Shown here: positions 1 to 64,000 of the stretch, one piece after another
Layout of the letters: every line of letters starts with the position of its first letter
How positions within the stretch are numbered: position 1 is the first letter of the stretch
Virus record (IMG/VR): IMGVR_UViG_3300013132_000031
Location: 32,001-96,000 of that record
Length of the DNA stretch: 64,000 nucleotides
Source: a virus
Direction: 5' to 3' (one strand)
Translations under genes and position numbers: made by a program
The notes under the pieces: generated by a model
Seen by the model: the letters and a program-made list of their open reading frames with translations, nothing else
Database searches by the model: none
Told to the model about the DNA's origin: nothing

Positions 1-509
1 TCAGCGTCAATCAACTTGTCCCGCATCAAGGTGTGCATGAGCCAGGATCTGTGTGATTTGGCATTGCGGTTCAAACACCCAATACGTCCCGAGCGTGGAT
101 GGTCTGCAAGATTTTGCCAATTTGGATATTGGTGATAAGGGATCATCAAGAAGGCTGGATAGTACACACAATTGGGCATATTGTCAAACCAGTGTTGAGC
201 ACGTGAACTCAACAGCACTATGCGAGATTTTGGAAAATACGGTTTTAACTCTTCAAGATAATTTTGTATCTGCTTGTTGCTTAGTCGTATTGGATCCCAG
301 GTAGCATCAATGAAAATCAGTCGAGCATGACTGATGCTGTCACGCAGTGCTCTGCACTTGGAAAAAAAGGCAGGGAAGTCAGCTTTTTTCAAACTGTGTA
401 AAAAAGGAGTGTTTCTAAAAATCACACTGTGCTGTGGCAGTGCCCGTCCTACCTGCCACGGGGTTTGGTCAAGTTCAGCTTGACTGTTGCTAAAGGAAAA
501 TACAAGCAT
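1..509 (-). CDS. GT10/fucosyltransferase-like family protein, 3' end truncated by window edge
   Basis: Manual translation from ATG at 509 is open to base 1 (MLVFSFSNSQ...GRIGCLNRNAKSHRSWLMHTL). The CLNR..+.HR motif matches the paralogue at 37523..38380 (MCLNNRRRSHR). Confidence 0.55.
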   Translation of the reverse strand, partial: MLVFSFSNSQAELDQTPWQVGRALPQHSVIFRNTPFLHSLKKADFPAFFSKCRALRDSISHARLIFIDATWDPIRLSNKQIQNYLEELKPYFPKSRIVLLSSRAQHWFDNMPNCVYYPAFLMIPYHQYPNWQNLADHPRSGRIGCLNRNAKSHRSWLMHTLMRDKLIDA

Positions 510-526
510 GAAATGCTGTCAATGAG

Positions 527-964
527 TTATTGGCACCAGGACGTTTTGGCTTCGCCGTAGTATTCTCTGGCATAGCCATTGGCGATCAGCATCTGTCGCA
601 GACTTTGGCCATTTAGAATGACATCTCCCAGTACACGACCACCGTACTTGTCCCAATCCATGAGAATGATCTGACGCTGGGTGGCCTGTGCAACAGCATT
701 TTTAGTGAAAGCGGAGGCGGCTTGCCCTCGAGCGTTTTCACTTTCGCATTGAGCTCGATGTCCTTTTTCTGGAGTATCAACGCCAAACACTCGGATTGAG
801 AGTTCAGGCTTGAGTGGGGCTGGTAGAAAGGGTGCGCGAAAGGCCACTGTGTCACCGTCTATGACTCTGGTGATTTCAGCGTCATAGGTCACACCAGGTC
901 GTTGTTTGGGTTGTGCTAGAGCCAATGTAGGCACTATGAGTAACAGCAGGAGTAATTTTTTCAT
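527..964 (-). CDS. Secreted thermonuclease (SNase family) with signal peptide
   Basis: RVIDGDT, IRVFGVDTPE, DKYGGRVLG and MLIANGYA SNase motifs. Start reassigned to MKKLLLLLLIVPTLALA (Sec signal) because the upstream extension overlaps the previous gene. Confidence 0.9.
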   Translation of the reverse strand: MKKLLLLLLIVPTLALAQPKQRPGVTYDAEITRVIDGDTVAFRAPFLPAPLKPELSIRVFGVDTPEKGHRAQCESENARGQAASAFTKNAVAQATQRQIILMDWDKYGGRVLGDVILNGQSLRQMLIANGYAREYYGEAKTSWCQ

Positions 965-968
965 AATG

Positions 969-1355
969 TTATCGAGGATATCCTGCAAAGGCTTTGACAG
1001 GACTGGTGGTGGCCACAAAATCAGGCTCCTCACTGTCTGGAGTTGAGACCGGGCGTTTGCCGCCAGGAGTGTCGGTCATGGTCAAAGCAGCGTCAATGAT
1101 TTTTTCAATGCCCCCATTGAATCCGGCTACCACAGCATGCTCACCAAATGCAGTTTCTGCAGACCATTCGGGCATGTGTGGGTTTACCCCATCCTTGCGA
1201 TATTCACTTCTGGCACGAGCCATGGCCACGCCCATGCGATATGTACGATAAGGATCGCTAGAACCCAACCCTGGCAACGTGTAGGTCCAACGCATGGGCT
1301 CTCGGCTCTCATCTGGCAACTCACGTTGCTCTGTGATAAATTCTTGAGCTCTCAT
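969..1355 (-). CDS. Hypothetical putative internal head protein (paralogue B)
   Basis: N-terminal MRAQEFITE resembles a T4 capsid-targeting sequence; C-terminal TTSPVKAFAGYPR is shared with the next gene. Confidence 0.6.
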   Translation of the reverse strand: MRAQEFITEQRELPDESREPMRWTYTLPGLGSSDPYRTYRMGVAMARARSEYRKDGVNPHMPEWSAETAFGEHAVVAGFNGGIEKIIDAALTMTDTPGGKRPVSTPDSEEPDFVATTSPVKAFAGYPR

Positions 1356-1723
1356 CTGGGATACCCTGCAAAGGCTTTGACAGGGCTGGTGGTGTGCACC
1401 GCAGGATGTTCTTGACTGCGCAGGTCACCGTGATTGATATCAACATAAGTGCTGCCAATGGCTTTGTATGCCATGTTTAATTTTTGTTGATCTTGCTTTG
1501 TGTATGCTGCTGCAATATTGTGGCGTCCTGCCCATGACTCGCCATCCAGGTCAGGAACAAATGTGCCGTCAGTTGAGGCCGCTGCCATCATCACACGGTT
1601 GAGTTCGTACACACGGTCAGCAAACTTGTTGTCGCGAAACTTGTTCAAGCCCACCGTGGCCTGATTCTGACGCTTGCTCATTTTGCCCACCGTGTCTTCG
1701 GTCACAAACTCAGTTGCTCTCAT
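1352..1723 (-). CDS. Hypothetical putative internal head protein (paralogue A)
   Basis: N-terminal MRATEFVTE, identical C-terminal TTSPVKAFAGYPR, ATGA overlap with the downstream gene. Confidence 0.6.
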   Translation of the reverse strand: MRATEFVTEDTVGKMSKRQNQATVGLNKFRDNKFADRVYELNRVMMAAASTDGTFVPDLDGESWAGRHNIAAAYTKQDQQKLNMAYKAIGSTYVDINHGDLRSQEHPAVHTTSPVKAFAGYPR

Positions 1724-1724
1724 A

Positions 1725-2072
1725 TTATGTGGCTGGAGTTGCTATACCATTACTGGCTGCTGTGGCACTTGATGCAGTGCCCAAGGCAGTGGCAGTAAAG
1801 CCGCCTGCACCTGTGAGAATGTTTAGGTAGTTGCCTGTACCCACATAGTATTGTGTCACAGTATTACCTGGCACAGCAATGGCATTGGCATACAAGTTGC
1901 CCACTGGTGTGGTCATGGTGGCGTTGGCAGGTGTGCCATTGACCTGTTGGTACGTCAACTGCACAGCACTGACTTGGAATGTTACATTGCTCAAAGTGGT
2001 GGCAAACTCTACCCGGTCAGTGGTCCATGCCACATTGCTGACTGCGTTGACTACTTGTACTGTTGTGGCCAT
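1725..2072 (-). CDS. Small Thr/Ala/Val-rich beta-type virion protein
   Basis: ORF packed in the operon with structural-protein composition. Confidence 0.55.
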   Translation of the reverse strand: MATTVQVVNAVSNVAWTTDRVEFATTLSNVTFQVSAVQLTYQQVNGTPANATMTTPVGNLYANAIAVPGNTVTQYYVGTGNYLNILTGAGGFTATALGTASSATAASNGIATPAT

Positions 2073-2245
2073 TATTTGTCACCTTGAGGTTTGGACACAA
2101 CTGGTTGAAGCAGTTCTCGTGCTTGATACATCACACCTGGGATTTCCACAGGTGTTTGTTTTACTGCAGGGATTGAGGGTGGCACATAGTTGTTGGCTTT
2201 GCGTTGTGCAATTTCTGCGGCTACTTCACTGTAAGGTCTCATCAT
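2072..2245 (-). CDS. Hypothetical protein
   Basis: Probable start at ATG 2245 downstream of AAGGGA; fills the gap between neighbours. Confidence 0.5.
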   Translation of the reverse strand: MMRPYSEVAAEIAQRKANNYVPPSIPAVKQTPVEIPGVMYQARELLQPVVSKPQGDK

Positions 2246-2250
2246 GATGG

Positions 2251-4653
2251 TTATCCCTTGTATGTTTTCCATTGGTTGGTGAGAGCAAAAATGCTTTCAC
2301 GAACTTTTTCCATGTCGCCGTCACCGTCTAAATCAGCTTGTTTTTTGCCGGCTGCTTTGGCTTTCAGTACATTGTGTGCAAACTTGTTGCCTTCTTCCAT
2401 GTCGGCTTCGTCAACTTCTTTTTTGGCTTCGCGGATGCCGGCCATTTCACGCATGCGCTGAATGCTTTCTTTCACGCTGTCTTCTTCGTTCATATCATCA
2501 GCAGCGTCTTTCATGCTTTCTTTTTTGTTGCCATCTTTGTCCATGTCCAAGAAGTCAGGCTTGGCTGCTTCTGCCAGTCCAGCCATTTCTATCATTCTAC
2601 GCAAGGCATCTTCGTCTTGTGTGTGAACTGCTGTGTTGGGAATGGTAGTTTGTCCATCACCAGCAACATCTGTCTTGGGCTTGTTAATGCCACCTGCGTA
2701 TTGCAGTGCATCACTGGAAGTTTGAGTGTTGGTAGGATAGTCTGGAGCATTTTCATCCACTGCTTCGGCCATGCCACTGTGCATGTCATGATCATGACCG
2801 CCCACACCAGCTGATTTCAGCATCATGGCCAATTTCAAGGCGTCTTCGTCTGTGGCTGTGACTGTGAGGCTTTTGCCGCCTTCGGTTGAGTTACTCATAT
2901 TGATGCTCATGCTTTCGGCAATCATGGTTTCCAATTCACGATTCATTGAGTCGTAAATGCCTTTGCCAAAACTCATGCCTCCAGATTTGGCTGGTTTGAC
3001 ATCTACTTTGCCTTTGTCTAATGTGGTACTGATTCTACCGGTGCTGGAACTGGTTGAAGTTTTTCCTGGTCCAGTTTGTGTAGTAGTCAATCTACCGTCT
3101 TTAGAGTTCTCATCAACTTCTTTCTTGTCGACCTTGTCTGGCAGGCCTTTGTGCTTGGTCTTGGCAAAGTCTTCAGTGTCTTTTGGCTTCATGGTCCGGG
3201 CAACTTTTTTCAGCTCTTTGCTGGCGCCTTTGATCTTTTCACCTTTTTGCATGGCATGTGCCATGCCCATGAACTTTTGTTGTTGCTTGCTGACAGCTTT
3301 TTCAGCAATGGGTTCTTGATCATTGCCTTGTGCTGCCATGTAATCACGTGCGGTGTCCAGGTAATCCATGGCCTTGTTGATCTTGCTCTGCACCCATTCT
3401 GGCAAGTTGTCGTCAGCGTCAATGATGCTTTGCAGTTCGTTGGCTGCTGATTCAATGGTGTCAATGTCATCAAGAGCCATGTCGCCTTCGCGATCGTATT
3501 CGCCTTTTTCTGCTGGATCGTCTTCACCTTCCCGGGTCATCAACTTGGATTTTCTCTGAAAAACTTTTGCCTTGCTGCTGACATTTTTGGAACCTTCAGG
3601 ACGACCAGCTTTGGTCTGCTTTTGTTTTTTGTTGCCTTCGTCATCGGTTTCAGGATCCACACTGAGACCTTGATCATCTGTACGACGTGTCACAACACGG
3701 CCTGTGGCTGTGTGTTTGATGTCATGCTTGTGACCACGTTCAACTGAACCAACCTTGGGTGCATCTTTTCTTGGTGACTTGTAGTCAAATGCGTTGTCTT
3801 CATCCATCTCAGCGTCACGACCTCGACCGCCACCCAGGGCACTGCGCATGGCTTCGGCAGCCACATCGCCTAGCATTTCGTCAACTTCTTTTTTGGCGCC
3901 GGCAATCTTGTCGGCAAAAGTGATTTTGTCGGCAGGTGGTGCCAGTTTGGCAAATGACTTTTGCTTGGCAGTCATCGGAGCACCGGCTTCAGGCAAGTTG
4001 GGTTCTGCATGGGTGCCACGTGCGGCTTTGATGCTGCCTTTGAGACTGGAGATTTGATCTCTTGATGGCATGCCTTTTCTTGGTCCACGATCTAATATGT
4101 TATTTTTTATTCCTGAGCGACCAATACCTTGTCCTCTTTTTAACGGGTCAGTACTGGGAAATTCGCCTCCACCTATTTTGCGTTTTCTACCAGCATAGTC
4201 ATCGGGTTTTGGATTATAGTAGGCATCATCCATATCAGGACCGTACGTGTAGTCTGGTGGTTCCTGGGTGTACAACTTGTCTTTGTACTTGGGGGCGCGG
4301 TACTTGGCTGCTTCTGTGGTTTTTTGTTCAGGTTTCTTGTCTGTTTCCTTGACGGGTCTGCCTTGCTCAGCAGCCTTGCGCTTATAGGCTGGAATGTTGA
4401 CGGGGTTAGTAGGGTCCAGATCCTTTAAACGATCTTCGATACCTTCATCGTACTTGTCGTATTTTTTTCTAATGGGATCAAGAGCTTTGCCTTCGCGACC
4501 AGCCTTGGCCAATGCTTCCATGCCTTGTTTGCCATACTTTTCATAGCCCTTGGCAGCACGACTCATGTCACGCTCATTTAGTTGTTGATGTGTGACTTCG
4601 GGTGTGGCACGAATGCTGTCTAGTTTTTTATTTAAATCGTAAAAGAAACTCAT
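2251..4653 (-). CDS. Large charged modular protein, putative prohead-processed internal protein (DUF3008-like segment, DxDxDG loops)
   Basis: 800 aa, K/E/D-rich; AVSKQQQKFMG...DFAKTKHKGLP resembles DUF3008; DMDKDG and DLDGDG loops; many hydrophobic-x-E sites. Confidence 0.65.
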   Translation of the reverse strand: MSFFYDLNKKLDSIRATPEVTHQQLNERDMSRAAKGYEKYGKQGMEALAKAGREGKALDPIRKKYDKYDEGIEDRLKDLDPTNPVNIPAYKRKAAEQGRPVKETDKKPEQKTTEAAKYRAPKYKDKLYTQEPPDYTYGPDMDDAYYNPKPDDYAGRKRKIGGGEFPSTDPLKRGQGIGRSGIKNNILDRGPRKGMPSRDQISSLKGSIKAARGTHAEPNLPEAGAPMTAKQKSFAKLAPPADKITFADKIAGAKKEVDEMLGDVAAEAMRSALGGGRGRDAEMDEDNAFDYKSPRKDAPKVGSVERGHKHDIKHTATGRVVTRRTDDQGLSVDPETDDEGNKKQKQTKAGRPEGSKNVSSKAKVFQRKSKLMTREGEDDPAEKGEYDREGDMALDDIDTIESAANELQSIIDADDNLPEWVQSKINKAMDYLDTARDYMAAQGNDQEPIAEKAVSKQQQKFMGMAHAMQKGEKIKGASKELKKVARTMKPKDTEDFAKTKHKGLPDKVDKKEVDENSKDGRLTTTQTGPGKTSTSSSTGRISTTLDKGKVDVKPAKSGGMSFGKGIYDSMNRELETMIAESMSINMSNSTEGGKSLTVTATDEDALKLAMMLKSAGVGGHDHDMHSGMAEAVDENAPDYPTNTQTSSDALQYAGGINKPKTDVAGDGQTTIPNTAVHTQDEDALRRMIEMAGLAEAAKPDFLDMDKDGNKKESMKDAADDMNEEDSVKESIQRMREMAGIREAKKEVDEADMEEGNKFAHNVLKAKAAGKKQADLDGDGDMEKVRESIFALTNQWKTYKG

Positions 4654-4659
4654 TTTGTA

Positions 4660-5268
4660 TTATCCTCGGGGTTGTGCGCCAGTGCTTGGCTTGGGTGGAC
4701 GTTTGATATTGCTCATTGGACTCTTGTTGCCCGTTGGAATATCATTTGTGGTTCGGGCTGCAGGTGTTCGACCACCAGCCACTGTGAAATCTGTACGGTA
4801 TGCGTTTTTCAACACAGCATGATCGTATGGACCGGTAGCATAGTCTTTCTTCAGGGCTCGCTGTTCAGCATCGAGCGCAGGATAATCAGTGTCAGTCAAC
4901 AGGTCTTTGTTTTCTGCTTCAACCTTGTTGGCCTCGTCAACCAGGCCGTCAACATAATTTTGTGTTTGCATCACAATGTGATTGGGATCAAAGCCCAACA
5001 ATTGTGCCAGTTGTTTAATCTGTGGCTCAATGGCTGGATACTTGAAACTTACATCAAACATGGACACACTGTCATTGGGATTGTTGGGAAAGTCAGTCAG
5101 CACTTTTTGTATGGGTGTGGTTTTTACGTCGCCCATGCTCACTGGATCAAATTGATCCAGTTTTTGTTTGAGATCACGAATCAACTCCGCAGACGGTTTG
5201 CCCAGAAGTTTAATACGATAATCGTAAGTGCGCTCACTTTCGGCTAGGTATTGTGCAAATTTTTTCAT
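4660..5268 (-). CDS. Hypothetical putative head protein
   Basis: N-terminal MKKFAQYLAE resembles the T4 internal-protein targeting sequence; late promoter at 5286-5291. Confidence 0.6.
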   Translation of the reverse strand: MKKFAQYLAESERTYDYRIKLLGKPSAELIRDLKQKLDQFDPVSMGDVKTTPIQKVLTDFPNNPNDSVSMFDVSFKYPAIEPQIKQLAQLLGFDPNHIVMQTQNYVDGLVDEANKVEAENKDLLTDTDYPALDAEQRALKKDYATGPYDHAVLKNAYRTDFTVAGGRTPAARTTNDIPTGNKSPMSNIKRPPKPSTGAQPRG

Positions 5269-5288
5269 GTCAGGTTCCTGTAGGGTAT

Positions 5289-5810
5289 TTATTCTTTTTT
5301 GTCATTTTGATCTTTGCTGAGTCGCAATCGGTCCAAGAGATCATTACGACTCAGCACCATGCCCTGTGCTGTTTGCATGGCTTCGCCCGTGCCAGCATCT
5401 GCTGCTTTGGCGTCTATAACTTGTTGTTGCTGATCCAGGCGCATTTTTTTCATCTGCAGATCAATCATCTTGAGCTTTTTGTCTAGCTTGGCTGTTTTTG
5501 CTGTGATTGCATGCCCCAGCATGTTGCTGGCCACTGAGAATATTTCGCTGGCAAATCTTGAATCAACTTGCATGCCAAGGTCCATGAGATCTTTGTAGCT
5601 GTCTTTGGCCAGTTCAGCCAGGCCGTCCATTTCTTCATCACTGCTTTCAAGTCCGCGCACACCAGGTAAAGCAGTGTCTATTTTGTCTATGTTTTCGTCC
5701 AGGATTTGCAGTTGTGTGCGCAGGTCCGCCACAGGGGGGCTGCCAGCATCAGTTTCGGAGGAGTCCTCTGATGGGGGTAATTCAAACAGTTCTTCCAGTT
5801 TACGAGTCAT
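5289..5810 (-). CDS. Coiled-coil protein, possible terminase small subunit
   Basis: Helical 173 aa protein next to gp4 with its own late promoter. The function is a guess from size and context. Confidence 0.35.
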   Translation of the reverse strand: MTRKLEELFELPPSEDSSETDAGSPPVADLRTQLQILDENIDKIDTALPGVRGLESSDEEMDGLAELAKDSYKDLMDLGMQVDSRFASEIFSVASNMLGHAITAKTAKLDKKLKMIDLQMKKMRLDQQQQVIDAKAADAGTGEAMQTAQGMVLSRNDLLDRLRLSKDQNDKKE

Positions 5811-5814
5811 GCCA

Positions 5815-5820
5815 TATTTA
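5815..5820 (-). promoter_or_regulatory. T4-type late promoter TAAATA, 4 nt upstream of ATG
   Basis: TATTTA on the + strand; one of about 18 recurrences upstream of late genes. Confidence 0.7.
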
Positions 5821-5824
5821 GTGG

Positions 5825-6256
5825 CTATTTTTTTCCGTTATGAAACATTTGGTCTTCAGTGATCACTCTAAAAGTGATGCCATTTTTCTGAGCCCATTTG
5901 GTTGCAGCCGCCCATTTGGCATAGTTGATGGCCACAACAGCACGGTCTCGACTGCTCATTTTTGATTCAACCACACTTTGTTTTTTGGGTTTGATTTCAA
6001 TCAACTCTGCTCGCATGATGTTGTCACGTGTGCGATAAGTGATCAGAAAGTCTGGAATGTACTGTGTGCCTTTGCCAGTGAGTGGGTGCCGATAAGGTAT
6101 GGCAATGCTTTCACTGGCCCATTGCAAGATATGATCATTGGTGTCGCAGAATTTCATAAAACTGAATTCCCAACCAGATCTATAACGCGGCTTGCCTTTG
6201 CCCACGTATTTGTCTGCGTTCAGCACTTCATAATATCCCTGGGCCCAGTGACTCAT
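5825..6256 (-). CDS. gp4: Head completion nuclease (T4 gp4/TnsA-like)
   Basis: KYVG..YRSGWE..FCD..WASE..IPY..YIPDF..EIKP..NYAKW..ITED signature. Confidence 0.9.
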   Translation of the reverse strand: MSHWAQGYYEVLNADKYVGKGKPRYRSGWEFSFMKFCDTNDHILQWASESIAIPYRHPLTGKGTQYIPDFLITYRTRDNIMRAELIEIKPKKQSVVESKMSSRDRAVVAINYAKWAAATKWAQKNGITFRVITEDQMFHNGKK

Positions 6257-6612
6257 GGCAGTACATTTCTGGCTTGATAAAAGTTTGGCACCACTGCTGA
6301 CCCCACGCCCAGCAGTGTGGCTCGTGATCGTATGTTGTTGAGATAGTAGGCTAAACTGACATCAATTTTCAATCCTGTGTTGGACTGCATTTGTTGCAAC
6401 AATGTCAGTGCTGAGATTTGGGTTTGTTCAGCAACTCTAAACAAGCTCACAGTAAAATTTCCTGCGGCTTGTTTGGTTTTCATCACGCTTAAAAAATAGC
6501 TGTACACAATGTCATATTCAGCAGCAGGAATGTTGGCGTCATAGTCATAAAAACTGTCAAACACACGCACAGTTTGATCAATGTTGGTATTGGCATAATT
6601 TACTGTGGTCAT
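6253..6612 (-). CDS. Hypothetical protein (tail region)
   Basis: ORF overlapping the gp4 start (ATGA). Confidence 0.6.
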   Translation of the reverse strand: MTTVNYANTNIDQTVRVFDSFYDYDANIPAAEYDIVYSYFLSVMKTKQAAGNFTVSLFRVAEQTQISALTLLQQMQSNTGLKIDVSLAYYLNNIRSRATLLGVGSAVVPNFYQARNVLP

Positions 6613-6615
6613 GAT

Positions 6616-7818
6616 TTAGATAGCCCCAGGGTTTTGTCTTCGAGCAGCGGCTTCGTTGGCTTGTTTGGTGGCTTGATCACGCTCAGCCTGTGCTCGAGGA
6701 AACAACCAACCATCAGCTTTGTTGGTCACTGCTTTTGTGGCGTCAGGAAGACCTTGAACCAAAACATTCTTGCCCAGGGCCTTGGCTTCACTGCGAGCAA
6801 TGGAGGAAATGTTTTTGTTCTTGTATGTTTGATTTAGTCTGGCACCTTTTTGCACAGCACCAATCAAGCCCAGCACTGAACCACTTTGCAGATCGCCAAT
6901 GATGCCAGCGCCAGTTTCCAACAGCCCGCCTTGTCCAAACACTGTGGTAGTGCTGCCTGGTCTAGCAATAGGACTGGTGGTTTTGTCATAGTGTGCAGGA
7001 TCAGCAAAACCTATCACATTGGCGTCGCCACCGTTGCGTGGATCTCCAACTGCACCAGAATAATATTTCACAGTTTCGTAAGCCACGGTCATTGAATTTT
7101 GCATGATGCCGCCACCTTCAGCATAGTTGTATTGGTCATGACTCCAGTTTGTAATCAAGGGATTGATCAAGATGTACTCAGCAAACTTGTGCTGATCCAT
7201 GCCGTAGATTCTGATGTCGCGGAAGAAAGGTGGCTTGCCTGAAGTCAATGTTGATGCGCCATCATTGTATGCTTCACCAATATAGCCCCAGTCGTTGACA
7301 TTGCCCAGACGTTGTTGACTGTAGAGGTCGCGACCAGTGTAGCCAAATCCGGCCACGCGACTGGCATCTTGCCCGTTGCTGCCGTTGTTGTTGTTGGGTT
7401 CTAAATATCTTTGAGCTGGATCTTTGTAGTAATAGCTCATGTAGTAGTACCAAAGTTTTCGTATAAGGTCGTTGCTGGTGTCATGAAACACCACACTCAC
7501 AGGTTCATAGTTTAACTTGGTCTGTACGATTCTTTTGCGATTGTATTGATTTAGTGTTTCTGTTTCAATGTTGTACTTGGGCAAGTCCACAGTTTTCACT
7601 GCTAGGCTTATGTTTTTGATGTCGTCTGGATCAGCAAAGGCGCCGCGCAAAAAAGGCACTTCGGCTGTGTTCAAAGTAAAACTCACATGGAAAAGAAACT
7701 TGAATCTGGGTTTGAGTTCGTAGGCGTTGGTGGTAAACGTTTTGCTTGCGTGAGTGTAATCACGCAAGCTGTTGTTGCCTACGAACCCTTTTAAGAAGTC
7801 CTGGCCAAATGACGGCAT
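6616..7818 (-). CDS. Tail-tube-fold baseplate protein (gp54-like tube initiator)
   Basis: VKTVDLP...NQYNRKR..QTKLNYEPVSVVFHD and terminal MTVAYE tube-like motifs; adjacent to the tube gene. Confidence 0.65.
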   Translation of the reverse strand: MPSFGQDFLKGFVGNNSLRDYTHASKTFTTNAYELKPRFKFLFHVSFTLNTAEVPFLRGAFADPDDIKNISLAVKTVDLPKYNIETETLNQYNRKRIVQTKLNYEPVSVVFHDTSNDLIRKLWYYYMSYYYKDPAQRYLEPNNNNGSNGQDASRVAGFGYTGRDLYSQQRLGNVNDWGYIGEAYNDGASTLTSGKPPFFRDIRIYGMDQHKFAEYILINPLITNWSHDQYNYAEGGGIMQNSMTVAYETVKYYSGAVGDPRNGGDANVIGFADPAHYDKTTSPIARPGSTTTVFGQGGLLETGAGIIGDLQSGSVLGLIGAVQKGARLNQTYKNKNISSIARSEAKALGKNVLVQGLPDATKAVTNKADGWLFPRAQAERDQATKQANEAAARRQNPGAI

Positions 7819-7820
7819 GT

Positions 7821-8447
7821 TTAGACGCCTGAGCCAGTTACCACATCACCTAACGCACGCCCAATTTCAGTGCCAACGCCAGAGCCTTCAGGAGTCTGAT
7901 TGGCATTGTCGTAAGCAATGGTCATGGCAATGGTCACAGCTTCGTTGGTGCCATAATTGAGTTCACCGTAGTCAGCACCTTTGAGGTAGCAGCCATACAA
8001 TTCCCAGGTTTCAAGTATCACAGGTGCATTGGCACCGTTGCCACCATCCAACACTTCAATCTTGGTAAGGAATTTGTAGTCAATGCCAGCTGCGGCTGAA
8101 CTCATTTCCAAGAAGTCCATTTGTTTCTGGAACTGCTCGCCGATCAAACGGCTCACTGCGCCTGACGCATCATCTCGTATGGTACAAGCAATGTCTGTCC
8201 AGGTGTGTCGACCAGCCAGCTTCAATGTTGAGTTGTAGATGGGCAGTGCAATTTCTTCAAAGGTCAAGTTGGGTCGTGCCACGCTGAGCACTTGTTTGGT
8301 TAATTCAGTTCTTGGAGTGCTTACCCCAAAGTTTTCAAACATCACTCTAAAGCGATATCTAAGTTTGGGCATCAACAGGCCTTGAGTGGTAGAACTTTGA
8401 TCACTTGCCAAGGGTACTGTCATTCGCTGTAATGATGAAACGGCCAT
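7821..8447 (-). CDS. gp19: Tail tube protein
   Basis: PKLRYRFRV..LAGRHTW..WELYGC..LNY..TIAYD; follows the sheath gene; AGGAG RBS and TAAATA at 8467-8472. Confidence 0.85.
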   Translation of the reverse strand: MAVSSLQRMTVPLASDQSSTTQGLLMPKLRYRFRVMFENFGVSTPRTELTKQVLSVARPNLTFEEIALPIYNSTLKLAGRHTWTDIACTIRDDASGAVSRLIGEQFQKQMDFLEMSSAAAGIDYKFLTKIEVLDGGNGANAPVILETWELYGCYLKGADYGELNYGTNEAVTIAMTIAYDNANQTPEGSGVGTEIGRALGDVVTGSGV

Positions 8448-8479
8448 TTGTTATCTCCTATATGTTTATTTAGCTGAAT

Positions 8480-8505
8480 AGGTGACCGGAAAAATCCGGT
8501 CACCT
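8480..8505. terminator. Perfect 11-bp hairpin between sheath and tube genes
   Basis: AGGTGACCGGA-AAAA-TCCGGTCACCT. The U-tail is weak, so it may be a stabilising or processing stem instead. Confidence 0.55.
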
Positions 8506-8508
8506 TTA

Positions 8509-11500
8509 TCATTGTCCAGCTGCAATGGCTCCAGTATTCTTGATACGCAGTGGAATGTAAATGAATTCCACGGACTTTACAGGTTCAATGGCCACATCCA
8601 AATAAAGTTCATTGCGATCAATTCTAGCAGGTGTATTATTGCTTTCGTCACACACCACCAGATAGTCATAGATGGCACGTTTGGCTATCAAGTCAATCAT
8701 CAGACTATTTGTGGTGTTGAGTATTTCATTGCGTGTGATCTGATCATTGGGTTCAAACAAGTACAGTTTGCCAATTTCTTCCAGGCGTCCACGCAAGAAC
8801 ACTATGAGTCGGGCCACGTTGATACGATCCAAGGCCGTGGTCGTAGTCTGACGTGTTTTGTTGCCAAAGTTGGTTATACCCACTCCTGGAATAAAGGTAA
8901 TGGGGTTGATGTTGTTTTCGTACAATACATCACGCAGTCCTTGACCTATGGCAGTTTGCACAAATTCACCTGTGGCAGAGTCAATGTAACCAATTGCACT
9001 GGCATTGTCAATCACACCGCGGCGTGTGCCAGCTGGTGCCAACCATGGAAAACTAACAGCATCACTGCGCAGTATGGTGCGTACCATCATGTGACTGGGC
9101 GGTGCAACCACTGTGTTGCCTGACAGATCATTAGTTTGACAGCTGGGATAGAACACAGCAGCATAAGCTGATCCAATGGTCAATCCATCTTCTGTTGGCA
9201 ATCCAAGTCCGCCATTGTCGGTGGCATAGGTTGCAAGGTCAGTGCCATTGGCTGCAAGACGCATGGGAGTGTCACCCACAACAAACAATGTGTTTGATCG
9301 TTCATTGCTGAGCGCCACTAGATTGGTGGCCAGTTCAGGATACCCAGGTGCTGCTATCAAATTGAATTGATTTTGTTCTTCTCTGGCAGATAAGCTGGTA
9401 TCTATACCAGCTCGCATGGCTCTGATTACCAGTGCTCGTTGGGCTTGACGTCCTGCATACATGCTACCGTTGTCTTTGTTACCGCTGGTGGTAACCCAAG
9501 TGTAACTGTACAATGGCAAGTTGGCATTGTTTGTAGGGGCAGCAGGATTGTAAGCACCAGCATCAGGATAATTGGCTGTGGTAAAGTAGTTGGTTGTAAA
9601 CTCTTTTACATTGTAACCGCTTCTACGTGTGTTGAACAACAGCATGCCTTGGGGATACAGTGCAGGATCGGGCGCATCCAGATCCAAGTGGTCGCTGGTC
9701 AACAAACTCTCAATGGTAGGAATGTCATCAGTCACAGGATTGGTGGCGCCTGTTGTGCTCCAACGTGCATCAGCAAACAAGATACCATTTTGTGTCACTT
9801 GGTCTGTGGTATCCACTGCTACCCATTGCTCCAGTCCGTCTACCTGTTCCCAACGATACAGGGCAGGATACGCTTCTAGGTCACTGGTGTCAATCCAAAG
9901 GTCGCCCAGTTCTAGTGGTGACTCAGCTGTGTCATTTTGTGTGAGCGGAGCCGATGCAGCCACTATGGGACCACTGGCATTGGTCAAGCTGAGATCAAAG
10001 CCGCGAACATCATTTGTGACGTTTTGATAACCAAGCCAGGCGCCATTTTCTTGTATCATGATGTCTGCTTCGTCCACAGTGCTGTAGTACCACAATCTAC
10101 CGTCGGTAGGATTTTGATCTGGTGCATTGTCGCTGGCAGTGTAGGTGAACAGTGGGCTTGTGACCCAATTAGACAACACAAGATAGCTGCCGCCCAATGG
10201 ATCAGCTCTGACGTATGTGGTGTTAACAGAAAATCCTGCAGTGGCCAATGGTGTACCAGTGTCGGGTCCCACAAAAATAGTACCGCCTTGTGAATGTGTG
10301 AACACAATCTTGCCTGCGCTGTTTACACTGGCGCTGACAAATGGCACATTGGCCAAGCTCACTGCTGAGATAAAGTTGGCCACTGAGCCTGTGCCTGCAA
10401 TGGTCACTGTGGCTGTGGTCGTTGTGGCTGTGCCAGCTTCTGTACCAATCAAAACAAAAGTATTGCCTGGAGTAAATGCGTTGCCAGTGGGAGTGGTTGT
10501 GCCTGTGACCACTGTGGCCCCCAATGCAATTCTTTCCAACAGAAGGAAAGCACTGTTGGCATTTGGTGCAGTTGTTGACGCCAAGCTGTTGTACTGTGTA
10601 TAAGTTGTGCCTACAGGTATGTTCTTGCCGCCGCCTGTGGGGTCAAGACTGAATATGGCCTGTGCATCGTCTTGGAACACAAGAGAATCTTGACTCACAA
10701 ACACATCCAATGCAGCTGAATATTTTTTAACTTTGAGACTCATGCCTGCATTAACAGGGCTGAGATTTTGCCACACACTGCCGGTGGGATGCGGTGCTGT
10801 GCTTACGCCAGTGCCTGTGTCTGTGGTTCTCCAACGTGGAGCCTGATAACTGTAGCCTGGGAAATAAGCAGGTGAACGATATTCCAACGCTGTGATACCC
10901 AAGGCAGTCAACAGTGCTGAACCACCATTGGGACCAGGGATGATAGAAACCAGTCCGCCAGACGCAGTGGATCCGTCATTGGTGGCCAGGCTGTTGGCAT
11001 AGATGGCCAGGCTGCCGCCCACATTCGCAGCACTCACACCAGTGATGGCTGCTGCATTGATGGTGTTGGCAAATCCTGTCACAGTGTTGGTAGCACCCAC
11101 CGCAATCAAGTTGCCGTTGATGTAGATATTGGCGCCAACGGTTAGAGTGGTCGGAGTGGTTGATCCAACCACTGCTGGCCAAGATATTTTCCAAGCGTCT
11201 GTGCCCACTTGTACCCAGTCATTGTCTTCGTTTTTGTAGTACATGGGGTTGTTTAACGCCACCGCACTCACTGCATAGTCTCCAACACTGCCAAATGATG
11301 GGATGGGAGTATAATCGTCAGCATCAAAGTCTACTACATTCACAGTGTCTACAATTACCAGTGGAGTTTTTGTGGTAAATGTTGCCGAAGTTTGATTCCA
11401 TTCTTGTACTCCCCACACTGTGGTAGAAGTATCCAACCAATAAGTTCCGTTGTCGGGGTTGCCAGTGGGACGACTGAGAGTAGCTGTCAATTCAGTCAAG

Positions 11501-11844
11501 TCAATGTCAACACGTTGAATATAAGCACGATTTGACACGCCCAGTGCAGAGTATGCTGCCAACAAACCGTATTCGTTGAGCTCGTAGCCGTTGATGGGAG
11601 TACCAGTGGTAGTGCTGTAGAAAAATGGCACGCCAAATGTGGCTGCAAGATCACGTTGACTGGTTATGAGATATGTTTTGTTGGCGTTGGCAGCAGTAGT
11701 GCCTGCTGCAATGCCTATACCTGCAGCATCAGCTTTGTTTTGTGCTGTGGCCACAAGAAAATAGGGTACTGTGTTTACCGCGGAAGGGATATATTGACTC
11801 TCGTCAATTACTGTTACTTCTACGCCAGGTGATGTTAGTGCCAT
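8509..11844 (-). CDS. gp18: Contractile tail sheath protein
   Basis: N-terminal SPGVEVTVID; C-terminal PWLAPAGTRRG, LYENNINPI, LDRINVARL, FEPND, CDESNNTP, VEFIYI. Confidence 0.95.
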   Translation of the reverse strand: MALTSPGVEVTVIDESQYIPSAVNTVPYFLVATAQNKADAAGIGIAAGTTAANANKTYLITSQRDLAATFGVPFFYSTTTGTPINGYELNEYGLLAAYSALGVSNRAYIQRVDIDLTELTATLSRPTGNPDNGTYWLDTSTTVWGVQEWNQTSATFTTKTPLVIVDTVNVVDFDADDYTPIPSFGSVGDYAVSAVALNNPMYYKNEDNDWVQVGTDAWKISWPAVVGSTTPTTLTVGANIYINGNLIAVGATNTVTGFANTINAAAITGVSAANVGGSLAIYANSLATNDGSTASGGLVSIIPGPNGGSALLTALGITALEYRSPAYFPGYSYQAPRWRTTDTGTGVSTAPHPTGSVWQNLSPVNAGMSLKVKKYSAALDVFVSQDSLVFQDDAQAIFSLDPTGGGKNIPVGTTYTQYNSLASTTAPNANSAFLLLERIALGATVVTGTTTPTGNAFTPGNTFVLIGTEAGTATTTTATVTIAGTGSVANFISAVSLANVPFVSASVNSAGKIVFTHSQGGTIFVGPDTGTPLATAGFSVNTTYVRADPLGGSYLVLSNWVTSPLFTYTASDNAPDQNPTDGRLWYYSTVDEADIMIQENGAWLGYQNVTNDVRGFDLSLTNASGPIVAASAPLTQNDTAESPLELGDLWIDTSDLEAYPALYRWEQVDGLEQWVAVDTTDQVTQNGILFADARWSTTGATNPVTDDIPTIESLLTSDHLDLDAPDPALYPQGMLLFNTRRSGYNVKEFTTNYFTTANYPDAGAYNPAAPTNNANLPLYSYTWVTTSGNKDNGSMYAGRQAQRALVIRAMRAGIDTSLSAREEQNQFNLIAAPGYPELATNLVALSNERSNTLFVVGDTPMRLAANGTDLATYATDNGGLGLPTEDGLTIGSAYAAVFYPSCQTNDLSGNTVVAPPSHMMVRTILRSDAVSFPWLAPAGTRRGVIDNASAIGYIDSATGEFVQTAIGQGLRDVLYENNINPITFIPGVGITNFGNKTRQTTTTALDRINVARLIVFLRGRLEEIGKLYLFEPNDQITRNEILNTTNSLMIDLIAKRAIYDYLVVCDESNNTPARIDRNELYLDVAIEPVKSVEFIYIPLRIKNTGAIAAGQ

Positions 11845-11869
11845 GATTACTTCCTTTTCAAGTTATTGA

Positions 11870-11877
11870 TATTTATA
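11870..11877 (-). promoter_or_regulatory. Late promoter TATAAATA for sheath
   Basis: Exact T4 late consensus on the - strand. Confidence 0.8.
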
Positions 11878-11940
11878 GGCATACCCAAAAAAACTCAGTT
11901 TACACTGCCCTTTGCCCAAGGTCCAGGCGCTAAATATCGT

Positions 11941-12285
11941 ATGAGACCCATTTGTCAAGCCTGCAATCAACGGCCATGTGCTGTGAATTACATTAAGGAA
12001 GATACAACACACTATCGCAGTCGTTGCGAAACTTGCCAGCGCCGGGGACGAGGAATCAAGCCCAGGGAGCCACGTTGGAAATCTTCAGGATACAAGAAAA
12101 AACCCGCATGTGATAGATGCGGGTTTCGAGCAAGACTTGCCAGTCAGTTGTTGGTGTATCACATTGACGGAGATCTCAACAATGTTGCATTGAGAAATCT
12201 CAAAACAATCTGTAAAAATTGTGTAGAAGAAGTGTCACGCACAGAAGTTACTTGGCGGGCGGGTGATCTCGAACCAGACGCTTGA
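11941..12285 (+). CDS. Zn-finger HNH-like endonuclease
   Basis: CxxC pairs and VYHIDGDLNN..NLKTICKNC. Start moved to ATG 11941, 4 nt after TAAATA (11931-11936). Confidence 0.75.
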   Translation: MRPICQACNQRPCAVNYIKEDTTHYRSRCETCQRRGRGIKPREPRWKSSGYKKKPACDRCGFRARLASQLLVYHIDGDLNNVALRNLKTICKNCVEEVSRTEVTWRAGDLEPDA

Positions 12286-12898
12286 CCTGCTGGTACAAGT
12301 CATCTAATGTACCGTTGTTGTCCAGTACCACATCGAACTTAGTGCCCACCCAAGCAGTTTCTGACGCATGCACACCCAGTTGCTCTAATTTTCTGCCGCT
12401 GAGAGCCCAGGTTGGATTGCCATCAGGGCCACGATTACGACTCACAGCCGCATCGTACCACTCGGGTTCGGGTCCGCGCACCACACGTACCACCCGGCCG
12501 CCAGCAGCACGAATGGCATGAATTTCGTTGGGAAATCTGCAATCGCTTATGACCACATCATCCCGGCTGTTGCGCAATTTGTTTTCTAGGCTGGCAATCC
12601 AGATGTCATCGTGGAAGCCTTTGCGGCATACTTCGGTGCCCCACTGTTGCAGGATCCAACGCGGGGTCAAGTGTGGTATGTCCAGTCGTTGGGCCCACCA
12701 GGGATCCACCTGCTCGCGCCACTCACGGGCCATCTTTGTACGGCCCTCCAGCATGGTTCTGTCCCAGCCAAACACCTGTGCCACAGCGTCTTTGAGTGTG
12801 TTGGCAAAACTTTCTCGTCGAAAGTGATGTAGGTTCACTAGATAGTCTGCAATAGTATCTTTGCCTGAGCCAATAAATCCACAAACTCCAATGATCAT
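12248..12898 (-). CDS. gp1: Deoxynucleoside monophosphate kinase
   Basis: GFIGSGKDT P-loop, PRWILQQWGTE, ISDCRFPNE, HASE. Confidence 0.92.
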   Translation of the reverse strand: MIIGVCGFIGSGKDTIADYLVNLHHFRRESFANTLKDAVAQVFGWDRTMLEGRTKMAREWREQVDPWWAQRLDIPHLTPRWILQQWGTEVCRKGFHDDIWIASLENKLRNSRDDVVISDCRFPNEIHAIRAAGGRVVRVVRGPEPEWYDAAVSRNRGPDGNPTWALSGRKLEQLGVHASETAWVGTKFDVVLDNNGTLDDLYQQVKRLVRDHPPAK

Positions 12899-13416
12899 GC
12901 CAGTTCCTTGATATTTAAATGAATCAGGGTTGCTTGCAACATGTCAATTTGTCTGCGGCAGTCTTCCAACGCATGATGGCTGGTAGGCGGTCGGGGCAAC
13001 CCTGGATACAGCTTATATACCGTTCGTGCATCACAGATCTTATAATATTGCCATGGTAATGGTTTACCATAACTCTTGTAGGCATGCTCTAGGATGTTGG
13101 CATCGTATGTGGGACCATTCATCCAGATGCGATTGCACTTCCAACATAATTTATGCAGTTCATCCAAGGCTTGATCCAGTGGGATACGACCCTGTTCATT
13201 GAACGCTTCGTCACGTGCGGCTGCAGGTTGTGTGGTCCACCAGTTGATGGTGCCTTGTTCAATAGTACGGTTTTCTTGGCTTTCAAAATCAACTCTGGCA
13301 TAATACTTGTGCTCGTAGTAACCAGTGCCAAGGGGATCAAATGCCTGGGCCGCAATGGTTAGAATTGTGGTCTCAGGGCCTGTTGCCAAACCTTCAATGT
13401 CGATCATTAGGTCCAT
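12895..13416 (-). CDS. DEDDh 3'-5' exonuclease (Rv2179c/DexA-like)
   Basis: DLMIDIE, WMNGPTYD, DART and HHALEDC motifs; extended -10 TGCTATAAT at 13422-13430. Confidence 0.85.
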   Translation of the reverse strand: MDLMIDIEGLATGPETTILTIAAQAFDPLGTGYYEHKYYARVDFESQENRTIEQGTINWWTTQPAAARDEAFNEQGRIPLDQALDELHKLCWKCNRIWMNGPTYDANILEHAYKSYGKPLPWQYYKICDARTVYKLYPGLPRPPTSHHALEDCRRQIDMLQATLIHLNIKELA

Positions 13417-13456
13417 GCTGTATTATAGCAGGAATTTTGATAAAAGTGTGTGCAGT

Positions 13457-14227
13457 TTAGCCAATAACCCAGGTGATTGGTTGTGACCCATCCACATAGT
13501 TTACCAATTGAACAACCAGCGCATCCATCTGGGCCTGTGCTTCGGTTTTCATTGCAGTGCCATTCAACGCACTGCCGCCCTGCGGTCCAGCAATGGTACC
13601 AAACTTTTCACGTGCTTCGCCAATGATCATTTTGCAGTTGGCCACCATGTAGTCTCGTAACCATTGTTTTATTTGGTGATCACTCAACAGGTTGAATTCA
13701 GGTTTCAAGTTGTAGGTCCACAGCAACACAGTTTCGCCGGAGCCTTTGGGATCACGAATCAGTTGCAATTTTTTGGTCACAGGATTCCAGGTGTAGTTCA
13801 TGTAGGCGCCAAACATGCGTCCGGCCAGCTCAATGTATTGACTGTAGAAATCATATGTGGCCAGGCCTCCTGCCACGTTGAAGTTCATGAGATACACATT
13901 GATACTTGCTTGTGCAAACGGGTCAAAGTTTGACGCAAACGGTCCCGAACTGTCGCCAAATGTTCTGCGGAATATTTGACGCACACTCACAACTTCTTGA
14001 GGCAGTTCGTAGATGTTGACATCTTGTACCAACTGCATGAAACTGTAACTTTCCTCGTAGGCGTTGTTGGCTCGTTGGCGATAGGTGCCAATGGTTTTTT
14101 GATAGGCCGCTTCGTAGTGTGAGGGGTCTAGTTCTAGGTCAATGATATCCCCGCCCAACTGAAGTTTGACATACTCTATCAAGTTTTGTTTCAGTGTAGG
14201 CAGTGATTGCTGTTGCTGTTCTGGCAT
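13457..14227 (-). CDS. gp13: Neck protein (gp13-like)
   Basis: LIEYVKLQLG..IDLEL, YELPQEVVSV, IIGEAREKF..GPQGG..LNG, terminal WVIG. Confidence 0.8.
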   Translation of the reverse strand: MPEQQQQSLPTLKQNLIEYVKLQLGGDIIDLELDPSHYEAAYQKTIGTYRQRANNAYEESYSFMQLVQDVNIYELPQEVVSVRQIFRRTFGDSSGPFASNFDPFAQASINVYLMNFNVAGGLATYDFYSQYIELAGRMFGAYMNYTWNPVTKKLQLIRDPKGSGETVLLWTYNLKPEFNLLSDHQIKQWLRDYMVANCKMIIGEAREKFGTIAGPQGGSALNGTAMKTEAQAQMDALVVQLVNYVDGSQPITWVIG

Positions 14228-14248
14228 CTGGAACTCCGGTTCCTGTAT

Positions 14249-15319
14249 TTATTGAAGTTTTGCTATCGTGTTGGGCAACCATTGGGCAAAATCCACGGGC
14301 CACTGGCGTTGCATTTGTGCCAACAGTTGTTGATTGTGTGTGGCCGCTGCGTGACATCTCACAGCCAATTTGATTTGATCAGAATTTTTTATGTTGTGAT
14401 AATTTTGTATGTTGAGTCTGACAAATTCTGTGATTTTTCCATGCCCGTACATGGTGTTACTTTGTGTCAAACGGTCATAACTGTGATCTACCACATCATC
14501 CAACACATCAAACCCCAGTGTTTTCAAATACTCCACAGCGTGTTTTGCTGAAAACACAGCCCAAGGTGCTGGCGTTACCAGTGCTCTAAATATCTTTTCG
14601 CTGAATGCTACAGTGGCGTCTCCAGCATAGGTTTCAATTACCAAATTGAGGCACGCACCAACCTGCGTTTGCTCAACTGTTAGTGCATGGTTTCTAATGG
14701 GTATGTGGGGTCGGGTTTGATCAAACCACTCGGCATATTCGGTGTTGTGCAATTGATTCAACTGTGTCCAACAATGTGCAAAACTGTGTTGAGCATGTTC
14801 AGCAGTGTGCTCATTGCCCTGTGCTCGTGCATTGAAATTCACATGATCCAATTGTTGCACTTGATCAATCCCGCCCGACTGTTTTGTCAATTCTAATAGA
14901 ATCAACTGTCGCTGACTGTCTAGCCTGTTGACTGAAAAATTAAATCGCCGACTTGGTGTCCAATTTTGATCTGCTGGCACATAACTAAACACTCCAAAGT
15001 AACTTGATGGCAACTTTAGAATCTCATAATTGGTAGCAAAGGGCATGTGGTTGTCAGTGACGATTGTGGTGTCAGTATCAAACCACTGATCAGGTGGCAG
15101 GCTCCAATCATCTCGGTTGACTCCAAAGTCATCGGCCAAACACACAATGACCTTGCGACTACCGCGCCCCCATGCTCTGGCACTGCCGGGTATTTTTCGA
15201 TAGCCCATGTTCATCAACACACTTGAAAACAAATGAACCATTGCATGCTCATGATACATGCAGTGACTTTGCTGAAATATTTCTCCAAGATCAATTCGAT
15301 AAAACTCTTGGTCAAACAT
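14249..15319 (-). CDS. GT10-like putative glycosyltransferase
   Basis: C-terminal NLVIET..FSEKIFRAL..PW..YLKTLGFDV..DHSYD motif. Confidence 0.55.
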   Translation of the reverse strand: MFDQEFYRIDLGEIFQQSHCMYHEHAMVHLFSSVLMNMGYRKIPGSARAWGRGSRKVIVCLADDFGVNRDDWSLPPDQWFDTDTTIVTDNHMPFATNYEILKLPSSYFGVFSYVPADQNWTPSRRFNFSVNRLDSQRQLILLELTKQSGGIDQVQQLDHVNFNARAQGNEHTAEHAQHSFAHCWTQLNQLHNTEYAEWFDQTRPHIPIRNHALTVEQTQVGACLNLVIETYAGDATVAFSEKIFRALVTPAPWAVFSAKHAVEYLKTLGFDVLDDVVDHSYDRLTQSNTMYGHGKITEFVRLNIQNYHNIKNSDQIKLAVRCHAAATHNQQLLAQMQRQWPVDFAQWLPNTIAKLQ

Positions 15320-16211
15320 TGCTGGTTCCTTTGATCACTGGAAATATTTTTTGAAATGTGTACTGCTCAGGACAAAATTTACACTGTGCAATGGGATTAT
15401 CCAATTGAGCAAAAAATTCTTGTTGATAAGTTTCAAAATTGTCCACGCTCAGTGGCTGATACGAATTTAACAATGCTCGGTCTGCAGCAGATATATCCAA
15501 TGTGTGTTGTTGATCAAACTCGGGCATCAGTGCCACTGGCGCACACTTGTACAACTGGCCGCGTATGAAATGATAACTTTTGAATGTGGCAAATCCACAA
15601 TTTTGATGTGCAAAAAATGGATCGCTGTTGTGCAATTTGAACACTGGTTGGGTGCTGTTTTGCCAAGAATGAGTGATGGCGGCCGAATGAAACGTATCAA
15701 CGTTCATCACCGTTACCACTATGCCATTGCGGTCAACAAACAAATAATCACTACTCCAAAAATTTTTTGGATGTCCTTTTGGATATATTTGCACTGGTCC
15801 TTTAAGGAACCATAGTATGTCTTCTTTTAATTTTTCAAACTGATCAGGGTTGTGCAAACTCACACCAATGTAATTGTGCGGACGAGTCTGATGTGGAAAA
15901 AACAAAGCATCATAAAGATCAGGATTGTGTCTAAATCTAGTACCATTAGTGAGTATTTGTACTTCAATTCCAAATATGCGATTAATGCCACGCACCCAGT
16001 CTATCAGGGTGGGGTTCAAAAAAGGTTCCCCGCCCATGATAGTGACTGCTGTGAGATTAACTAACTTACCCCACTGCTGGTATTGATCTTCATAGTCGCC
16101 CCAACGCTGCCAACCTTTAAAATTGAAATTGTTAAATCTATTGCAGTGCTGGCAGGTTAAATTGCATACGTTGGTAATGTATACGTCTACTTTGTTGGGG
16201 ATTACATGCAT
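15312..16211 (-). CDS. Radical SAM protein
   Basis: CNLTCQHC (CxxxCxxC), GGEP, TNG, C-terminal C..LYKC..CKFC auxiliary-cluster motif. Confidence 0.9.
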   Translation of the reverse strand: MHVIPNKVDVYITNVCNLTCQHCNRFNNFNFKGWQRWGDYEDQYQQWGKLVNLTAVTIMGGEPFLNPTLIDWVRGINRIFGIEVQILTNGTRFRHNPDLYDALFFPHQTRPHNYIGVSLHNPDQFEKLKEDILWFLKGPVQIYPKGHPKNFWSSDYLFVDRNGIVVTVMNVDTFHSAAITHSWQNSTQPVFKLHNSDPFFAHQNCGFATFKSYHFIRGQLYKCAPVALMPEFDQQHTLDISAADRALLNSYQPLSVDNFETYQQEFFAQLDNPIAQCKFCPEQYTFQKIFPVIKGTSNV

Positions 16212-16218
16212 CCACTAC

Positions 16219-17355
16219 TTACCAGGCTTTTAGCACCACCAAGTTCTCTGTACCACGCCCGTTGAATGGAGTCTCAGTTGTGGTAAGGTCTTTGTAGATC
16301 TTACGTGCGGCTGGCTTGCCTGCGGCTTGCACTGCTTTCACAACATCTGCTGGCTTGCGCACAGTTTTTTGCATGGTCTCAATGGTACTGAAACCAATGA
16401 TGCTGTTTGACTTCACAGTAAACGCCTGTGTGTGACTGTCGGCCACAATGTGGATCAACTTGCGCTTCTTGGTATCGTACAACCATGCTTCGGCTTTGTC
16501 CACAAGACTTGCGGCTGGCAAGCCTCGGAGTTTGAGTTCGGCAAATTCCATCATGACTTTGAATTTTGCGGCACGTTTTTCAGGTGGCACTGACCGGACC
16601 TTGCGTGGCTTGCGTTCCACTTTCTTGATTTGTACGTATGCACCGCAGTCATTGATCACTGCTTCGCAAAACTTCACAATGTTGCGCATTTGAATCTTTG
16701 AAAAATTGCTGTAGCCTTCCGCGAGTTGTGCGTCTTTGCCTTCCATAGCAGTTTCAAATTCTGCCAGTTTGGCCTTCCACAAGTTGGCAATGTCCGAAAT
16801 CATTTGCGGTGCTACATTTAGCCCACGGATCACTGTGATAGGTTTGTAGTCTGCTGACATCTTGACACCTGCAACCACAAACTCATCAAACATGCCATCC
16901 AGTTCTCCAGCACATTCTGATACCTTTTCACGCAGGCGATCCTGAATGTTGGGCTTGGTCACTGGGGGTGCGGCGTCTACTACTACCACTTCGGGTTCAC
17001 GTGCTCGTAAAATTTCTTGAATGTAGCCTTCTAATCGAACTGTCTCAGTGTCTGTGAGTTCCAGGCCTACCATACTCATACGGCAAAGCCATGCAGTGGT
17101 CAAACGAACTGCCGAGTCAGGCACGCCTTTCAATGCACGAACATCTGCTCGGCGTCCGTTGTGCTCTAAGTAAGCCACCAACATCTCACGTGCGTCTTTT
17201 TTGCCGTAGAAGTAATTGTACCATGAAAAGGCAGCACTGAGCTGGCTGGTGCGATCATCTGTGGGTTGCACACGCCATGTTGGTTCCAGTCCTGTGTATT
17301 TGGTATCGGGACTGCGAGGGTTCAGTGGCTTGACAACGGCTCGTGTTGCGTTCAT
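16219..17355 (-). CDS. Conserved hypothetical early protein
   Basis: 378 aa ORF with AAGGAG RBS and an upstream sigma70 promoter. Confidence 0.7.
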   Translation of the reverse strand: MNATRAVVKPLNPRSPDTKYTGLEPTWRVQPTDDRTSQLSAAFSWYNYFYGKKDAREMLVAYLEHNGRRADVRALKGVPDSAVRLTTAWLCRMSMVGLELTDTETVRLEGYIQEILRAREPEVVVVDAAPPVTKPNIQDRLREKVSECAGELDGMFDEFVVAGVKMSADYKPITVIRGLNVAPQMISDIANLWKAKLAEFETAMEGKDAQLAEGYSNFSKIQMRNIVKFCEAVINDCGAYVQIKKVERKPRKVRSVPPEKRAAKFKVMMEFAELKLRGLPAASLVDKAEAWLYDTKKRKLIHIVADSHTQAFTVKSNSIIGFSTIETMQKTVRKPADVVKAVQAAGKPAARKIYKDLTTTETPFNGRGTENLVVLKAW

Positions 17356-17378
17356 CGGGGCTCCTTAAATTATATGTA

Positions 17379-17407
17379 ATTATAGCAGAATGGCCATTGT
17401 TGGTCAA
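17379..17407 (-). promoter_or_regulatory. Sigma70-type early promoter TTGACC-N17-TATAAT (extended TG)
   Basis: Exact 17-nt spacing. Confidence 0.85.
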
Positions 17408-17700
17408 CCCATTCTTTTTGGCAAATCTTTGACTAGATCGAACAAATACGAAGCTCGATTGATATTGAAGTTTTTGTGTCGATACATGTATGCTTTTTTG
17501 CGCTCGGCTATCTCTAGTGCGTCCATGAGTTGACATTTCAATTTGAAATCTCGTGTGCTCATCATCTCTGATTGCATGTCTTTCACATCTAGTGCATACT
17601 CCACCCATTTTTCGGTGGCTTTTACTTTGTCATATGGCACTATTGCTTTGCTGCCATTTGAGGTAGCATATTTGCTTACAAAATTGTGTGCTTTCATCAC
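17404..17700 (-). CDS. Hypothetical early protein
   Basis: AAGGAG RBS and its own sigma70 promoter. Confidence 0.7.
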   Translation of the reverse strand: MMKAHNFVSKYATSNGSKAIVPYDKVKATEKWVEYALDVKDMQSEMMSTRDFKLKCQLMDALEIAERKKAYMYRHKNFNINRASYLFDLVKDLPKRMG

Positions 17701-17723
17701 TCACTCCTTTGTTGTCAAGCTGT

Positions 17724-17752
17724 ATTATAGCAGTTTAGGAATATTTGGTCAA
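17724..17752 (-). promoter_or_regulatory. Sigma70-type early promoter TTGACC-N17-TATAAT (extended TG)
   Basis: Second copy; shares GAATGGGTTGACCAA with the promoter at 17379-17407. Confidence 0.85.
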
Positions 17753-17790
17753 CCCATTCAATGGTAAACCCAAAGTACTATAAATATAGC

Positions 17791-19131
17791 ATGCCACGCT
17801 TATCCCTATACCGTCCAAATCGCACTAAAGATTATCAATTTTTTGACCGCACCATTCGTGAAATGTACACTGTTGGCGGGGTCGACATGTATGTTCACAA
17901 ATATATGGGTCCACAAGCAGGCGGTGCAGACTCTACTCTAAGCGGCAATTTTGACGCCACACAGCCTGTGTACGAAGATCAAAGTGAGTTGAACATTCAA
18001 GACTTGCTGTTGTTGGAAAACCGTGATCGGATCTACTCCACAGACATATATACCATGCGTGGTGTGTTCAATCATCAAGACATTGATTTTGATTTGACAC
18101 AATTTGGATTGTTTTTGAACAACGACACCCTGTTTATTACGTTTCACTACAACACCATGATTGACGAATTTGGGCGCAAGCTCATGAACGGTGATGTGTT
18201 GGAACTGCCCAATTTGAAAGACTATCATCCGCTGAACAGTGACATACCCCTGGCTATTCCTAGATACTATGTGATACAAGATGCTGACTTTGCAGCTGAA
18301 GGATTTAGTCGCACCTGGTTGCCGCACTTGTGGCGTGTAAAAGCAACACCGTTGCAAAACCAACAAGAATACAATGACATACTCAAACGCCCATTCATGC
18401 CCGAAAACATCTGGGACAACGGCAATTACTATCCCACTGGCACAGTGGTCAATTACGGTGATGTGTACTACACTGCTCAAAAAAATGTCGCAGCAGGCAC
18501 TGACATCACAGACACCACGGCTTGGCTACCAGTGACCAATCCGCCCAGCATCAGTGATGTGATCAGTACCAGAAGCAAAGATTACCAGATCAACGATGAC
18601 ATTTTGATTCAAGCCGAGGTGGAGACTCCTGCATCTGGATACGACAGTAGCAAATTTTACATTGTGCCCACACAAAACGGCGAGCCAGCCAACCCCAGTG
18701 GCATCACTGCCGATGGCACTACCACAGTGGATGGCACACAAGGTGGCATGGATGTTACGCCAAAAGGCCAAGGCTATGCCGCAGGTTACATGACTGGTGG
18801 TGCAGTGGCACCCAATGGCCTGCCTGTGACACCAGCTGTGTCATTCCCGCCCAGTGCTGTGGCTGGCGATTATGTGTTGCGCTTGGACTACAAGCCCAAT
18901 AGACTGTTTCGTTATGATGGCAAACGTTGGGTCAAGATTGAACAGAAAGTCAGAACTTCTCTTGACAACGGGCCACAAAATCAAAGCCTGCGCAGCACTT
19001 TTGTAAATAACACAGCCACGGTGAATACCAAAGATCTAGGCAACATTCCAAGTAGACAAAGCCTTAGTGAAGCATTGAAACCCAGAGCCGACAATGGCGA
19101 TCAGGGTGGCTTCTTACCGCCTGGCACCTAA
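17791..19131 (+). CDS. Neck/head-closure protein (gp14-like) with inserted CBM5/12-like module
   Basis: TATAAATA at 17779-17786 then ATG 17791 (MPRLSLYRP); IQDLLLLENRDR..LTQFGLF..GDVLELP; WDNGNYYPTGTVVNY..YYTA..W insert. Confidence 0.65.
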   Translation: MPRLSLYRPNRTKDYQFFDRTIREMYTVGGVDMYVHKYMGPQAGGADSTLSGNFDATQPVYEDQSELNIQDLLLLENRDRIYSTDIYTMRGVFNHQDIDFDLTQFGLFLNNDTLFITFHYNTMIDEFGRKLMNGDVLELPNLKDYHPLNSDIPLAIPRYYVIQDADFAAEGFSRTWLPHLWRVKATPLQNQQEYNDILKRPFMPENIWDNGNYYPTGTVVNYGDVYYTAQKNVAAGTDITDTTAWLPVTNPPSISDVISTRSKDYQINDDILIQAEVETPASGYDSSKFYIVPTQNGEPANPSGITADGTTTVDGTQGGMDVTPKGQGYAAGYMTGGAVAPNGLPVTPAVSFPPSAVAGDYVLRLDYKPNRLFRYDGKRWVKIEQKVRTSLDNGPQNQSLRSTFVNNTATVNTKDLGNIPSRQSLSEALKPRADNGDQGGFLPPGT

Positions 19132-19180
19132 CGAAAGACCATAGACTGTAAACGAGTGTATATGGACTAGGAGAATTAAA

Positions 19181-20578
19181 ATTAATCAATATTTTTATGA
19201 CGCTCAAATACGCAGATTCCTGTTGCAGTTCACTAGAATTTTTTCAGGGTTTCAAGTGGAATATGGCAACGAAACCGACGGTGTGAACGCTGCTGCCTTG
19301 TTGCGTGTGCCTGTGCGCTATGGTGATGCCAGTCGCAATGCTCAAACAATCATACAAGAAAACAGTCGCAATGCTTTGCCGTCAACTCCCTTAATGACTT
19401 TTTACATCACTGGATTGGACTATGAGCAAACACGTTTGCAAGATCCAACTTTTGTCAGCAGAATCAATGTTCGGCAACGCACCTATGACTCGGCCACAGA
19501 AAGCTATGAAACCACTCAAGGCAATGCATTCACAGTTGAGCGACTCATGCCTGTGCCATACAAGCTCACTATCAACTTGGATATTTGGACATCTAACACC
19601 AGTCAAAAACTTCAATTGCTGGAACAGGTACTGACCATGTTCAATCCCAGTTTGGAAATACAAAGCACAGACAACTACATTGACTGGACCAGTTTGAGTG
19701 TGGTATTTTTGGAACAGGTCACTTGGAGTTCAAGAACCATTCCTGTGGGCACTGACAATCCCATTGACATAGCCACTTTGAGATTTAGCTTGCCAATTTA
19801 CATCTCACCACCAGCCAAGGTACTGAAACTGGGTGTGATTGAACGAGTGATAGCGTCAATCTATGACGCACAAGGCGACCTAAATGATGCTGTGCAAAAT
19901 AATGATTTGTTGTTGGGCACCAGACAAGTTATCACTCCTTACAACTATGCCACTGTGTTGATTGGCAACAAGATTCAAGTTTTGCAGGCCAGAGACCTGG
20001 CACAAGAACCTGACAATGACCTGCTCACCCCTGCAGGCATTGTGTCTGACAGTAATTTGATGTGGCCTTCAGTGATCGATTTGTATGGATCCTTACGACC
20101 AGGTGTGAGTCAAATCAGACTGATCCAAGCAGACGAATCTGAAATTGTGGGCACTGTGGTACTGGATCCCAATGACGATAGATTTTTATTGTACAGTGTG
20201 GACATTGATACTACCCCACAGAACACCCTGGAACCTGTGGATGCTGTGATCAATCCCCTGACTTCAGGTCCAAGACCCGAAGACAGTGTGCTAGCCGGTG
20301 TGCGGTACCTGCTGACCGAAGACACTGGCGAAGGCGTCAATCAAGATCCAGCACAGGCCTGGGTAGGCGAAAACGGTCGGCCTCTTGTGGCCCATGCCAA
20401 TGACATCATTGAATATCGCAACGGTGCCTGGCGAGTGGTTTTCATGGCCAGCACTGCCAACGAAATTCAGTATGTCACAAACATAACCACAAGTCTGCAG
20501 TATGAATGGACTGGTGACAGTTGGGTCAAAAGTTATCAAGGTGTGTATCCAGGAGGCACCTGGAGGCTGGTACTGTGA
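19181..20578 (+). CDS. Tail terminator/sheath stabiliser (gp15-like) with C-terminal extension; probable ATT start
   Basis: YFYDAQIRRFLLQF..RVPVRYG..PVPYKL..KLQLLEQVLTMFNP; AGGAG 7 nt before in-frame ATT 19181. Confidence 0.7.
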   Translation: MNQYFYDAQIRRFLLQFTRIFSGFQVEYGNETDGVNAAALLRVPVRYGDASRNAQTIIQENSRNALPSTPLMTFYITGLDYEQTRLQDPTFVSRINVRQRTYDSATESYETTQGNAFTVERLMPVPYKLTINLDIWTSNTSQKLQLLEQVLTMFNPSLEIQSTDNYIDWTSLSVVFLEQVTWSSRTIPVGTDNPIDIATLRFSLPIYISPPAKVLKLGVIERVIASIYDAQGDLNDAVQNNDLLLGTRQVITPYNYATVLIGNKIQVLQARDLAQEPDNDLLTPAGIVSDSNLMWPSVIDLYGSLRPGVSQIRLIQADESEIVGTVVLDPNDDRFLLYSVDIDTTPQNTLEPVDAVINPLTSGPRPEDSVLAGVRYLLTEDTGEGVNQDPAQAWVGENGRPLVAHANDIIEYRNGAWRVVFMASTANEIQYVTNITTSLQYEWTGDSWVKSYQGVYPGGTWRLVL

Positions 20579-21006
20579 AGGCCGTGGGTGTTTGGTTCCG
20601 CAGTGTGGTCACTGGACGTTATCTCTATCTCCTACGCAATGACGCAAAAAATCCCAGTACCTGGGGCTTGCCTGGCGGCAAAGTAGAATCAGGCGAAACA
20701 CTACTTGGTGCCATGGAACGTGAATGTATTGAAGAACTGGGTCACATGCCTGAATATCAACGCCTGGTTCCCTTGGAAAAGTTCACATCAGCTGACGGTG
20801 TGTTTGAATATCATACCTGGATATGTGTTGTATCTCAGGAATTTGTGCCCACACTCAATCACGAACACCTGGGCTGGGCTTGGATTGATCGAGGCACCTG
20901 GCCTCGACCCATGCATCCAGGTCTGTGGAACACAGTGAATTTAACCACTGTGCAAGACAAGATACACACTGTAGAGCAGTATCTTGCTGCAGATTCTCAA
21001 GCCTGA
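20575..21006 (+). CDS. NUDIX hydrolase
   Basis: WGLPGGKVESGETLLGAMERECIEELG Nudix box; GTG start overlapping the previous stop, GGAGG RBS. Confidence 0.9.
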   Translation: MKAVGVWFRSVVTGRYLYLLRNDAKNPSTWGLPGGKVESGETLLGAMERECIEELGHMPEYQRLVPLEKFTSADGVFEYHTWICVVSQEFVPTLNHEHLGWAWIDRGTWPRPMHPGLWNTVNLTTVQDKIHTVEQYLAADSQA

Positions 21007-24000
21007 CTTTCTTGGAATTGCAACTGCACTTCGCCAACTGGAGTGACGCTGGTTGTCAACGCTGTGATGGTCACTGCCAACACTTCGGGACCATTGGGAT
21101 AGGTACCTATGCCAGGAACAGCACTGGTTCCAATCTGCTTGACGTTGGTCAAGTCCAGCACCCCAGAATTGGTTGTTGAAATAGGTATGGCAAACAGTCG
21201 TTCGCCTCCTGAAATTTCTGCTGAAATATTTTGCACAATCAATGACATATCATTTGCAGGGGTAGAACCACCTATCACATTGCCAAGGATCTTCAGTGTA
21301 TCGCCCACCGCATAGCCTGTTCCTGGATTTTGAATCTGTATGGCTGTGGTGGTAATTCCATAGGAGGTGCCTGTTCGTGTCAACTGCACAGTAAGGTTGG
21401 CTCCTGTGCCTGCACTGGATACCACAACTGGAGTCAAGTTAGCAAAACTCTGATTTGAACTGAATGTAACCTTGGTGCCTGTGCGAGTAAAACCGCCTGT
21501 AGTACTCAATGGTGCAGATTGCACACCGCCAGTACTGACACCTGAGAAAACTGGCGCTGTGGAAAACTGTGTAAAGCTGGGCTGGAAACCACCGCCTGCA
21601 TTGTTTAGTCCTGCCCATACAGTGTTGGCTGAGTCAATGTTGTTGGGATTCAAGATACCAGCTACCAAGAATCTACCAGCAGTGATGTTGACAGTAATAT
21701 TTACTAGTGTCAACTGTGCTCGATTTATAAGATCTTTAATGCCTAGATTTCCAATCACGCCATTGCTGACACTGGGGCTGAGACGCATAGCAAACGCCAC
21801 TTGTTGTGCGCCCACTGTGGCAGGGAGGCCATAATTGGTGCGGTTGAACTGGAAGCTGTAGCCTTCGTCGCCGTCAAAGTTGCCGTCCATGATAATGGCT
21901 GAACCCCAGTGATTTACCAAGGGTGTACAGGTGTTGCTGATCAAAATCACACCGGTGTTGATGGCATGTGTGGCAGCCGCTGAGCTGGTGTAACTGCGAC
22001 TTTGTCCTTCTTGCCATTGAACAAACGTTGCAGCTCTAGTACATCCAGTCAAATTGTTGCCTGCTTTGCCAGAATATTTTATAACTTCACTGTCAATCAT
22101 CACAAACACTGGATAAGTCACTGACGCTGAGGGATAATCTGTAGCGTCTACTAGAGTAATTGTGGTCTGGCTGGCGTCAATAGCACTGGCAAGACTGCTG
22201 TTGGGTGTTTCATTGATGGCTTCATAACGTGCTGGCAAGTTACCTGAACGCATGAATGCTTCGTTGTTAAAGTTGTTGTTGGGACGACGATGTGCATGAA
22301 TAAATCTACCATCTTGACCACGTACCATCCACGTTATATAACCCGCACCGTACCATGAATATTCAATACCCAACATCTGCATTTTGGTGGCGTTGATGGT
22401 GTATCCTGATTGACCTGTTCCGTCTATCTTGTCTATGTTGAAACTGGATTGTCTCACACGTAATTCAGTACGCAAACACATTTTTACACGACTTTGATTG
22501 CTGACTCCGCGAAACGGAGGAATCACTGTCATTCTGTTGTTGTTCAGAATGCTGGTAACATAGTGTGACATACCTTTGATAATGACCAAATCACCAGTGT
22601 TGATTTGATCTTCAAATCTACAAGTTCCATCTCCTGTGACAAGATTAGATCCTACCCCTACACTGACCAGGCCAGACAACTGATTGGTTGAAGTACGCAG
22701 AACTGCGTTCAAACTTTGCCCGTCATGTTCCCAAAACATGCCGTTTTGGTCGTCAAACATGCCGGCACGAATACTGGCACCATGCCAACTTGATACGTTG
22801 ATTCTTGGTTGTTGACCCAGTGTGGGAGTAGCACTGCCCAAGATAGCAATTGCATTTACTGTGAAAGAGGTGTCGCTGACAATGGCAGTGACAGTGTAGC
22901 CAGATTGGTCGTAGCCCGATGTGGTAATTCCACTGAGTACAATCACTGCTCCAGCATTGAGACCGTGTTCAAGATCAGTTGTGATGGTTATGGCAGATCC
23001 TGCTGCGGTTCCTGCTGCGGTCACTGCTGTCACATCCAGGGTTGGCTGTAGCATGGTACCTGAGGTAAACAACAGGCCTTTACCTGATTGGTAACGGAAA
23101 TATTTTTTTGTTTGTCGCACAGCACTGGCACCACGAGTGGGATTACCAGGACCAATGATCACACCACCGTCAAACGGTCTGGGCAAAAAGCTGGCATTGC
23201 TGCGTATGTTGATTTGTCCCACTGCTGGGCTAACAACTATTGCACCGGCTTTGGCGGTGTATTGGAATGTGGTAGTACTGGGAATAGCAGTGACAATAAA
23301 CGAACCTTCAGCATAAGACTGGTTGGTTCCTGCACTGAGAACACAAAGAATAGGAGTGCCTGGAACCAGGCCGTGGGCAAACGTTGTGGTCACTGTGATA
23401 ATACTGGGGTTGCCGCCATCGCTGGCCATGGAAATCACATCAAGGTCAGCACCGGTGTAAGGGAAGGCCTGACGCACAGTGCTGTCAGTTTGATTGAGTG
23501 GGTATCCCACCGCCACACCAGGGTTGCGTCTTGGGTAAAAGCTAAAATTGTTGGTTTCTGCAAAGTTGACCAAGCTCGTACCCTCAGCATTGCTGAGCAC
23601 AGTGTTCAAAACACTGACATAATTGTCTGTGACCAAGGCACTGTCTGTATAGTTTACTGCCACTTCAGGAATGTTAGAGTTGCCAGTGGCATTGAAAATA
23701 CCAGTCATGCGAATGAACGGTGATCCGACCCCGGCACCAGTGAGTATGGTGCTGTTGAATTGTCCACGGGTGATAACCTGACTGCCGTTGACTGCGGTGC
23801 TAACTGTGGTGTGTTTGACCAGTTCAACATTGCCGCTGAGTCTTTGAAACACGGAACCTGTGGCGTATGAATTGGCCGCTGAAATATTGTACCAGCCACG
23901 ATTGAGTTGCAGAGTAGTGGCATCAGTGACTTCTTGAACCTGTGCAATTTCTAAGGTATTGACTGCATAGATGTTGGCACCAATTATGATGTTGGCTGCC

Positions 24001-24959
24001 CCAGAATTGGTACCATTGCTTTGACGCACCACTGTGAGTGCATTGGCGGCCACACTGGTCACAGCCATGACTTCATACACGTTGTTGGTGATGGTTTCAG
24101 CAATTACATAAATGCCAGCTCCAGCCACTATTGTTGCAGCGTTGGCCACGTTCACAGTGGTGGTAGCATTGCTGGTAATGTTGGCCACTGCAATGGTAGT
24201 ACCGCCTGAGGTGGGACGACCAATCAATAAAATATTGTCCAGTGCTGTAACGCCAGTGGTTGATGCCACAGTGAATGTGCGTTCAGCTGAACTGGCCACT
24301 GCAGAAGTAAGGTGACTGGTCACAAAAGGCGCAACGTTGCCTTGTGTTTGACTGATCATCAATGCAAAGTCATTGGCTAGCCAAGGTGCTGTGCCTTGGT
24401 TGCTCAAGCGCACCGCAGTGTCCACGTTACTGGCAATAAAATCAGTACTGGCCAACAATGTTGCGTATCCGTTGGTGTTGTACACCAAATCTGCACCAAT
24501 GTCTTCGAAAAAACCTGGAACATAATTTATCAAGCTGACGTTTTGCCATTTGGTATTTTGCAAGCCGTATTCAAAGTCAGCGTCAATCAAACTTTCTGGT
24601 TGACCCACACGAGCTCGACCAATTGCATCTTCACCGAATGACCAAGGCTGTGAGGTCAGGCCGTTGTAGTCTTCTACATATATGGCCAGGTCGTCTGAGC
24701 TGCTCAGTGACGAAGTATCAGCGTACAACGACAGTGTGGTCACTCCAGCATAGGCTGCAGGGAAAGTTGCAGTGGTTCCTGCTGCCCATGTGACAGAACC
24801 GCCCAATGTGGGCTCGGCAAAATTGTAGATATTTTGATCAGCAGTTGTATCATACACAGCAAGAAAATCTGCCAGGTTGTAACGATTTGGCACTTGGATA
24901 GTGCCCAGTCCGCTGGTACCTGGTGTGAACGAATATTCGTATAATCTTTTTCTAGCCAT
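20997..24959 (-). CDS. Large virion structural protein (fibre/baseplate associated)
   Basis: 1320 aa; DAIGRARV..SLIDADFEYGLQ..KW and RQTKKYFRYQSGKG motifs resemble T4-like cyanophage structural proteins; beta-sandwich repeats with HGL motifs. Confidence 0.7.
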   Translation of the reverse strand: MARKRLYEYSFTPGTSGLGTIQVPNRYNLADFLAVYDTTADQNIYNFAEPTLGGSVTWAAGTTATFPAAYAGVTTLSLYADTSSLSSSDDLAIYVEDYNGLTSQPWSFGEDAIGRARVGQPESLIDADFEYGLQNTKWQNVSLINYVPGFFEDIGADLVYNTNGYATLLASTDFIASNVDTAVRLSNQGTAPWLANDFALMISQTQGNVAPFVTSHLTSAVASSAERTFTVASTTGVTALDNILLIGRPTSGGTTIAVANITSNATTTVNVANAATIVAGAGIYVIAETITNNVYEVMAVTSVAANALTVVRQSNGTNSGAANIIIGANIYAVNTLEIAQVQEVTDATTLQLNRGWYNISAANSYATGSVFQRLSGNVELVKHTTVSTAVNGSQVITRGQFNSTILTGAGVGSPFIRMTGIFNATGNSNIPEVAVNYTDSALVTDNYVSVLNTVLSNAEGTSLVNFAETNNFSFYPRRNPGVAVGYPLNQTDSTVRQAFPYTGADLDVISMASDGGNPSIITVTTTFAHGLVPGTPILCVLSAGTNQSYAEGSFIVTAIPSTTTFQYTAKAGAIVVSPAVGQINIRSNASFLPRPFDGGVIIGPGNPTRGASAVRQTKKYFRYQSGKGLLFTSGTMLQPTLDVTAVTAAGTAAGSAITITTDLEHGLNAGAVIVLSGITTSGYDQSGYTVTAIVSDTSFTVNAIAILGSATPTLGQQPRINVSSWHGASIRAGMFDDQNGMFWEHDGQSLNAVLRTSTNQLSGLVSVGVGSNLVTGDGTCRFEDQINTGDLVIIKGMSHYVTSILNNNRMTVIPPFRGVSNQSRVKMCLRTELRVRQSSFNIDKIDGTGQSGYTINATKMQMLGIEYSWYGAGYITWMVRGQDGRFIHAHRRPNNNFNNEAFMRSGNLPARYEAINETPNSSLASAIDASQTTITLVDATDYPSASVTYPVFVMIDSEVIKYSGKAGNNLTGCTRAATFVQWQEGQSRSYTSSAAATHAINTGVILISNTCTPLVNHWGSAIIMDGNFDGDEGYSFQFNRTNYGLPATVGAQQVAFAMRLSPSVSNGVIGNLGIKDLINRAQLTLVNITVNITAGRFLVAGILNPNNIDSANTVWAGLNNAGGGFQPSFTQFSTAPVFSGVSTGGVQSAPLSTTGGFTRTGTKVTFSSNQSFANLTPVVVSSAGTGANLTVQLTRTGTSYGITTTAIQIQNPGTGYAVGDTLKILGNVIGGSTPANDMSLIVQNISAEISGGERLFAIPISTTNSGVLDLTNVKQIGTSAVPGIGTYPNGPEVLAVTITALTTSVTPVGEVQLQFQESQA

Positions 24960-24961
24960 TG

Positions 24962-25354
24962 TTAAACTCCAAAAATAATCTGATTAGCAGTCAATCTTGC
25001 CTGAGTAATACTGCTAAACTTGTTGTAACTGATGGTGCCCACAGCAATCTTGCTGTCTGTAACTGTGCCATCACTGGGTGTGCCTGTATATAGTGTGTCT
25101 CCAAATATCAACGCAAAGAAAGGAGTCAATGCCGCAGGTGCCACTGCAAAACTCAGGTCAGCTGCTGATATTGAAAAATTGATACCAGGATTTTGTGGCA
25201 CGCCGTTCAGTACCACCAGCATGGCAAACGCAGTTGAGGGTGTGACACTGACCCCATCAATGGTCATGGCAAACGTGGTCTGCACACCATTGAACACAAG
25301 ATTGTCCAACTTTCGATACTGGCCAATTGGTGGCTGATTTCCCAAATAACTCAT
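24962..25354 (-). CDS. Small virion/fibre adaptor protein
   Basis: MSYLGNQP..FNGVQTTF..VVLNGVPQNP; homologous to the N-terminus of 25354..28560. Confidence 0.6.
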   Translation of the reverse strand: MSYLGNQPPIGQYRKLDNLVFNGVQTTFAMTIDGVSVTPSTAFAMLVVLNGVPQNPGINFSISAADLSFAVAPAALTPFFALIFGDTLYTGTPSDGTVTDSKIAVGTISYNKFSSITQARLTANQIIFGV

Positions 25355-28300
25355 TATAGTCTTCCCACAACAATTTCAATCATGCCTGAACCGCCTGGAT
25401 GATCTTGTGCGGCTTTACCAATCACACTTCCCATTCGGGGTTCAGCACAGGCCTGCGCCACACCGCCGCCGGCAGTGACCATCATGTCACCTTTGCGTAC
25501 GACTCCTATCACTGAAGTTGGCACACGACCAGTCAGTGCAAGAGCCGCGGTGTGAGCACTTTGCAAAGTGCTGTTCATCAAGTGAGCAGGGTTGGTACTG
25601 ACCACTCCAGCCACTCGCACACTGTTGATACCAATGCTCAATGTGACTTCATTGGCACCGCCAAAATCCAATACTGTTCCTGGTGCATATTCTGCGTCCG
25701 CAGCATACAGCTCGGCCAAGTCAGCGTACTCTGCTGTGGTTGCTTTGGCAAACACTGTGTTAAAACCAGTTGTGCTGGTTCCAATATTGCCCACACCGTT
25801 GGTGCCGCCATTTACAATGGCCGTGACTGCATTACCGCTGTTCACTGTGATTGCGCCGCTGACTGCCAGTGCGGTGAGTGTGCCCAGTGATGTGACATTG
25901 GTCTGTGCGGCTGTGGCCAAAGTGCCGGTTAAGTTGGTAGCTGTGACATTGCCACCTGTGATCAAGCCTGTAACTGAAACTGTGGTGCCTGTGTGTGTGG
26001 TGGCATTGACATTGGCACCACCTAATACATTGCCACCAATAATATTGCCTACTGCACTGATCAAATCAGCAGAATTAATATTGCCGCCAGTGACATTGCC
26101 AGTCACATTCAAGCTACTGATCACATTGCTGGTCAAGCTCAATCCAGCTGCATTGAGGTTTCCTGCAACAACATTGCCTGTGGCACTGAGTGTGGCAGCT
26201 TGTAATAAATTGGCAGTGACCAAATTGCCAGCAATCACATTGCCAGCAGATGTTATGTTGCCAGTGGCTGTGATCAGCCCGGCTGTTTGAATATTGCCGC
26301 CAGTGACATTGCCAGTGGCACTGATCAAGCCGCCTGTCCGCACGTTGCCACCAGTGATGTTGCCTGCGGCACTGTAACTACCTGCGGTACTTGCACCTGT
26401 GGTGCTGCTGGTTCCTGTAGAGATCAAATTACTACCTGTGACATTGCCTACGGAATATACCTCCGAGTATGCATAGAGGGTGCTGCCAATTACAAATCCT
26501 GTAGCTGATACTTGTCCAAGAGTGCGAAAATTGCCACCAGTGATGTTGCCACCTACACTCAGTGCTGATCCACCAGTGTTGGCAACAACCACTTTGGTGG
26601 CGGTGTTGAATGTTGCTGTGCCTGCTGCTGTGGTTGCTGTCACAGGACCAATGCCAATCAATGTAGTTGAGCCAGCAGCACCGCCAACACCAATGTGAAC
26701 GCTCTTTGTGCTGCCCGAACTGGCCACACCGTTACCAATGCCCACAGTCTGACTGCCTGTGCTTTGCCCAATTAAAATTGTTCCAGTCTGTGCTGTGCCA
26801 CCTACTGTGGTTGTGCCTGTGGTCTGACTGGTTCCAATGTCGATATTTTGTGTGGTACCTGAGAATGTGACTGTGCCAGTTGCACTGAGATTGGCCGCAT
26901 TTGTGGTACCTGCAATGGTGGCACCCAGCGGGCTGAACACTGCTATATTGGCCACTCCGTTCACTGTCACGGCCACATTGCCAGCTGAACTGACCACTCG
27001 CACATTGCTGTTGCCAAACTGTATGCTGGTAGCATCAATGCCTGTGAGTGCAGCACCGTTGCCTATGAAATAAGGTGCAAGTATGTTGCCTGTGGCTGAC
27101 ATGATGCCAGAACTCAACACATTACCAGCTATGACATTACCAGTGACACTGGCATCAAGGGGCACATTCAAATTGGCAGACAGATTGAAATTGGCACCAA
27201 ATATATCGCCGGCTGCTGACACAAAACCGTTGGTTTTTATGTTGAGACCAGTGACATTTCCGCCTGTGCTCACAGCCGAGGTACCTATGATGTTGCCACC
27301 GGTGATGTTGCCTGCGGCACTGATCAATCCGGTGATCAGTGCATTGCCTGCTGAAACATTGCCTGAGACCGTGGTTATGTTGCCAGCGGCACTGATAATA
27401 TTGCCTGCGTTTACATTGCCTGCCACAATGTTGCCAGTGATGCTGGCAGTGGTTGATCCAGATATGGCCCCAGTCACTGCCAGGCCGCTGCTGGACACAG
27501 TCACAATGTTCACGTTGTTAACATTGCTGAGAATGTTGCCGTTTATGGTTGGTATATTCACAGCAGAATTGCTGTTGAATATGGTGGTGGTCAACTGTGC
27601 AATTCCGGAGAGTTGACTACCATTACCGGTAAAAAATGCAGCCTCCACATTGCCAGTGGCGCTGACATTGGCCAACACTAGATCTGTCAGTTGAAAACTG
27701 GGATCAGTGGTATCAACCACTGTGGTGGGTTCTGTCAGTAGATTGGTAAACAACTTGTATTTGGCATCAGTTACATCTCTAAACAAGCCGTTGTATCTGG
27801 TATTGGCACCATCATAGTACTGTGCCACTAGACCTGTGTCAAATGTGTCTCCAGGATTGTTTGCAGCCAAAAAGATAAATGGATCTGCCACTGCAAGACT
27901 GTCTACACCAGTGGTGGTAAAGTTGCCATTGACCACAAAGTCGCCCACGCAAGTTAAGCCTCCACCCACATTGATATTGCCTACTACGCCTACGCCACCG
28001 GCTACCAACAATGCACCACTGGTAATGCTGGTGCTGTTGCTGGTACTGCCTACTACAACTTGTCCGCCAGCGTATAAGTTACCAGTTATGCCAGCACCGC
28101 CAGTGACTCGCAAGGCTCCTGTAGTGCTGCTGCTGGCGTTGATGTTGGCGCTGAATGTGGCACGATTGGCTCCTGCTGTGGTCACTATCACTGTTTGTGC
28201 ATCAGACCAATACAGTCCCGAATTGTTGGCAGCTACTGAGTACACACTGGGCGCACCCACTGTGCCTGCGCCAAACGCATTGGCTGCTTGTAGATCCAAG

Positions 28301-28560
28301 CTGTTGAGCGCACCAGCACGATATGTTACCGCAATGTTGTCGCTGCCAGAAGCAGGTGGAGTGGTGAATATCAGTACAACATTGCCTGCTATGTAATCAG
28401 TGAATGGTACTTTTAATACATTGCCCACAATTACATCAAGGTCACTGGCTGACGCTACACTTCTATTGAGGTTGAACTGTGTGGCCACTGAATTGCCACT
28501 GAAAAACTGTGTGCTAGTATTCAGCAGTGTTTGCTGAGGATTAAGACCAATATAACTCAT
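25354..28560 (-). CDS. Tail fibre protein with GN(I/V)TGGN repeats and C-terminal peptidase-G2/intramolecular-chaperone-like domain
   Basis: C-terminal YADLAELY..PGTV..GVVSTNPA..LALTGRVP..KGD..IGKA..IEIVV. Confidence 0.75.
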   Translation of the reverse strand: MSYIGLNPQQTLLNTSTQFFSGNSVATQFNLNRSVASASDLDVIVGNVLKVPFTDYIAGNVVLIFTTPPASGSDNIAVTYRAGALNSLDLQAANAFGAGTVGAPSVYSVAANNSGLYWSDAQTVIVTTAGANRATFSANINASSSTTGALRVTGGAGITGNLYAGGQVVVGSTSNSTSITSGALLVAGGVGVVGNINVGGGLTCVGDFVVNGNFTTTGVDSLAVADPFIFLAANNPGDTFDTGLVAQYYDGANTRYNGLFRDVTDAKYKLFTNLLTEPTTVVDTTDPSFQLTDLVLANVSATGNVEAAFFTGNGSQLSGIAQLTTTIFNSNSAVNIPTINGNILSNVNNVNIVTVSSSGLAVTGAISGSTTASITGNIVAGNVNAGNIISAAGNITTVSGNVSAGNALITGLISAAGNITGGNIIGTSAVSTGGNVTGLNIKTNGFVSAAGDIFGANFNLSANLNVPLDASVTGNVIAGNVLSSGIMSATGNILAPYFIGNGAALTGIDATSIQFGNSNVRVVSSAGNVAVTVNGVANIAVFSPLGATIAGTTNAANLSATGTVTFSGTTQNIDIGTSQTTGTTTVGGTAQTGTILIGQSTGSQTVGIGNGVASSGSTKSVHIGVGGAAGSTTLIGIGPVTATTAAGTATFNTATKVVVANTGGSALSVGGNITGGNFRTLGQVSATGFVIGSTLYAYSEVYSVGNVTGSNLISTGTSSTTGASTAGSYSAAGNITGGNVRTGGLISATGNVTGGNIQTAGLITATGNITSAGNVIAGNLVTANLLQAATLSATGNVVAGNLNAAGLSLTSNVISSLNVTGNVTGGNINSADLISAVGNIIGGNVLGGANVNATTHTGTTVSVTGLITGGNVTATNLTGTLATAAQTNVTSLGTLTALAVSGAITVNSGNAVTAIVNGGTNGVGNIGTSTTGFNTVFAKATTAEYADLAELYAADAEYAPGTVLDFGGANEVTLSIGINSVRVAGVVSTNPAHLMNSTLQSAHTAALALTGRVPTSVIGVVRKGDMMVTAGGGVAQACAEPRMGSVIGKAAQDHPGGSGMIEIVVGRL

Positions 28561-28892
28561 TAGGTAATTTCCAATATGCTCATCACGGTATCAATGCTGG
28601 TACCTGCGCTGCTTTGAACGTACATTGTGTCGCCAGTTATCAGTACCAATTTCTGATCCCCACCGCCCACTACCAAACTGGAACCAGCCGGCACTGGACC
28701 TCTAGCAATTATGTAAGTGTTGGCCACCCCGTTGTTGATAAACACATTGGCTGTGATAGCACTGCTGGTGGTGTTGGTCACGCTGAGACCAACCACTATG
28801 GTTTTGGTGCTGGCTGGCACCGTGTATGCGCCCACTGGATCAGCCGTAGTACCAGTGTTTTGTTGTAGTTTTCTCGTGAAGGTATTTGCCAT
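28560..28892 (-). CDS. Small virion connector protein
   Basis: MANTF..YTVP..GGDQKLVL..GD..SILEIT. Confidence 0.6.
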   Translation of the reverse strand: MANTFTRKLQQNTGTTADPVGAYTVPASTKTIVVGLSVTNTTSSAITANVFINNGVANTYIIARGPVPAGSSLVVGGGDQKLVLITGDTMYVQSSAGTSIDTVMSILEIT

Positions 28893-28895
28893 TTT

Positions 28896-31800
28896 TTATC
28901 CTAATGCTATTGATAATGCTATTGCATCATCCACAGTGGCTGCCACTGCTCCTGCAATATTTATGGAGGTTGTGGCTGCGATGTTGTTGGCTGTGATGTT
29001 GCCTGTGGTAGTGATGTTGGTGGTCATGTTCAGCGCACTAAGCACATTTCCACTCAAACTCAATCCTGCAGCCCGTAAATTGCCACCAGTGATATTGCCA
29101 GTGGCCGAAATTGCCCCATTGGATATGACGTTTCCGCCAGTAATATTGCCAGTTACACTGATTGCAACACCCTGCAATTGACTTGTGGCATTGATCACAC
29201 TGCCAACTATGTTGCCAGTGGCTGTGATAGAACCTGCTGTGTTGATATTGCCACCAGTGATGTTGCCGGTGGCTGTGATTAATCCTGCTGTGCTAACATT
29301 GCCACCTATAACATTGCCTGTGGCACTGATTGTTAATCCTTCAACCAGTGCGCTTGTTATGATGTTGCCGCCTGTTACATTTCCTGTGGCTGTGACCAGC
29401 CCCGCAGTTTGAATGTTACCGCCGGTGATGTTGCCTGTGGCACTGACTGTGCCAGACTGCATCAAGGCAGCAGTGACTAGATTTCCACCTGTGACATTGC
29501 CAGTTGCTGTAATCAGTCCAGCTGTGACAATATTGCCGCCTACAATGTTTCCTGTGGCAACGACTTCACTTGCAGCATTTAAATTTCCACCGGTGATGTT
29601 GCCCACAGCAGTGATCAAACCTCCAGTTACCAAATTGGCACCAACTATGTTGCCTGCTGACGACAGCAGTGTGGTAGCCAATATATTGCCGCCATCAATA
29701 TTGCCAATCACTGTGCTGATATTGCCTGTTACTGTGGTTTTACCAGCCACAGTCAAATCTCCACCGCTGGTTGTGGTTATTGCACCAGCTATGGTCAATG
29801 CATTGGCTGCGTAGTCAAATACCAATCCAGCGCCGCTGCCAATGGATCCCAACTGGTTATACAACACTTGACTGTTGGCGCCAGTGAGAGTCAAACTGCC
29901 AGTTACGTTACCAATAAATGTATGAGCCTGAATATTACCTGATGAAAAGATATTTCCAGTAGCACTGATTATACCATTGGTCAGTACATTGCCTGTCACA
30001 CTAACTTGACCTGCAGTGACTATGTTACCACCAGTTACATTGCCTGTGGCGCTGACTTGTCCTGCTGTTAAAAAATTTGCACCAGTGACATTGGCTGCGG
30101 CAGTGATTTGCCCCAATGTACTGATGTTTCCGCCAATCACATTGCCTGTGGCATTTACAATTGCTGCAGATACATTGGCCACGGCCGACACATTGCCACC
30201 AGTGATGTTGCCAGTAGCAGTGATTGTGGCAGTGCTTACTGAATCAGAACTCACAGCAAGAACAGCTACTAAGTTCCCGCCAGTGATGTTGCCTGTGGCA
30301 CTGACTTGGCCTGCTGTACGCACATTGCCTGATTGAGTGTTGCCAGTTATGCTAATGCTGGACAGCACTCCCACATTCACAGCCGTGACATTGGTAACCA
30401 ATGTGCCATTGCCGATCAAATTGTTGCCAGTGATATCAGCTGACGTGGTAATGTTGTTGGTTGAATTCAACACACTCAATACATTGCCAGTGAGACTGAG
30501 ATTGGCTGCATTCACTGCGTTGGCTGCCACGTTGCCTGTGGCACTCACAATGCCTGCAGTGATTATGTTGCCGCCAATCACGTTGCCCACTGCTGTGACT
30601 CGATCAGTTGCAACTAAATTTGCGCTGGTGATATTGCCAGTGGCAGATATTGATGCCACTGCAATTGTACCTGTTGTGATCAAATTACCGCCAGTGATGT
30701 TGCCAGTGGCCACCATGGACGCTGCTGACACTGCTGATATTGCTATCACATTGCTGCCAGTGATGTTGCCTGTGGCTGTGACCAGGCCTGTGGTGATCAA
30801 ATTGCCACCAACAATGTTGCCAATCACAACTCCAAATGCTGCACTCAACGCAGCGCCAGTTATCAAATTCCCACCAGAGACATTGCCAGCGGCTGCTACA
30901 AATCCTCCAGTGGTGATATTGCCAGCCAGTAATGCTCCTGTAGCAGACATTGATGCAGCTGAAACTGCTCCTGATATCACTGCATTGCCGCCAGTGACAT
31001 TGCCACTCACTGACGCAGACTGTGCATAAATTCCTAGATTGGCATTGACGTTGGAACCACTAACATTGCCGGTCATTAAAGTAGAAGTGCCAGTGAAGAA
31101 CTGTGCGTTTATAGTGTCAGCTGCTATTACGTTGCTGCCGCTGATGTTGCCTGATACTGACACTGTAAACCCAGTGTGTGTGACAGCATTGACATTGGCT
31201 CCGCCTTGAATGTTACCACCAATGATGTTGCCCACTGCTGAGATCAAGCCTGCTGTGCGCAAATTTCCACTGTTGACGTTGCCTGTAGCACTGACTGCCG
31301 CAGCTGACACAAGAGATACAGCTATCACATTGCCGCCTGTGACATTGCCTGCAGCCGAAATCAATCCTGCTGTCAAAATATTGTCGCCAGTGATGTTGGC
31401 TCCAGTAATTGCGCCTGTAGCCGAGATAATACCACCAGTAAGCACATTGCCACCGGTAATAGTTCCTGTGGCTGTTATTAGTCCAGCAGTGCGAACATTG
31501 CCACCAGTGACGTTGCCTGTGGCGCTGACGGCTGCATAGCTGTTGACGTTGCCGCCTATGACATTGCCACTGGCACTCAAAGATACCGAAACCACCAACA
31601 CATTGGCTTGAATGTAATTGGTAACAAAATTGTTGGCACCAGTGATGTCATTGATCACAGCCAAGTTGTTGCTGACTATGTTGCCTGTGACATTCAACGG
31701 AGTCAACACATTGCCCGACAGGCTCAATCCTGTGGCTTGCAAATTTCCGCCAGTGATATTGCCTACGGCGCTTATTTGTCCCAGTGAATTGAGATTACCG

Positions 31801-33305
31801 CTTGTAACATTGCCAGTCACACTCAAACTGGGCAACACTCCCACATTGGTAGCCACCACACCAGACAGTTGTGAACCGTCACCAACGAACACTCCGCCTA
31901 CTATGCTGCCAAGTGCAGTGATTTTGCCTGCTGTGATAATGTTGCCACCAGTGACATTGGCCAAAGTAGTGATTGCGCTGACACTGTTTAGTGCTGACAT
32001 CACATTGCCTGACAAGCTCAACGCCACAGCATTGACCGCGCCGCTGGTCAAGGTGCCTGTAATATTGGCCGAAGCAGCACTCACTGCACCTGCTGTGATG
32101 ACATTACCACCAGTGACATTGCCTGTGACCACTGCACTCACAGCACTTACCGCACTGAGTGCTATGACATTGCCACCAATTACATTGCCCACTGCACTGA
32201 CATTGCCCGAAGCTTGGACTAGGCCTATGGCAGACAAGTTGGTGGCTGTGAGTCCGGTGTTGGCAAACACTGCCACATTGGGTGTGCCATTAACACTCAC
32301 ACTGATATTGCCGTTGGCACCATTGATCACAAGGTTGCTGTCGCCCAGTGCAAAAGATCCGCTGGACACATTGCTTATGCCTTGCACTGCAAAAGATCCG
32401 CCCGCTGGATTGGTCAAAATAAGACTGTCTACGTTGGACGTGATTATTGAGTCGCCCAGTCTAATGGTACTGCCAGTCAACCAAATGTTAGCCCACCGCT
32501 GAGTGCTGGATCCAAGACTGTACACATTGTTGGCTGCAGGCAGCACATTGCCTGCAAATGTAACGCTGGTTGTGGCAAACACTGCACGGTTGCTGAGTCC
32601 ACCCACACTCACTGCTATGTTGCCGCCTGGGGTCACAATGTTTACTGTGCTGTTGCCGCTGACCAGATTGGATGCTGTGGTCAAAATTCCAGTCAACAAT
32701 GAACCATTGCCAAGAAAATAATTGCCTACTACATTGCCTGTGGCACTTACAGAACCTGCAGTGACCAAATTACTACCGGTTATATTACCTGAGGCAATCA
32801 TTTGCCCACTGGTGCTGATATTGCCGCCAGTGACTGTGCCGCTGACACTGACTCCAGTGGTACTAAACACTGCCACGTTGCTGGTGCCAGCAACGCTGAC
32901 AGTTACATTACCGTTGGCGCTGACAATTTTTACATTTGATGTACCTGAATTTATACTGCTACCAGCAGTGGTTACATTGGTAAGTCCAGCACCGTTGCCC
33001 ACAAAATATTGGGCATAAACAGTGTCGATGCGTTGAGCAGGAGCGCCAATGTCATACACAGCGTCGATGCTGGGCATGATAGAACTATTTGCTTGAATAT
33101 TGCCAATTCCATTAGCTCGGAGTATCAGGTTGTTGTTGGTACCAGTGACTGTGATGGTATTACCGGTGATGACCACATTGCTATCCACTGGGCCCGCAGC
33201 GAATATTTGGGTGAAATTGTTATTGACAGCTTCAAAAGCTGTTCTTAATGGTTCACCAGTGCCATCGTTGGCAGCGGCGCCTACATCTATTATATTTTGT
33301 GCCAT
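28896..33305 (-). CDS. Long fibre protein with gp9/gp10-type N-terminal anchor and dozens of SATGNITGGN repeats
   Basis: N-terminal IDVGAAANDGTGEPLRTAF..NNNF; C-terminal AIALSIALG. Confidence 0.75.
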   Translation of the reverse strand: MAQNIIDVGAAANDGTGEPLRTAFEAVNNNFTQIFAAGPVDSNVVITGNTITVTGTNNNLILRANGIGNIQANSSIMPSIDAVYDIGAPAQRIDTVYAQYFVGNGAGLTNVTTAGSSINSGTSNVKIVSANGNVTVSVAGTSNVAVFSTTGVSVSGTVTGGNISTSGQMIASGNITGSNLVTAGSVSATGNVVGNYFLGNGSLLTGILTTASNLVSGNSTVNIVTPGGNIAVSVGGLSNRAVFATTSVTFAGNVLPAANNVYSLGSSTQRWANIWLTGSTIRLGDSIITSNVDSLILTNPAGGSFAVQGISNVSSGSFALGDSNLVINGANGNISVSVNGTPNVAVFANTGLTATNLSAIGLVQASGNVSAVGNVIGGNVIALSAVSAVSAVVTGNVTGGNVITAGAVSAASANITGTLTSGAVNAVALSLSGNVMSALNSVSAITTLANVTGGNIITAGKITALGSIVGGVFVGDGSQLSGVVATNVGVLPSLSVTGNVTSGNLNSLGQISAVGNITGGNLQATGLSLSGNVLTPLNVTGNIVSNNLAVINDITGANNFVTNYIQANVLVVSVSLSASGNVIGGNVNSYAAVSATGNVTGGNVRTAGLITATGTITGGNVLTGGIISATGAITGANITGDNILTAGLISAAGNVTGGNVIAVSLVSAAAVSATGNVNSGNLRTAGLISAVGNIIGGNIQGGANVNAVTHTGFTVSVSGNISGSNVIAADTINAQFFTGTSTLMTGNVSGSNVNANLGIYAQSASVSGNVTGGNAVISGAVSAASMSATGALLAGNITTGGFVAAAGNVSGGNLITGAALSAAFGVVIGNIVGGNLITTGLVTATGNITGSNVIAISAVSAASMVATGNITGGNLITTGTIAVASISATGNITSANLVATDRVTAVGNVIGGNIITAGIVSATGNVAANAVNAANLSLTGNVLSVLNSTNNITTSADITGNNLIGNGTLVTNVTAVNVGVLSSISITGNTQSGNVRTAGQVSATGNITGGNLVAVLAVSSDSVSTATITATGNITGGNVSAVANVSAAIVNATGNVIGGNISTLGQITAAANVTGANFLTAGQVSATGNVTGGNIVTAGQVSVTGNVLTNGIISATGNIFSSGNIQAHTFIGNVTGSLTLTGANSQVLYNQLGSIGSGAGLVFDYAANALTIAGAITTTSGGDLTVAGKTTVTGNISTVIGNIDGGNILATTLLSSAGNIVGANLVTGGLITAVGNITGGNLNAASEVVATGNIVGGNIVTAGLITATGNVTGGNLVTAALMQSGTVSATGNITGGNIQTAGLVTATGNVTGGNIITSALVEGLTISATGNVIGGNVSTAGLITATGNITGGNINTAGSITATGNIVGSVINATSQLQGVAISVTGNITGGNVISNGAISATGNITGGNLRAAGLSLSGNVLSALNMTTNITTTGNITANNIAATTSINIAGAVAATVDDAIALSIALG

Positions 33306-33355
33306 GGATAAACAAGGTCCTCTGATGTATTTACCAAAAGGACTTGTTTGCTATT

Positions 33356-34822
33356 TTAGCCAATTCTTGTGTAGGTCAGGTAAGCACCGCTTTGTATCGC
33401 TAGATCGTTGCTGGAAGTTTGAGCTTGAATGGTCACATTGGCATTGCCCACACTGTAAATGGTACCAGTTACTCTGGCAGCACGTGGCGTGGTACCAGTC
33501 ATTGCTTGTGTAGCAGTTGCAGCGGCTGACACATTTGAAGTTGATGTAGAGAATGCACCTGTTTGTGTGGCCTGTGCTTCCACAGTGTAGTAACAGATAC
33601 CAGCATCAAAATATGTGCTAAACGCAGTGGTAGTAGAACCAGCTGGCAGTATGGGCAAGTAAGCTTCAAATTTGTAACTTTGGCCTGCCAGCACAAAGAA
33701 GCCCAGACTGCCCACATTGGCCATGGATGCTGACGTCATGGTGGCTGTGGTATTTTGCCACACAATGTTTTCTGCACCAATGCCGCGACCACTGCTGAGT
33801 GTATTAACTATCAGTGTGTTTGTGTCAGTGATACCTGACACAGTGGCATTGCCTGTTACAACGTTGGCCACTGTGCTAAAACCTGATCCAGCGTTGATTA
33901 CCCCGTTGTTGGTGATATTGCCCACGGCACACATGATTCCATCGCTGTTGACATTGCCTCCGGTGACGTTGCCTGTGGCGCTGATACCTAATGCGCCGGC
34001 ACTAACTGCACCAACACTGACGACATTGGCACCGGTGATATTGCCTGTGACTGTAGCCAAACCTCCAGTGATCAAATTGCCTCCAGTGATATTGCCAGTT
34101 ACGCTGCTCAATCCTGAATTCAAAATATTGCCAGTGCTGACATTACCAATCACACTGGCATTGCCGCTGACAAAGGTATTTCCGCTCACCGCAAATGTGT
34201 GCAAAGGAGCAATATTGGCCACGCCCACATTGCCCACGCTGTCTACAGTGACCTTGGGCGATGCTGCTGCGCCGCCAGTGCTGGTAAAAATCTGTACCAG
34301 TGCATTGCCCAAAATACTGTTGGCTGTGCTTTTGATAGCTGATGTTACTCTAGCGCCAGATCCTGACAAATCGTTGGTGTACCATTCAATGGCACCAATC
34401 ACCGTGCCATCACTCACAGTGGTATCAGTGTCTTCAAATCTCAACAGTGGTGTGCTCGCACTGGCATCTCGACGTACCAAAAAAACATTGCCAGTTACAT
34501 TGCCTGTGGTATTGACATTGCCTGCATCCACGTTGCCAGTAAAGCCCACAGCGCCGGCAAAAGTTGTGCCAGTTGGGCTGACTACCATGATATTGCTGAC
34601 ACCACCTGGATTGAATGTGATGTTACCGTTGATCACAGGAATTTCAACGCTGGTGGTACCATTAAAAATTTTGTCTGCGTTGATATTGCCGGACAACACG
34701 GCATTTCCTGTGACTGTGAGATTGCCCACAATGTTGACGTTGGTGCTGCTGACAGTGACCAGGTCACCAGAATTTATGGTTTCTATAGTATAGTCGCCGC
34801 TGACTCTTTTGACTGTTGACAT
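33356..34822 (-). CDS. Fibre-like structural protein with GNITGGN repeats
   Basis: Same repeat family; late promoter at 34840-34845. Confidence 0.65.
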   Translation of the reverse strand: MSTVKRVSGDYTIETINSGDLVTVSSTNVNIVGNLTVTGNAVLSGNINADKIFNGTTSVEIPVINGNITFNPGGVSNIMVVSPTGTTFAGAVGFTGNVDAGNVNTTGNVTGNVFLVRRDASASTPLLRFEDTDTTVSDGTVIGAIEWYTNDLSGSGARVTSAIKSTANSILGNALVQIFTSTGGAAASPKVTVDSVGNVGVANIAPLHTFAVSGNTFVSGNASVIGNVSTGNILNSGLSSVTGNITGGNLITGGLATVTGNITGANVVSVGAVSAGALGISATGNVTGGNVNSDGIMCAVGNITNNGVINAGSGFSTVANVVTGNATVSGITDTNTLIVNTLSSGRGIGAENIVWQNTTATMTSASMANVGSLGFFVLAGQSYKFEAYLPILPAGSTTTAFSTYFDAGICYYTVEAQATQTGAFSTSTSNVSAAATATQAMTGTTPRAARVTGTIYSVGNANVTIQAQTSSNDLAIQSGAYLTYTRIG

Positions 34823-35410
34823 TTAAAGGTCCTTTGTGTTATTTATGCGGTTCAAAAAGTCTGCTATGGGCATGTGTCTTAGATTGGGCAATCCATTTAG
34901 CTCGTTTACTGTGGCTGTGGTTTCGCCCTGTACTCGATAAAAACTTATTTTGGGATGATCTTTTATCACCGTGGCCAACTGTCTGGCCCAGTTGCCAGTG
35001 TAGGTAGGCAAAGAATTGCTTTTTTTATAAAATTGTGTGTCAGCATACACATTGTTGAAACGATTGTTTTGTGCCGGTCCCATGTCAAATCCAATGAGAT
35101 ACACTGCTATGTTGCGGTCCAGTGCAGCGATCCCCACTGCAATAGGTCCTGAACTAAAACCAAAATAGCTTTGAGGAACAGTTTTGGCACCTAGTCCTGG
35201 CATGGGCCTGCGAGTGTACATGCGATTTTTTGTAGCGTAACCTGAATTTTGTATTTCTTGGCTGATTGCTTTGTCGGTGCTGACCAACACTGTGGGAGTG
35301 TGCTCACGATAAAGAGCGTTACAACCATACACAGGCCCAGTTGCTTGTAGTGTTTTGACATCTACTTCAAGTCTGCTGATGCCGTTGCCTAATACAAATC
35401 CAATACTCAT
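34823..35410 (-). CDS. DUF115/sialyltransferase-like Rossmann protein
   Basis: FVLGNGISR..YGCNALYR..SSG..A..VYLIGFD motif set. Confidence 0.6.
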   Translation of the reverse strand: MSIGFVLGNGISRLEVDVKTLQATGPVYGCNALYREHTPTVLVSTDKAISQEIQNSGYATKNRMYTRRPMPGLGAKTVPQSYFGFSSGPIAVGIAALDRNIAVYLIGFDMGPAQNNRFNNVYADTQFYKKSNSLPTYTGNWARQLATVIKDHPKISFYRVQGETTATVNELNGLPNLRHMPIADFLNRINNTKDL

Positions 35411-35443
35411 AAAAAGTCCTCCCAGTATGTAGCTGGGAGGACT
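35411..35443 (-). terminator. Intrinsic terminator whose 3' arm contains the GGAGG RBS of the next gene
   Basis: AGTCCTCCCAG-CTACATA-CTGGGAGGACT-TTTT then ATG. Confidence 0.75.
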
Positions 35444-35458
35444 CAGTTGCGTTACAAA

Positions 35459-36241
35459 TTAGGAAGTGACGTTATCAACAATAGCTAGATCCAGCAAGTT
35501 TTGTTGACCTGTTGATACACTGCCAGTGTTGGCAGAGCCTGTGGTTCCTGACTTGATCACTGTGCCTTCGTCAGTGAAGAAGTTGGTCACATATCGTTTG
35601 TCCGCAATCACTGAAGTGGCTGCATAGGTTGACCCGCCGGTCCAGTCCAACAAGAACTTGTTGGTCAGCTTGCTGACGGTGGTAGCGGTACTATCACCTG
35701 TGGTAAATGTGATGGCCATGAGTCCAGCAGCAGGTGTCACATCGTCATCCAGCACACACACGCCCACGCTGTTGGCTGTTCCTGAGCCTGCACCGCCCAC
35801 TGAAGTGGCTGTGAATATGGTGCCCACACCAAAGTTGGCAGGTGCACCTGCGGCTGTCCAAGCCGTGGTACCCACAGATGTTATTTGATAGGCCTGACCT
35901 ACCACAAATGAACCATCGTTAACACCAGTGACGTCACCTACCAAGTACTTGTGACTGCCTTTTTGGCGGATGATATAGCCCTGTGCCACACCAATGCCTG
36001 AACCATCAGGTGCAGCAATGTTGACTGTGACATCAACTCTGGGATTGGTTGCAGAAGGTGCATCAGTGGGTGCTGCACCGCCTACCACACCCAGATATTC
36101 AGTGGTGTTGAGTGTGTTGGTAGTGTTGACTACTGGTGCTGTGAGTGACCCAAAGTTGGGAAAACCCAGATCCACGCTAACGCTGGCGCCACCGTTGCCT
36201 GATCCGGTTGAAGTTTTTTGTATTTTTAGAGGACGTCCCAT
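35459..36241 (-). CDS. Virion structural protein (MGRPLK type)
   Basis: MGRPLK start, GYIIRQKGSHKYLV motif, strong AAGGAG RBS, own late promoter and terminator. Confidence 0.65.
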   Translation of the reverse strand: MGRPLKIQKTSTGSGNGGASVSVDLGFPNFGSLTAPVVNTTNTLNTTEYLGVVGGAAPTDAPSATNPRVDVTVNIAAPDGSGIGVAQGYIIRQKGSHKYLVGDVTGVNDGSFVVGQAYQITSVGTTAWTAAGAPANFGVGTIFTATSVGGAGSGTANSVGVCVLDDDVTPAAGLMAITFTTGDSTATTVSKLTNKFLLDWTGGSTYAATSVIADKRYVTNFFTDEGTVIKSGTTGSANTGSVSTGQQNLLDLAIVDNVTS

Positions 36242-36334
36242 TTTGTTTCTCCTTAAAGAAGTCCGATCGGAGTTCTAGTCCGTACGCGGTGGGTAGAACC
36301 GCATAAAACGCAGAATTGCGTTGACAAGTATTTA
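36242..36334 (-). promoter_or_regulatory. Late promoter plus structured 5' leader (three hairpins, possible kissing loop)
   Basis: TAAATA at 36329-36334; stems at 36307-36322, 36283-36305 and 36268-36282. Confidence 0.6.
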
Positions 36335-36381
36335 TGATTATCAGAAATAAAAGAGTGGCTTGGTAAAATTTTAAATACTAC

Positions 36382-37533
36382 ATGCACCCAAACCAACTAA
36401 TAGAACAAGGCAATCAATTTCGAGCAAATTGTCAACCACAACAGGCTTTGGCCTGTTATGCACAGGCTTTTGTGGCTGATCCTGATTCGGCCGCTGCCTT
36501 TAACAATTATGGCAATGTCCTGCGTGAGTGTGGACAACCTGCCAGGGCCATACCATTTTTGCAACATGCCATGATACTTGAACCCAACAATGTAACTGCC
36601 AGATTCAATTTGGCTGTGTGTTATTTGATACAGGGAGACTATGCACAAGGATGGCCGGCCTATGAATCACGTTGGCAGTACGAACACCTAGCTGGTACAC
36701 AACCGCAACACAGTCAACCACGCTGGACCGGTGAAAACCTCAAGGACAAAACCATTCTTGTGGTAGGTGAACAAGGTCACGGGGACAACATACAGTTCTG
36801 TAGATTTTTGTACAATCTACATGTGTTGGGTGCTCGCATATTGCTACAAGTCACAGATGGATTGATTCCCATGCTCAGTGCCAGTCCCATACTTTCATGG
36901 GTAGGCGGGTACACTGAAGAAATTCCTGAAACGTTTGACTATTGGGTGTCTATCATGAGTTTGCCAGGTGTGTTGGGTATTCAGTTGCACAACTTGCCAC
37001 CACAGGTACAGTATCTCAATCCTCCATTGAATCTCCATCAAGACTGGCTGAAACTGCTTGGACCAAAAACACGCATGCGGGTGGGATTTTCATGGTCAGG
37101 TCGACGAGACGCTTGGTTGAACCAACACAAAGGCATGCCGTTTGATGTCATGCTGGACATTGTACGCCACAACCCGCAATACGAATGGATCAGTCTACAA
37201 ATAGACGCCACTGATGAAGAATCTCAAGCCTTGGCTGATGCTGGGGTAAACTTGTATCCTGGTTCTATTCAGAGTTTTGCAGACACTGCTGCTTTGATAG
37301 CATGCACAGATGTTGTGATCAGTGTGGACACAGCCATTGCACATTTGTCAGCTGCGCTGGGACGACCCACATGGTTGATGTTGCAGTGGTTTGCCACAGA
37401 CTGGCGTTGGATGCTGGATCGTGACTCAAGTCCGTGGTACAGTACCATGCGCATATTCCGTCAACCCAGCATGGGTGATTGGAAATCAGTCACTCAAAAA
37501 ATAGAACAGTATCTGGGTTGGTTCAAAGTGTAA
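36382..37533 (+). CDS. TPR-repeat glycosyltransferase (GT9-like)
   Basis: N-terminal TPRs, EQGHGDNIQFCRF, SLP, VGFSWSG, DTAALI..DVVISVDTAIAHL, WRW..SPWY..FRQ. Confidence 0.85.
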   Translation: MHPNQLIEQGNQFRANCQPQQALACYAQAFVADPDSAAAFNNYGNVLRECGQPARAIPFLQHAMILEPNNVTARFNLAVCYLIQGDYAQGWPAYESRWQYEHLAGTQPQHSQPRWTGENLKDKTILVVGEQGHGDNIQFCRFLYNLHVLGARILLQVTDGLIPMLSASPILSWVGGYTEEIPETFDYWVSIMSLPGVLGIQLHNLPPQVQYLNPPLNLHQDWLKLLGPKTRMRVGFSWSGRRDAWLNQHKGMPFDVMLDIVRHNPQYEWISLQIDATDEESQALADAGVNLYPGSIQSFADTAALIACTDVVISVDTAIAHLSAALGRPTWLMLQWFATDWRWMLDRDSSPWYSTMRIFRQPSMGDWKSVTQKIEQYLGWFKV

Positions 37534-38380
37534 ACACTTGCATTTGCCCCATGATCTTGTTTCTAAATGCTTCGCTGTGAAAGTACTGTTTGTTTTTTTC
37601 AATTCTAGGCAACAGACTATGATAGTCATTTAAAATAGTCCTGCCACGGATCCAGGCATCCACAAACTGTGCTATCTTGACAACTCTGGTCAATTGATCT
37701 GCCTCATTGTCCCAGGTGCGCCAGGGAACTACATCTTCAAACATGTCTAGTCCAATATCTTGCAAGAATTTGTTGACTCCAACACAGCCCACAACAACAG
37801 GTATCTGCTGAGCCACAAAAGCCTTGCAGATTTTTTCACTCACATAAGACACGTCTGTAGAAGTTTCAGTCACAATGTTTACTGCACACTGATTGTATAC
37901 TTCATGTCCCACACCAACATCGTTGCGCTGTGGGTCTTCTAATTCTCCACGCAACAGCATGGGATATTGGTAAGCGTAAGACAAAGCATTATCTTCAGGT
38001 CCTACAAAACTGTAAATTATCCGGTTGATAATTCCCAGGCTATTTAACTCTGCCCACAACTGTGTTCTATGACTGCGACGCCTGTTGTTGAGGCACATGA
38101 CTTCTTTGCTTTTTTTTGTGCCTGCATCAAAACACAAAACATCCCACCATTGCGGATTGCGTAACGAATACATCCATAACCAGATAGGAAAGAACACATG
38201 TCCAGGCTGTGGATCATAATAACGCTCAAAGTTGTTGGTGAGGCAGGGACGTATATTTAGAACAACTTGTTTGTCTGGAAAAGGATTGTGTGTGATGTCT
38301 AGTATTCTGTCAAAGTTGCTGTGTTGATCCAACAATTTTTGAGATTGAGATTGATTTTGTAAATCGTTGTCTGTGACCAC
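37523..38380 (-). CDS. GT10-like putative glycosyltransferase (true start possibly further upstream)
   Basis: CLN.R.R.HR and NIVTET..SEKICKAF..QIP..LQDIGLDMF; frame is open to 38482. Confidence 0.55.
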   Translation of the reverse strand: MVTDNDLQNQSQSQKLLDQHSNFDRILDITHNPFPDKQVVLNIRPCLTNNFERYYDPQPGHVFFPIWLWMYSLRNPQWWDVLCFDAGTKKSKEVMCLNNRRRSHRTQLWAELNSLGIINRIIYSFVGPEDNALSYAYQYPMLLRGELEDPQRNDVGVGHEVYNQCAVNIVTETSTDVSYVSEKICKAFVAQQIPVVVGCVGVNKFLQDIGLDMFEDVVPWRTWDNEADQLTRVVKIAQFVDAWIRGRTILNDYHSLLPRIEKNKQYFHSEAFRNKIMGQMQVFTL

Positions 38381-38468
38381 TAACGTGTGCGGAGGGAACC
38401 ATTGAGTCAGATACGTTCGACTGGTATAGTGTTGCTGTGGATTGAGATATTGAATAGTTGCCCCCGAC

Positions 38469-39110
38469 TCAATATTTTTTCTTCATAAAATTTCTAATAC
38501 GCTCCACGTCATCCACTGTTTCTGTTGTGGTGGCTGATCCTGTGGAAGGCTTGGGCTCAGCAGGTGCTGCTATGGTGGGAGTGGTACTGGCTGTTGTGGC
38601 AGACCCTGTTGACGGCTTAGGTAGCTGTGCCGCAGGCGGAGCTGGCGGCGGGGTGGTTGATGGTATCATGGGCTTGCTTGGAGTCTGCAAAGGCTGTGCT
38701 GGTTGTGCCATTGGAGCTGGTTGTGCTGTTGGTCCGCGCTGCTGCGGAGTCAGCATCAACGTTGGCTGTATTGGTTGTGCCATCAGCCTGGGCTGTGCTG
38801 GTTGTGCTGTTGTAATAGGTTTCGTAGTGCCACCTATGCCAACTGCTGGCTGTGCTGGTTGTTGTGTTGGTTCTGGTTGTTGTGTTGGTTGTGGTGTTTG
38901 TCCAGGTGCTGGCTGTGCTGGTTGTTGTGTTGGTTCTGGTTGTTGTGTTGGTTGTGGTGTTTGTCCAGGTGCTGTATTGTTATCAGTTGCGGCATCTTGT
39001 GTAGCAGTGTCAGGTTGGTCTGACACGTCGTCGGTGGTAGTCCCCGGCATTACTGGGGGCTGGGCTTCGTTTATAATGTCAATGTATTTTCTAAAAAATC
39101 TTGGATCCAT
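38469..39110 (-). CDS. Pro/Gln/Thr-rich low-complexity protein, putative internal head protein
   Basis: MDPRFFRKYIDIINE-A start; own TAAATA at 39129-39134 and GGAG RBS. Confidence 0.6.
   Translation of the reverse strand: MDPRFFRKYIDIINEAQPPVMPGTTTDDVSDQPDTATQDAATDNNTAPGQTPQPTQQPEPTQQPAQPAPGQTPQPTQQPEPTQQPAQPAVGIGGTTKPITTAQPAQPRLMAQPIQPTLMLTPQQRGPTAQPAPMAQPAQPLQTPSKPMIPSTTPPPAPPAAQLPKPSTGSATTASTTPTIAAPAEPKPSTGSATTTETVDDVERIRNFMKKKY
38844..38974. repeat. Perfect 63-bp tandem duplication (PGQTPQPTQQPEPTQQPAQPA x2)
   Basis: Direct sequence comparison. Confidence 0.9.
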
Positions 39111-39161
39111 ATCCTGCTCCGACTCAGTTATTTAGCGGTACTGTTCAACAGTGGTAGCAAC

Positions 39162-39183
39162 AAAAAAGGGCCTTGCGGCCTTT
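39162..39183 (-). terminator. Intrinsic terminator (GCAA tetraloop)
   Basis: AAAGGCC-GCAA-GGCCC-TTTTTT on the - strand. Confidence 0.75.
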
Positions 39184-39208
39184 GGTATCTCGTTTTGGAG
39201 TTGAAGAT

Positions 39209-39763
39209 CTAGCCAATATACCAGTTTGTACCGTCTGACCATACTGGAACAACATTGGCACCACCACTGCCAATCTGCGCACCAAAGTTGCCTGCTGCTG
39301 CCAAGTTGCCATCTGACACAAAGGCACGACCGCCAGATACTGTTGCGAGGTTGGCCAAGGGCACAGCAGGTGTGACAACACCCGTGGCAGTAATGGTGCC
39401 TGTGGCAGAGATACTGCCAGCAGTTAGTAGATTAGTTGCTGAGTTGAAGAACAAATCCACGTCGGCTCTTACTTCTTGTGCTGCGGACCTATTTTCAACA
39501 AAAGTTAAATAATAGTTGGTGTCTATGCCATTGGTGTTGGTCACATCAATGGTCACAGCATTGACGTTGTTTGATGAGATTGCCGTCAATGCACCCAGAT
39601 TGTTGCCTATGTAAAGTGCAGGCGGATCTTGGGTCAAGTCTGCCACAATTTCGCCCGGTCTGGCATTGCCATTGTAGTTGGCCAACGTCTCTTGAGCGTT
39701 GTCCTTCATCACCGCGCGGCTGATGCCGGTGATCGAGTCGTAGGGGGGAGGTGGATTGGCCAT
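39209..39763 (-). CDS. Putative head decoration/fibre protein
   Basis: Downstream of the capsid gene; C-terminal PVWSDGTNWYIG; late promoter at 39771-39776. Confidence 0.55.
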   Translation of the reverse strand: MANPPPPYDSITGISRAVMKDNAQETLANYNGNARPGEIVADLTQDPPALYIGNNLGALTAISSNNVNAVTIDVTNTNGIDTNYYLTFVENRSAAQEVRADVDLFFNSATNLLTAGSISATGTITATGVVTPAVPLANLATVSGGRAFVSDGNLAAAGNFGAQIGSGGANVVPVWSDGTNWYIG

Positions 39764-39773
39764 GATTGTTTAT

Positions 39774-40532
39774 TTATTGTTTTTGGCTGCAGGCATCACC
39801 GTGTCTGTAGAACCAACCTTGAGCAATATCTCTGTTGCAGTGCGGGCAGTAGAGTTTTTGACGCTTTTGCCCAGTTTGTGACGCTACACGTCGAGCCAAC
39901 ACTTCAGGGTCAACTTTACGACCCTTCATTTTTTCACTGAGTTTTTGTTTTTGTTCTTCAGTCATGGGCACGCCTTTGTTGGAGGGCACCTTACCTTTGT
40001 TCGCTGCACCAATCTTGGCTGCTCGTTCTGGTGTACATCCTTTGCCGTACATTCCATTTCCAGCGCCAGATTTAAGCAACGACATTTGTTTCCTATATTC
40101 GTCACTTTGGTACACTGTAGATTTTTTAGGTTTCCCTTTTTGTGCATCTCTAATTTTTTGTTTATGCTCGTCGCTTTTAGGTTTATCTTTGTGGTAATCA
40201 CTAATCTTCTTACGACTTTCTTCAGTAGGCAGAATATAACCTGCAATATTGCCATTAAACCATTTTTTGCTTTCTAACACCTTGCATCTTTTCAACACAC
40301 GGGTTTCCCAATCAGTGGCTTGTTCTGCTGTTGCAAAAGTTTTTCGTACTTCCCACTCAAATGCTTCTAGCCCGTATTTTGCAATAAGATCATTTATATC
40401 TTTGCTACTAGTAAAATATTTGATCATTAGATCATCTTGTGGACTTATTCCAAGACGAACATTTTTAAATCTTGACCCGTAATAACATTGGCCAGTTGGT
40501 TTAAACTTGATTAGATATGTGTAAGGTTGCAT
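39774..40532 (-). mobile_element. Free-standing GIY-YIG homing endonuclease with NUMOD3 repeats (Seg-like)
   Basis: YTYLI..YYGSR, YFTSS, WE..VL, WFN catalytic head; repeated EESRKKIS / EHKQKIR / EEQKQKLS; looks more AT-rich than its flanks. Confidence 0.8.
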
Positions 40533-40599
40533 ATTGTTATTTAGTTTGACATTGCGATTTCACCTAATAACAATAACATTTTTAGATTTTTTTGTCAAC

Positions 40600-40622
40600 A
40601 AAAAACCCGCCGAAGCGGGTTT
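40600..40622 (-). terminator. Intrinsic terminator after major capsid (UUCG loop)
   Basis: AAACCCGC-TTCG-GCGGGTTTTTT on the - strand. Confidence 0.9.
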
Positions 40623-40650
40623 CTTGAACTTCCCATCCCTGGGTTGTATC

Positions 40651-41847
40651 TCAACTAAATGACAAATTGCTCACGGCTATCTCGCCGACATAGTCGCCCG
40701 CATTGCCGAAGCTAGATGCAGTGTTAGTGAGCTCGATGTACCCATAACGAGTCATAAAACTCACCACTGGTTCGAATGTTGTGGGATCAAGCACAACACC
40801 GCTGCTCATCAAAGGAATGTATGGGCAGTAGAATGCTGGTGCGTCAGCTTCTGAACTACCTTTGTAACCAACCAACACAGCTTGTGTGTCAGCAGCATAG
40901 CTGTCAACAAACACACGCATACTGCCGTTCAATGTACCAACAAACTTGGTGTTGGTAGGTGCTTCAAATGTACCTTCTGTAGTGCGAGCAAAAGCACTAG
41001 TTGTTGCACTTTGCAACACTGTCAGTGCAGCTGAACTAACCACAGCGTAGTTACCAGCGCCACGACGTGTGCGTTGAGCAATCAAGTTAGCCACACGGTT
41101 GACCAACACAGCCAGTGCGGCGTGTTCGTCACCAACAAATGTTGCTGTACCACTAACGGTAGCTTGGTTGTATGTGAACTCAGTAGCTGCCAGTGAACGC
41201 AAGCTCAAGAGAATCTCTTGGTCGATTTCAGCGGTAATTTCTTGAGCCAATGCTGCCATGATTTCTGCTTCAACGTCAATACCATGCATGGCTTGTGCGT
41301 CTTGTGCAGATTCAAATGTCCAGCGAGCTTGCAACTTACGTGTGCGAGCTTCAACAGCTTGTTTCAGGATCTGAACGCTAATTTGCTTACCGCCAGTGCC
41401 TTCCATGGTAGCTGTGTTGCCACCAGTGTAGCTAGATGCGCTAGCTGTTCCGCTAGGAACAGTAGAATATGCCTGAGCAATTTTGAATGGACTCAATGCT
41501 TCTTCACCAGCTGCAACAGAAGTAGCGGCTGCACTGTTGTCTGTCAAGCTGTTGGCATACCGCACACGCAGGGTGTGGATTTGACCAACAGGACCTGTCA
41601 TGGGCTGAACGCCAACCAACTCGTTAGCAATAACGGTGGGCATAACACGACGGATCACTGGCAGAATCACACGGTTAAGTGTGGCAATGTTGCCAGCAGC
41701 AGTTGAACCTGCTGTTGCATTCTCTTTCAAGTAGCGACGGGTATTTTCTAAGATTACCCCCATGCTGTTGCGCTTGGAACCGCCAAGACCTTCAAGCAAT
41801 GCTTCTTTGGTCTCGCCCCAGCGACTTTCTAATAGTTCTTGTGACAT
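40651..41847 (-). CDS. gp23: Major capsid protein
   Basis: RRVMPTVIANELVGVQPMTGP, RKLQARWTFE..QD..HGID.E, EIDQEI, FYCPYIPL, FMTRYG. Confidence 0.97.
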   Translation of the reverse strand: MSQELLESRWGETKEALLEGLGGSKRNSMGVILENTRRYLKENATAGSTAAGNIATLNRVILPVIRRVMPTVIANELVGVQPMTGPVGQIHTLRVRYANSLTDNSAAATSVAAGEEALSPFKIAQAYSTVPSGTASASSYTGGNTATMEGTGGKQISVQILKQAVEARTRKLQARWTFESAQDAQAMHGIDVEAEIMAALAQEITAEIDQEILLSLRSLAATEFTYNQATVSGTATFVGDEHAALAVLVNRVANLIAQRTRRGAGNYAVVSSAALTVLQSATTSAFARTTEGTFEAPTNTKFVGTLNGSMRVFVDSYAADTQAVLVGYKGSSEADAPAFYCPYIPLMSSGVVLDPTTFEPVVSFMTRYGYIELTNTASSFGNAGDYVGEIAVSNLSFS

Positions 41848-41864
41848 TTTTAGTCTCCTGTTAA

Positions 41865-42959
41865 TTATAGACCTGCCAGTCGCTTGAGGTCAATCACGTT
41901 GCTTTTCGCATCGTTGTATTCCTGCTGACTCGGTACAGTTTTATCGCCCGTTACTGCTGTGACTTGTTCTGAAATTACTTTGCGGGCTTTTACAGATCTG
42001 TCTTCCAACACTGCTGGTAGATACTTTTCAAAAGCATTTTTCAAACGGTTTGTTTGAACGCTTTCAAGTAAATTACGCATGACTTCTTGCTTTTCCCGGT
42101 TTAAGGGACGTAGCAATTCATCCATTGTGCTTTGACGCTCATTGGACTCACGGATCATGTATAACTCACGCTCTTTTGACTCAATCAAAACTTTTGCATT
42201 TTGAGAAAGTTTAATGGCTTCCGCCAACTTACGGTCTTTGTGGCTCAGCAAGTCATAAAGTTTGCGTACTTCTGCCTTCTCATTGAGATGAGTAGCACCA
42301 AATTCTGTTGCATAAGCTTCAAAGATTCTGCGACCAAAATTGTTCTCGCGAGCAATTTTGATATCTTCATGTAGCTGATTTAACTCAGACTTTAGATGAC
42401 TGCTAACAGCTTGACTCATTTTACTTGCACTTTCTTTGATGAAACGTGCTTTCAATTGTTCAAGTTTGCCACGTGCTTCACGAACCAGACGCACTTTTGT
42501 TTCTACAACATCGCGTTTGTCTTTTGCAAATTCAGTGATTTCACGGGCCAATGCTTGTACCACAAAGTTTTCCAACTTGGCAACACCTTCGGTATGCATT
42601 TTACGGTCACGGCGCAATTCGCCGATTTCTTCTGCCAATTTGGTTACTAAAAAGCCGTTAAACTTGGTAGCACTTTCTTTCATCTTGGTTTGGAAACGCA
42701 CACGATCTTCCGCCAGTGCTTGCTTTTCAGCAGCCACTTGCGCAATTTCTGTACTGAGACCTTCTGTTATCATTTTATCTAGAGCTTCTACCATTACTGT
42801 CTTGTCATGCTCGTAGCGTTGTGCAAACTCTTCTCTGAGTTCCGCACGTACCTGTTCACGGGCTTCGTTTAGTTTTCCTTCCCAAGCTTCGTTGAGTTCT
42901 TGACTAACGTCTTCGTTAATTAGGCCACTATCAAGCAGGGGTTTAATTGCATCAAACAT
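41865..42959 (-). CDS. gp22: Prohead core scaffold protein
   Basis: Coiled-coil E/K-rich protein between protease and capsid genes. Confidence 0.85.
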   Translation of the reverse strand: MFDAIKPLLDSGLINEDVSQELNEAWEGKLNEAREQVRAELREEFAQRYEHDKTVMVEALDKMITEGLSTEIAQVAAEKQALAEDRVRFQTKMKESATKFNGFLVTKLAEEIGELRRDRKMHTEGVAKLENFVVQALAREITEFAKDKRDVVETKVRLVREARGKLEQLKARFIKESASKMSQAVSSHLKSELNQLHEDIKIARENNFGRRIFEAYATEFGATHLNEKAEVRKLYDLLSHKDRKLAEAIKLSQNAKVLIESKERELYMIRESNERQSTMDELLRPLNREKQEVMRNLLESVQTNRLKNAFEKYLPAVLEDRSVKARKVISEQVTAVTGDKTVPSQQEYNDAKSNVIDLKRLAGL

Positions 42960-42971
42960 GCCTGGTTCTCC

Positions 42972-43610
42972 TTAGATTTTGAGATCCCGAATGAGTCTTT
43001 TAACTTCATTCTTAAGGTATCTCTGCACTTTGTCGCTCTCGCCAGATTCCCTTGCCATCTCCAAGATTTTATGACCGTGCTTCATGTTCATGAGGCCTTC
43101 ATAAATTGCTGTTGGATATGCATTGGGTGCGCTGGGTTGTGCAACCACATCTATAGTGACAATTTCAAAGTCACTTACATGTCCTGTTCTGTCGTCTACG
43201 TTGCCGCTACCACGACTGCTGACACCAAGTTTTACATCTGATGTCAACAGGGTCTTGATCAACTCGCCCATGGGAGTTGGCAGGATCTTCAACTTGCCGC
43301 AACCGGCATGCCCGTCCATCCACATGCCTTCCACAGTGTGGCACACACGATCTAAATTGATTTTTAAATCATCTGGATGGTCCACTTCACCTAAAACTGA
43401 GTTACCGCCACGGATCTGTTCGTTGATGGTTTCAACTGCCTTGATAATTTCATGTCGCGGATAGATACGTTCATTTGCATTCTTCTTGTCGCCTTCAATA
43501 CAAATGCCTTTGAGGTAGAGATGTTTTTTACCGGCCATATCCGACTCTTCTAAGACTTGGATATTGGCCTGGCGAAAAGTTAAATCTTCTCTTAGGTATC
43601 TAGATGACAT
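42972..43610 (-). CDS. gp21: Prohead protease
   Basis: NANERIYP, LGEVDHP, ILPTPMG, LGVSSRGSG, DVVAQPSAPNA. Confidence 0.95.
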   Translation of the reverse strand: MSSRYLREDLTFRQANIQVLEESDMAGKKHLYLKGICIEGDKKNANERIYPRHEIIKAVETINEQIRGGNSVLGEVDHPDDLKINLDRVCHTVEGMWMDGHAGCGKLKILPTPMGELIKTLLTSDVKLGVSSRGSGNVDDRTGHVSDFEIVTIDVVAQPSAPNAYPTAIYEGLMNMKHGHKILEMARESGESDKVQRYLKNEVKRLIRDLKI

Positions 43611-43614
43611 CTAA

Positions 43615-44442
43615 TTAACCCTTACGTCCGCCGGGAAGTGGGCTCTTGTTATTTTGACCTTCGCTGCCGGCGCCCATTTTAGGCTTTGGTGCTGCTGAAG
43701 GCTTTTGTGTGCCTTGTGCAGGTGTGTTACCAACTTTTCCTATCAAGTCTTTTGTGTTGTTGCTGTAAGCGCCAGATGCGTCATGACGTCCACCTTCACC
43801 TGCACCAGTGTGTACTGGACGGCTGGCCATGCCTGCTTGTCCGCTGTTGGCTGCATAGGTAGACTTCTTGTTTACGCCGCCTTCTTCACTGGTAACTGGC
43901 TTTGGGGCTGCTTTTAATGTAACAGCTTCCATCATGCCCATTTCTTCAGTGTCGTCCATTTCAATAGCGTCACCACCTTCGTCAGGACCAAAGTCATCGC
44001 CGTCGCCCATGAGGTCTTCAAACTCGGCCATTAGTTGGTCCAGTTTGTCTTCTAAATTCATGATGTCGTCTTTGGTAGCTGGCTCATCGCCGCTGTCTTT
44101 GTCGTTGCCCATGCTAAATTCTTCTTCGCCGTCGTCCATGGACATGTCCATTTCTTCGTTGTCGTCTTCGCCTTCCATGTTCATGTCAGACTCTTCTTCC
44201 ATTTCCACGTCGTCGATCAGGTCGTCAGCAGCGTCACCGCCCATCATGCCTTCTTCAATTTCTTCGTCGGCTGCTTCTTCAAGCTCTTCGTCAGCTTCTT
44301 CAAGCTCTTCGTCAGCTTCTTCAGCCATTAGATCTTCATAAATCTGGCGGCTTTTTTCTACCACGATGTCATGGAAAAGCTCGCGAGCTTTGGCTTCTTC
44401 ATCATTGATCACGTATTCGATCAATTGTTCAAATTTGTTCAT
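43615..44442 (-). CDS. Acidic prohead core protein (gp67-like)
   Basis: Extremely D/E-rich; located between portal and protease. Confidence 0.65.
   Translation of the reverse strand: MNKFEQLIEYVINDEEAKARELFHDIVVEKSRQIYEDLMAEEADEELEEADEELEEAADEEIEEGMMGGDAADDLIDDVEMEEESDMNMEGEDDNEEMDMSMDDGEEEFSMGNDKDSGDEPATKDDIMNLEDKLDQLMAEFEDLMGDGDDFGPDEGGDAIEMDDTEEMGMMEAVTLKAAPKPVTSEEGGVNKKSTYAANSGQAGMASRPVHTGAGEGGRHDASGAYSNNTKDLIGKVGNTPAQGTQKPSAAPKPKMGAGSEGQNNKSPLPGGRKG
44273..44323. repeat. 21-bp tandem repeat (EEADEEL x2+)
   Basis: GCTTCTTCAAGCTCTTCGTCA repeated. Confidence 0.8.
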
Positions 44443-44550
44443 ATGGAAAACTCCTATAGGTAAAGTGTGCTGTTATTTACAACAATGCCTAAAAACTAGC
44501 TGTTTAAGGAGTGAAAAACACCAATAAATGTAAACTTTATGACAAAAAGT

Positions 44551-44772
44551 TTATGCTACTGGTGCAACTGGTGCTGGTGCGTATTGCTTGCGAACATTTT
44601 TGAGTTTTTCTTTGTACTCATATGCTCGAACATCATTCATTCTTCTCAGTTTGTTGAGCTGTCTCAATGTGAGACGTGTTTTACGAAGATCGCTGGCAGT
44701 GGGCTGGCTGTTGTCTTGGCTCAGGTCCTGATAGGCAGCTGGTGCTTTTTCGTAAATTTCATTGAGAATCAT
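44551..44772 (-). CDS. Small basic prohead core protein (gp68-like position)
   Basis: MILNE start, RKTRLTLRQLNKLR, late promoter at 44778-44783. Confidence 0.6.
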   Translation of the reverse strand: MILNEIYEKAPAAYQDLSQDNSQPTASDLRKTRLTLRQLNKLRRMNDVRAYEYKEKLKNVRKQYAPAPVAPVA

Positions 44773-44780
44773 ACTGGTAT

Positions 44781-46550
44781 TTATGCAGGCGGGGCAGGAG
44801 GAGCTGCAGTGGGGGCTCCTGGAGGCGTTGCTCCAACCGCAGCAGATCCAACACCGTTGGGTCCCATGTCTGCCATGGCTTCGCCAGTCTCGATGTCGCT
44901 TTCCAAGGCTGACGGAGTAATGCCCACAGATCTCAAGTCTTGTCCAGCATTGGTCTGCATGTCAACGTTATCACGTTCTTCCAGCCACATTTCTTCATTT
45001 TGTTTGATTTCTTCGTCGGTCAAGCCCAAGAAACGTTCCAGCATGAATCTCTTGCTCATGTAAGGCAACGCTTCCAAACTGGTAAATGCTGTGATACGAG
45101 TGTTGTCCAGTTCGCTTTGACGATAGCTGGCAAAGTTTTGAGGTGCATTAAATATTATGTCAAACAAACTGGAGTCAAGATTAAATCCGCGCCATTTCAA
45201 GAACATTTTGAATTCATCATCCAATTTCTGTGCTATCAGCTTTTGCAGGCGTTCACAGTACTGATTGAATCTGTATTCTTGAATCAGTGCTGTGCCCACT
45301 TTACCGTCGTTCAACACAGCAGATGAATCGTCAGGACCAGTGGGCAAGTAGCTACTAGGCACACGCAAACCACGGGCCATTTTGTTGTTGAAATATTTTA
45401 AATCGTCGATTTCGCCTAGATTTTTTCCGCCTTCCAGTGTGCTTACATCGCTGCCACGGCCTTCGGCTGTGACTGGAAAAAAGTAGTCTTCGTTGATGCT
45501 GAGTGGGTTGTAAGATGCATCCATCATGTTGTTGCCGCCACCGTTCATGGTGGGGATTCGCCGCTGATGCATTTCGTTTTTCACACGTTCCACAAAGGCC
45601 ATGGCCAAGTGGCTGGGCATGTTGCCCACGTCAATTTTGAAGATTCTGCGCTCTGGAGCACGGCTCACACGATAGATCAAGATAGCATCCTCCAGCAGTT
45701 CTTTTTGTTTGAACACTTTGTAGATCATTTCCAGCACTGATCTTCCAAATGGCCAGAAAACATCCAGGCCTTCGTTTAGACTAATGTGTACCACGTGCTT
45801 GGCATCCAAACAAACTTCGTTCATGGCAGTCATAAAACGACTGTTGCCCACACCACCTCCGGTGCCGCCATTGGGCATGGTGTAGTTGGCATTGCCTGAT
45901 ATGGTGCCTGTCACCGGGTTGGTCATGTAGTCTGTGGTGGTCTTGGCTGCCACAGTCATGTTTTGGAAATTGGGGTTGATGTCACGAATCACATACTGTT
46001 CAGGACGCTTGCCTTCTGATTCGTTCACAATCACACGAGCCACTTTGCTCATGTCCACCCACATCATTTCAAATGTTTCTGGGTCACGCACAAACACTTG
46101 ATCACCGTACTTGATGGTGTTGCGGAACAGTTTGAATATGCGCTGATCCAACTTGTTCAGCTTGACCCACTGTTTCAACTGTTTCTTAACAATGTCAATT
46201 TCGTTGTCTGTGGGTTTGTCACTCCAGCTGATGTCAAATGGTGTGCCATTTTGTTCGTTCATCTGTGTGGAAAACTCAGCAATGATATCCAAACAAGCAT
46301 TGATTTCACTGTCCATGTCCATGTTTTCGTACTGATTGTAGCGTTCAATACGATTGGGGTGACCACTGTAAACTTCGGGCAGTCTTGATGCATAGTTGCG
46401 GAACACAAAATCAGCTGAATTTTCACCATCATTGTTGCGACCGTATCCGGGCAAGCCCAGTTGATTACGACCCGATATAGGGCTCATCACCCCTGACGTG
46501 TCTGCAACTTTGAAGTATTTTTTCCAGCCTTGTGAATTTTTATCTGCCAT
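44781..46550 (-). CDS. gp20: Portal protein
   Basis: LLEDAILIYRVSRAPERRIFKIDVGNMP, EDYFFP..GRGSDVSTL.GG.NLGEIDD.KYF..LRVP. Confidence 0.97.
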   Translation of the reverse strand: MADKNSQGWKKYFKVADTSGVMSPISGRNQLGLPGYGRNNDGENSADFVFRNYASRLPEVYSGHPNRIERYNQYENMDMDSEINACLDIIAEFSTQMNEQNGTPFDISWSDKPTDNEIDIVKKQLKQWVKLNKLDQRIFKLFRNTIKYGDQVFVRDPETFEMMWVDMSKVARVIVNESEGKRPEQYVIRDINPNFQNMTVAAKTTTDYMTNPVTGTISGNANYTMPNGGTGGGVGNSRFMTAMNEVCLDAKHVVHISLNEGLDVFWPFGRSVLEMIYKVFKQKELLEDAILIYRVSRAPERRIFKIDVGNMPSHLAMAFVERVKNEMHQRRIPTMNGGGNNMMDASYNPLSINEDYFFPVTAEGRGSDVSTLEGGKNLGEIDDLKYFNNKMARGLRVPSSYLPTGPDDSSAVLNDGKVGTALIQEYRFNQYCERLQKLIAQKLDDEFKMFLKWRGFNLDSSLFDIIFNAPQNFASYRQSELDNTRITAFTSLEALPYMSKRFMLERFLGLTDEEIKQNEEMWLEERDNVDMQTNAGQDLRSVGITPSALESDIETGEAMADMGPNGVGSAAVGATPPGAPTAAPPAPPA

Positions 46551-46566
46551 AGTGTGTTATTTATTG

Positions 46567-49227
46567 TTAGTTCACAGCGGCTTGTGCTATTCGTTGGTTG
46601 CTGGACACCAGGATTTTTTGCATGCGAGTCATGTCTTGCATTTCGGCTAGAATTTGTTGATTGACATCATCTCGAGGTTGTGCAGCGGCCTGCAGACTGA
46701 TTTTGAGATCGTTCAATGCTGCTCGTATTTCTGCCCCGACATTGTGACTCATGTTTTTGCTCATGGCCTCAATCTTGGCCGGATCAATGTCTGGCTGAGC
46801 CATTGAATCCAACAAGCCGCCAGCACTGATTGTGACTGGTACTGATCCATTTTTCAAGGGAATAATGGCTTCTGGACCTTTTTCACCTATGCGAGCCAGT
46901 TGCTCTCTGAGAGCAATGCCACCGTCACCAAAACTGTTTATTGCAGTGTCAAAATCTATAGTTGCTTTGTTTTGATTGCCCGGAAGACCAGTTTGGCCGC
47001 CAGCATCTTTGGGAATGCCAGCCCATATTCCACTAAGGCGTTTTACAAAGGCTTTCTTGGCATCTGGTGTGGGATTGGCAGCATATTCATCATAGCCAGC
47101 TTGTTTGATCAAAGAGTCAGCCAATTGATCTTGAAGATCCTTGTCGAACATTTGATCGCCTTGAATTTTTAGCTGCGCAATTTTTTCTTTCAAAGTACTC
47201 TGTACTATTTGATATGCGCCTACGGCAGTGCTTTCTCCTTTTTTCAGTCCTTTTTTTCTGCGTTGGTCTTGCAAGGCCAACACTTGATCCACTGTCATTT
47301 TGGTCAGTTGCACTGCTGCTTGTTTGCCTTCGCCTTGCTGTATGTCATAGGGATTTTCTGCCCCTGGCGTGATCTCAGCACTTTTGATCATGTTTCTGAT
47401 GTTCTGCATCTGCTGAGCTTGATTGGTGGGCGGTGGTGCTGATTGAACTTGTGGTGCCGGTGCTGTATTTGATTGTCTACCTTTACCGGTCAGTCTGTCC
47501 AATATTCCCACACTACCTGGTGCTCGATTATCAACCGGACGTGGCGGTTGTGCTTGTGTTGCTGAGTTAGTATCCGCAGTGTTTTGAGCATTGTTTTGTG
47601 CATTGGGAGGTTGCGTTTGTTCAAGGCTTCCCTTGCGTTGTCGGCTTGGTGCGGCTGTGTTCTGCTGTTGTCCAGTGTATTCTTCACGAAACTTGTCCAG
47701 CTTGTTCTGAGATTTTCTTTGTAAATCAAGGGCTGCCTGACCCTGACCGTTGTATGTTTTTAGAATTTTAACTAAGTCATCTAACTGCTTTGCTATTTCC
47801 TTGCTGGCCGCAGCCAGCACCCTAGCTGGTGCCTGCAACTGTGGTTGAACCGATTCTACTAGGCCTTGCATTTCCAGTCCCAGCCTACGATTGCCTTCGT
47901 TGATTTTAGCTTGGTCAGCAGTGTTCTTACTGGCTTCATTTAGTTGTTTGCCGTATTCTTCGTCGGCCTTTTTAAATCTGTCCACTATACTGGTTTGCAG
48001 TTTGGCAGCCAGATCAGCTGACTCGCTCATGCTCACAAACTTTGTATTGAAGTTGCCTGTGAGTCCCAGCACTGTGCCAATTGAATCTCCTGTTTGTTGT
48101 ACTTGTTTCAAAACTGTTTGTGCAGCTTCGGCTGGTTGTATGCTGCCTTCCAATAGTTTTTGCAGTGTGGCAAATGCTTCAGGTGCTGAACGTTGTAGTT
48201 TTTGCGCAGCTTCGCTGGTGAGGTTGCCGGCAAACATGTCTCTAGCACCTTGTGCCACTTCAGGAGCCAGACCTTGTACCACGTCGTTGAACATGGTCAT
48301 GTTTTTTACACCTTCGGTGTTGCCGGCCAGTTCTAGGCCACGCAGTTTGGCTCTGAATCGCTCTTCATTCATGGCTGCGGCTCTGGCAGCTTCTCGTGAT
48401 TTGCGATCCTGCCCAGTGATCATGGTCAGCTTGTTTTGTTCTTCCAAGTATTTTCGAGCACTTTCGCCCAACTTTTCTGAGTCACCAATTTCAGCTTTTG
48501 TGTTTCTACCCAGCTGTGTTTGCAGCTTGAGATAACTCATGGTTGCATCGTTTATGTCTTCCTGAGTCATACCTGCACGAAACAACGCTTCGCGATTGAG
48601 GTTGACCTGTGCTGACGATGCTGCTAGAACTTTGGCTCCTTGCCGCACTGTGCCACCCAACGATGCTAGATCTGCACTGCTTTGTTTTATAAGGCTACCG
48701 TATTCGGGAAATTCATTCAACAGGATTCCCATTTTTTGCAGGTCACCAAACATGCCTTCTAGACCGTCACTGGCAGTGGCACCCGATTTGCTGATGTCTT
48801 GAAACAGTTTGAACTGTCCGGCAGCCATTTCATTGGACAGTTTGGCTGCTTCAGCGGCTGCACCAAACACCTTTGTTGTAATGTAGGCTGCTGCTGCCAC
48901 CAGAGATTTTACAACCACACCACCAGGAGTAAGCACCACCAAACCTGCTGCTGCCAAATTTACTGTCTGTTGAAATTGATCCAATGCTGCATTGGCTGCT
49001 GTGGCCGAAGTGTTGCCCTGATACACTGCTCGAGCATAGGCTCCTGTGGCTGATGCCAGAGTATTCAGCCCTTGCGCTGCCAAATCGGTTTTCATGCCAA
49101 AATCTCGTATGCCAGTTTGGGCGTTCAGCAGCGCCTGGCGAGTGCCAGGCAGCACTTGACCAAATTGTTTCATGTCTTGATTGACTTGTGCCAGGGTCTG
49201 CGACAGCTCTTGTTCTTGTGGGGTCAT
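46567..49227 (-). CDS. Tape-measure-like protein with C-terminal lysozyme-like domain
   Basis: Long Ala/Gln helical region; IKSAE..MTVDQV..TAVGAYQI..TL..FD..QD..W muramidase-like motif; GG..GEKGPEAIIPL. Start moved to ATG 49227. Confidence 0.75.
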   Translation of the reverse strand: MTPQEQELSQTLAQVNQDMKQFGQVLPGTRQALLNAQTGIRDFGMKTDLAAQGLNTLASATGAYARAVYQGNTSATAANAALDQFQQTVNLAAAGLVVLTPGGVVVKSLVAAAAYITTKVFGAAAEAAKLSNEMAAGQFKLFQDISKSGATASDGLEGMFGDLQKMGILLNEFPEYGSLIKQSSADLASLGGTVRQGAKVLAASSAQVNLNREALFRAGMTQEDINDATMSYLKLQTQLGRNTKAEIGDSEKLGESARKYLEEQNKLTMITGQDRKSREAARAAAMNEERFRAKLRGLELAGNTEGVKNMTMFNDVVQGLAPEVAQGARDMFAGNLTSEAAQKLQRSAPEAFATLQKLLEGSIQPAEAAQTVLKQVQQTGDSIGTVLGLTGNFNTKFVSMSESADLAAKLQTSIVDRFKKADEEYGKQLNEASKNTADQAKINEGNRRLGLEMQGLVESVQPQLQAPARVLAAASKEIAKQLDDLVKILKTYNGQGQAALDLQRKSQNKLDKFREEYTGQQQNTAAPSRQRKGSLEQTQPPNAQNNAQNTADTNSATQAQPPRPVDNRAPGSVGILDRLTGKGRQSNTAPAPQVQSAPPPTNQAQQMQNIRNMIKSAEITPGAENPYDIQQGEGKQAAVQLTKMTVDQVLALQDQRRKKGLKKGESTAVGAYQIVQSTLKEKIAQLKIQGDQMFDKDLQDQLADSLIKQAGYDEYAANPTPDAKKAFVKRLSGIWAGIPKDAGGQTGLPGNQNKATIDFDTAINSFGDGGIALREQLARIGEKGPEAIIPLKNGSVPVTISAGGLLDSMAQPDIDPAKIEAMSKNMSHNVGAEIRAALNDLKISLQAAAQPRDDVNQQILAEMQDMTRMQKILVSSNQRIAQAAVN

Positions 49228-49236
49228 GTTTGTGTG

Positions 49237-49262
49237 CCTATAAGTAGAACTATATTTATAGG
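49237..49262. promoter_or_regulatory. Pseudo-palindromic pair of divergent late promoters (TATAAGTA on +, TATAAATA on -)
   Basis: CCTATAAGTA-GAACTA-TATTTATAGG. Confidence 0.7.
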
Positions 49263-49268
49263 TCAATT

Positions 49269-50111
49269 ATGCTCCAAACTTCTAACCCTTTGCAACAGTT
49301 TTTCCGCCAACCTGCCATCTACATACGGTTGCCCAGCAATGGGCAGCACTGGCCACCGGGCAGTTTGGACATGCCGGCCAACTGTGAACTGCCAGTGTAT
49401 CCCATGACTGCCATTGACGAAATCACCTATCGCACACCTGATGCGCTGTTCAATGGACAAAGCACAATCAGTGTGATTCAAAGCTGTGTGCCAAATATCA
49501 AAAATGCCTGGCACATGCCGGGAATTGATCTCAACAGTGTGCTGATTGCCATTAGAGTGGCCAGCTACGGTCACAACATGGAAGTGGACAGCACTTGTCC
49601 CAGTTGCGAGACCATGGGAGAGTATGTGACTGATCTCAGACGCATACTAGATCAAATGGACTCAGCCGACTACAATCTTCCAATTCAGTACGGCGATCTT
49701 GAAATTTATTTCAAGCCATTGAATTATCAGCAACAAAATCAAAGCAGCTTGGATCAGTTTGAACAACAAAAAATTCTAGCTGCTGTGCCCGAAAGTGATC
49801 TCACTGACGATGAAAAAATTGCACGTATGAATCAAGCCCTGGTGCGAATCACAGAAATGACCATGGAGTTGATCAGTCTGAGTATTGCACTGATAAAAAC
49901 TCCCACTGCCACTGTGACTGCCACGCAACACATTGCAGAATTTGTCAGCAACTGTGATCGAAAACTGTACCATGCCATACGTGATCGCATGGTCGATCTG
50001 CGTAAAAGCACTGAGATTCCCAACATGCACATAGAGTGCAATGAGTGTAATCACAAGTACGAACAACAGATGACCTTGGACATGGTAAGTTTTTTCGACA
50101 AAGCCTCCTAA
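49269..50111 (+). CDS. gp26: Baseplate hub assembly protein (gp26-like)
   Basis: YIRLPS..PMTAIDE..LIAIR.AS.G..CPSC...CNECNH..SFF. Confidence 0.8.
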   Translation: MLQTSNPLQQFFRQPAIYIRLPSNGQHWPPGSLDMPANCELPVYPMTAIDEITYRTPDALFNGQSTISVIQSCVPNIKNAWHMPGIDLNSVLIAIRVASYGHNMEVDSTCPSCETMGEYVTDLRRILDQMDSADYNLPIQYGDLEIYFKPLNYQQQNQSSLDQFEQQKILAAVPESDLTDDEKIARMNQALVRITEMTMELISLSIALIKTPTATVTATQHIAEFVSNCDRKLYHAIRDRMVDLRKSTEIPNMHIECNECNHKYEQQMTLDMVSFFDKAS

Positions 50112-50137
50112 ACAGCAACGCAGAACAAATCGGTACC

Positions 50138-50326
50138 ATGGTTGAAACTTTGGACAAGGAGGCTAACCAGATTCGCTCAGAAAGTTTCAAATTGGCCTGG
50201 TACATGCGAGGCGGCATAACCTACGAACAAGTCATGCAGTTGAGTTCTGTTGAGCGCGGCATGATCAATGCATTGGCCAAAGAAAATATTGAAACCACAA
50301 AGAAAACCAACTTACCATGGTTCTAA
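50138..50326 (+). CDS. gp51-like hub assembly chaperone; probably also the -1 frameshift extension of gp26
   Basis: WYMRGGITYEQVMQLS..ER motif; frame is open back to the slippery site at 50090. Confidence 0.65.
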   Translation: MVETLDKEANQIRSESFKLAWYMRGGITYEQVMQLSSVERGMINALAKENIETTKKTNLPWF

Positions 50327-50823
50327 ATCAAGAAACTGTTGCTGCTGACATCTTAGCCTGGAGTGAAACTTTTGTGGAAGTCCCGCATCCTGCACTAGGT
50401 GGGTGGCCGCCTTGCCCGTTTGCAAGGCAAGCACGCCTTAACCAAACCATACAAGTTTTGACTGGCACAGATCCTTACTTTGATCTAAAGAACCGAGCAC
50501 GTTGGGGCATGGGCCGCTATGAGGTGGTTGTGTATGCATATGATCCTGAGGACTGGCCTTATGCTCGTTTTCACTCTGCCATTGAATCAGCCAACCAAGA
50601 ATTTTTGTTAGCACGTGATATCCTGGCTCTGGAAGATCATCCTGAGGATGTGGAAGATGTCAACGGTGTGATAATGAATCAAGGCCGGTATGCTTTGGTG
50701 CTGGTACAAAGTCTTTCAAAGTTAAACACAGCCGCCCGACAAATAGGCACCAAAGGATTTTATCATGCCTGGCCTGAAGAATACTTGACTGGGCTGTTTA
50801 GACATAGACAGGATCCCAGATGA
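50317..50823 (+). CDS. DUF1415-like protein
   Basis: W...FV..PCPFAR..DHP..LVQ motif pattern. Confidence 0.55.
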   Translation: MVLNQETVAADILAWSETFVEVPHPALGGWPPCPFARQARLNQTIQVLTGTDPYFDLKNRARWGMGRYEVVVYAYDPEDWPYARFHSAIESANQEFLLARDILALEDHPEDVEDVNGVIMNQGRYALVLVQSLSKLNTAARQIGTKGFYHAWPEEYLTGLFRHRQDPR

Positions 50824-51257
50824 GCAGTTATCAGTTTGCCAGAATTGACCTCAGCAAAACCAACTACAGCATAGGCATAGAATGGATGTACATAACCCGT
50901 CCAGATATTCCTGCACTCAATGCCATCTATCGTAATTACTGCGTGTACAAAAAGTTTTCAAGCGTGATGCCCATATTTGACAGCAGATACACCGACCCCA
51001 TGACTGATGTGATTGGATATTATGACCAGGCCCAGCTGGTAGCGTTTTCACTGATCAAACGCTACGACGAACACAATGCACTGTGCGATCAATTTGCATG
51101 GACTTATCACAATCCTAAAATGCGCATGGGTATAGAAACAATGAAAGCCGAGTGTGCCATATACCGAGCACGAGGATTTAAGTACTTGTATCTAGAACAA
51201 GCACACTTGTACAAAAGTGAAATAGACGGATTTGAAATATTAGGACCACTGGAATAA
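50820..51257 (+). CDS. Stand-alone ATE_C/Bpt-like aminoacyl-tRNA-protein transferase domain (GNAT fold)
   Basis: IYRNYC, LVAFS, MG..MKAE...R.RGFKYLYL..YK..GFE parallel the C-terminal half of ATE1/Bpt. Confidence 0.6.
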   Translation: MSSYQFARIDLSKTNYSIGIEWMYITRPDIPALNAIYRNYCVYKKFSSVMPIFDSRYTDPMTDVIGYYDQAQLVAFSLIKRYDEHNALCDQFAWTYHNPKMRMGIETMKAECAIYRARGFKYLYLEQAHLYKSEIDGFEILGPLE

Positions 51258-51260
51258 AAT

Positions 51261-52403
51261 ATGTATAGTGTATATCAACATTGGGATCCACTCAAGGTAT
51301 GTGTTGTGGGACGTAGTTACCCACCTGAGTTTTATTCATGGATCAAAATTCCACATGTACGATCGTTGTTTGAAAAAATAGCAATTGAAACTGAAGAAGA
51401 CTATCAAAAAATTATAAAAAAACTTCAAGAATTTGGCGTCGAAGTATTAAGACCTCAATTGTCCATCAACACCGTTGATAATCAAAAATATTTTCCGCCA
51501 CCTATGTGTCCAAGAGATAATATGATTATGTTAGGACAAACATTTTATCATGCTGATCCGTTTAATTTTAAACAATTTTACAAAGACGTTAAAGATACAT
51601 CCTGGCCTCCATGCCAATCTTTAGAAGAATTTGCAACATTGCCACTGCTTATACAAGATGAATGCAATAATGTTCACAAATTGTCAGATCACCTATTGTC
51701 AACCTATCGTAAAACGTATGAAAATTATGATCACGTATTTGCTCAAATCAGCCAACAAGGCAATGAACTAAAGAAAACTGGTATTTCCAAAGAGCCTGGC
51801 GCTTTTATCAGCCGGATCGGCAGAGACTTGTATTTTGGCACAGAAAATTATACCCAAGATCAAACTCAGTATCAAATAAATATTGACGCTGAATTTCCTA
51901 ACACACGTAATCACATTGTGAACACTGGAGGGCACGGGGATGGTGTATATTGTCCTGTTTGTCCAGGTTTAATAATCAGTTTGCGCGACGTTCCAACATA
52001 CAAAAAAACTTTCCCAGACTGGGAGGTTGTGTACTTGCCAGGACAGAGTTGGGCTAAAGTACAACCTTTTTTACGTCTCAAAGCAAAAAATCAAGGCAGA
52101 TGGTGGATACCAGGGTTTGAACATGATCAAGCAGTGATTGACACTGTTGAAACTTGGTTGGGACATTGGGTCGGATATGTTGAGGAAACGGTGTTTGATG
52201 TCAATATGTTGATTGTTGATCCAAAAAATGTCATAGTGTTTAATTATAACAAACAGGTATTTGATGCACTACATCGTTACGGTATTACTCCGCATATTGT
52301 GCCGTTTAGACACAGATATTTTTGGGATGGCGGCATACACTGTGTCACACTGGATTTACATCGAGAAGGTGTCATGCAAGATTATTTTCCACAAAGAGGT
52401 TAA
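51261..52403 (+). CDS. Amidinotransferase (glycine/inosamine-phosphate amidinotransferase, pentein family)
   Basis: HWDPLKVCVVG, PPMCPRD, GHGDG, FDVNML, terminal DGGIHCVTLDLHR with the catalytic Cys. Confidence 0.88.
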   Translation: MYSVYQHWDPLKVCVVGRSYPPEFYSWIKIPHVRSLFEKIAIETEEDYQKIIKKLQEFGVEVLRPQLSINTVDNQKYFPPPMCPRDNMIMLGQTFYHADPFNFKQFYKDVKDTSWPPCQSLEEFATLPLLIQDECNNVHKLSDHLLSTYRKTYENYDHVFAQISQQGNELKKTGISKEPGAFISRIGRDLYFGTENYTQDQTQYQINIDAEFPNTRNHIVNTGGHGDGVYCPVCPGLIISLRDVPTYKKTFPDWEVVYLPGQSWAKVQPFLRLKAKNQGRWWIPGFEHDQAVIDTVETWLGHWVGYVEETVFDVNMLIVDPKNVIVFNYNKQVFDALHRYGITPHIVPFRHRYFWDGGIHCVTLDLHREGVMQDYFPQRG

Positions 52404-52404
52404 C

Positions 52405-52746
52405 ATGGATTTATACACAATTTGGGCAGACAAAGAAGGAGACATCTCAGACATTGACTGGGTCAACGGTATGAAGAGTTTCTTTGATCATCTAGTAGAA
52501 GAGGGCCGTATGGAAACCTATAGAATCACACGTTGCAAGATGGGATTCCGTAGCATAGCAGACATGCCCGAATGGATGATCATCATGGAATTCCAGAACA
52601 TGGCACAAATGGATCAAGCCTTTAAAAGAGTAGCACCACTCAAGGGCGATCTAGAAACCAAACATCGAAGTTTCAATCAGTTTGTTTCAGGAAACATTCA
52701 ACATGCATTGTTTAGAGATTGGCCAGATACCAACTTGGATGATTGA
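52405..52746 (+). CDS. DUF6614-like dimeric alpha+beta barrel protein
   Basis: YTIW..YRITRCKMGF..PEW.I.MEF..MAQMD.AF..H..ALFRDWPD; GAGGT RBS before ATG 52405. Confidence 0.6.
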   Translation: MDLYTIWADKEGDISDIDWVNGMKSFFDHLVEEGRMETYRITRCKMGFRSIADMPEWMIIMEFQNMAQMDQAFKRVAPLKGDLETKHRSFNQFVSGNIQHALFRDWPDTNLDD

Positions 52747-52770
52747 TTGTATACTGTAAAAAGAGCTTGT

Positions 52771-53808
52771 ATGAATCAAAAAATATGTGTTACTAGTTGG
52801 CGCAGCATGGGATGCACGTTTATTGACTGGAGTATTCATTTTTTATCTGGACAAACTAGATATTACAATGCCAGTGCAAATGATTTTATAGAGTTAAGCC
52901 AAAATCCAATCAACAACATAAACGCCCACGGGCACAATAAAAATCATCCACTGGGATATGCTGAAACAAAAAAATGTTTGGAAATTTTTGACAATCTAAC
53001 AGACCAGGCCATTTGTTCAATGTATGCTGCCTGGTTGCCGCTTGATAGTGGCGCCAATATTATCAACGTTGGTATTGAACAACTGCCTGAGTCCAATATG
53101 ATGACACAAGTTCAACAAACCATTGCTGACGACTACAACAAGATCTTTGAACTATGTTATAAAACTAATACAAAGATAATATATGTTGCACCAGATGATA
53201 GAATGCACCTTTATCATCAATCCATTAGATCTCACAGTAGATTCATGACCAGGCCAGACCAACCAAATTCACCTAAAGAACTCAGTGATGAAATGCAGCA
53301 AGTGTTCTTTCAAAACAGTTTATCTCGTTGGCAAGATTTAAATTTAACCAACGTTTGGGACATCAGAGAACGCATGGCATTGGATAGCAGGCCATTTGCT
53401 GCCCACAAAAGTGACACCAAAATCCTATATCCCCATCATTGGGTAAGTTGTTTGAGTTTGTGGACCCGAACAGAAGAATCTATAGCAAACATTTTAAAAT
53501 ATCTTGACTTAGAAATTGATGCCAAAAGATTAGAACAATGGTTGCCTATCTGCAGACAATGGCAAAAAATGCAAACAGACATACTTGAGTTTTGTTACAA
53601 TCAGCCACACATTGTTGATGCTATTGTTAATAATTTGGATTTCAGTATTGACCTAACATTTGATCAAGAAGTTATAATTCAGCATTGCTTGATTTATCAA
53701 CATGGACTGAATCTAAAAACTTGGCAATTAAAAAAATTCCCATCAAACACACAGGAACTACACAAATTGTTAGAGCCTAACATACACCCAGTTCCGGTGA
53801 TTTATTAA
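52771..53808 (+). CDS. Hypothetical sulfotransferase-like protein (paralogue of 59348..60238)
   Basis: N-terminal MGCTFIDW, NAH motif and C-terminal FPSNTQELHKLL shared with the paralogue; function uncertain. Confidence 0.45.
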   Translation: MNQKICVTSWRSMGCTFIDWSIHFLSGQTRYYNASANDFIELSQNPINNINAHGHNKNHPLGYAETKKCLEIFDNLTDQAICSMYAAWLPLDSGANIINVGIEQLPESNMMTQVQQTIADDYNKIFELCYKTNTKIIYVAPDDRMHLYHQSIRSHSRFMTRPDQPNSPKELSDEMQQVFFQNSLSRWQDLNLTNVWDIRERMALDSRPFAAHKSDTKILYPHHWVSCLSLWTRTEESIANILKYLDLEIDAKRLEQWLPICRQWQKMQTDILEFCYNQPHIVDAIVNNLDFSIDLTFDQEVIIQHCLIYQHGLNLKTWQLKKFPSNTQELHKLLEPNIHPVPVIY

Positions 53809-54270
53809 AGATCTCTAAGAGATCTGTTGATTTCGCTGTGCTCATCAACGTATTGTTTTTTCTAGCGCGAAGCGACCAAGTATTCATGTAGATTGTTTTA
53901 GTCAGACGGAACCGTTTTGCGCGGTTCCATCTGTGTCTTCATGTGAGTTGAATCAGCCAAGACATTGGAAGTAGGTAATTTTTTATACACCGTATGCTAA
54001 AGGACTCTGTGCTTTTCCTTCCTACCACGATACGCTAGTGCGCTCTAAACCTCGTTCCTAGTGTTTAGATGTTTATAGCCGGTGTCTTCGTATGCTAACA
54101 TTCATACTATATCAATGCGTTGGCCCTATTGTTCTAGCCTCAAACTCGCTTCCCCTTCAGGATAGTGGGATTTACCCACGGGAGTGCATCAATATGTCAC
54201 GTGTCCGGTTTATTCCCCGGTTTTTCCACAGCGGTATTGCAAACTGGCCCGCCAACCTTGGGTGTTAGTT
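53808..54270 (-). ncRNA. Large structured non-coding RNA, probably ROOL-like
   Basis: 390 nt ORF-free gap with at least 7 hairpins and a long-range helix; G-U pairing favours the - strand. The core ACAGAGUCCUUUA..GGUGUAU..UUCCAAUGUCUUGGCUGAU resembles ROOL as recalled from memory, not searched. Confidence 0.6.
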
Positions 54271-54703
54271 GATTTGTAATTTTATCTTTGATGTGTGAGC
54301 CATGCACACGTACTTGTATATGGCCGTTGTAATAATCTGTTGATTCCAATACTCGCCTTGCAAATTGTTCTCTTGCCTCAATGTAACTGCATTCAGACTT
54401 GCTTTTGCAATAGTAAAGTATTTCTCTGGAGAAGTTTTTGGTGCCTAAAGTGATTACGTCTGCGGTTAATTCTGGGCTTGACCCGTAGTACTCACGCCAG
54501 TCTGAATCGACTTTGGTTCGTATCTTTTTCCGCTTTTTGATGCCGTTCTTTTGTTTTACTGTCTTGTACGTTGTTTTTGAAAATTTCGCTAATTTTTTGC
54601 CTATGTACCGGCGTCCAGTGAGATTATTTGTGATCTGATAAACAAATCCCACACATTCTTCGGGCAGTGTCTCAACTGGGGTGTCTTGATAAAGCCATGT
54701 CAT
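54197..54703 (-). CDS. Small GIY-YIG endonuclease (T4 EndoII/DenA-like size)
   Basis: GFVYQITN..YIGKK, YYGSS, FSREIL, E..EQ, YYNG. Confidence 0.85.
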   Translation of the reverse strand: MTWLYQDTPVETLPEECVGFVYQITNNLTGRRYIGKKLAKFSKTTYKTVKQKNGIKKRKKIRTKVDSDWREYYGSSPELTADVITLGTKNFSREILYYCKSKSECSYIEAREQFARRVLESTDYYNGHIQVRVHGSHIKDKITNQLTPKVGGPVCNTAVEKPGNKPDT

Positions 54704-54766
54704 GTGAGTTTTGAGAAATTGCCTTTCGTGCTATAGTTATGCCTTTGAGAGTGATTATATAGAATT

Positions 54767-56848
54767 TTATGCTAGATCAATATCTGTGCTGTAACTGGTA
54801 AATCCGTTTTCTTTTACTACCCGGAGTATGTTCTCCACACGCCCGGCTAATTCGTCTCTATGGCTCACAAGCCAAATGCTCTTGTGACGCTCACGAGTCA
54901 TCTTCTTCAACAGCGCCAAACTGGCTTCTACACCTTGCGTGTCTAGTCCAGAGTCAATCATCTCATCAATAAACAAGATGTTGATGGGGTGATACAAACT
55001 TTCCCATACATCACGGAATGCCCAACTCATGCTAAGGATCAATCGATTACGCTCACCACGACTCAAGTTGTCAAAGTCAAGTTCTCGACCCAGTTCCTCA
55101 ATGCTCACACTCAAGTCGTTTTGAAACTTCACTGTGTGCGGCAATCCAATGCGATCCAAATAGTGTGTGAGTCGGGCATTCAAGTAACTTAGATTCTGAT
55201 CAATAATTTTTTTACGAACAAAACTATCTTTGCTGGTCAACAGTTTGAGCAAGAACTCTTGATGGTCTTGCACTTTGGTCAGTTCGTTAATTTTATTGTA
55301 GTCAACCACTTGCAAGGCCTGTTGTTGCATGTCCTCAATCTGTTCGCTGTAGGGATCAGTTTCGGCATGCTTGCTGGTGATATGTTGTAGCAAGTTATTG
55401 ACTTGTGTGGAGTGTTTGATGGCCTGTGCTTCTGTGTCGTAGTGTGTGACAGGAGGAGCACCCAATTCCACAGGCACATAACCTGCAAGTTGTTCAGCAT
55501 AAGGATCTGCTTCTGCTGACTTGTCTGCAATCTTTTGCTGTAAATTTTCCACCTCACTGCTGTGGCGAATGGCTTCTGCTTCGGTCTTGTAGTATGTTGT
55601 GGACCGAGCGCCCAGTTCGCCCAATGCTCGAAGTGCATCAGTATTTTCCATCCATTGACCATTGGTGGCCAAGGCTTGTAGTGCAGACTCCTGCAGTGCT
55701 TTACGCTTGGTTTCCAGCACAGTTTCGTGGGCACCGTCATGAAACTCTTGACCACAAGCATAACACTTGTGTGCTTCTAGTTCAGCAATCTCTGCCCGGA
55801 GTTTATCTGAAGTCTTTTGTTCTCGTGCTTCATCTGACACACAACGAGCAATGAGTTTTTCAAGTTCAGCAATGTCCTTGGCCCGTTGATTGTATGCGGC
55901 CAAGTCTTGGTGTGCTTGTAGTTCTGCTGAGATATTAATGTGACTGAGTTTGGTGTAACTGTCTTGCAATGCAGCAACTTCTTTGGCCTGTGTTTGTTGC
56001 CAAGCGGTTTGATATGCCAGCAGTCGATCATGTGCATCTGCTTGTTTTTTACGTTCGTTCCACAAGGCAAGTTCTTTGTGAGCCAACAACTCTACTTCAA
56101 TGTTGACTCGTGTCAAGTCATCGTATTGCCCCACAAGATACGCCAAGTCGCTGTCGTATTTCTTTTGCCACAGCCCCTGTCTACGGCACAGGCTTTCAAT
56201 TTGTTCTTCAATGCGCTTGTTGGCTTCTTGAACAGCCCGCACCCTAAACTCTTCTGAGGTAATAGCGTCCTTGGTGGCCTTGTTGAGTTCTTTGATACGA
56301 TCAGCACGTTCACTCAATACTGTAATACCCAACAACTGCTCAATGATGGTTCGCTGTTCGTTGGCTTTCAAACTTAAGAATGGTTCGGTATATGTGTTCA
56401 GCGCCAAGATGTGCTTGAACATGTCATGACTCATGCCAAACACACGCTCAATGGCATCCTGTGTTTCACGGCTGTCACCCTGTGCATCGTCTGTGGCAGT
56501 TTGTTCTTCACTGTCCACATAGAAACGTAGGACATTGGGTTTGCGTCCACGTTCAATCTTGTATGTTTTACCGTTGACGGCAAAGTCCAAGCTGACCAAC
56601 ATGCCCTTGCCATTGGTTTTGTTTACTAGATTGTCCTTGCGAATGTTGCTGAGTGCTTGTCCATACATGGCATAACTCAGGGCATTGATGATTGTGGTCT
56701 TGCCTGTGCCATTGCGTGATCCGTCACCACCCAGGTCCAAATTCTCACCTAACACCAGCGTAAGGTCTTGACGATCAAAGTCAATGCCTTGCGTGGCCGC
56801 ACCCACACTCATGAAGTTCTTAACAGTGAGATTTTTAATTTGAATCAT
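54767..56848 (-). CDS. gp46: Recombination ATPase (Rad50/SbcC-like)
   Basis: KNFMSVG, NGTGKTT Walker A, CYAC zinc hook, LSRGE signature, LFIDE Walker B, VSH. Confidence 0.95.
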   Translation of the reverse strand: MIQIKNLTVKNFMSVGAATQGIDFDRQDLTLVLGENLDLGGDGSRNGTGKTTIINALSYAMYGQALSNIRKDNLVNKTNGKGMLVSLDFAVNGKTYKIERGRKPNVLRFYVDSEEQTATDDAQGDSRETQDAIERVFGMSHDMFKHILALNTYTEPFLSLKANEQRTIIEQLLGITVLSERADRIKELNKATKDAITSEEFRVRAVQEANKRIEEQIESLCRRQGLWQKKYDSDLAYLVGQYDDLTRVNIEVELLAHKELALWNERKKQADAHDRLLAYQTAWQQTQAKEVAALQDSYTKLSHINISAELQAHQDLAAYNQRAKDIAELEKLIARCVSDEAREQKTSDKLRAEIAELEAHKCYACGQEFHDGAHETVLETKRKALQESALQALATNGQWMENTDALRALGELGARSTTYYKTEAEAIRHSSEVENLQQKIADKSAEADPYAEQLAGYVPVELGAPPVTHYDTEAQAIKHSTQVNNLLQHITSKHAETDPYSEQIEDMQQQALQVVDYNKINELTKVQDHQEFLLKLLTSKDSFVRKKIIDQNLSYLNARLTHYLDRIGLPHTVKFQNDLSVSIEELGRELDFDNLSRGERNRLILSMSWAFRDVWESLYHPINILFIDEMIDSGLDTQGVEASLALLKKMTRERHKSIWLVSHRDELAGRVENILRVVKENGFTSYSTDIDLA

Positions 56849-58341
56849 ATATTGCTATTATACACATAGCCCATGGCTTTTGCAATCTCAGGATGAGAAT
56901 CCGCAAAATTTTGATTTCTTAAAGAATCAAAGTGCTTGCATAGTTTTATAAATTCTTGCCCATCTGAATCAGGACCTGATAAGATATAGTTTAAGATATT
57001 TTTCATTTCGGGCCAAACGCGATGTTGAAATTTTTCTGTGATCAACTTTTTAGCCTCAGCAGTGAGATTTTTAAGATCAAACCCAGCTGGTTCAGTAACA
57101 TACCCCACATTTATTGCAAGTCCTAAATCATTAGCCCATTGTACTATTTCGTCTAGGTATAAAACATTCATTATGCTGATTGCGGGCATAACACTTATTT
57201 TGATATTGGGCAAGTTAAGAGCAATTAACTTTTTGATGTTTGAATCAACTTGCTGCCAACTACCACCTCGTTCAAGTTCAAACCGATCACCGATGTTGTC
57301 GATGCTGAATTGTATGTCCACATGATTGAAATGTTTCCAGTATTCAATCAATGTTTCAGGATACACAGATCCATTGCTGTTATAGTGTAACCGAATTTGT
57401 GAGGCATGTCCTTGTTCTACTGCTTGTTGAATTATGTGCAGCAAAGATTTCAGCAAAAACGGTTCACCGCCGTACATGTCTATGTTAGTTAAATTTGGCA
57501 ATAATTTTACAATTTCATCTACAATTTCGAGATTAGATTCTGGCCAATTAAAACTTTCTATAGAAATAAATTTAGATGCTTTTACTTCTTGTGCAAACAA
57601 GGAACTGCCCAGCGGATTACAAATGCGGCATTTAAAATTGCAAGTATTTCCCGGTTTAATATCTAAACTTTTAATAGTGGGACTATCCAAATCAACTGTC
57701 AGCAGTTCTTTTTGCAACATACGCATGTGATAATATCGGCTGCTGGTCAACCCTTTTTCTTCGCTGGCCCAACAATTGTTGCATCCACTGGGTTTTTTAC
57801 CATCAAGCAATTGTTGACGTAGATCTTGAATACTATGATTGTTAAATGTGTGTTGCAATGAATTTTTTTTGACATGACCAACACTGTGTTGGTACACACA
57901 GCATGGACGAATCTCTCCAGACGGTGAAACTTCTAAGTGTCTCCAAGGCAGCGGACACAGTGTATTTGGGACAAAAAAGTTGTTTTTTATAGGCTCAGTA
58001 GTTTCAATTTCCACTTGCAGTGTTTGAAATGTGTTTGTGTGGTTTAATTTTGCAAAGTGTTTTGTTTGTTGATCAATATCATATGGACTGCAAATTAACA
58101 CAAAATAATTTGATATATCAATCAAATCAGTAGCCTGATACAGATGTTGTAGCAAACTAACTGGTATAATTTTTGAAGTATAAAAAACCAGTCGATCGTT
58201 ATTACTAAATTTTTCCTGATGGCAACGATCAAAATGTTTGTATGCATGAGTTGGAGAAGTAGACAGTTCGGCCAAGTCAACAAAACATTTTACATCATAA
58301 AGATTTTGCAGGCTTTTTTCTAAATGATCTATTGACATCAT
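56845..58341 (-). CDS. Radical SAM protein with N-terminal SPASM/twitch domain
   Basis: CPLPW..G.IRPCC..GCNNCW followed by CNFKCRIC, GGEP, SID. Confidence 0.88.
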   Translation of the reverse strand: MMSIDHLEKSLQNLYDVKCFVDLAELSTSPTHAYKHFDRCHQEKFSNNDRLVFYTSKIIPVSLLQHLYQATDLIDISNYFVLICSPYDIDQQTKHFAKLNHTNTFQTLQVEIETTEPIKNNFFVPNTLCPLPWRHLEVSPSGEIRPCCVYQHSVGHVKKNSLQHTFNNHSIQDLRQQLLDGKKPSGCNNCWASEEKGLTSSRYYHMRMLQKELLTVDLDSPTIKSLDIKPGNTCNFKCRICNPLGSSLFAQEVKASKFISIESFNWPESNLEIVDEIVKLLPNLTNIDMYGGEPFLLKSLLHIIQQAVEQGHASQIRLHYNSNGSVYPETLIEYWKHFNHVDIQFSIDNIGDRFELERGGSWQQVDSNIKKLIALNLPNIKISVMPAISIMNVLYLDEIVQWANDLGLAINVGYVTEPAGFDLKNLTAEAKKLITEKFQHRVWPEMKNILNYILSGPDSDGQEFIKLCKHFDSLRNQNFADSHPEIAKAMGYVYNSNI

Positions 58342-59351
58342 AAGTTTTGATATATTTGTAGCAACAATTTGTTATCGTAAAATTCTGATTCGATGTTGGT
58401 GAGTTGGTCTGTGACAATTTGATCCACTGACTCAAACTTGACATCACCGGGTGCAAGGTCCACATCCACACCGGCAGTCTTGTTTGGTATCAAAGCCATT
58501 TCACGCAGACTGTAATCTCGAATAAAAGTTTCTTTGATGAAGTTGGCTTCTTCGTATGAGATTTCAATGTCCAAGTTTACACGAACGTGCATCCGGGGCG
58601 CAAGCAAAGTGGCAGCATTGTCAATTAGATTGGCAAGCCCATACACACGATATCGGGGCTGGTCTGGCCAGGCATGGAACTCAGGTTCTTTGCCCCATTC
58701 CAAGATCATCATGCCGCGCTCGTCGTCTCCAGCATCAGCATAGTTATGCGGAAAGCAGTTGCCGATGTAGGTAATGTTGTTGGCAGTTTGACGTTTGTGA
58801 AAGTGTCCGGTAAACACATGCTCAAAGCCGCCAAAATCGCCACGCTGTATGATGCCATGATCTGGCATTTGAACCATGGCATTCATGTAGTAGCCAGGCA
58901 GCTCAAAGTGCCCAAACATGTAACGTCCTGTCAGTCGGGGAATACGCTTGTGATCATCTCCGCAAAGCCAAGGAGCAATAACAACATCACCACTGCTGAA
59001 CCAATCATTGCAAATCGTGACATTGGGGAGGTGTCGGGCCCATTCCACCGATTGAATATCTCTTTTATCCCGATAATAAAGGTCATGGTTGCCAGGAATA
59101 AAATAAACGTGCTTAAAATTTTCATTCATGTGCTCCAAGGCTCGAAGACTATAGTTCAGTGTGATAATGTTTAGGCTGGCACGATTGTTGTGCCAATCGC
59201 CCAGGAACAAGCAGGTTTCGCAACCTTGTTCTCGAGCTCGGGCAGTGGCCCACTGTACAAATTCCAAACAGTCTTCGTTGTGTGTTTGGCTGTTTGATTT
59301 CAATCCAAAGTGTATGTCTGTAAAGACTGCGGCTTTTTTAAATAGATTCAT
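58338..59351 (-). CDS. gp47: Recombination nuclease (Mre11/SbcD-like)
   Basis: DIHFG, LGDW, GNHD, GHFE, GHFH metallophosphoesterase motifs. Confidence 0.95.
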   Translation of the reverse strand: MNLFKKAAVFTDIHFGLKSNSQTHNEDCLEFVQWATARAREQGCETCLFLGDWHNNRASLNIITLNYSLRALEHMNENFKHVYFIPGNHDLYYRDKRDIQSVEWARHLPNVTICNDWFSSGDVVIAPWLCGDDHKRIPRLTGRYMFGHFELPGYYMNAMVQMPDHGIIQRGDFGGFEHVFTGHFHKRQTANNITYIGNCFPHNYADAGDDERGMMILEWGKEPEFHAWPDQPRYRVYGLANLIDNAATLLAPRMHVRVNLDIEISYEEANFIKETFIRDYSLREMALIPNKTAGVDVDLAPGDVKFESVDQIVTDQLTNIESEFYDNKLLLQIYQNL

Positions 59352-60238
59352 ATGGCGTAGAGTAGTTCTCGCAAGTGTACACTATTTGTTGGGAACTTGT
59401 CAAGTTCATGACATTGAATTTCCCATCCAATATTTCTCAACTGCCACTGCACATAGGATTCACTGGCCAAGGGCAGTGTTTGATCGCTCCAGTCAAAAGT
59501 TTTGTTGTGTTGCACCGAATCAACAATGGCTGCACACAGTTGGTCTTGAGCAAGATTGGTTTGCAGCAGTAAATTTTTTCTATGATAAGGCACAATGTCT
59601 GTGATTGGTCGCACAAAGTCAAGATTGAGATTGTGTTGTAATTGGGTCATGACCGATTCAAAATTGTACAGCAAGTCATGAATCAACACGGTGTGCGCTC
59701 GCTTGTGATGCCACTGATCCAAATGATACCATTCCAACTGTGCGTACCATGCTGGCATGAGATAATGGCTGAGAAATTCTCTGCGAATCCACTGGGGAAT
59801 TTCACCTATGGCAACACCGGTCACAGCCCAATTTGAATAAATTAGAGACTGATCAATGTCAAGAGCAAACTGCGTGGTCCACCAGTCGTCCCAGGCCTTG
59901 ACAAGGTAGTTGTTGATCACCAGTAACTGACTGTGATGATCAGGATAAAGATAGATCATGCCAGGCACTGATTCAAGAATTTGATTTAAATTTTCACTCA
60001 ATGATTCTGTAGACCGGGTCTTGGGGTGCAGCCTCACAAACTGCTGACAGTCACCGCTGTGTTGATACTGTAGCCAACCAGGTAGGCCTGAAACAAAATT
60101 ACCAACAAATTGATGACTATTACCGTTGGGGTTGAATGGTTCCTGAATGGGACCATGCGAACACAGAGTGGTCAAACACCATTCAACATAGGTGCCATAG
60201 GCACCGGCATTGTAGGCTATGGCAATGGTGTTGATCAT
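59348..60238 (-). CDS. Hypothetical sulfotransferase-like protein
   Basis: GAYGTYVEW, GNSH, REFLS, FPTNSVHLRELL; paralogue of 52771..53808. Confidence 0.45.
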   Translation of the reverse strand: MINTIAIAYNAGAYGTYVEWCLTTLCSHGPIQEPFNPNGNSHQFVGNFVSGLPGWLQYQHSGDCQQFVRLHPKTRSTESLSENLNQILESVPGMIYLYPDHHSQLLVINNYLVKAWDDWWTTQFALDIDQSLIYSNWAVTGVAIGEIPQWIRREFLSHYLMPAWYAQLEWYHLDQWHHKRAHTVLIHDLLYNFESVMTQLQHNLNLDFVRPITDIVPYHRKNLLLQTNLAQDQLCAAIVDSVQHNKTFDWSDQTLPLASESYVQWQLRNIGWEIQCHELDKFPTNSVHLRELLYAI

Positions 60239-61131
60239 TCTTCATAGGTGGTGATCACTGGACCACTCATGGCCGCCATGCTGGCTTTGCCTGAATTTTG
60301 TCTTGTCCAGGACGGATTCAACCCGTTGATTTCAAGAATGTCATCACGGATGTTTTGATTTTTCTTTTCAATGTTCAAGATGCGAGTAAAGCTATTGGTA
60401 ATAGCGGCAGTATAATACGCAAAAGGGTTCTGCGATTTTGACTCGTCAAATTGCAAGCCAATTTGGCTGAGTTGTAACAGGGCTTGTCCGCGCATTTCTT
60501 CATTGTAGGTATATCCTCTCCAGTTGGATCTTGTGGCATAGCGTTCACACAGTTTCATGAACATCATGGCCAACTTGCGTGTCATCATGCCATGATCTTT
60601 GGAAAATTCGCCGGTGTCTAGGTCACCTCGCCAGTGGCTTTTGCCCACCAGCACAGGGTTTTTTTCATTGTCCACACGATAGTGATAGAACGGGGGGAAG
60701 TTCACACGCATGTGTGTGGGATCTAGTACAATGTCATCTATCAAGTCTGCTAGTGGATCTTCCACTACATCATCCAGGTCCAAAATGTCTTCGATTTTTT
60801 TCTTTTTGGCAGTAGTTTTAGGCATTTTTTTGGGCGCACGGGGTATGTGTTCCCAAGTCATGACGCGGAAAACCACCTCTGTATTTGGTATTTTTCGGGG
60901 ATCAATCACTTCACCAGTTTCACGTCGGTGCCGGTCAGCACGATTGCGGCGTGCTTCTGCAATGGTCTTTTGATTGATTTTGCTTACTGAAGGCAGGATC
61001 ATGTCAAACTGATGATCAGTTGTTCGATCCCGAAATGAGCAGTAGGTATTTTTGCTTAGGTGTATTTCTTTAAGAATATCTCTGTTGTTGAGATAGTTAA
61101 CACGCGGCGCAGCCTTTGCGATTAGGGTCAT
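60235..61131 (-). CDS. gp55: Late-transcription sigma factor
   Basis: NYLNN, RSNWRGYTYNEEM, FDESKSQNPFAYYT..NSF..EKK. Confidence 0.9.
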   Translation of the reverse strand: MTLIAKAAPRVNYLNNRDILKEIHLSKNTYCSFRDRTTDHQFDMILPSVSKINQKTIAEARRNRADRHRRETGEVIDPRKIPNTEVVFRVMTWEHIPRAPKKMPKTTAKKKKIEDILDLDDVVEDPLADLIDDIVLDPTHMRVNFPPFYHYRVDNEKNPVLVGKSHWRGDLDTGEFSKDHGMMTRKLAMMFMKLCERYATRSNWRGYTYNEEMRGQALLQLSQIGLQFDESKSQNPFAYYTAAITNSFTRILNIEKKNQNIRDDILEINGLNPSWTRQNSGKASMAAMSGPVITTYEE

Positions 61132-61150
61132 TGATAAGTCTCCAAGTATG

Positions 61151-61183
61151 TACTTATTGTAGCATATCTACAACACTTGTCAA
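61151..61183 (-). promoter_or_regulatory. Sigma70 promoter TTGACA-N16-(TG)TACAAT for gp55, overlapped by late-type TAAGTA
   Basis: Read directly from the sequence. Confidence 0.65.
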
Positions 61184-61240
61184 CCTCTTGTTAAACTACA
61201 TGGTTTTTGATTTGAGTAAATAACACATAGGAATACAAAA

Positions 61241-63202
61241 ATGGCCGGTTACGATCCAAAAAAAGCAGCGACATACAACAAACTTCGTCAGCAAGGACTG
61301 AGTGATGAGGCTGCCTTTCAACAATCAGGAATATCCAATTCTGAATCAGACAACTATGTGGTCAATGATGTACCTGGCGATCCGGGCCGTGGAAAAATAG
61401 GTCCTGCAATAATAGGCACAGGCACAATCAGCCAGGCTCCTACTGCTGCTGAACAACGAGAGTCAGCCGAGTTTTATAAAGGACTTGAATCTAACAACTT
61501 TGAAAGAGTTGACTATCCAGTAAAAGCTGACAGTCAGCCCAGCACTAGCACCCCAACAAATTATGTTACCACCAGTACCGAGTCAATCAGTGGCGGTGGT
61601 TCAACCACTACTATATCAGGTGTGGCAAAAGCCAATGCTGCCAGTCGTGCATTGCAACCCAGCATTGATGCCAAGCAGGCTGAAATTGATCAGTTTGTAA
61701 AAGAGAACCCCAGCAACTTTGCCAGAAGCAAACAAGGTTTGCCGCCACTGTCACCAGAAGACACTGCGGCCCGGCAAGCAAAATTCCGAGAGTTGTCTCA
61801 AGAAAAGTCTGCATTAAAGGCCGAACAGTTTGATGCCCAAACTCCCGGCAATCCCACAACAACAGTTGTGCCAAACACAACTACCACTATCAACACTACC
61901 ACATTTGGCACAGCATCGACCAACTCAGCTGTGGAAGCACCCGACAGTGCTGATCCAGCCATAGCTCAACAACAAGAAGATCAAGTTGCTGGACTGCGTG
62001 AGAATCAAATTAACAGTGCGCCGACGGCAGTTCCAGCTGAATCGGTGCCTAGCTTACTGACGCGAGAAGAATCCATTGCCCAGGCACAAGTCACGCCCAC
62101 TGACGCAGATCCTGCTGCGGCTGCGGCTGACTTCAATGCCAACACCAATGCCAGTGTGCTGGATGCCATTGGTGTACAAGAACCAGAGGCGGTGTCAGCT
62201 GCAACTCCAGGAACAGCAGGCGCTGAAAGTGCCGACAATCAAGGCGCTGTGGCAACAAAAGCACCGGCAGCAGTAGATGTCACTGAAGGGGGAGTCATAC
62301 CCATTTCTAGAGTGAACGAAACACCAGCACAACGAGCAGAACGAGAAGCTATCGAAGCTGCGGCTGCTGAACAAGCAGCCAAGCAACGAGCACAAGAACA
62401 AGCAGCCATACAAGCTGAATTTCAAACTCCGGCCAATGGTGACTGGCGTGTGCGTTTGCGCCTGGCTCCAGGTGCCACTTATTTGTACAAAGACGCTGAC
62501 AACAAATTGTTGGCTCCGCTGGCTGCCAGTGACGGAGTGGTATTTCCTTACATGCCTTCCATTGGTACCACTTACACAGCCAACTACGATCAGACTGATC
62601 TGGTACACAGCAACTACAAAGGTTATTTTTATCGCAACAGTGCAGTGGACGCAGTCAGCATCACTGGCAAATTCACAGCACAGGACACTTTTGAAGCCAA
62701 CTACTTGTTGGCAGTGATACACTTTTTTAGATCAGTGACCAAGATGTTTTATGGCCAAGACTGGCAACGAGGTGCTCCTCCGCCATTGGTATTCCTGTCA
62801 GGTCTGGGCGAGTATCAGTTCAACAATCATCCCTGCGTGGTCAACAGTTTCAACTACAGCTTGCCTGCTGATGTGGACTATATTAGAACCAAGCCCAACA
62901 ACTATAATGTGGATTTGAGTTCTCGCGAACCCAAACCCATCAGTGGCCCATTCAGTGAGATTCTTGGCGTGGTCAATAGATTGAAAAATGCTGCCTTGCC
63001 CAAAGGAGCTGAGCGTCCGCCGCCTGAACAGGGTCTGGTCACTGCTCAGAGTGTGAACAACACTCAAAACAGTACCTATGTGCCCACCAGCATAGACATC
63101 ACCATCACACTGCTGCCAATACAAACTCGAAAACAAATCAGCCAAGGGTTTAGTGTACAAGAATTCAGCAAAGGCACACTGTTGAGAAAAGGATTCTGGT
63201 AA
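61241..63202 (+). CDS. Baseplate tail-tube-cap-like protein with long low-complexity N-terminal extension
   Basis: C-terminal GVVFPYMP..HSNY..FTAQ..HFFRSVTKM..GAPPP..VNSFNYSLP.DVDY..VPT; TAAATA at 61217-61222; precedes gp53. Confidence 0.65.
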   Translation: MAGYDPKKAATYNKLRQQGLSDEAAFQQSGISNSESDNYVVNDVPGDPGRGKIGPAIIGTGTISQAPTAAEQRESAEFYKGLESNNFERVDYPVKADSQPSTSTPTNYVTTSTESISGGGSTTTISGVAKANAASRALQPSIDAKQAEIDQFVKENPSNFARSKQGLPPLSPEDTAARQAKFRELSQEKSALKAEQFDAQTPGNPTTTVVPNTTTTINTTTFGTASTNSAVEAPDSADPAIAQQQEDQVAGLRENQINSAPTAVPAESVPSLLTREESIAQAQVTPTDADPAAAAADFNANTNASVLDAIGVQEPEAVSAATPGTAGAESADNQGAVATKAPAAVDVTEGGVIPISRVNETPAQRAEREAIEAAAAEQAAKQRAQEQAAIQAEFQTPANGDWRVRLRLAPGATYLYKDADNKLLAPLAASDGVVFPYMPSIGTTYTANYDQTDLVHSNYKGYFYRNSAVDAVSITGKFTAQDTFEANYLLAVIHFFRSVTKMFYGQDWQRGAPPPLVFLSGLGEYQFNNHPCVVNSFNYSLPADVDYIRTKPNNYNVDLSSREPKPISGPFSEILGVVNRLKNAALPKGAERPPPEQGLVTAQSVNNTQNSTYVPTSIDITITLLPIQTRKQISQGFSVQEFSKGTLLRKGFW

Positions 63203-63501
63203 TGGCCAATTATGATCCCACTAGCCCCTACTACTTGACTGGAGTGAGTCAGTTTTTTCTTGACGTCATGGTCAACAGACCCATACCCAAAGAAACTGAT
63301 GACTTGCCGTTTGAAATAAACTTGACCTATCAATACAGACCAGACCTGCTGGCCAATGACCTTTATGGCAACGGCGCCTTGTGGTGGGTGTTTTATCAAC
63401 GCAATCCCAACACACTCACAAAACCTCCACTGGATTTTGTGCAAGGAACTTTGATCTACTTGCCCAAGATCAATACCTTGAAATCAGCCCTGGGATTCTA
63501 A
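63202..63501 (+). CDS. gp53: Baseplate wedge protein (gp53/LysM-like)
   Basis: YRPDLLANDLYG..LWWVF..N..DF..G..IYLP. Confidence 0.8.
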   Translation: MANYDPTSPYYLTGVSQFFLDVMVNRPIPKETDDLPFEINLTYQYRPDLLANDLYGNGALWWVFYQRNPNTLTKPPLDFVQGTLIYLPKINTLKSALGF

Positions 63502-63504
63502 CAA

Positions 63505-64000
63505 ATGGCAGTTCCACAACCGCAAAATCAGGCACAACAACAAAGTGGGCTCAATGCATCACCCAGCAAGTCCAAGATTTCTTCAGGCAATGCTGTGCCC
63601 GACGACAACACTCCGCCATCAGCTACCACAACACAAACAGTCGCCAATCAAGCCAATGCTGGCACTGCTGATCCTTCCAATGGTTTTGTAAAACCACAGC
63701 CCAATGTGTTGGATTCATTTGCCAGCACCACTTGGTCGGCCAGTGTGTATTTGTTGGCACCGTACCTCTACAAAGAACTGGTCACTGGCCTCCAATCAGG
63801 CATTCCAGGATCATACCTGTTGTTTCAAACTGCTGGTGCAGGTGCCCAAGCTGGTACCATAGGCAACCGGGGCGTAAACAACACCACAAATACTGTATCA
63901 ATCAGCGGCGTTGGTGGTGCTGCTAGAAATGCATATTTCACAGAAGACTTTTACATTGACTCACTCACACTGGAAACTGCCATGCCAGGTGGTGGCACAG
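63505..64000 (+). CDS. Putative baseplate hub protein, truncated by window end
   Basis: Manual translation is open to the end (MAVPQPQ..PNVLDSFAS..EDFYIDSL); follows gp53. Confidence 0.55.
   Translation, partial: MAVPQPQNQAQQQSGLNASPSKSKISSGNAVPDDNTPPSATTTQTVANQANAGTADPSNGFVKPQPNVLDSFASTTWSASVYLLAPYLYKELVTGLQSGIPGSYLLFQTAGAGAQAGTIGNRGVNNTTNTVSISGVGGAARNAYFTEDFYIDSLTLETAMPGGGT

Follow-up and report, generated by a model that had tools for sequence, protein, structure and literature searches.

A phage gene pair of an ATE-type transferase lobe and a candidate thiolate-heme protein, joined by optional amidinotransferases: a possible tRNA-dependent tailoring module

What use would a phage have for a pared-down relative of the arginyl-tRNA transferases, encoded in a tight run of genes behind a baseplate hub gene? 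To our knowledge, the non-ribosomal aminoacyl-tRNA transferases are few (ATE1/Bpt, L/F-transferase, Fem, MprF and some natural-product ligases), and in the literature we found no paper describing such an enzyme as a conserved phage function. The run lies in the DNA of an uncultured giant T4-like phage, of which we analyzed a stretch of 64,000 nucleotides (hereafter the window); its features are collected in Table 1. Reading of the open reading frames showed that the four genes A168, B145, C380 and D113, whose families we call A to D, are real and share the plus strand. The preliminary description of this DNA had presented them as a tightly coupled cassette, and the coupling was confirmed: the start of B145 lies on the stop of A168 (a 4-nt ATGA overlap), a 3-nt gap separates B145 from C380, and a single nucleotide separates C380 from D113, whose true ATG is found within a longer TTG-started ORF. 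The hub gene provides the context, as the first gene of the co-oriented run, and its protein is 41-91% identical across related loci, mostly 50-60%. The 62-aa ORF that follows it and overlaps A168 by 10 nt had been labeled gp51; it has no match in Pfam or PHROG and is kept at 46-100% identity in related loci, where its place is always between gp26 and A. At the other end, E353 matched no family in Pfam, PHROG or further family searches, has counterparts at no more than about 10 of the 80 B-seeded loci (28-58% identity) and is probably outside the module, and the terminator-like hairpin behind it appears to close the run.

Table 1. Features of the hub-proximal gene run, in window coordinates.
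Feature	Coordinates	Strand	Description
gp26-type baseplate hub gene	49269..50111	+	Pfam T4_baseplate PF12322, 4.7e-13; PHROG 150 baseplate hub, 1.7e-13
Small conserved ORF	50138..50326	+	62 aa; between the gp26-type hub gene and A168
A168	50317..50823	+	Small alpha/beta protein, best read as DUF1415/DUF6875 (cytochrome P422)/AglA-like thiolate-heme 'sandwich' superfamily
B145	50820..51257	+	Putative single-lobe GNAT of ATE_C (arginyl/leucyl-tRNA protein transferase) type, without ATE_N
C380	51261..52403	+	Amidinotransferase (pentein fold); AT-rich; facultative module member
D113	52405..52746	+	DUF6614 protein, Pfam PF20319
E353	52747..53808	+	Variable AT-rich gene in the slot after D113
Terminator-like hairpin	53809..53825	+	7-bp stem directly 3' of the E353 stop; consensus scan only

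To establish which of these genes belong together, we compared the neighborhoods of their relatives. A and B are adjacent in all 80 close loci. Among distant relatives, in which B is only 27-42% identical, the two genes adjoin each other at 14 of 19 loci and occur in three arrangements (A then B, B then A, and convergent); one of these loci has a non-baseplate context, NrdB-A-B-C-MazG. The amidinotransferase is less regular. It occupies this junction in 11 of the 80 B-seeded loci and is absent at this spot from 67 of 80 close relatives. Where it is part of the module the order is A-B-C-D (29 loci) or A-C-B-D (10 loci); a 345-kb relative carries it twice (A-C1-B-C2-D), and at one distant locus it follows A-B. 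Among 80 C-seeded loci, 34 have no A, B or D within 4 kb. D is missing from the distant A-B loci except one. The constant unit is therefore a two-gene A+B module, with D specific to this lineage and amidinotransferases facultative. The genes do co-occur elsewhere, but the four-gene cassette gives way to a smaller fixed core. The A-B partnership is not obligatory, since one complete phage of 158 kb encodes a long-form B but lacks A, and a search for A-B fusions found none.

An explanation that needs no shared pathway is that accessory genes accumulate in a hot spot after the baseplate hub genes, tight spacing reflecting genome economy and vertical descent alone holding A, B and D together. The content of the slot does vary: besides C (11/80 loci) and the variable E353, the B|D junction accepts an unrelated 245-aa gene in three loci, and some of the pattern can therefore be put down to an insertion hot spot. 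Moreover, C380 and E353 are much more AT-rich (GC 0.375 and 0.362) than A168 (0.473; window average 0.463), and further amidinotransferase paralogs are encoded at a great distance from the module. Nevertheless, descent alone does not account for A-B adjacency at 27-42% identity, in three orientations and outside the baseplate context, nor for different amidinotransferase paralogs having entered two junctions and a distant lineage. B (76-94% identical in close loci) and D (74-96%) are also under stronger constraint than the neighboring hub protein. We consider this explanation unlikely.

A168 scores above the cut-off of no Pfam family. Its match to DUF6875 (PF21780; E 0.008, residues 11-48) reaches 16.7 bits, below the cut-off of 24.5, and 14 of 27 relatives match the same family (best E 8.7e-4), while DUF1415 (PF07209), not matched by A168 itself at E <= 1, is matched by two of the 27 (best 0.0048). 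The nearest named ESM Atlas clusters are DUF1415/DUF6875 (0.91-0.95; those named DUF1415, 0.93-0.95). Three of the four family assignments in the preliminary description hold, and the fourth, DUF1415-like for A168, draws weak support from these matches. DUF6875 has been described as the thiolate-heme 'cytochrome P422' family, with the ligand Cys in the motif RxGxVCP (bioRxiv 10.64898/2025.12.11.692455), and the weak matches fall exactly on the P-C-P-[FY]-A motif of the A family, in which Pro32-Cys33-Pro34 is invariant in 27/27 sequences. His108-Pro109 is invariant as well. We then searched with an AF2 model (pLDDT 94.2) using VIA-align. Five entries of AglA, a thiolate-heme arginine N-hydroxylase with Cys44 as thiolate (PMC12866846), aligned over 150-151 of the 168 residues at rmsd 3.8 with Z 7.0-7.7, where the tool notes give 7-8 as a common best score for unmatched models, and the next match had Z 4.0. 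AglA was thus the only structural match to stand out, and the model is consistent with an AglA-type sandwich fold in which Cys33, judging by its position, would be equivalent to Cys44. At the sequence level, the A family profile failed to retrieve AglA from the PDB at E <= 10, and nothing in the phage record reached E <= 0.01 against YqcI/YcgG (PF08892). The most fitting place for A168 is among the thiolate-heme 'sandwich' enzymes (P422/DUF6875, DUF1415, YqcI/YcgG-AglA), as a compact member that would bind heme. This PCPF-containing protein had been suggested to supply a partner function to the transferase, which lacks its N-terminal half; it is indeed the constant partner, although a sandwich protein is a better description of it than an ATE_N substitute. 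Related phages carry a second A-family paralog between radical SAM, carbamoyltransferase and AMP-binding (adenylating) genes. A point against a heme oxidase is that three related genomes lack a ferredoxin gene.

B145 itself gave no direct match in Pfam (E <= 1), PHROG, NCBIfam or PDB, and its assignment came from its relatives, of which we found 117 representatives. When ten long-form relatives (225-255 aa) were tested, six matched ATE_C (PF04377) above its cut-off (25.5-33.8 bits versus 25) and three more below it; ATE_N was matched neither by these ten nor by B145. One 149-aa relative is named arginyltransferase in IMG. A profile of the whole B family matched ATE1 (7wfx/7wg1, from K. lactis and S. 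cerevisiae) at E 1e-7, and a profile of the short phage forms only retrieved ATE1 at E 0.0039 and in all top five places; among solved proteins, the B profiles find nothing else. In the alignment with K. lactis Ate1 (klAte1), W94, E111, Y131 and K132 of B145 correspond to Trp260 on the tRNA side, Glu277 in the Arg pocket and the active-site pair Tyr303-Lys304 (PMC9351520), and they are conserved in 41, 39, 38 and 38 of 42 sequences, respectively. The klAte1 arginine pocket is only partly kept: the Ser255 position is variable and the Tyr289 position is mostly Leu. Leu is also what the Leu-specific Bpt has there. The link to ATE rests on profiles and about 75 aligned residues. The AF2 model (pLDDT 95.8) consists of one GNAT lobe, the chain starting at the first strand of the lobe, and aligns over 136-142 residues only with the C-terminal lobes of larger enzymes, namely MprF (Z 15.0), L-PGS (14.4), FemX (14.1) and Sbb17/Sba18 (13.0). 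The first proposal, an ATE_C-type lobe that stands alone and lacks the Cys-rich N-terminal half, is borne out by profiles, relatives and conserved residues, though not by Pfam on B145 itself, and we infer that B145 is the catalytic, aminoacyl-tRNA-binding GNAT lobe of an ATE/Bpt-type transferase that has lost the acceptor-holding lobe.

Such a lobe could be a minimal N-degron enzyme, adding Arg or Leu to the N-termini of host or phage proteins as Bpt and ATE1 do and thereby sending them to ClpS/ClpAP or altering their function, with A168 as a heme- or redox-sensing regulator and the amidinotransferase unrelated. ATE1 is the closest sequence family and its Tyr-Lys pair is conserved, the module adjoins structural genes, and ATE1 is inhibited by hemin (PMC9351520). 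B145, however, corresponds to a single lobe, the one on the tRNA side, of enzymes that normally have two. The whole of ATE_N is gone, in the long forms also as far as matches go, and with it the pocket by which klAte1 recognizes acidic N-termini (Arg80, Tyr25 and Tyr87; PMC9351520). The preliminary description had suggested that prohead protease cleavage after Glu could provide substrates, but after this cleavage the Glu is the C-terminal residue of the released piece and no N-terminal Glu is created, and the missing pocket (Arg80, Tyr25) undoes the argument a second time. For these two reasons the rewiring of host N-degrons is the weaker of the roles first suggested, and tailoring of a small molecule or glycan in the manner of AglC/AglA fits better; the recurring amidinotransferases and the A paralog in a cluster of tailoring enzymes also point to small-molecule chemistry. 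We regard an N-degron function as improbable. Least probable of all is that B145 is an acyl-CoA-dependent acetyl- or acyltransferase paired with a non-heme thiol/redox protein or structural partner: the acetyl-CoA GNAT VipF (Z 14.8) and N-myristoyltransferases (about 13-14) fit the model no worse than the tRNA-dependent enzymes, one B relative weakly matches Acetyltransf_6 and A168 reaches no family cut-off, but the profiles find only ATE1 and the Pfam matches of the relatives are mainly to ATE_C, the ATE-specific Trp, Glu and Tyr-Lys are conserved, the usual CoA-binding loop Q/R-x-x-G-x-G/A was not seen by eye around Gly104, and Acetyltransf_6 is itself the FemAB-type tRNA-dependent branch annotated in the argolaphos cluster. 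B145 does not look like an ordinary acetyl-CoA GNAT; neither this outcome nor a lack of co-occurrence of the genes, each named beforehand as refuting the first proposal, was seen.

C380 matches the solved amidinotransferases HsvA (2.8e-9), StrB1 (5.1e-8), SxtG (4.6e-7) and AGAT (1.3e-5), in agreement with its first assignment. Its Cys-His-Asp triad is intact, and Arg85-Asp86, His225-x-Asp227, Asp313 and His360-Cys361 do not vary among nine diverse phage homologues. D113 had been called DUF6614-like, and it matches PF20319 at 2.7e-22 with 79.4 bits (cut-off 25), residues 1-110 covering positions 1-108 of the 116 in the model; its ESM Atlas clusters are 100% DUF6614. It would be a lineage-specific accessory and is, within this phage lineage, the most conserved gene of the module.

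We propose, tentatively and with a probability of roughly 0.45, that A and B form a module of a tRNA-dependent transferase and a heme-type oxidase for tailoring chemistry, to which amidinotransferases are optional additions. B145 would take an aminoacyl group from a host aminoacyl-tRNA and link it through an amide to the amine of an acceptor other than the classical Asp/Glu protein N-terminus. The amino acid would most likely be arginine or a different basic residue, given that B145 retains the acidic pocket residue on which klAte1 depends for Arg. A small molecule, glycan or other decoration seems a more likely acceptor than a protein N-terminus, since the A paralog lies among radical SAM, carbamoyltransferase and adenylating enzymes. 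A168 might then oxidize the product or the acceptor, probably by N-hydroxylation, with the help of host redox partners. This order is modeled on the argolaphos route, in which AglC, an Arg-tRNA-dependent ligase, is followed by the heme N-hydroxylase AglA. Alternatively, A168 may dock on B145 and supply the missing acceptor side. The C380-type enzymes would use arginine as donor to create guanidino groups on the same scaffold or to lengthen existing ones, and the DUF6614 protein would be an accessory of this lineage. A more specific version is possible, if doubtful: the pair would be a two-component enzyme of an undescribed kind, whose single-lobe aminoacyl-tRNA transferase either relies on a miniature thiolate-heme oxygenase for its acceptor side or passes its product on to it. 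Together with amidinotransferases, the pair would attach an arginyl, N-hydroxy-guanidino or related group to a macromolecule or metabolite that matters to the phage, such as a glycan or protein of the virion, DNA, or a small molecule directed at the host.

The B145 family is abundant, with 2,833 clusters in a 90%-identity collection on contigs of up to about 383 kb, better conserved than the adjoining hub protein and cut to the bare catalytic lobe, and the first structures and activities of the heme enzymes to whose superfamily A168 is assigned date only from 2025. If the proposal is correct, phages would divert charged host tRNA into a tailoring reaction, the module would be a minimal model system for tRNA-dependent amide ligation, and the DUF1415-like branch of the P422/AglA superfamily would gain its first biological setting; the two-component version would add a new tRNA-dependent modification chemistry to viruses. 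The module is small enough for a direct test by co-expression.

Finally, we compared the module with known systems. ATE1/Bpt (ATE_N PF04376 plus ATE_C PF04377) shares with B145 a GNAT core carrying the ATE_C signature and the equivalents of the klAte1 Trp, Glu and Tyr-Lys residues. B145 is shorter (145 aa versus about 230-260 aa in Bpt and over 500 aa in ATE1), lacks ATE_N, the Cys cluster and the acidic-N-terminus pocket, is phage-borne, is missed by the Pfam model and has a P422/AglA-like gene beside it in close loci. B145 also superposes (Z 13-15) on the C-terminal lobe of FemX, MprF/aaPGS and Sbb17/Sba18, in which a second GNAT-like lobe, without counterpart in B145, helps to hold the acceptor. 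C380 has the C-terminal catalytic block and triad of AGAT, StrB1, HsvA and SxtG; the phage paralogs, several per genome, differ in a hypervariable middle third (about residues 100-200). A168 resembles P422 (DUF6875)/DUF1415 in its weak but repeated HMM matches over the Cys-Pro motif, which in P422 ligates heme, and in the four-stranded sheet between helices described for them. It differs from P422 in its score below cut-off, in its size (168 aa, versus 180-300 aa for the members surveyed in the P422 study) and in its motif, [FL]xGxxPCP[FY]A, in which the upstream Arg and the Gly spacing depart from RxGxVCP; the Trp-binding motifs SBR1-3 are not evident. In the argolaphos pathway of Streptomyces monomycini, AMPn-Arg is made with ArgRS, tRNA and AglC and then hydroxylated by AglA (PMC12866846), and the cluster holds GNAT-type tRNA-dependent ligases beside a YqcI/YcgG gene (PMC8976061), AglC and AglA both acting on the arginyl group (PMC12866846, PMC8976061). 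A168, shorter than AglA by about 75 residues, has no detectable sequence similarity to it or to PF08892, and phosphonate genes are absent from the vicinity in the phage. What the two loci would share is the gene of a tRNA-dependent GNAT-type amide ligase, AglC and B145 being likened by enzyme type, near that of a small Cys-ligated heme 'sandwich' protein, and by this analogy argolaphos synthesis appears to be the best precedent for the A-B pair.

The four tightly packed genes reported in the preliminary description are confirmed by the ORF coordinates and by the junctions: the small ORF overlaps A168 by 10 nt, A168 and B145 share an ATGA, and gaps of 3 nt and 1 nt precede C380 and D113, respectively. 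The window is contained in a 108-kb IMG/VR record with a CheckV completeness of 31%, and since complete genomes among close relatives reach 342-353 kb, the source virus is a giant T4-like phage. C380 (GC 0.375) and E353 (0.362) are markedly AT-richer than A168 (0.473). No T4-type late promoter TATAAATA was found upstream of gp26 on the plus strand; the sole nearby box lies just upstream of a divergent 899-aa tape-measure-like gene, which only ~40 nt separate from gp26. No tRNA genes were found within the window, and the PADLOC defence models gave no match. E353 had no family match in four libraries, and it is the gene of a variable slot, because only about one in eight relatives carry it, at 28-58% identity; its similarity to the gene following the amidinotransferase of Marine virus AG-345-D19 is not convincing. 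Beyond it we also observed a SegE-type GIY-YIG homing endonuclease (Pfam 3.7e-32), whose best PHROG is labelled 'NAD synthetase', a label that looks wrong.

Features of the A168-B145 region, in window positions
Feature	Description	Position	Strand
TATAAATA box	T4-type late promoter box	49253-49260	-
gp26-type hub gene	baseplate hub	49269-50111	+
small ORF	62 aa	50138-50326	+
A168	candidate thiolate-heme protein	50317-50823	+
B145	predicted ATE_C-type lobe	50820-51257	+
C380	amidinotransferase	51261-52403	+
D113	DUF6614 protein	52405-52746	+
E353	variable	52747-53808	+
hairpin	terminator-like, after E353	53809-53825	
homing endonuclease	SegE-type GIY-YIG	54197-54703	-

To establish which of these genes belong together, we compared loci from related phages. 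An A-family gene adjoins B in all 80 loci retrieved with B145 (B identity 76-94%), arranged as A-B-D in 67, A-B-C-D in 10 and A-B-C in one, with two truncated A-B loci. Conservation of B (76-94%) and D (74-96%) exceeds that of the hub protein, which is mostly 50-60%. The B|D junction is occupied in three relatives (L033, L049 and L051) by an unrelated 245-aa gene on the opposite strand (L033 5435-6172, minus), so this junction accepts genes besides amidinotransferases. Among distant relatives, with short and long forms of B that are 27-42% identical, an A-family gene adjoins B in 14 of 19 loci, as A then B, B then A or convergently, and gp26 is usually nearby; unlike this usual setting, L084 shows the order NrdB-A-B-amidinotransferase-MazG-glutaredoxin-PhoH. 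One long-form B lineage, including a complete 158-kb genome, is without A. Of the five loci of this lineage (L086-L089 and L092), four (L086-L089) carry a conserved ORF of 77-103 aa just upstream of B, and these ORFs share the stretch QLNPPIPVETPLGEGWA.

The 80 loci retrieved with C380 (47-76% identity) are more varied: 34 lack A, B and D within 4 kb of C, 29 are A-B-C-D, 10 are A-C-B-D and seven are partial or variant forms. Complete relatives hold several amidinotransferase paralogs. G001 has three, including one at a distance of 7 kb from B, and the 345-kb genome G006 carries the order gp26-A-amidinotransferase (409 aa)-B-amidinotransferase (323 aa)-D (L182, C1:203000-207500, 753-4236), with a third copy ~120 kb distant from the module. 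In all three genomes with a completeness of 95% or more, A-B is accompanied by an amidinotransferase. The idea that C380 is no more than a moron in a hot spot for insertions is softened by the gene orders of the C380-seeded loci and by the G006 module. In our reading, A and B are the selected unit, D joined them in the present phage lineage, and the amidinotransferases are mobile, yet chance alone would not explain how frequently, and at how many positions, they enter the module. The identification of the individual genes in the preliminary description was good, and its idea of an arginine-dependent phage pathway is reasonable; the four-gene unit that it proposed gives way to A+B, and its suggestion of N-degron rewiring or of substrates made by the prohead protease is weak.

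B145 by its sequence alone found no match in Pfam, PHROG, NCBIfam or the PDB sequences. Its family comprises 2,833 clusters in a 90%-identity collection, found on contigs as long as 383 kb, and phmmer, run exhaustively on the 50%-identity representatives, returned 117 matches; members fall into a short (139-153 aa) and a long (225-255 aa) size class. Pfam ATE_C was matched by nine of the ten long forms tested, six of them exceeding the gathering score, and ATE_N by none of the ten. A profile of 42 family members matched yeast ATE1 structures at E 1e-7, and a profile of short forms only placed ATE1 sequences in its top five positions (E 0.004-0.025), the next match, at 0.19, being unrelated. 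One 149-aa relative was named arginyltransferase by the IMG pipeline. The AlphaFold model of B145 (pLDDT 95.8) is a single GNAT lobe that superposes on the C-terminal lobe of all the two-lobed enzymes matched, with fold matches to MprF (Z 15.0), VipF (14.8), L-PGS (14.4), FemX (14.1), N-myristoyltransferase (~14) and Sbb17/Sba18 (13.0). Using a profile HMM alignment, we mapped B145 onto a mutagenesis study of the K. lactis enzyme, klAte1 (PMC9351520; klAte1 chain numbering is that of the study plus 4). W94 corresponds to Trp260, on the tRNA side (kept in 41 of 42 family members), T107 to Ser273 in the Arg pocket (Ser/Thr in 32/42), E111 to Glu277, the acid required for the Arg moiety (39/42), and Y131-K132 to Tyr303-Lys304 of the inferred active site (each 38/42). 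Leu-specific Bpt has Gln at the Glu277 position (PMC9351520). Two klAte1 pocket positions are lost in the family, the Ser255 equivalent being variable and that of Tyr289 mostly Leu. Of the features of ATE family membership, B145 lacks a Pfam score of its own and ATE_N. The acceptor pocket of Ate1 (Arg80, Tyr25, Tyr87) is located in ATE_N (PMC9351520); B145, in contrast to Ate1, is thus without it. From these alignments, B145 is predicted to act as an ATE/Bpt enzyme reduced to its tRNA side.

A168 has a sub-threshold Pfam match to DUF6875 over residues 11-48, which recurs in 14 of 27 relatives (two match DUF1415), and among the named ESM-Atlas clusters those of DUF1415 and DUF6875 lie nearest to it. 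Trp15, Pro32-Cys33-Pro34, Ala36, Ala39, His108-Pro109, Glu113, Asn121, Gln131, Tyr149 and Trp152 are invariant in the family alignment, and position 37 is basic in 26/27. A December 2025 preprint showed that DUF6875 proteins are heme enzymes with a thiolate ligand and gave them the new name cytochrome P422; in these proteins, helices sandwich a four-stranded sheet and the ligand Cys lies within RxGxVCP (bioRxiv 10.64898/2025.12.11.692455). A Foldseek search with the A168 model (pLDDT 94.2) gave no match below 1e-3. Full VIA-align returned a single outlier, AglA from Streptomyces monomycini (Z 7.2 over 151 residues; next, 4.0), and all five AglA entries scored Z 7.0-7.7 in a repeat comparison. 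AglA, the prototype YqcI/YcgG enzyme, binds heme through Cys44 and catalyses N-hydroxylation of the guanidine in an arginyl conjugate (PMC12866846). By position only, Cys33 of A168 would be the equivalent of Cys44. No sequence-level link between A168 and YqcI/YcgG was found, and PF08892 had no match in the phage record; PF07209 had none there either, but the control genomes were equally silent for PF07209, so this second negative carries no weight. We found no A fused to larger proteins, which is weak evidence, and no 2Fe-2S ferredoxin in three related genomes. Overall, we put the probability that A168 is a heme-thiolate protein at about two in three.

C380 matches solved amidinotransferases (HsvA, 2.8e-9; also StrB1, SxtG and AGAT). 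Nine diverse phage homologues keep Arg85-Asp86, His225-x-Asp227, Asp313 and His360-Cys361, and residues ~100-200 are hypervariable among them. In L106-L111 and L163 the amidinotransferase match spans ~1,650 nt, against the usual ~1,120 nt, with ~530 nt separating an N-terminal piece from the remainder; an intron, an intein or an inserted element may account for this interruption. D113 is a DUF6614 protein over its full length, with only non-significant matches among PDB sequences, to coproheme decarboxylase/chlorite dismutase (E 0.42). In the literature we met DUF6614 only once, in a preprint on another phage, one of whose ORFs is predicted to be DUF6614 and counteracts Druantia type I; we regard this as a lead.

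Cultured phages gave no match to the region in blastn, nor to B145 and one long-form relative in tblastn, so that metagenomes are the only known source of the module. Cultured or deposited relatives exist for the amidinotransferase alone, in Synechococcus phage S-SCSM2R and AG-345-D19, where its setting is one of glycan or tailoring functions and A and B are missing; a carbamoyltransferase and other genes flank the deposited marine-virus homologue. A single-protein scan of genome contigs found B only in a MAG that carries the label Haliscomenobacter sp. EUL_031, where two contigs, NZ_JBBAKG010000003.1 and NZ_JBBAKG010000001.1 (148 and 183 kb), each encode B at 73-76% identity. Both probably belong to giant phages and were binned with a Bacteroidota genome, which is at most a weak hint at the host. 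A literature search of limited reach found no description of a phage ATE-type enzyme or of the A-B gene pair. Abundant, strongly conserved and open to direct testing, the module is in our view of fairly high interest.

A second A paralog in G006 (173 aa, hhalign probability 99.4%; L183, C1:257500-262500, 21-5001) keeps PPCPYAR and is missing the EDHP motif. It lies in the gene run radical SAM, unknown 365-aa protein, A paralog, carbamoyltransferase and AMP-binding enzyme; this run resembles a small phage-borne biosynthetic island and supports tailoring chemistry. By analogy with argolaphos biosynthesis, we propose that B145 would use a charged host tRNA to ligate an aminoacyl group, probably arginyl, to an amine, that A168 would oxidize the conjugate or the acceptor, and that the amidinotransferases would add guanidino groups. 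A168 may double as the partner subunit of B145, because B145 is without an acceptor lobe. Argolaphos is the closest worked-out analogy to the module: AMPn-Arg is made from aminomethylphosphonate and arginine with ArgRS, tRNA and AglC, its guanidine is hydroxylated by AglA after the AglC step (PMC12866846), and in the cluster the YqcI/YcgG gene lies beside genes for GNAT-type tRNA-dependent ligases (PMC8976061).

What the first reader, a model, noticed from the sequence alone, without database searches (positions are those of the whole stretch)
53808..54270. ~450-nt ornate structured RNA (ROOL-like) overlapping the 3' end of a GIY-YIG nuclease gene
Seen: this is the only long ORF-free stretch in an otherwise densely packed window, and it is full of stems at 53809-53825, 53826-53849, 53903-53933, 54044-54069, about 54090-54107, 54165-54179 and 54205-54220. 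There is also a long-range GUUGGC/GCCAAC helix (54251-54256 with 54119-54124) and competing GGUAGG/GGAAGG vs CCUACUUCC pairings that could form a pseudoknot. The 53903-53933 stem has a C-A mismatch on + but a U-G wobble on -, so the RNA is minus-strand and co-oriented with the nuclease, whose last ~25 codons run into it. Knowledge: the core ACAGAGUCCUUUAGCAUACGGUGUAU...UUCCAAUGUCUUGGCUGAU resembles, from memory, ROOL RNA, a large phage-associated ncRNA of unknown function. Inference: this is either a divergent ROOL-class RNA in a T4-like lytic phage or a new nuclease-associated RNA, possibly forming an RNP with the GIY-YIG protein, which has a very basic KQKNGIKKRKKIRTK insert.
Basis: partly seen in the sequence, partly recalled or inferred. 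Interest (0 to 1): 0.85.

Follow-up and report, generated by a model that had tools for sequence, protein, structure and literature searches.

The report
Structured phage RNA beside GIY-YIG nuclease
The gene-free stretch encodes a real, intricately folded non-coding RNA of about 460 bases that hundreds of uncultured lake phages carry just behind a small homing-nuclease gene; it is not ROOL but an uncatalogued sibling of the orphan Polynucleobacter-1 RNA motif, and what it does is still unknown.

Summary
Window 54268 to about 53805 (minus strand) is a ~464-nt structured RNA that ends in an intrinsic terminator. Among 51 close relatives, 26 of 75 predicted pairs show compensatory changes. The 3' domain covaries across 48 far more divergent sequences (score 0.474 against 0.154 for shuffles).

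It is not ROOL: no Rfam family matches the window, even at E<=10. Sibling RNAs at the same position share its 3' domain, and their 5' domain is Rfam RF01718 (Polynucleobacter-1, 110-114 bits). Its 2010 describers already noted that it lies behind homologues of cyanophage gene PSSM2_218, shown here to be this GIY-YIG family.

The "overlap" with the nuclease gene is a local accident. In 79 relatives whose 3' end is on the contig the ORF stops at 142-144 aa; the window copy lost that stop.

Linkage is tight: nuclease to RNA 66/66, RNA to nuclease 76/81. It is not obligatory. The RNA also occurs alone, and once in a 192-kb contig with no such nuclease. Cultured-phage homologues of the nuclease have no RNA.

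Best reading: an autonomous mobile RNA gene with a Seg-type homing endonuclease parked beside it, as T4 SegB sits among tRNA genes. Two 3'-domain words that are nearly always identical remain unexplained. This scan has noted the family before on other genomes.

The parts
53805..54268 (-). Whole structured non-coding RNA, about 464 nt. The conserved 5' start is CUAACAC at 54268; the 3' end lies just after the terminator hairpin.
   Evidence: Conservation among relatives starts at CUAACAC and ends at the terminator. 24 of 101 pairs and 26 of 75 pairs show compensatory changes. There is no Rfam match.
54109..54253 (-). 5' domain. P1 hairpin: 54253-54249 with 54234-54230. P2: 54220-54217 with 54208-54205. 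An outer helix, 54195-54186 with 54118-54109, encloses ACUC/GAGU (54185-54182 with 54147-54144) and three hairpins: 54179-54175 with 54169-54165, 54162-54160 with 54153-54151, and 54139-54136 with 54125-54122.
   Evidence: All helices are 99-100% paired in 51 relatives. Compensatory pairs number 1, 3, 3, 0, 4, 2 and 3, in the order listed. Further P1 variants are GGCCC/GGGCU, GGUGG/CCACU and GGCAG/CUGCU. The CACUAUCC...GGA motif inside nested helices recalls the 3' half of RF01718, but the Rfam model does not score it.
53971..54107 (-). Central body specific to this RNA type. Hairpin 54107-54103 with 54094-54090, with a UGUUAG loop. Hairpin 54069-54063 with 54050-54044, with the invariant loop CUAGGAACGAG. 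A variable hairpin at about 54042-54033. GUAGG/CCUAC: 54025-54021 with 53975-53971. AGGA/UCCU: 54019-54016 with 54004-54001.
   Evidence: One search gives 0, 3, 4, 1 and 2 compensatory pairs, in the order listed. One search confirms GUAGG/CCUAC in 51 of 51. The loop motif CTAGGAACGAGGTNTA retrieved 118 IMG/VR stretches.
53937..53948 (-). Direct repeat R1: ACUC-ACA-UGA-AG.
   Evidence: R1 and R2 are identical at all 5 variable positions in 150 of 177 distinct sequences, which show 13 different states. No third covarying column was found.
53904..53932 (-). Hairpin between the two repeats (53932-53922 with 53914-53904), followed by the conserved UGAC.
   Evidence: 7 of 11 pairs change on both sides across RNA types, for example GGAACCG, UUCACCG and UUGCCC.
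53882..53893 (-). Direct repeat R2: AUCU-ACA-UGA-AU. Its UCUAC (53892-53888) is predicted to pair with GUGGA at 54229-54225.
   Evidence: predict this long-range helix: 100% paired, but invariant within this type. One cross-type compensatory change is consistent with it: UGUGGA with ACA against UCUGGA with AGA.
53826..53849 (-). Penultimate hairpin, GUUGAU/AUCAAC, with the conserved loop GAGC..AGCGAA.
   Evidence: 5 of 6 stem pairs change on both sides.
53809..53825 (.). Terminator hairpin that closes the RNA. It also stands directly after the stop codon of the convergent plus-strand gene 52747-53808.
   Evidence: 6 of 7 pairs change on both sides. The scan flags it as terminator-like on the plus strand. 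U's follow it on the minus strand.
54278..54703 (-). Conserved 142-codon GIY-YIG nuclease gene, SegE-type catalytic domain only.
   Evidence: Pfam PF19835, E = 3.7e-32, residues 3-129. PHROG 447. The ORF is 142 aa (144 in six loci) in 79 relatives whose 3' end is on the contig.
54197..54277 (-). Read-through tail peculiar to this copy: 26 codons plus a stop that run into the RNA. The canonical stop position 54277-54275 reads ACA.
   Evidence: Compensatory P1 changes alter the would-be peptide, so the stretch is under RNA constraint, not coding constraint.
54704..54745 (-). Conserved leader of the nuclease cassette, containing TAACTATA and two AGGCA words.
   Evidence: Homology to relatives begins about 42 nt upstream of the ATG, whatever the upstream gene is.

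Best explanation
Window 54268 to about 53805 (minus strand) is a gene for a stable, compactly folded non-coding RNA of about 464 nt. It is read in the same direction as the preceding GIY-YIG gene, probably on the same transcript, and is closed by an intrinsic terminator.

It belongs to a large family of freshwater-phage RNAs. Members share a 3' domain: repeat R1, a hairpin, UGAC, repeat R2, a second hairpin with a GAGC..AGCGAA loop, then the terminator. Their 5' and central bodies are exchangeable. One body type is the catalogued Polynucleobacter-1 motif; the window has a different, uncatalogued body.

The RNA is most likely an autonomous gene that acts in trans. The 142-aa SegE-like GIY-YIG protein is most likely a free-standing homing endonuclease lodged at its 5' flank. 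It would cut nuclease-free alleles in co-infecting phages, so that repair copies the nuclease and the adjoining RNA region. This is how T4 SegB promotes inheritance of the T4 tRNA/small-RNA cluster.

Shown here: the RNA structure, the strand, the family, the linkage statistics, the modular boundaries and the RNA-only alleles.
Inferred: co-transcription, homing activity, and action in trans.
Unknown: the RNA's molecular job.

The nearly always identical repeats R1 and R2 point to two equivalent sites. These could be read by a two-fold partner, used as alternative pairing partners of one 5' element, or paired with each other around tandem G-A pairs.
For: Structure:
- Compensatory changes in 24 of 101 pairs and 26 of 75 pairs.
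- 3' domain across types: 89.7% of cells paired, 19 of 26 pairs changed on both sides, covariation score 0.474 against 0.154 +/- 0.010 for shuffles and at most 0.115 for slid partners.

Family:
- nhmmer links the window's 3' domain to the other body types.
- Type D RNAs at the same position score 110-114 bits on RF01718.
- Weinberg et al. 2010 (PMC2864571, supplement) place that motif downstream of a gene family 'with possible homology to PSSM2_218'. That protein is 36% identical to the window nuclease, E = 5e-20.

The nuclease is a separate module:
- Homology between loci breaks exactly at the stop codon, 54278.
- A nuclease 98% identical to the window's sits before a different RNA body type (L011, type D), and other near-identical copies before type A.
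- One or two ORFs, 0.3-1.7 kb, lie between nuclease and RNA in 20 of 66 loci.

The RNA stands alone:
- 5 of 81 RNA-first loci lack the nuclease.
- L086 carries an intact RF01718-type RNA between two other genes.
- About 12 loci in an unrelated phage backbone, with adjacent terminase and portal genes, lack the nuclease. Seven more there have a 55%-identical nuclease downstream of the RNA.
- A 192-kb contig has the RNA but no homologue of the nuclease.

The nuclease stands alone:
- Homologues in cultured phages C48C1, ACP17, B23, P-HM2 and P-SSM2 have at most about 110 nt of non-coding sequence behind them.

Mobility:
- 48 clusters of downstream neighbour genes among about 290 loci.

Transcription hint:
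- Metatranscriptome contigs from three studies cover the RNA, and one bridges the nuclease-RNA junction.
Against: - Linkage is stronger than a casual neighbour would show. 66 of 66 nuclease-first loci have the RNA downstream. 76 of 81 RNA-first loci have the nuclease upstream on the same strand, over 36-95% protein identity. The nuclease ORFs look intact, not decaying.
- The nuclease has no recognisable DNA-binding domain. How it finds a target is therefore open, and an RNA cofactor would supply an answer.
- No cleavage site, homing event or discrete transcript has been shown. The RNA-library contigs could be contaminating DNA.
- The RNA's own function is not explained.
Confidence: 0.55

Rival explanations
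1. The RNA is a working partner of the nuclease, forming a ribonucleoprotein. It would supply target recognition, scaffolding or regulation for a catalytic-domain-only GIY-YIG enzyme, much as the HEARO RNA turned out to be the guide of IscB.
For: - Near-obligatory synteny on the same strand over deep divergence: 66/66 and 76/81.
- The nuclease lacks a DNA-binding domain and has a very basic internal insert.
- The pair moves among many genomic neighbourhoods.
- There may be a single transcript.
Against: - There are RNA-only loci, and a 192-kb contig without the nuclease.
- The gene order is reversed in another phage backbone.
- Nucleases up to 98% identical to the window's precede unrelated RNA bodies and different R1/R2 states.
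- Whole genes are inserted between the two.
- Homologous nucleases in cultured phages have no RNA.
- No variable guide-like segment tied to the flanking DNA was seen. The RNA's 3' end is a paired terminator and its 5' end is invariant.
Confidence: 0.2
2. The element is only a cis-acting 3' untranslated region. It would protect the nuclease mRNA from decay, end transcription at a convergent junction, or tune nuclease translation.
For: - It always lies at the 3' end of the transcription unit and ends in a terminator that also serves the convergent gene.
- Inserted ORFs always lie upstream of it.
Against: - About 460 nt, with more than 15 conserved helices and invariant loops, is far more than a terminator or stabiliser needs.
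- It is kept intact where there is no nuclease, and behind unrelated genes.
Confidence: 0.1
3. It is a ribozyme or degenerate self-splicing intron whose homing endonuclease gene has moved outside it.
For: - Homing endonucleases classically associate with group I introns.
- The RNA is large, with invariant unpaired nucleotides.
Against: - No match to the group I, group II, GIR1 or any self-cleaving ribozyme model at E<=10.
- No interrupted host gene. The flanks are complete genes, and here the downstream gene is convergent.
Confidence: 0.05
4. It is a divergent ROOL-class RNA.
For: Only general likeness: large, ornate, phage-borne and of unknown function.
Against: No Rfam hit to ROOL, GOLLD or any other family, either at gathering thresholds or at E<=10.
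Confidence: 0.01
5. It is decayed coding sequence, for example a lost C-terminal DNA-binding domain of the nuclease.
For: In the window the nuclease ORF reads 26 codons into it.
Against: - The ORF stops at 142-144 aa in the 79 relatives whose 3' end is on the contig.
- Substitutions are compensatory in stems, not codon-periodic, and they change the would-be peptide.
- Six-frame ORFs are short and not conserved.
Confidence: 0.02

Closest known systems
Polynucleobacter-1 RNA motif (Rfam RF01718; Weinberg et al. 2010, Genome Biol 11:R31, PMC2864571)
   Same: - Sibling RNAs at the same position behind the same nuclease (L011, L086) match RF01718 at 110-114 bits, and they share the window RNA's 3' domain.
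- Freshwater origin.
- The 2010 supplement already places the motif downstream of PSSM2_218-like genes. These are this GIY-YIG family.
   Different: - The window RNA itself does not score on RF01718, even at E<=10. Its 5' and central body is a different type, and only the CACUAUCC...GGA nested-helix motif looks shared.
- RF01718 is 141 nt, whereas the real RNAs are about 400-470 nt with an uncatalogued 3' domain and terminator.
- The 2010 authors found it in no sequenced purified phage and listed it as a candidate cis-regulator.
T4 SegB, a free-standing GIY-YIG homing endonuclease in the tRNA/small-RNA gene cluster (from my own knowledge: Brok-Volchanskaya et al. 2008, NAR)
   Same: - A free-standing Seg-type GIY-YIG gene lodged beside structured RNA genes in a T4-like phage.
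- The expected effect is preferential inheritance of the neighbouring RNA region.
   Different: - No cleavage or homing has been shown here.
- The nuclease is only 142 aa and lacks the C-terminal DNA-binding part of T4 Seg proteins.
- The neighbour is a single 460-nt RNA of unknown function, not tRNAs.
HEARO RNA with its HNH ORF (IscB and its omega RNA)
   Same: A nuclease gene tightly linked to a large structured RNA, first noticed by comparative genomics in the same 2010 survey.
   Different: There the RNA carries a guide and the pair is obligatory. Here the RNA and the nuclease each occur alone, and no guide segment was found.
ROOL and GOLLD large phage-associated RNAs
   Same: Large, ornate, phage-borne RNAs without a known function.
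   Different: No sequence or structure match. They are not linked to a nuclease gene.

Membership tests
ROOL (Rfam) | Match to the Rfam covariance model | tested here: not met
   cmscan of the whole window at gathering thresholds and of 53600-54800 at E<=10 gave no ROOL hit.
Polynucleobacter-1 RNA (RF01718) | Match of the window RNA to the RF01718 covariance model (gathering score 37 bits) | tested here: not met
   No hit at E<=10. Type A loci also fail at E<=1.
Polynucleobacter-1 RNA (RF01718) | Homology to RNAs that do match RF01718 | tested here: met
   L011 and L086 score 114 and 110 bits. Their 3' domains align with the window's (nhmmer E = 6e-07 for L011, 1.5e-04 for L086) and covary with it.
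Polynucleobacter-1 RNA (RF01718) | Genomic context: downstream of PSSM2_218-like genes | tested here: met
   Text of the 2010 supplement. PSSM2_218 is 36% identical to the window nuclease, E = 5e-20.
SegE-type GIY-YIG nuclease (Pfam PF19835 / PHROG 447) | GIY-YIG catalytic domain | tested here: met
   PF19835 at 111.6 bits, residues 3-129. phrog_447, E = 4.6e-37.
Free-standing homing endonuclease (T4 Seg type) | Own cassette between genes, with sporadic presence or absence among related genomes | tested here: met
   Cassette boundaries lie about 42 nt upstream of the ATG and at the stop codon. Nuclease-free alleles of the same locus type exist: L086, L254, L318.
Free-standing homing endonuclease (T4 Seg type) | C-terminal DNA-binding domain | tested here: not met
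   142 aa, with the domain covering residues 3-129 and no second Pfam domain.
Free-standing homing endonuclease (T4 Seg type) | Site-specific cleavage of the nuclease-free allele, and gene conversion | not testable with these tools
   Needs biochemistry or co-infection crosses.
RNA-guided nuclease (IscB/TnpB-like logic) | Obligatory co-occurrence of RNA and nuclease | tested here: not met
   There are RNA-only loci, and a 192-kb contig with no nuclease homologue. Nuclease homologues in cultured phages lack the RNA.
RNA-guided nuclease (IscB/TnpB-like logic) | A variable guide segment that matches the target or flank | tested here: inconclusive
   None is apparent at either end of the RNA. No systematic search against the flanks was made.
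Group I/II intron or small ribozyme | Match to Rfam models, and an interrupted host gene | tested here: not met
   No hits. The flanking genes are complete.

The most novel reading that the evidence does not exclude
The 142-aa catalytic-domain-only GIY-YIG protein and the RNA form a ribonucleoprotein. In it the RNA, perhaps through its two nearly always identical boxes, positions or licenses the nuclease on DNA. That would make it the first RNA-dependent GIY-YIG homing system.
Probability: 0.1. Interest if true: 0.95.

Novelty: new variant of a known kind. Interest (0 to 1): 0.55.

Why it matters
Polynucleobacter-1 has stood in Rfam since 2010 as a 141-nt orphan 'candidate cis-regulator'. The evidence here changes that picture in five ways.

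- It is only one head of a 400-470-nt RNA family with a common, uncatalogued 3' domain.
- The family is carried by phages.
- It is abundant in lake viromes.
- It jumps between unrelated phage backbones.
- It is almost always escorted by a minimal GIY-YIG homing nuclease.

Large, highly conserved RNAs of this complexity have usually turned out to be ribozymes or RNP cores, so a function is worth seeking.

The two repeats give an unusually sharp and testable handle. They are kept letter-identical through at least 13 different states, which is a covariation pattern that base pairing does not explain. The nuclease-RNA pair is also a clean natural system for asking how homing endonucleases spread non-coding cargo.

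Tried and rejected
- Rfam at gathering and permissive thresholds on the window: only freshwater-2 elsewhere in the window, nothing here.
- blastn of three RNA body types against 50,697 phage records: no match. No cultured phage is known to carry the RNA.
- ARAGORN: no tRNA or tmRNA.
- Coding hypothesis: rejected.
- A partner for the variable letters of R1/R2. Mutual information within type A finds only the other repeat. Pairing of a 5' element (UGUGGA or UCYRGA) with R2 fits types C and A2, but leaves C-A mismatches in 6 of the 23 type A sequences shown and is not kept in two type C variants. Unresolved.
- AGGCA words upstream of nuclease-free RNAs and upstream of the nuclease. In some loci they lie in the coding 3' end of the upstream gene, so no conclusion was drawn.
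- Strict type D pattern in 185,579 prokaryote genomes: one hit, on a 3.4-kb MAG contig cut at the RNA and without the nuclease. This says little about hosts.
- Fremin et al. 2023 (PMC10690425) may list this RNA among its 10,006 candidates, but no supplement is held.
- Exhaustive helix scan for pseudoknots in this type. Candidates are 54079-54076 with 53999-53996, and 54256-54250 with 54100-54094. Support is too weak to claim them.
- Parts of the window without metatranscriptome cover carry no weight.
Full report
THE REGION. The window is part of a 108-kb IMG/VR record of an uncultured T4-like lake phage. On the minus strand a Rad50-like gp46 gene (54767-56848) is followed by a 168-codon ORF (54197-54703). 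The first 129 residues of that ORF are a SegE-type GIY-YIG domain (Pfam PF19835, E = 3.7e-32; PHROG 447). A plus-strand gene ends at 53808. The roughly 390-nt gap therefore lies between convergent genes.

- Twelve close relatives align over the whole gap. RNAalifold finds 101 pairs, 24 of them with compensatory changes.
- With 51 distinct relatives, 26 of 75 pairs are compensatory and nearly every helix is 99-100% paired.
- G-U pairs, and the U's after the last hairpin, fix the strand as minus.
It has broken pairs, no compensation, and it overlaps a covarying hairpin.
- The would-be peptide of the read-through changes wherever the first hairpin changes in a compensatory way, so the stretch is RNA, not coding.

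THE 'OVERLAP' WITH THE NUCLEASE GENE. In 79 relatives whose 3' end lies on the contig, the ORF ends after 142 codons (144 in six loci). In the window the stop position 54277-54275 reads ACA, so translation runs 26 unconserved codons into the RNA. Homology between loci breaks exactly at 54278. The RNA's conserved sequence starts at CUAACAC (54268).

WHAT FAMILY IS IT? No Rfam family matches the window, either at gathering thresholds or at E<=10. This rules out ROOL, GOLLD, introns and small ribozymes.

Behind nearly identical nuclease genes, the downstream RNA comes in several body types with little sequence similarity. I call them A, C (the window's type) and D. All types share a 3' domain of about 150 nt (nhmmer; alignment of 48 sequences). 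In order it consists of:
- repeat R1
- a hairpin
- UGAC
- repeat R2
- a linker
- a hairpin with a GAGC..AGCGAA loop
- a terminator hairpin

On that alignment 89.7% of cells pair and 19 of 26 pairs change on both sides. The covariation score is 0.474, against 0.154 +/- 0.010 for shuffles and at most 0.115 for slid partners.

The 5' domain of type D is Rfam RF01718, the Polynucleobacter-1 RNA, at 114 and 110 bits. The only paper that mentions this motif is Weinberg et al. 2010. [quoted passage not shown] PSSM2_218 is a 145-aa protein, 36% identical to the window nuclease (E = 5e-20).

So the nuclease-RNA linkage was seen in 2010 without being recognised as a GIY-YIG gene, and the catalogued 141-nt motif is only the head of a 400-470-nt RNA. 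The window's body type is not detected by the Rfam model. It shares only the nested-helix motif CACUAUCC...GGA.

HOW TIGHT IS THE LINK TO THE NUCLEASE?
- From the nuclease side: all 66 loci with enough downstream sequence have the RNA's 3' domain downstream on the same strand. 46 are adjacent, and 20 have one or two ORFs in between.
- From the RNA side: I used a 3'-domain pattern that does not involve the protein. Of 81 loci with enough upstream sequence, 76 have a same-strand nuclease gene upstream, with protein identity of 36-95%.
- The pair sits next to many different neighbour genes: 48 clusters of downstream neighbours among about 290 loci.

WHY I DO NOT READ IT AS AN OBLIGATE RNP.
- Five RNA-first loci lack the nuclease.
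- L086 has an intact RF01718-type RNA between two other genes.
- In a different phage backbone, with adjacent terminase and portal genes, about a dozen loci have the window-type RNA with no nuclease. Seven more have a 55%-identical nuclease downstream of the RNA.
- A 192-kb contig that holds the RNA has no homologue of the nuclease.
- Nucleases up to 98% identical to the window's precede different RNA bodies and different R1/R2 states.
- Homologous stand-alone nucleases in cultured phages (C48C1, ACP17, B23, P-HM2, P-SSM2) have no room for an RNA behind them.
- No RNA body type matches any of 50,697 deposited phage records.

The simplest reading is an autonomous, horizontally mobile RNA gene with a Seg-type free-standing homing endonuclease parked at its 5' flank. 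This is the arrangement of T4 SegB in the tRNA cluster (from my own knowledge).

The very high occupancy and the missing DNA-binding domain keep the RNP reading alive, at about 0.2.

EXPRESSION. Contigs from RNA libraries of three studies cover 53859-54268 and the nuclease gene, and one bridges the junction. These are contigs, and DNA carry-over is possible, so this is only a hint.

THE UNEXPLAINED FEATURE. R1 is CUC-NNN-U(G/A)A-N and R2 is UCU-NNN-U(G/A)A-N. They are identical at all five variable positions in 150 of 177 distinct sequences, through 13 states such as ACA-UGA-A, AGA-UGA-U, GGA-UAA-U and GCA-UAA-U. Part of the remainder looks like mis-registration of my search pattern.

Within type A the only column that covaries with R1 is the matching column of R2. 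Three partial ideas:
- The U(G/A)A-N part fits an antiparallel R1:R2 contact. Tandem G-A (or A-A) pairs would be flanked by U-A, U-G or U-U. This is inference, not tested.
- The NNN part would suit alternative pairing of both boxes with one 5' element. The evidence for that is mixed.
- It would also suit recognition by a two-fold partner.

EARLIER NOTES OF THIS SCAN. After reaching the above, I looked up earlier notes. The same RNA family has been reported on at least 18 other genomes, with the same closest-known family and the same repeated word. One note says the RNA also sits without a nuclease in Polynucleobacter chromosomes. I could not test that.

VERDICT. This is a real, large structured RNA. 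It is not ROOL. It is a new body variant of the extended Polynucleobacter-1 family. It is linked to a GIY-YIG homing nuclease but probably not dependent on it. Its function is unknown.

Noticed in passing
window 36239-36323 (-): Full-length match to Rfam freshwater-2 RNA (RF02980): 70.6 bits against a gathering score of 49.9. It lies directly upstream of an ATG.
   Followed up: no
L049:4426-4692; also L254:8718-8933, and L089 and L090 upstream of the RNA: A small ORF of about 70-90 aa with an HENH(E/D)W word and a C-terminal CxxCGGK zinc-ribbon-like motif lies directly upstream of the RNA. It occurs both with and without the nuclease, it overlaps the nuclease stop as ATGA, and it ends inside the RNA's first conserved bases. 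It has no Pfam or PHROG match.
   Followed up: partly
L254:8216-8728, L318, L253, L209, L086:6598-7110: Nuclease-free RNA loci often carry a PD-(D/E)XK phage endonuclease (Pfam PF24608; a PHROG annotated as RusA-like resolvase) one or two genes upstream of the RNA, in the gp46 neighbourhood.
   Followed up: partly
L011:4620-4726: The central part of type D RNAs, with the conserved GGUACCGGNCAACCGCC hairpin shared with type A, gives a weak sub-threshold match to Rfam cow-rumen-2 (17.9 bits, E = 0.93). It is probably chance.
   Followed up: no
window 54694-54706 and 53937-53948: The nuclease start context, AACUCAC-AUG-A, is letter-identical to repeat R1 (ACUCACAUGA) of this RNA type. It does not change in loci whose repeats differ, so it may be coincidence.
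   Followed up: partly
window 52747-53808 (+) and L086:5609-6667 / 4019-5059: A family of about 350-aa proteins without Pfam or PHROG matches flanks the RNA in many T4-like loci. In L086 two paralogues converge on the RNA.
   Followed up: no
window 54310-54389: One metatranscriptome contig (run X20) skips 78 nt inside the nuclease gene. This is an in-frame deletion variant or an assembly artefact.
   Followed up: no
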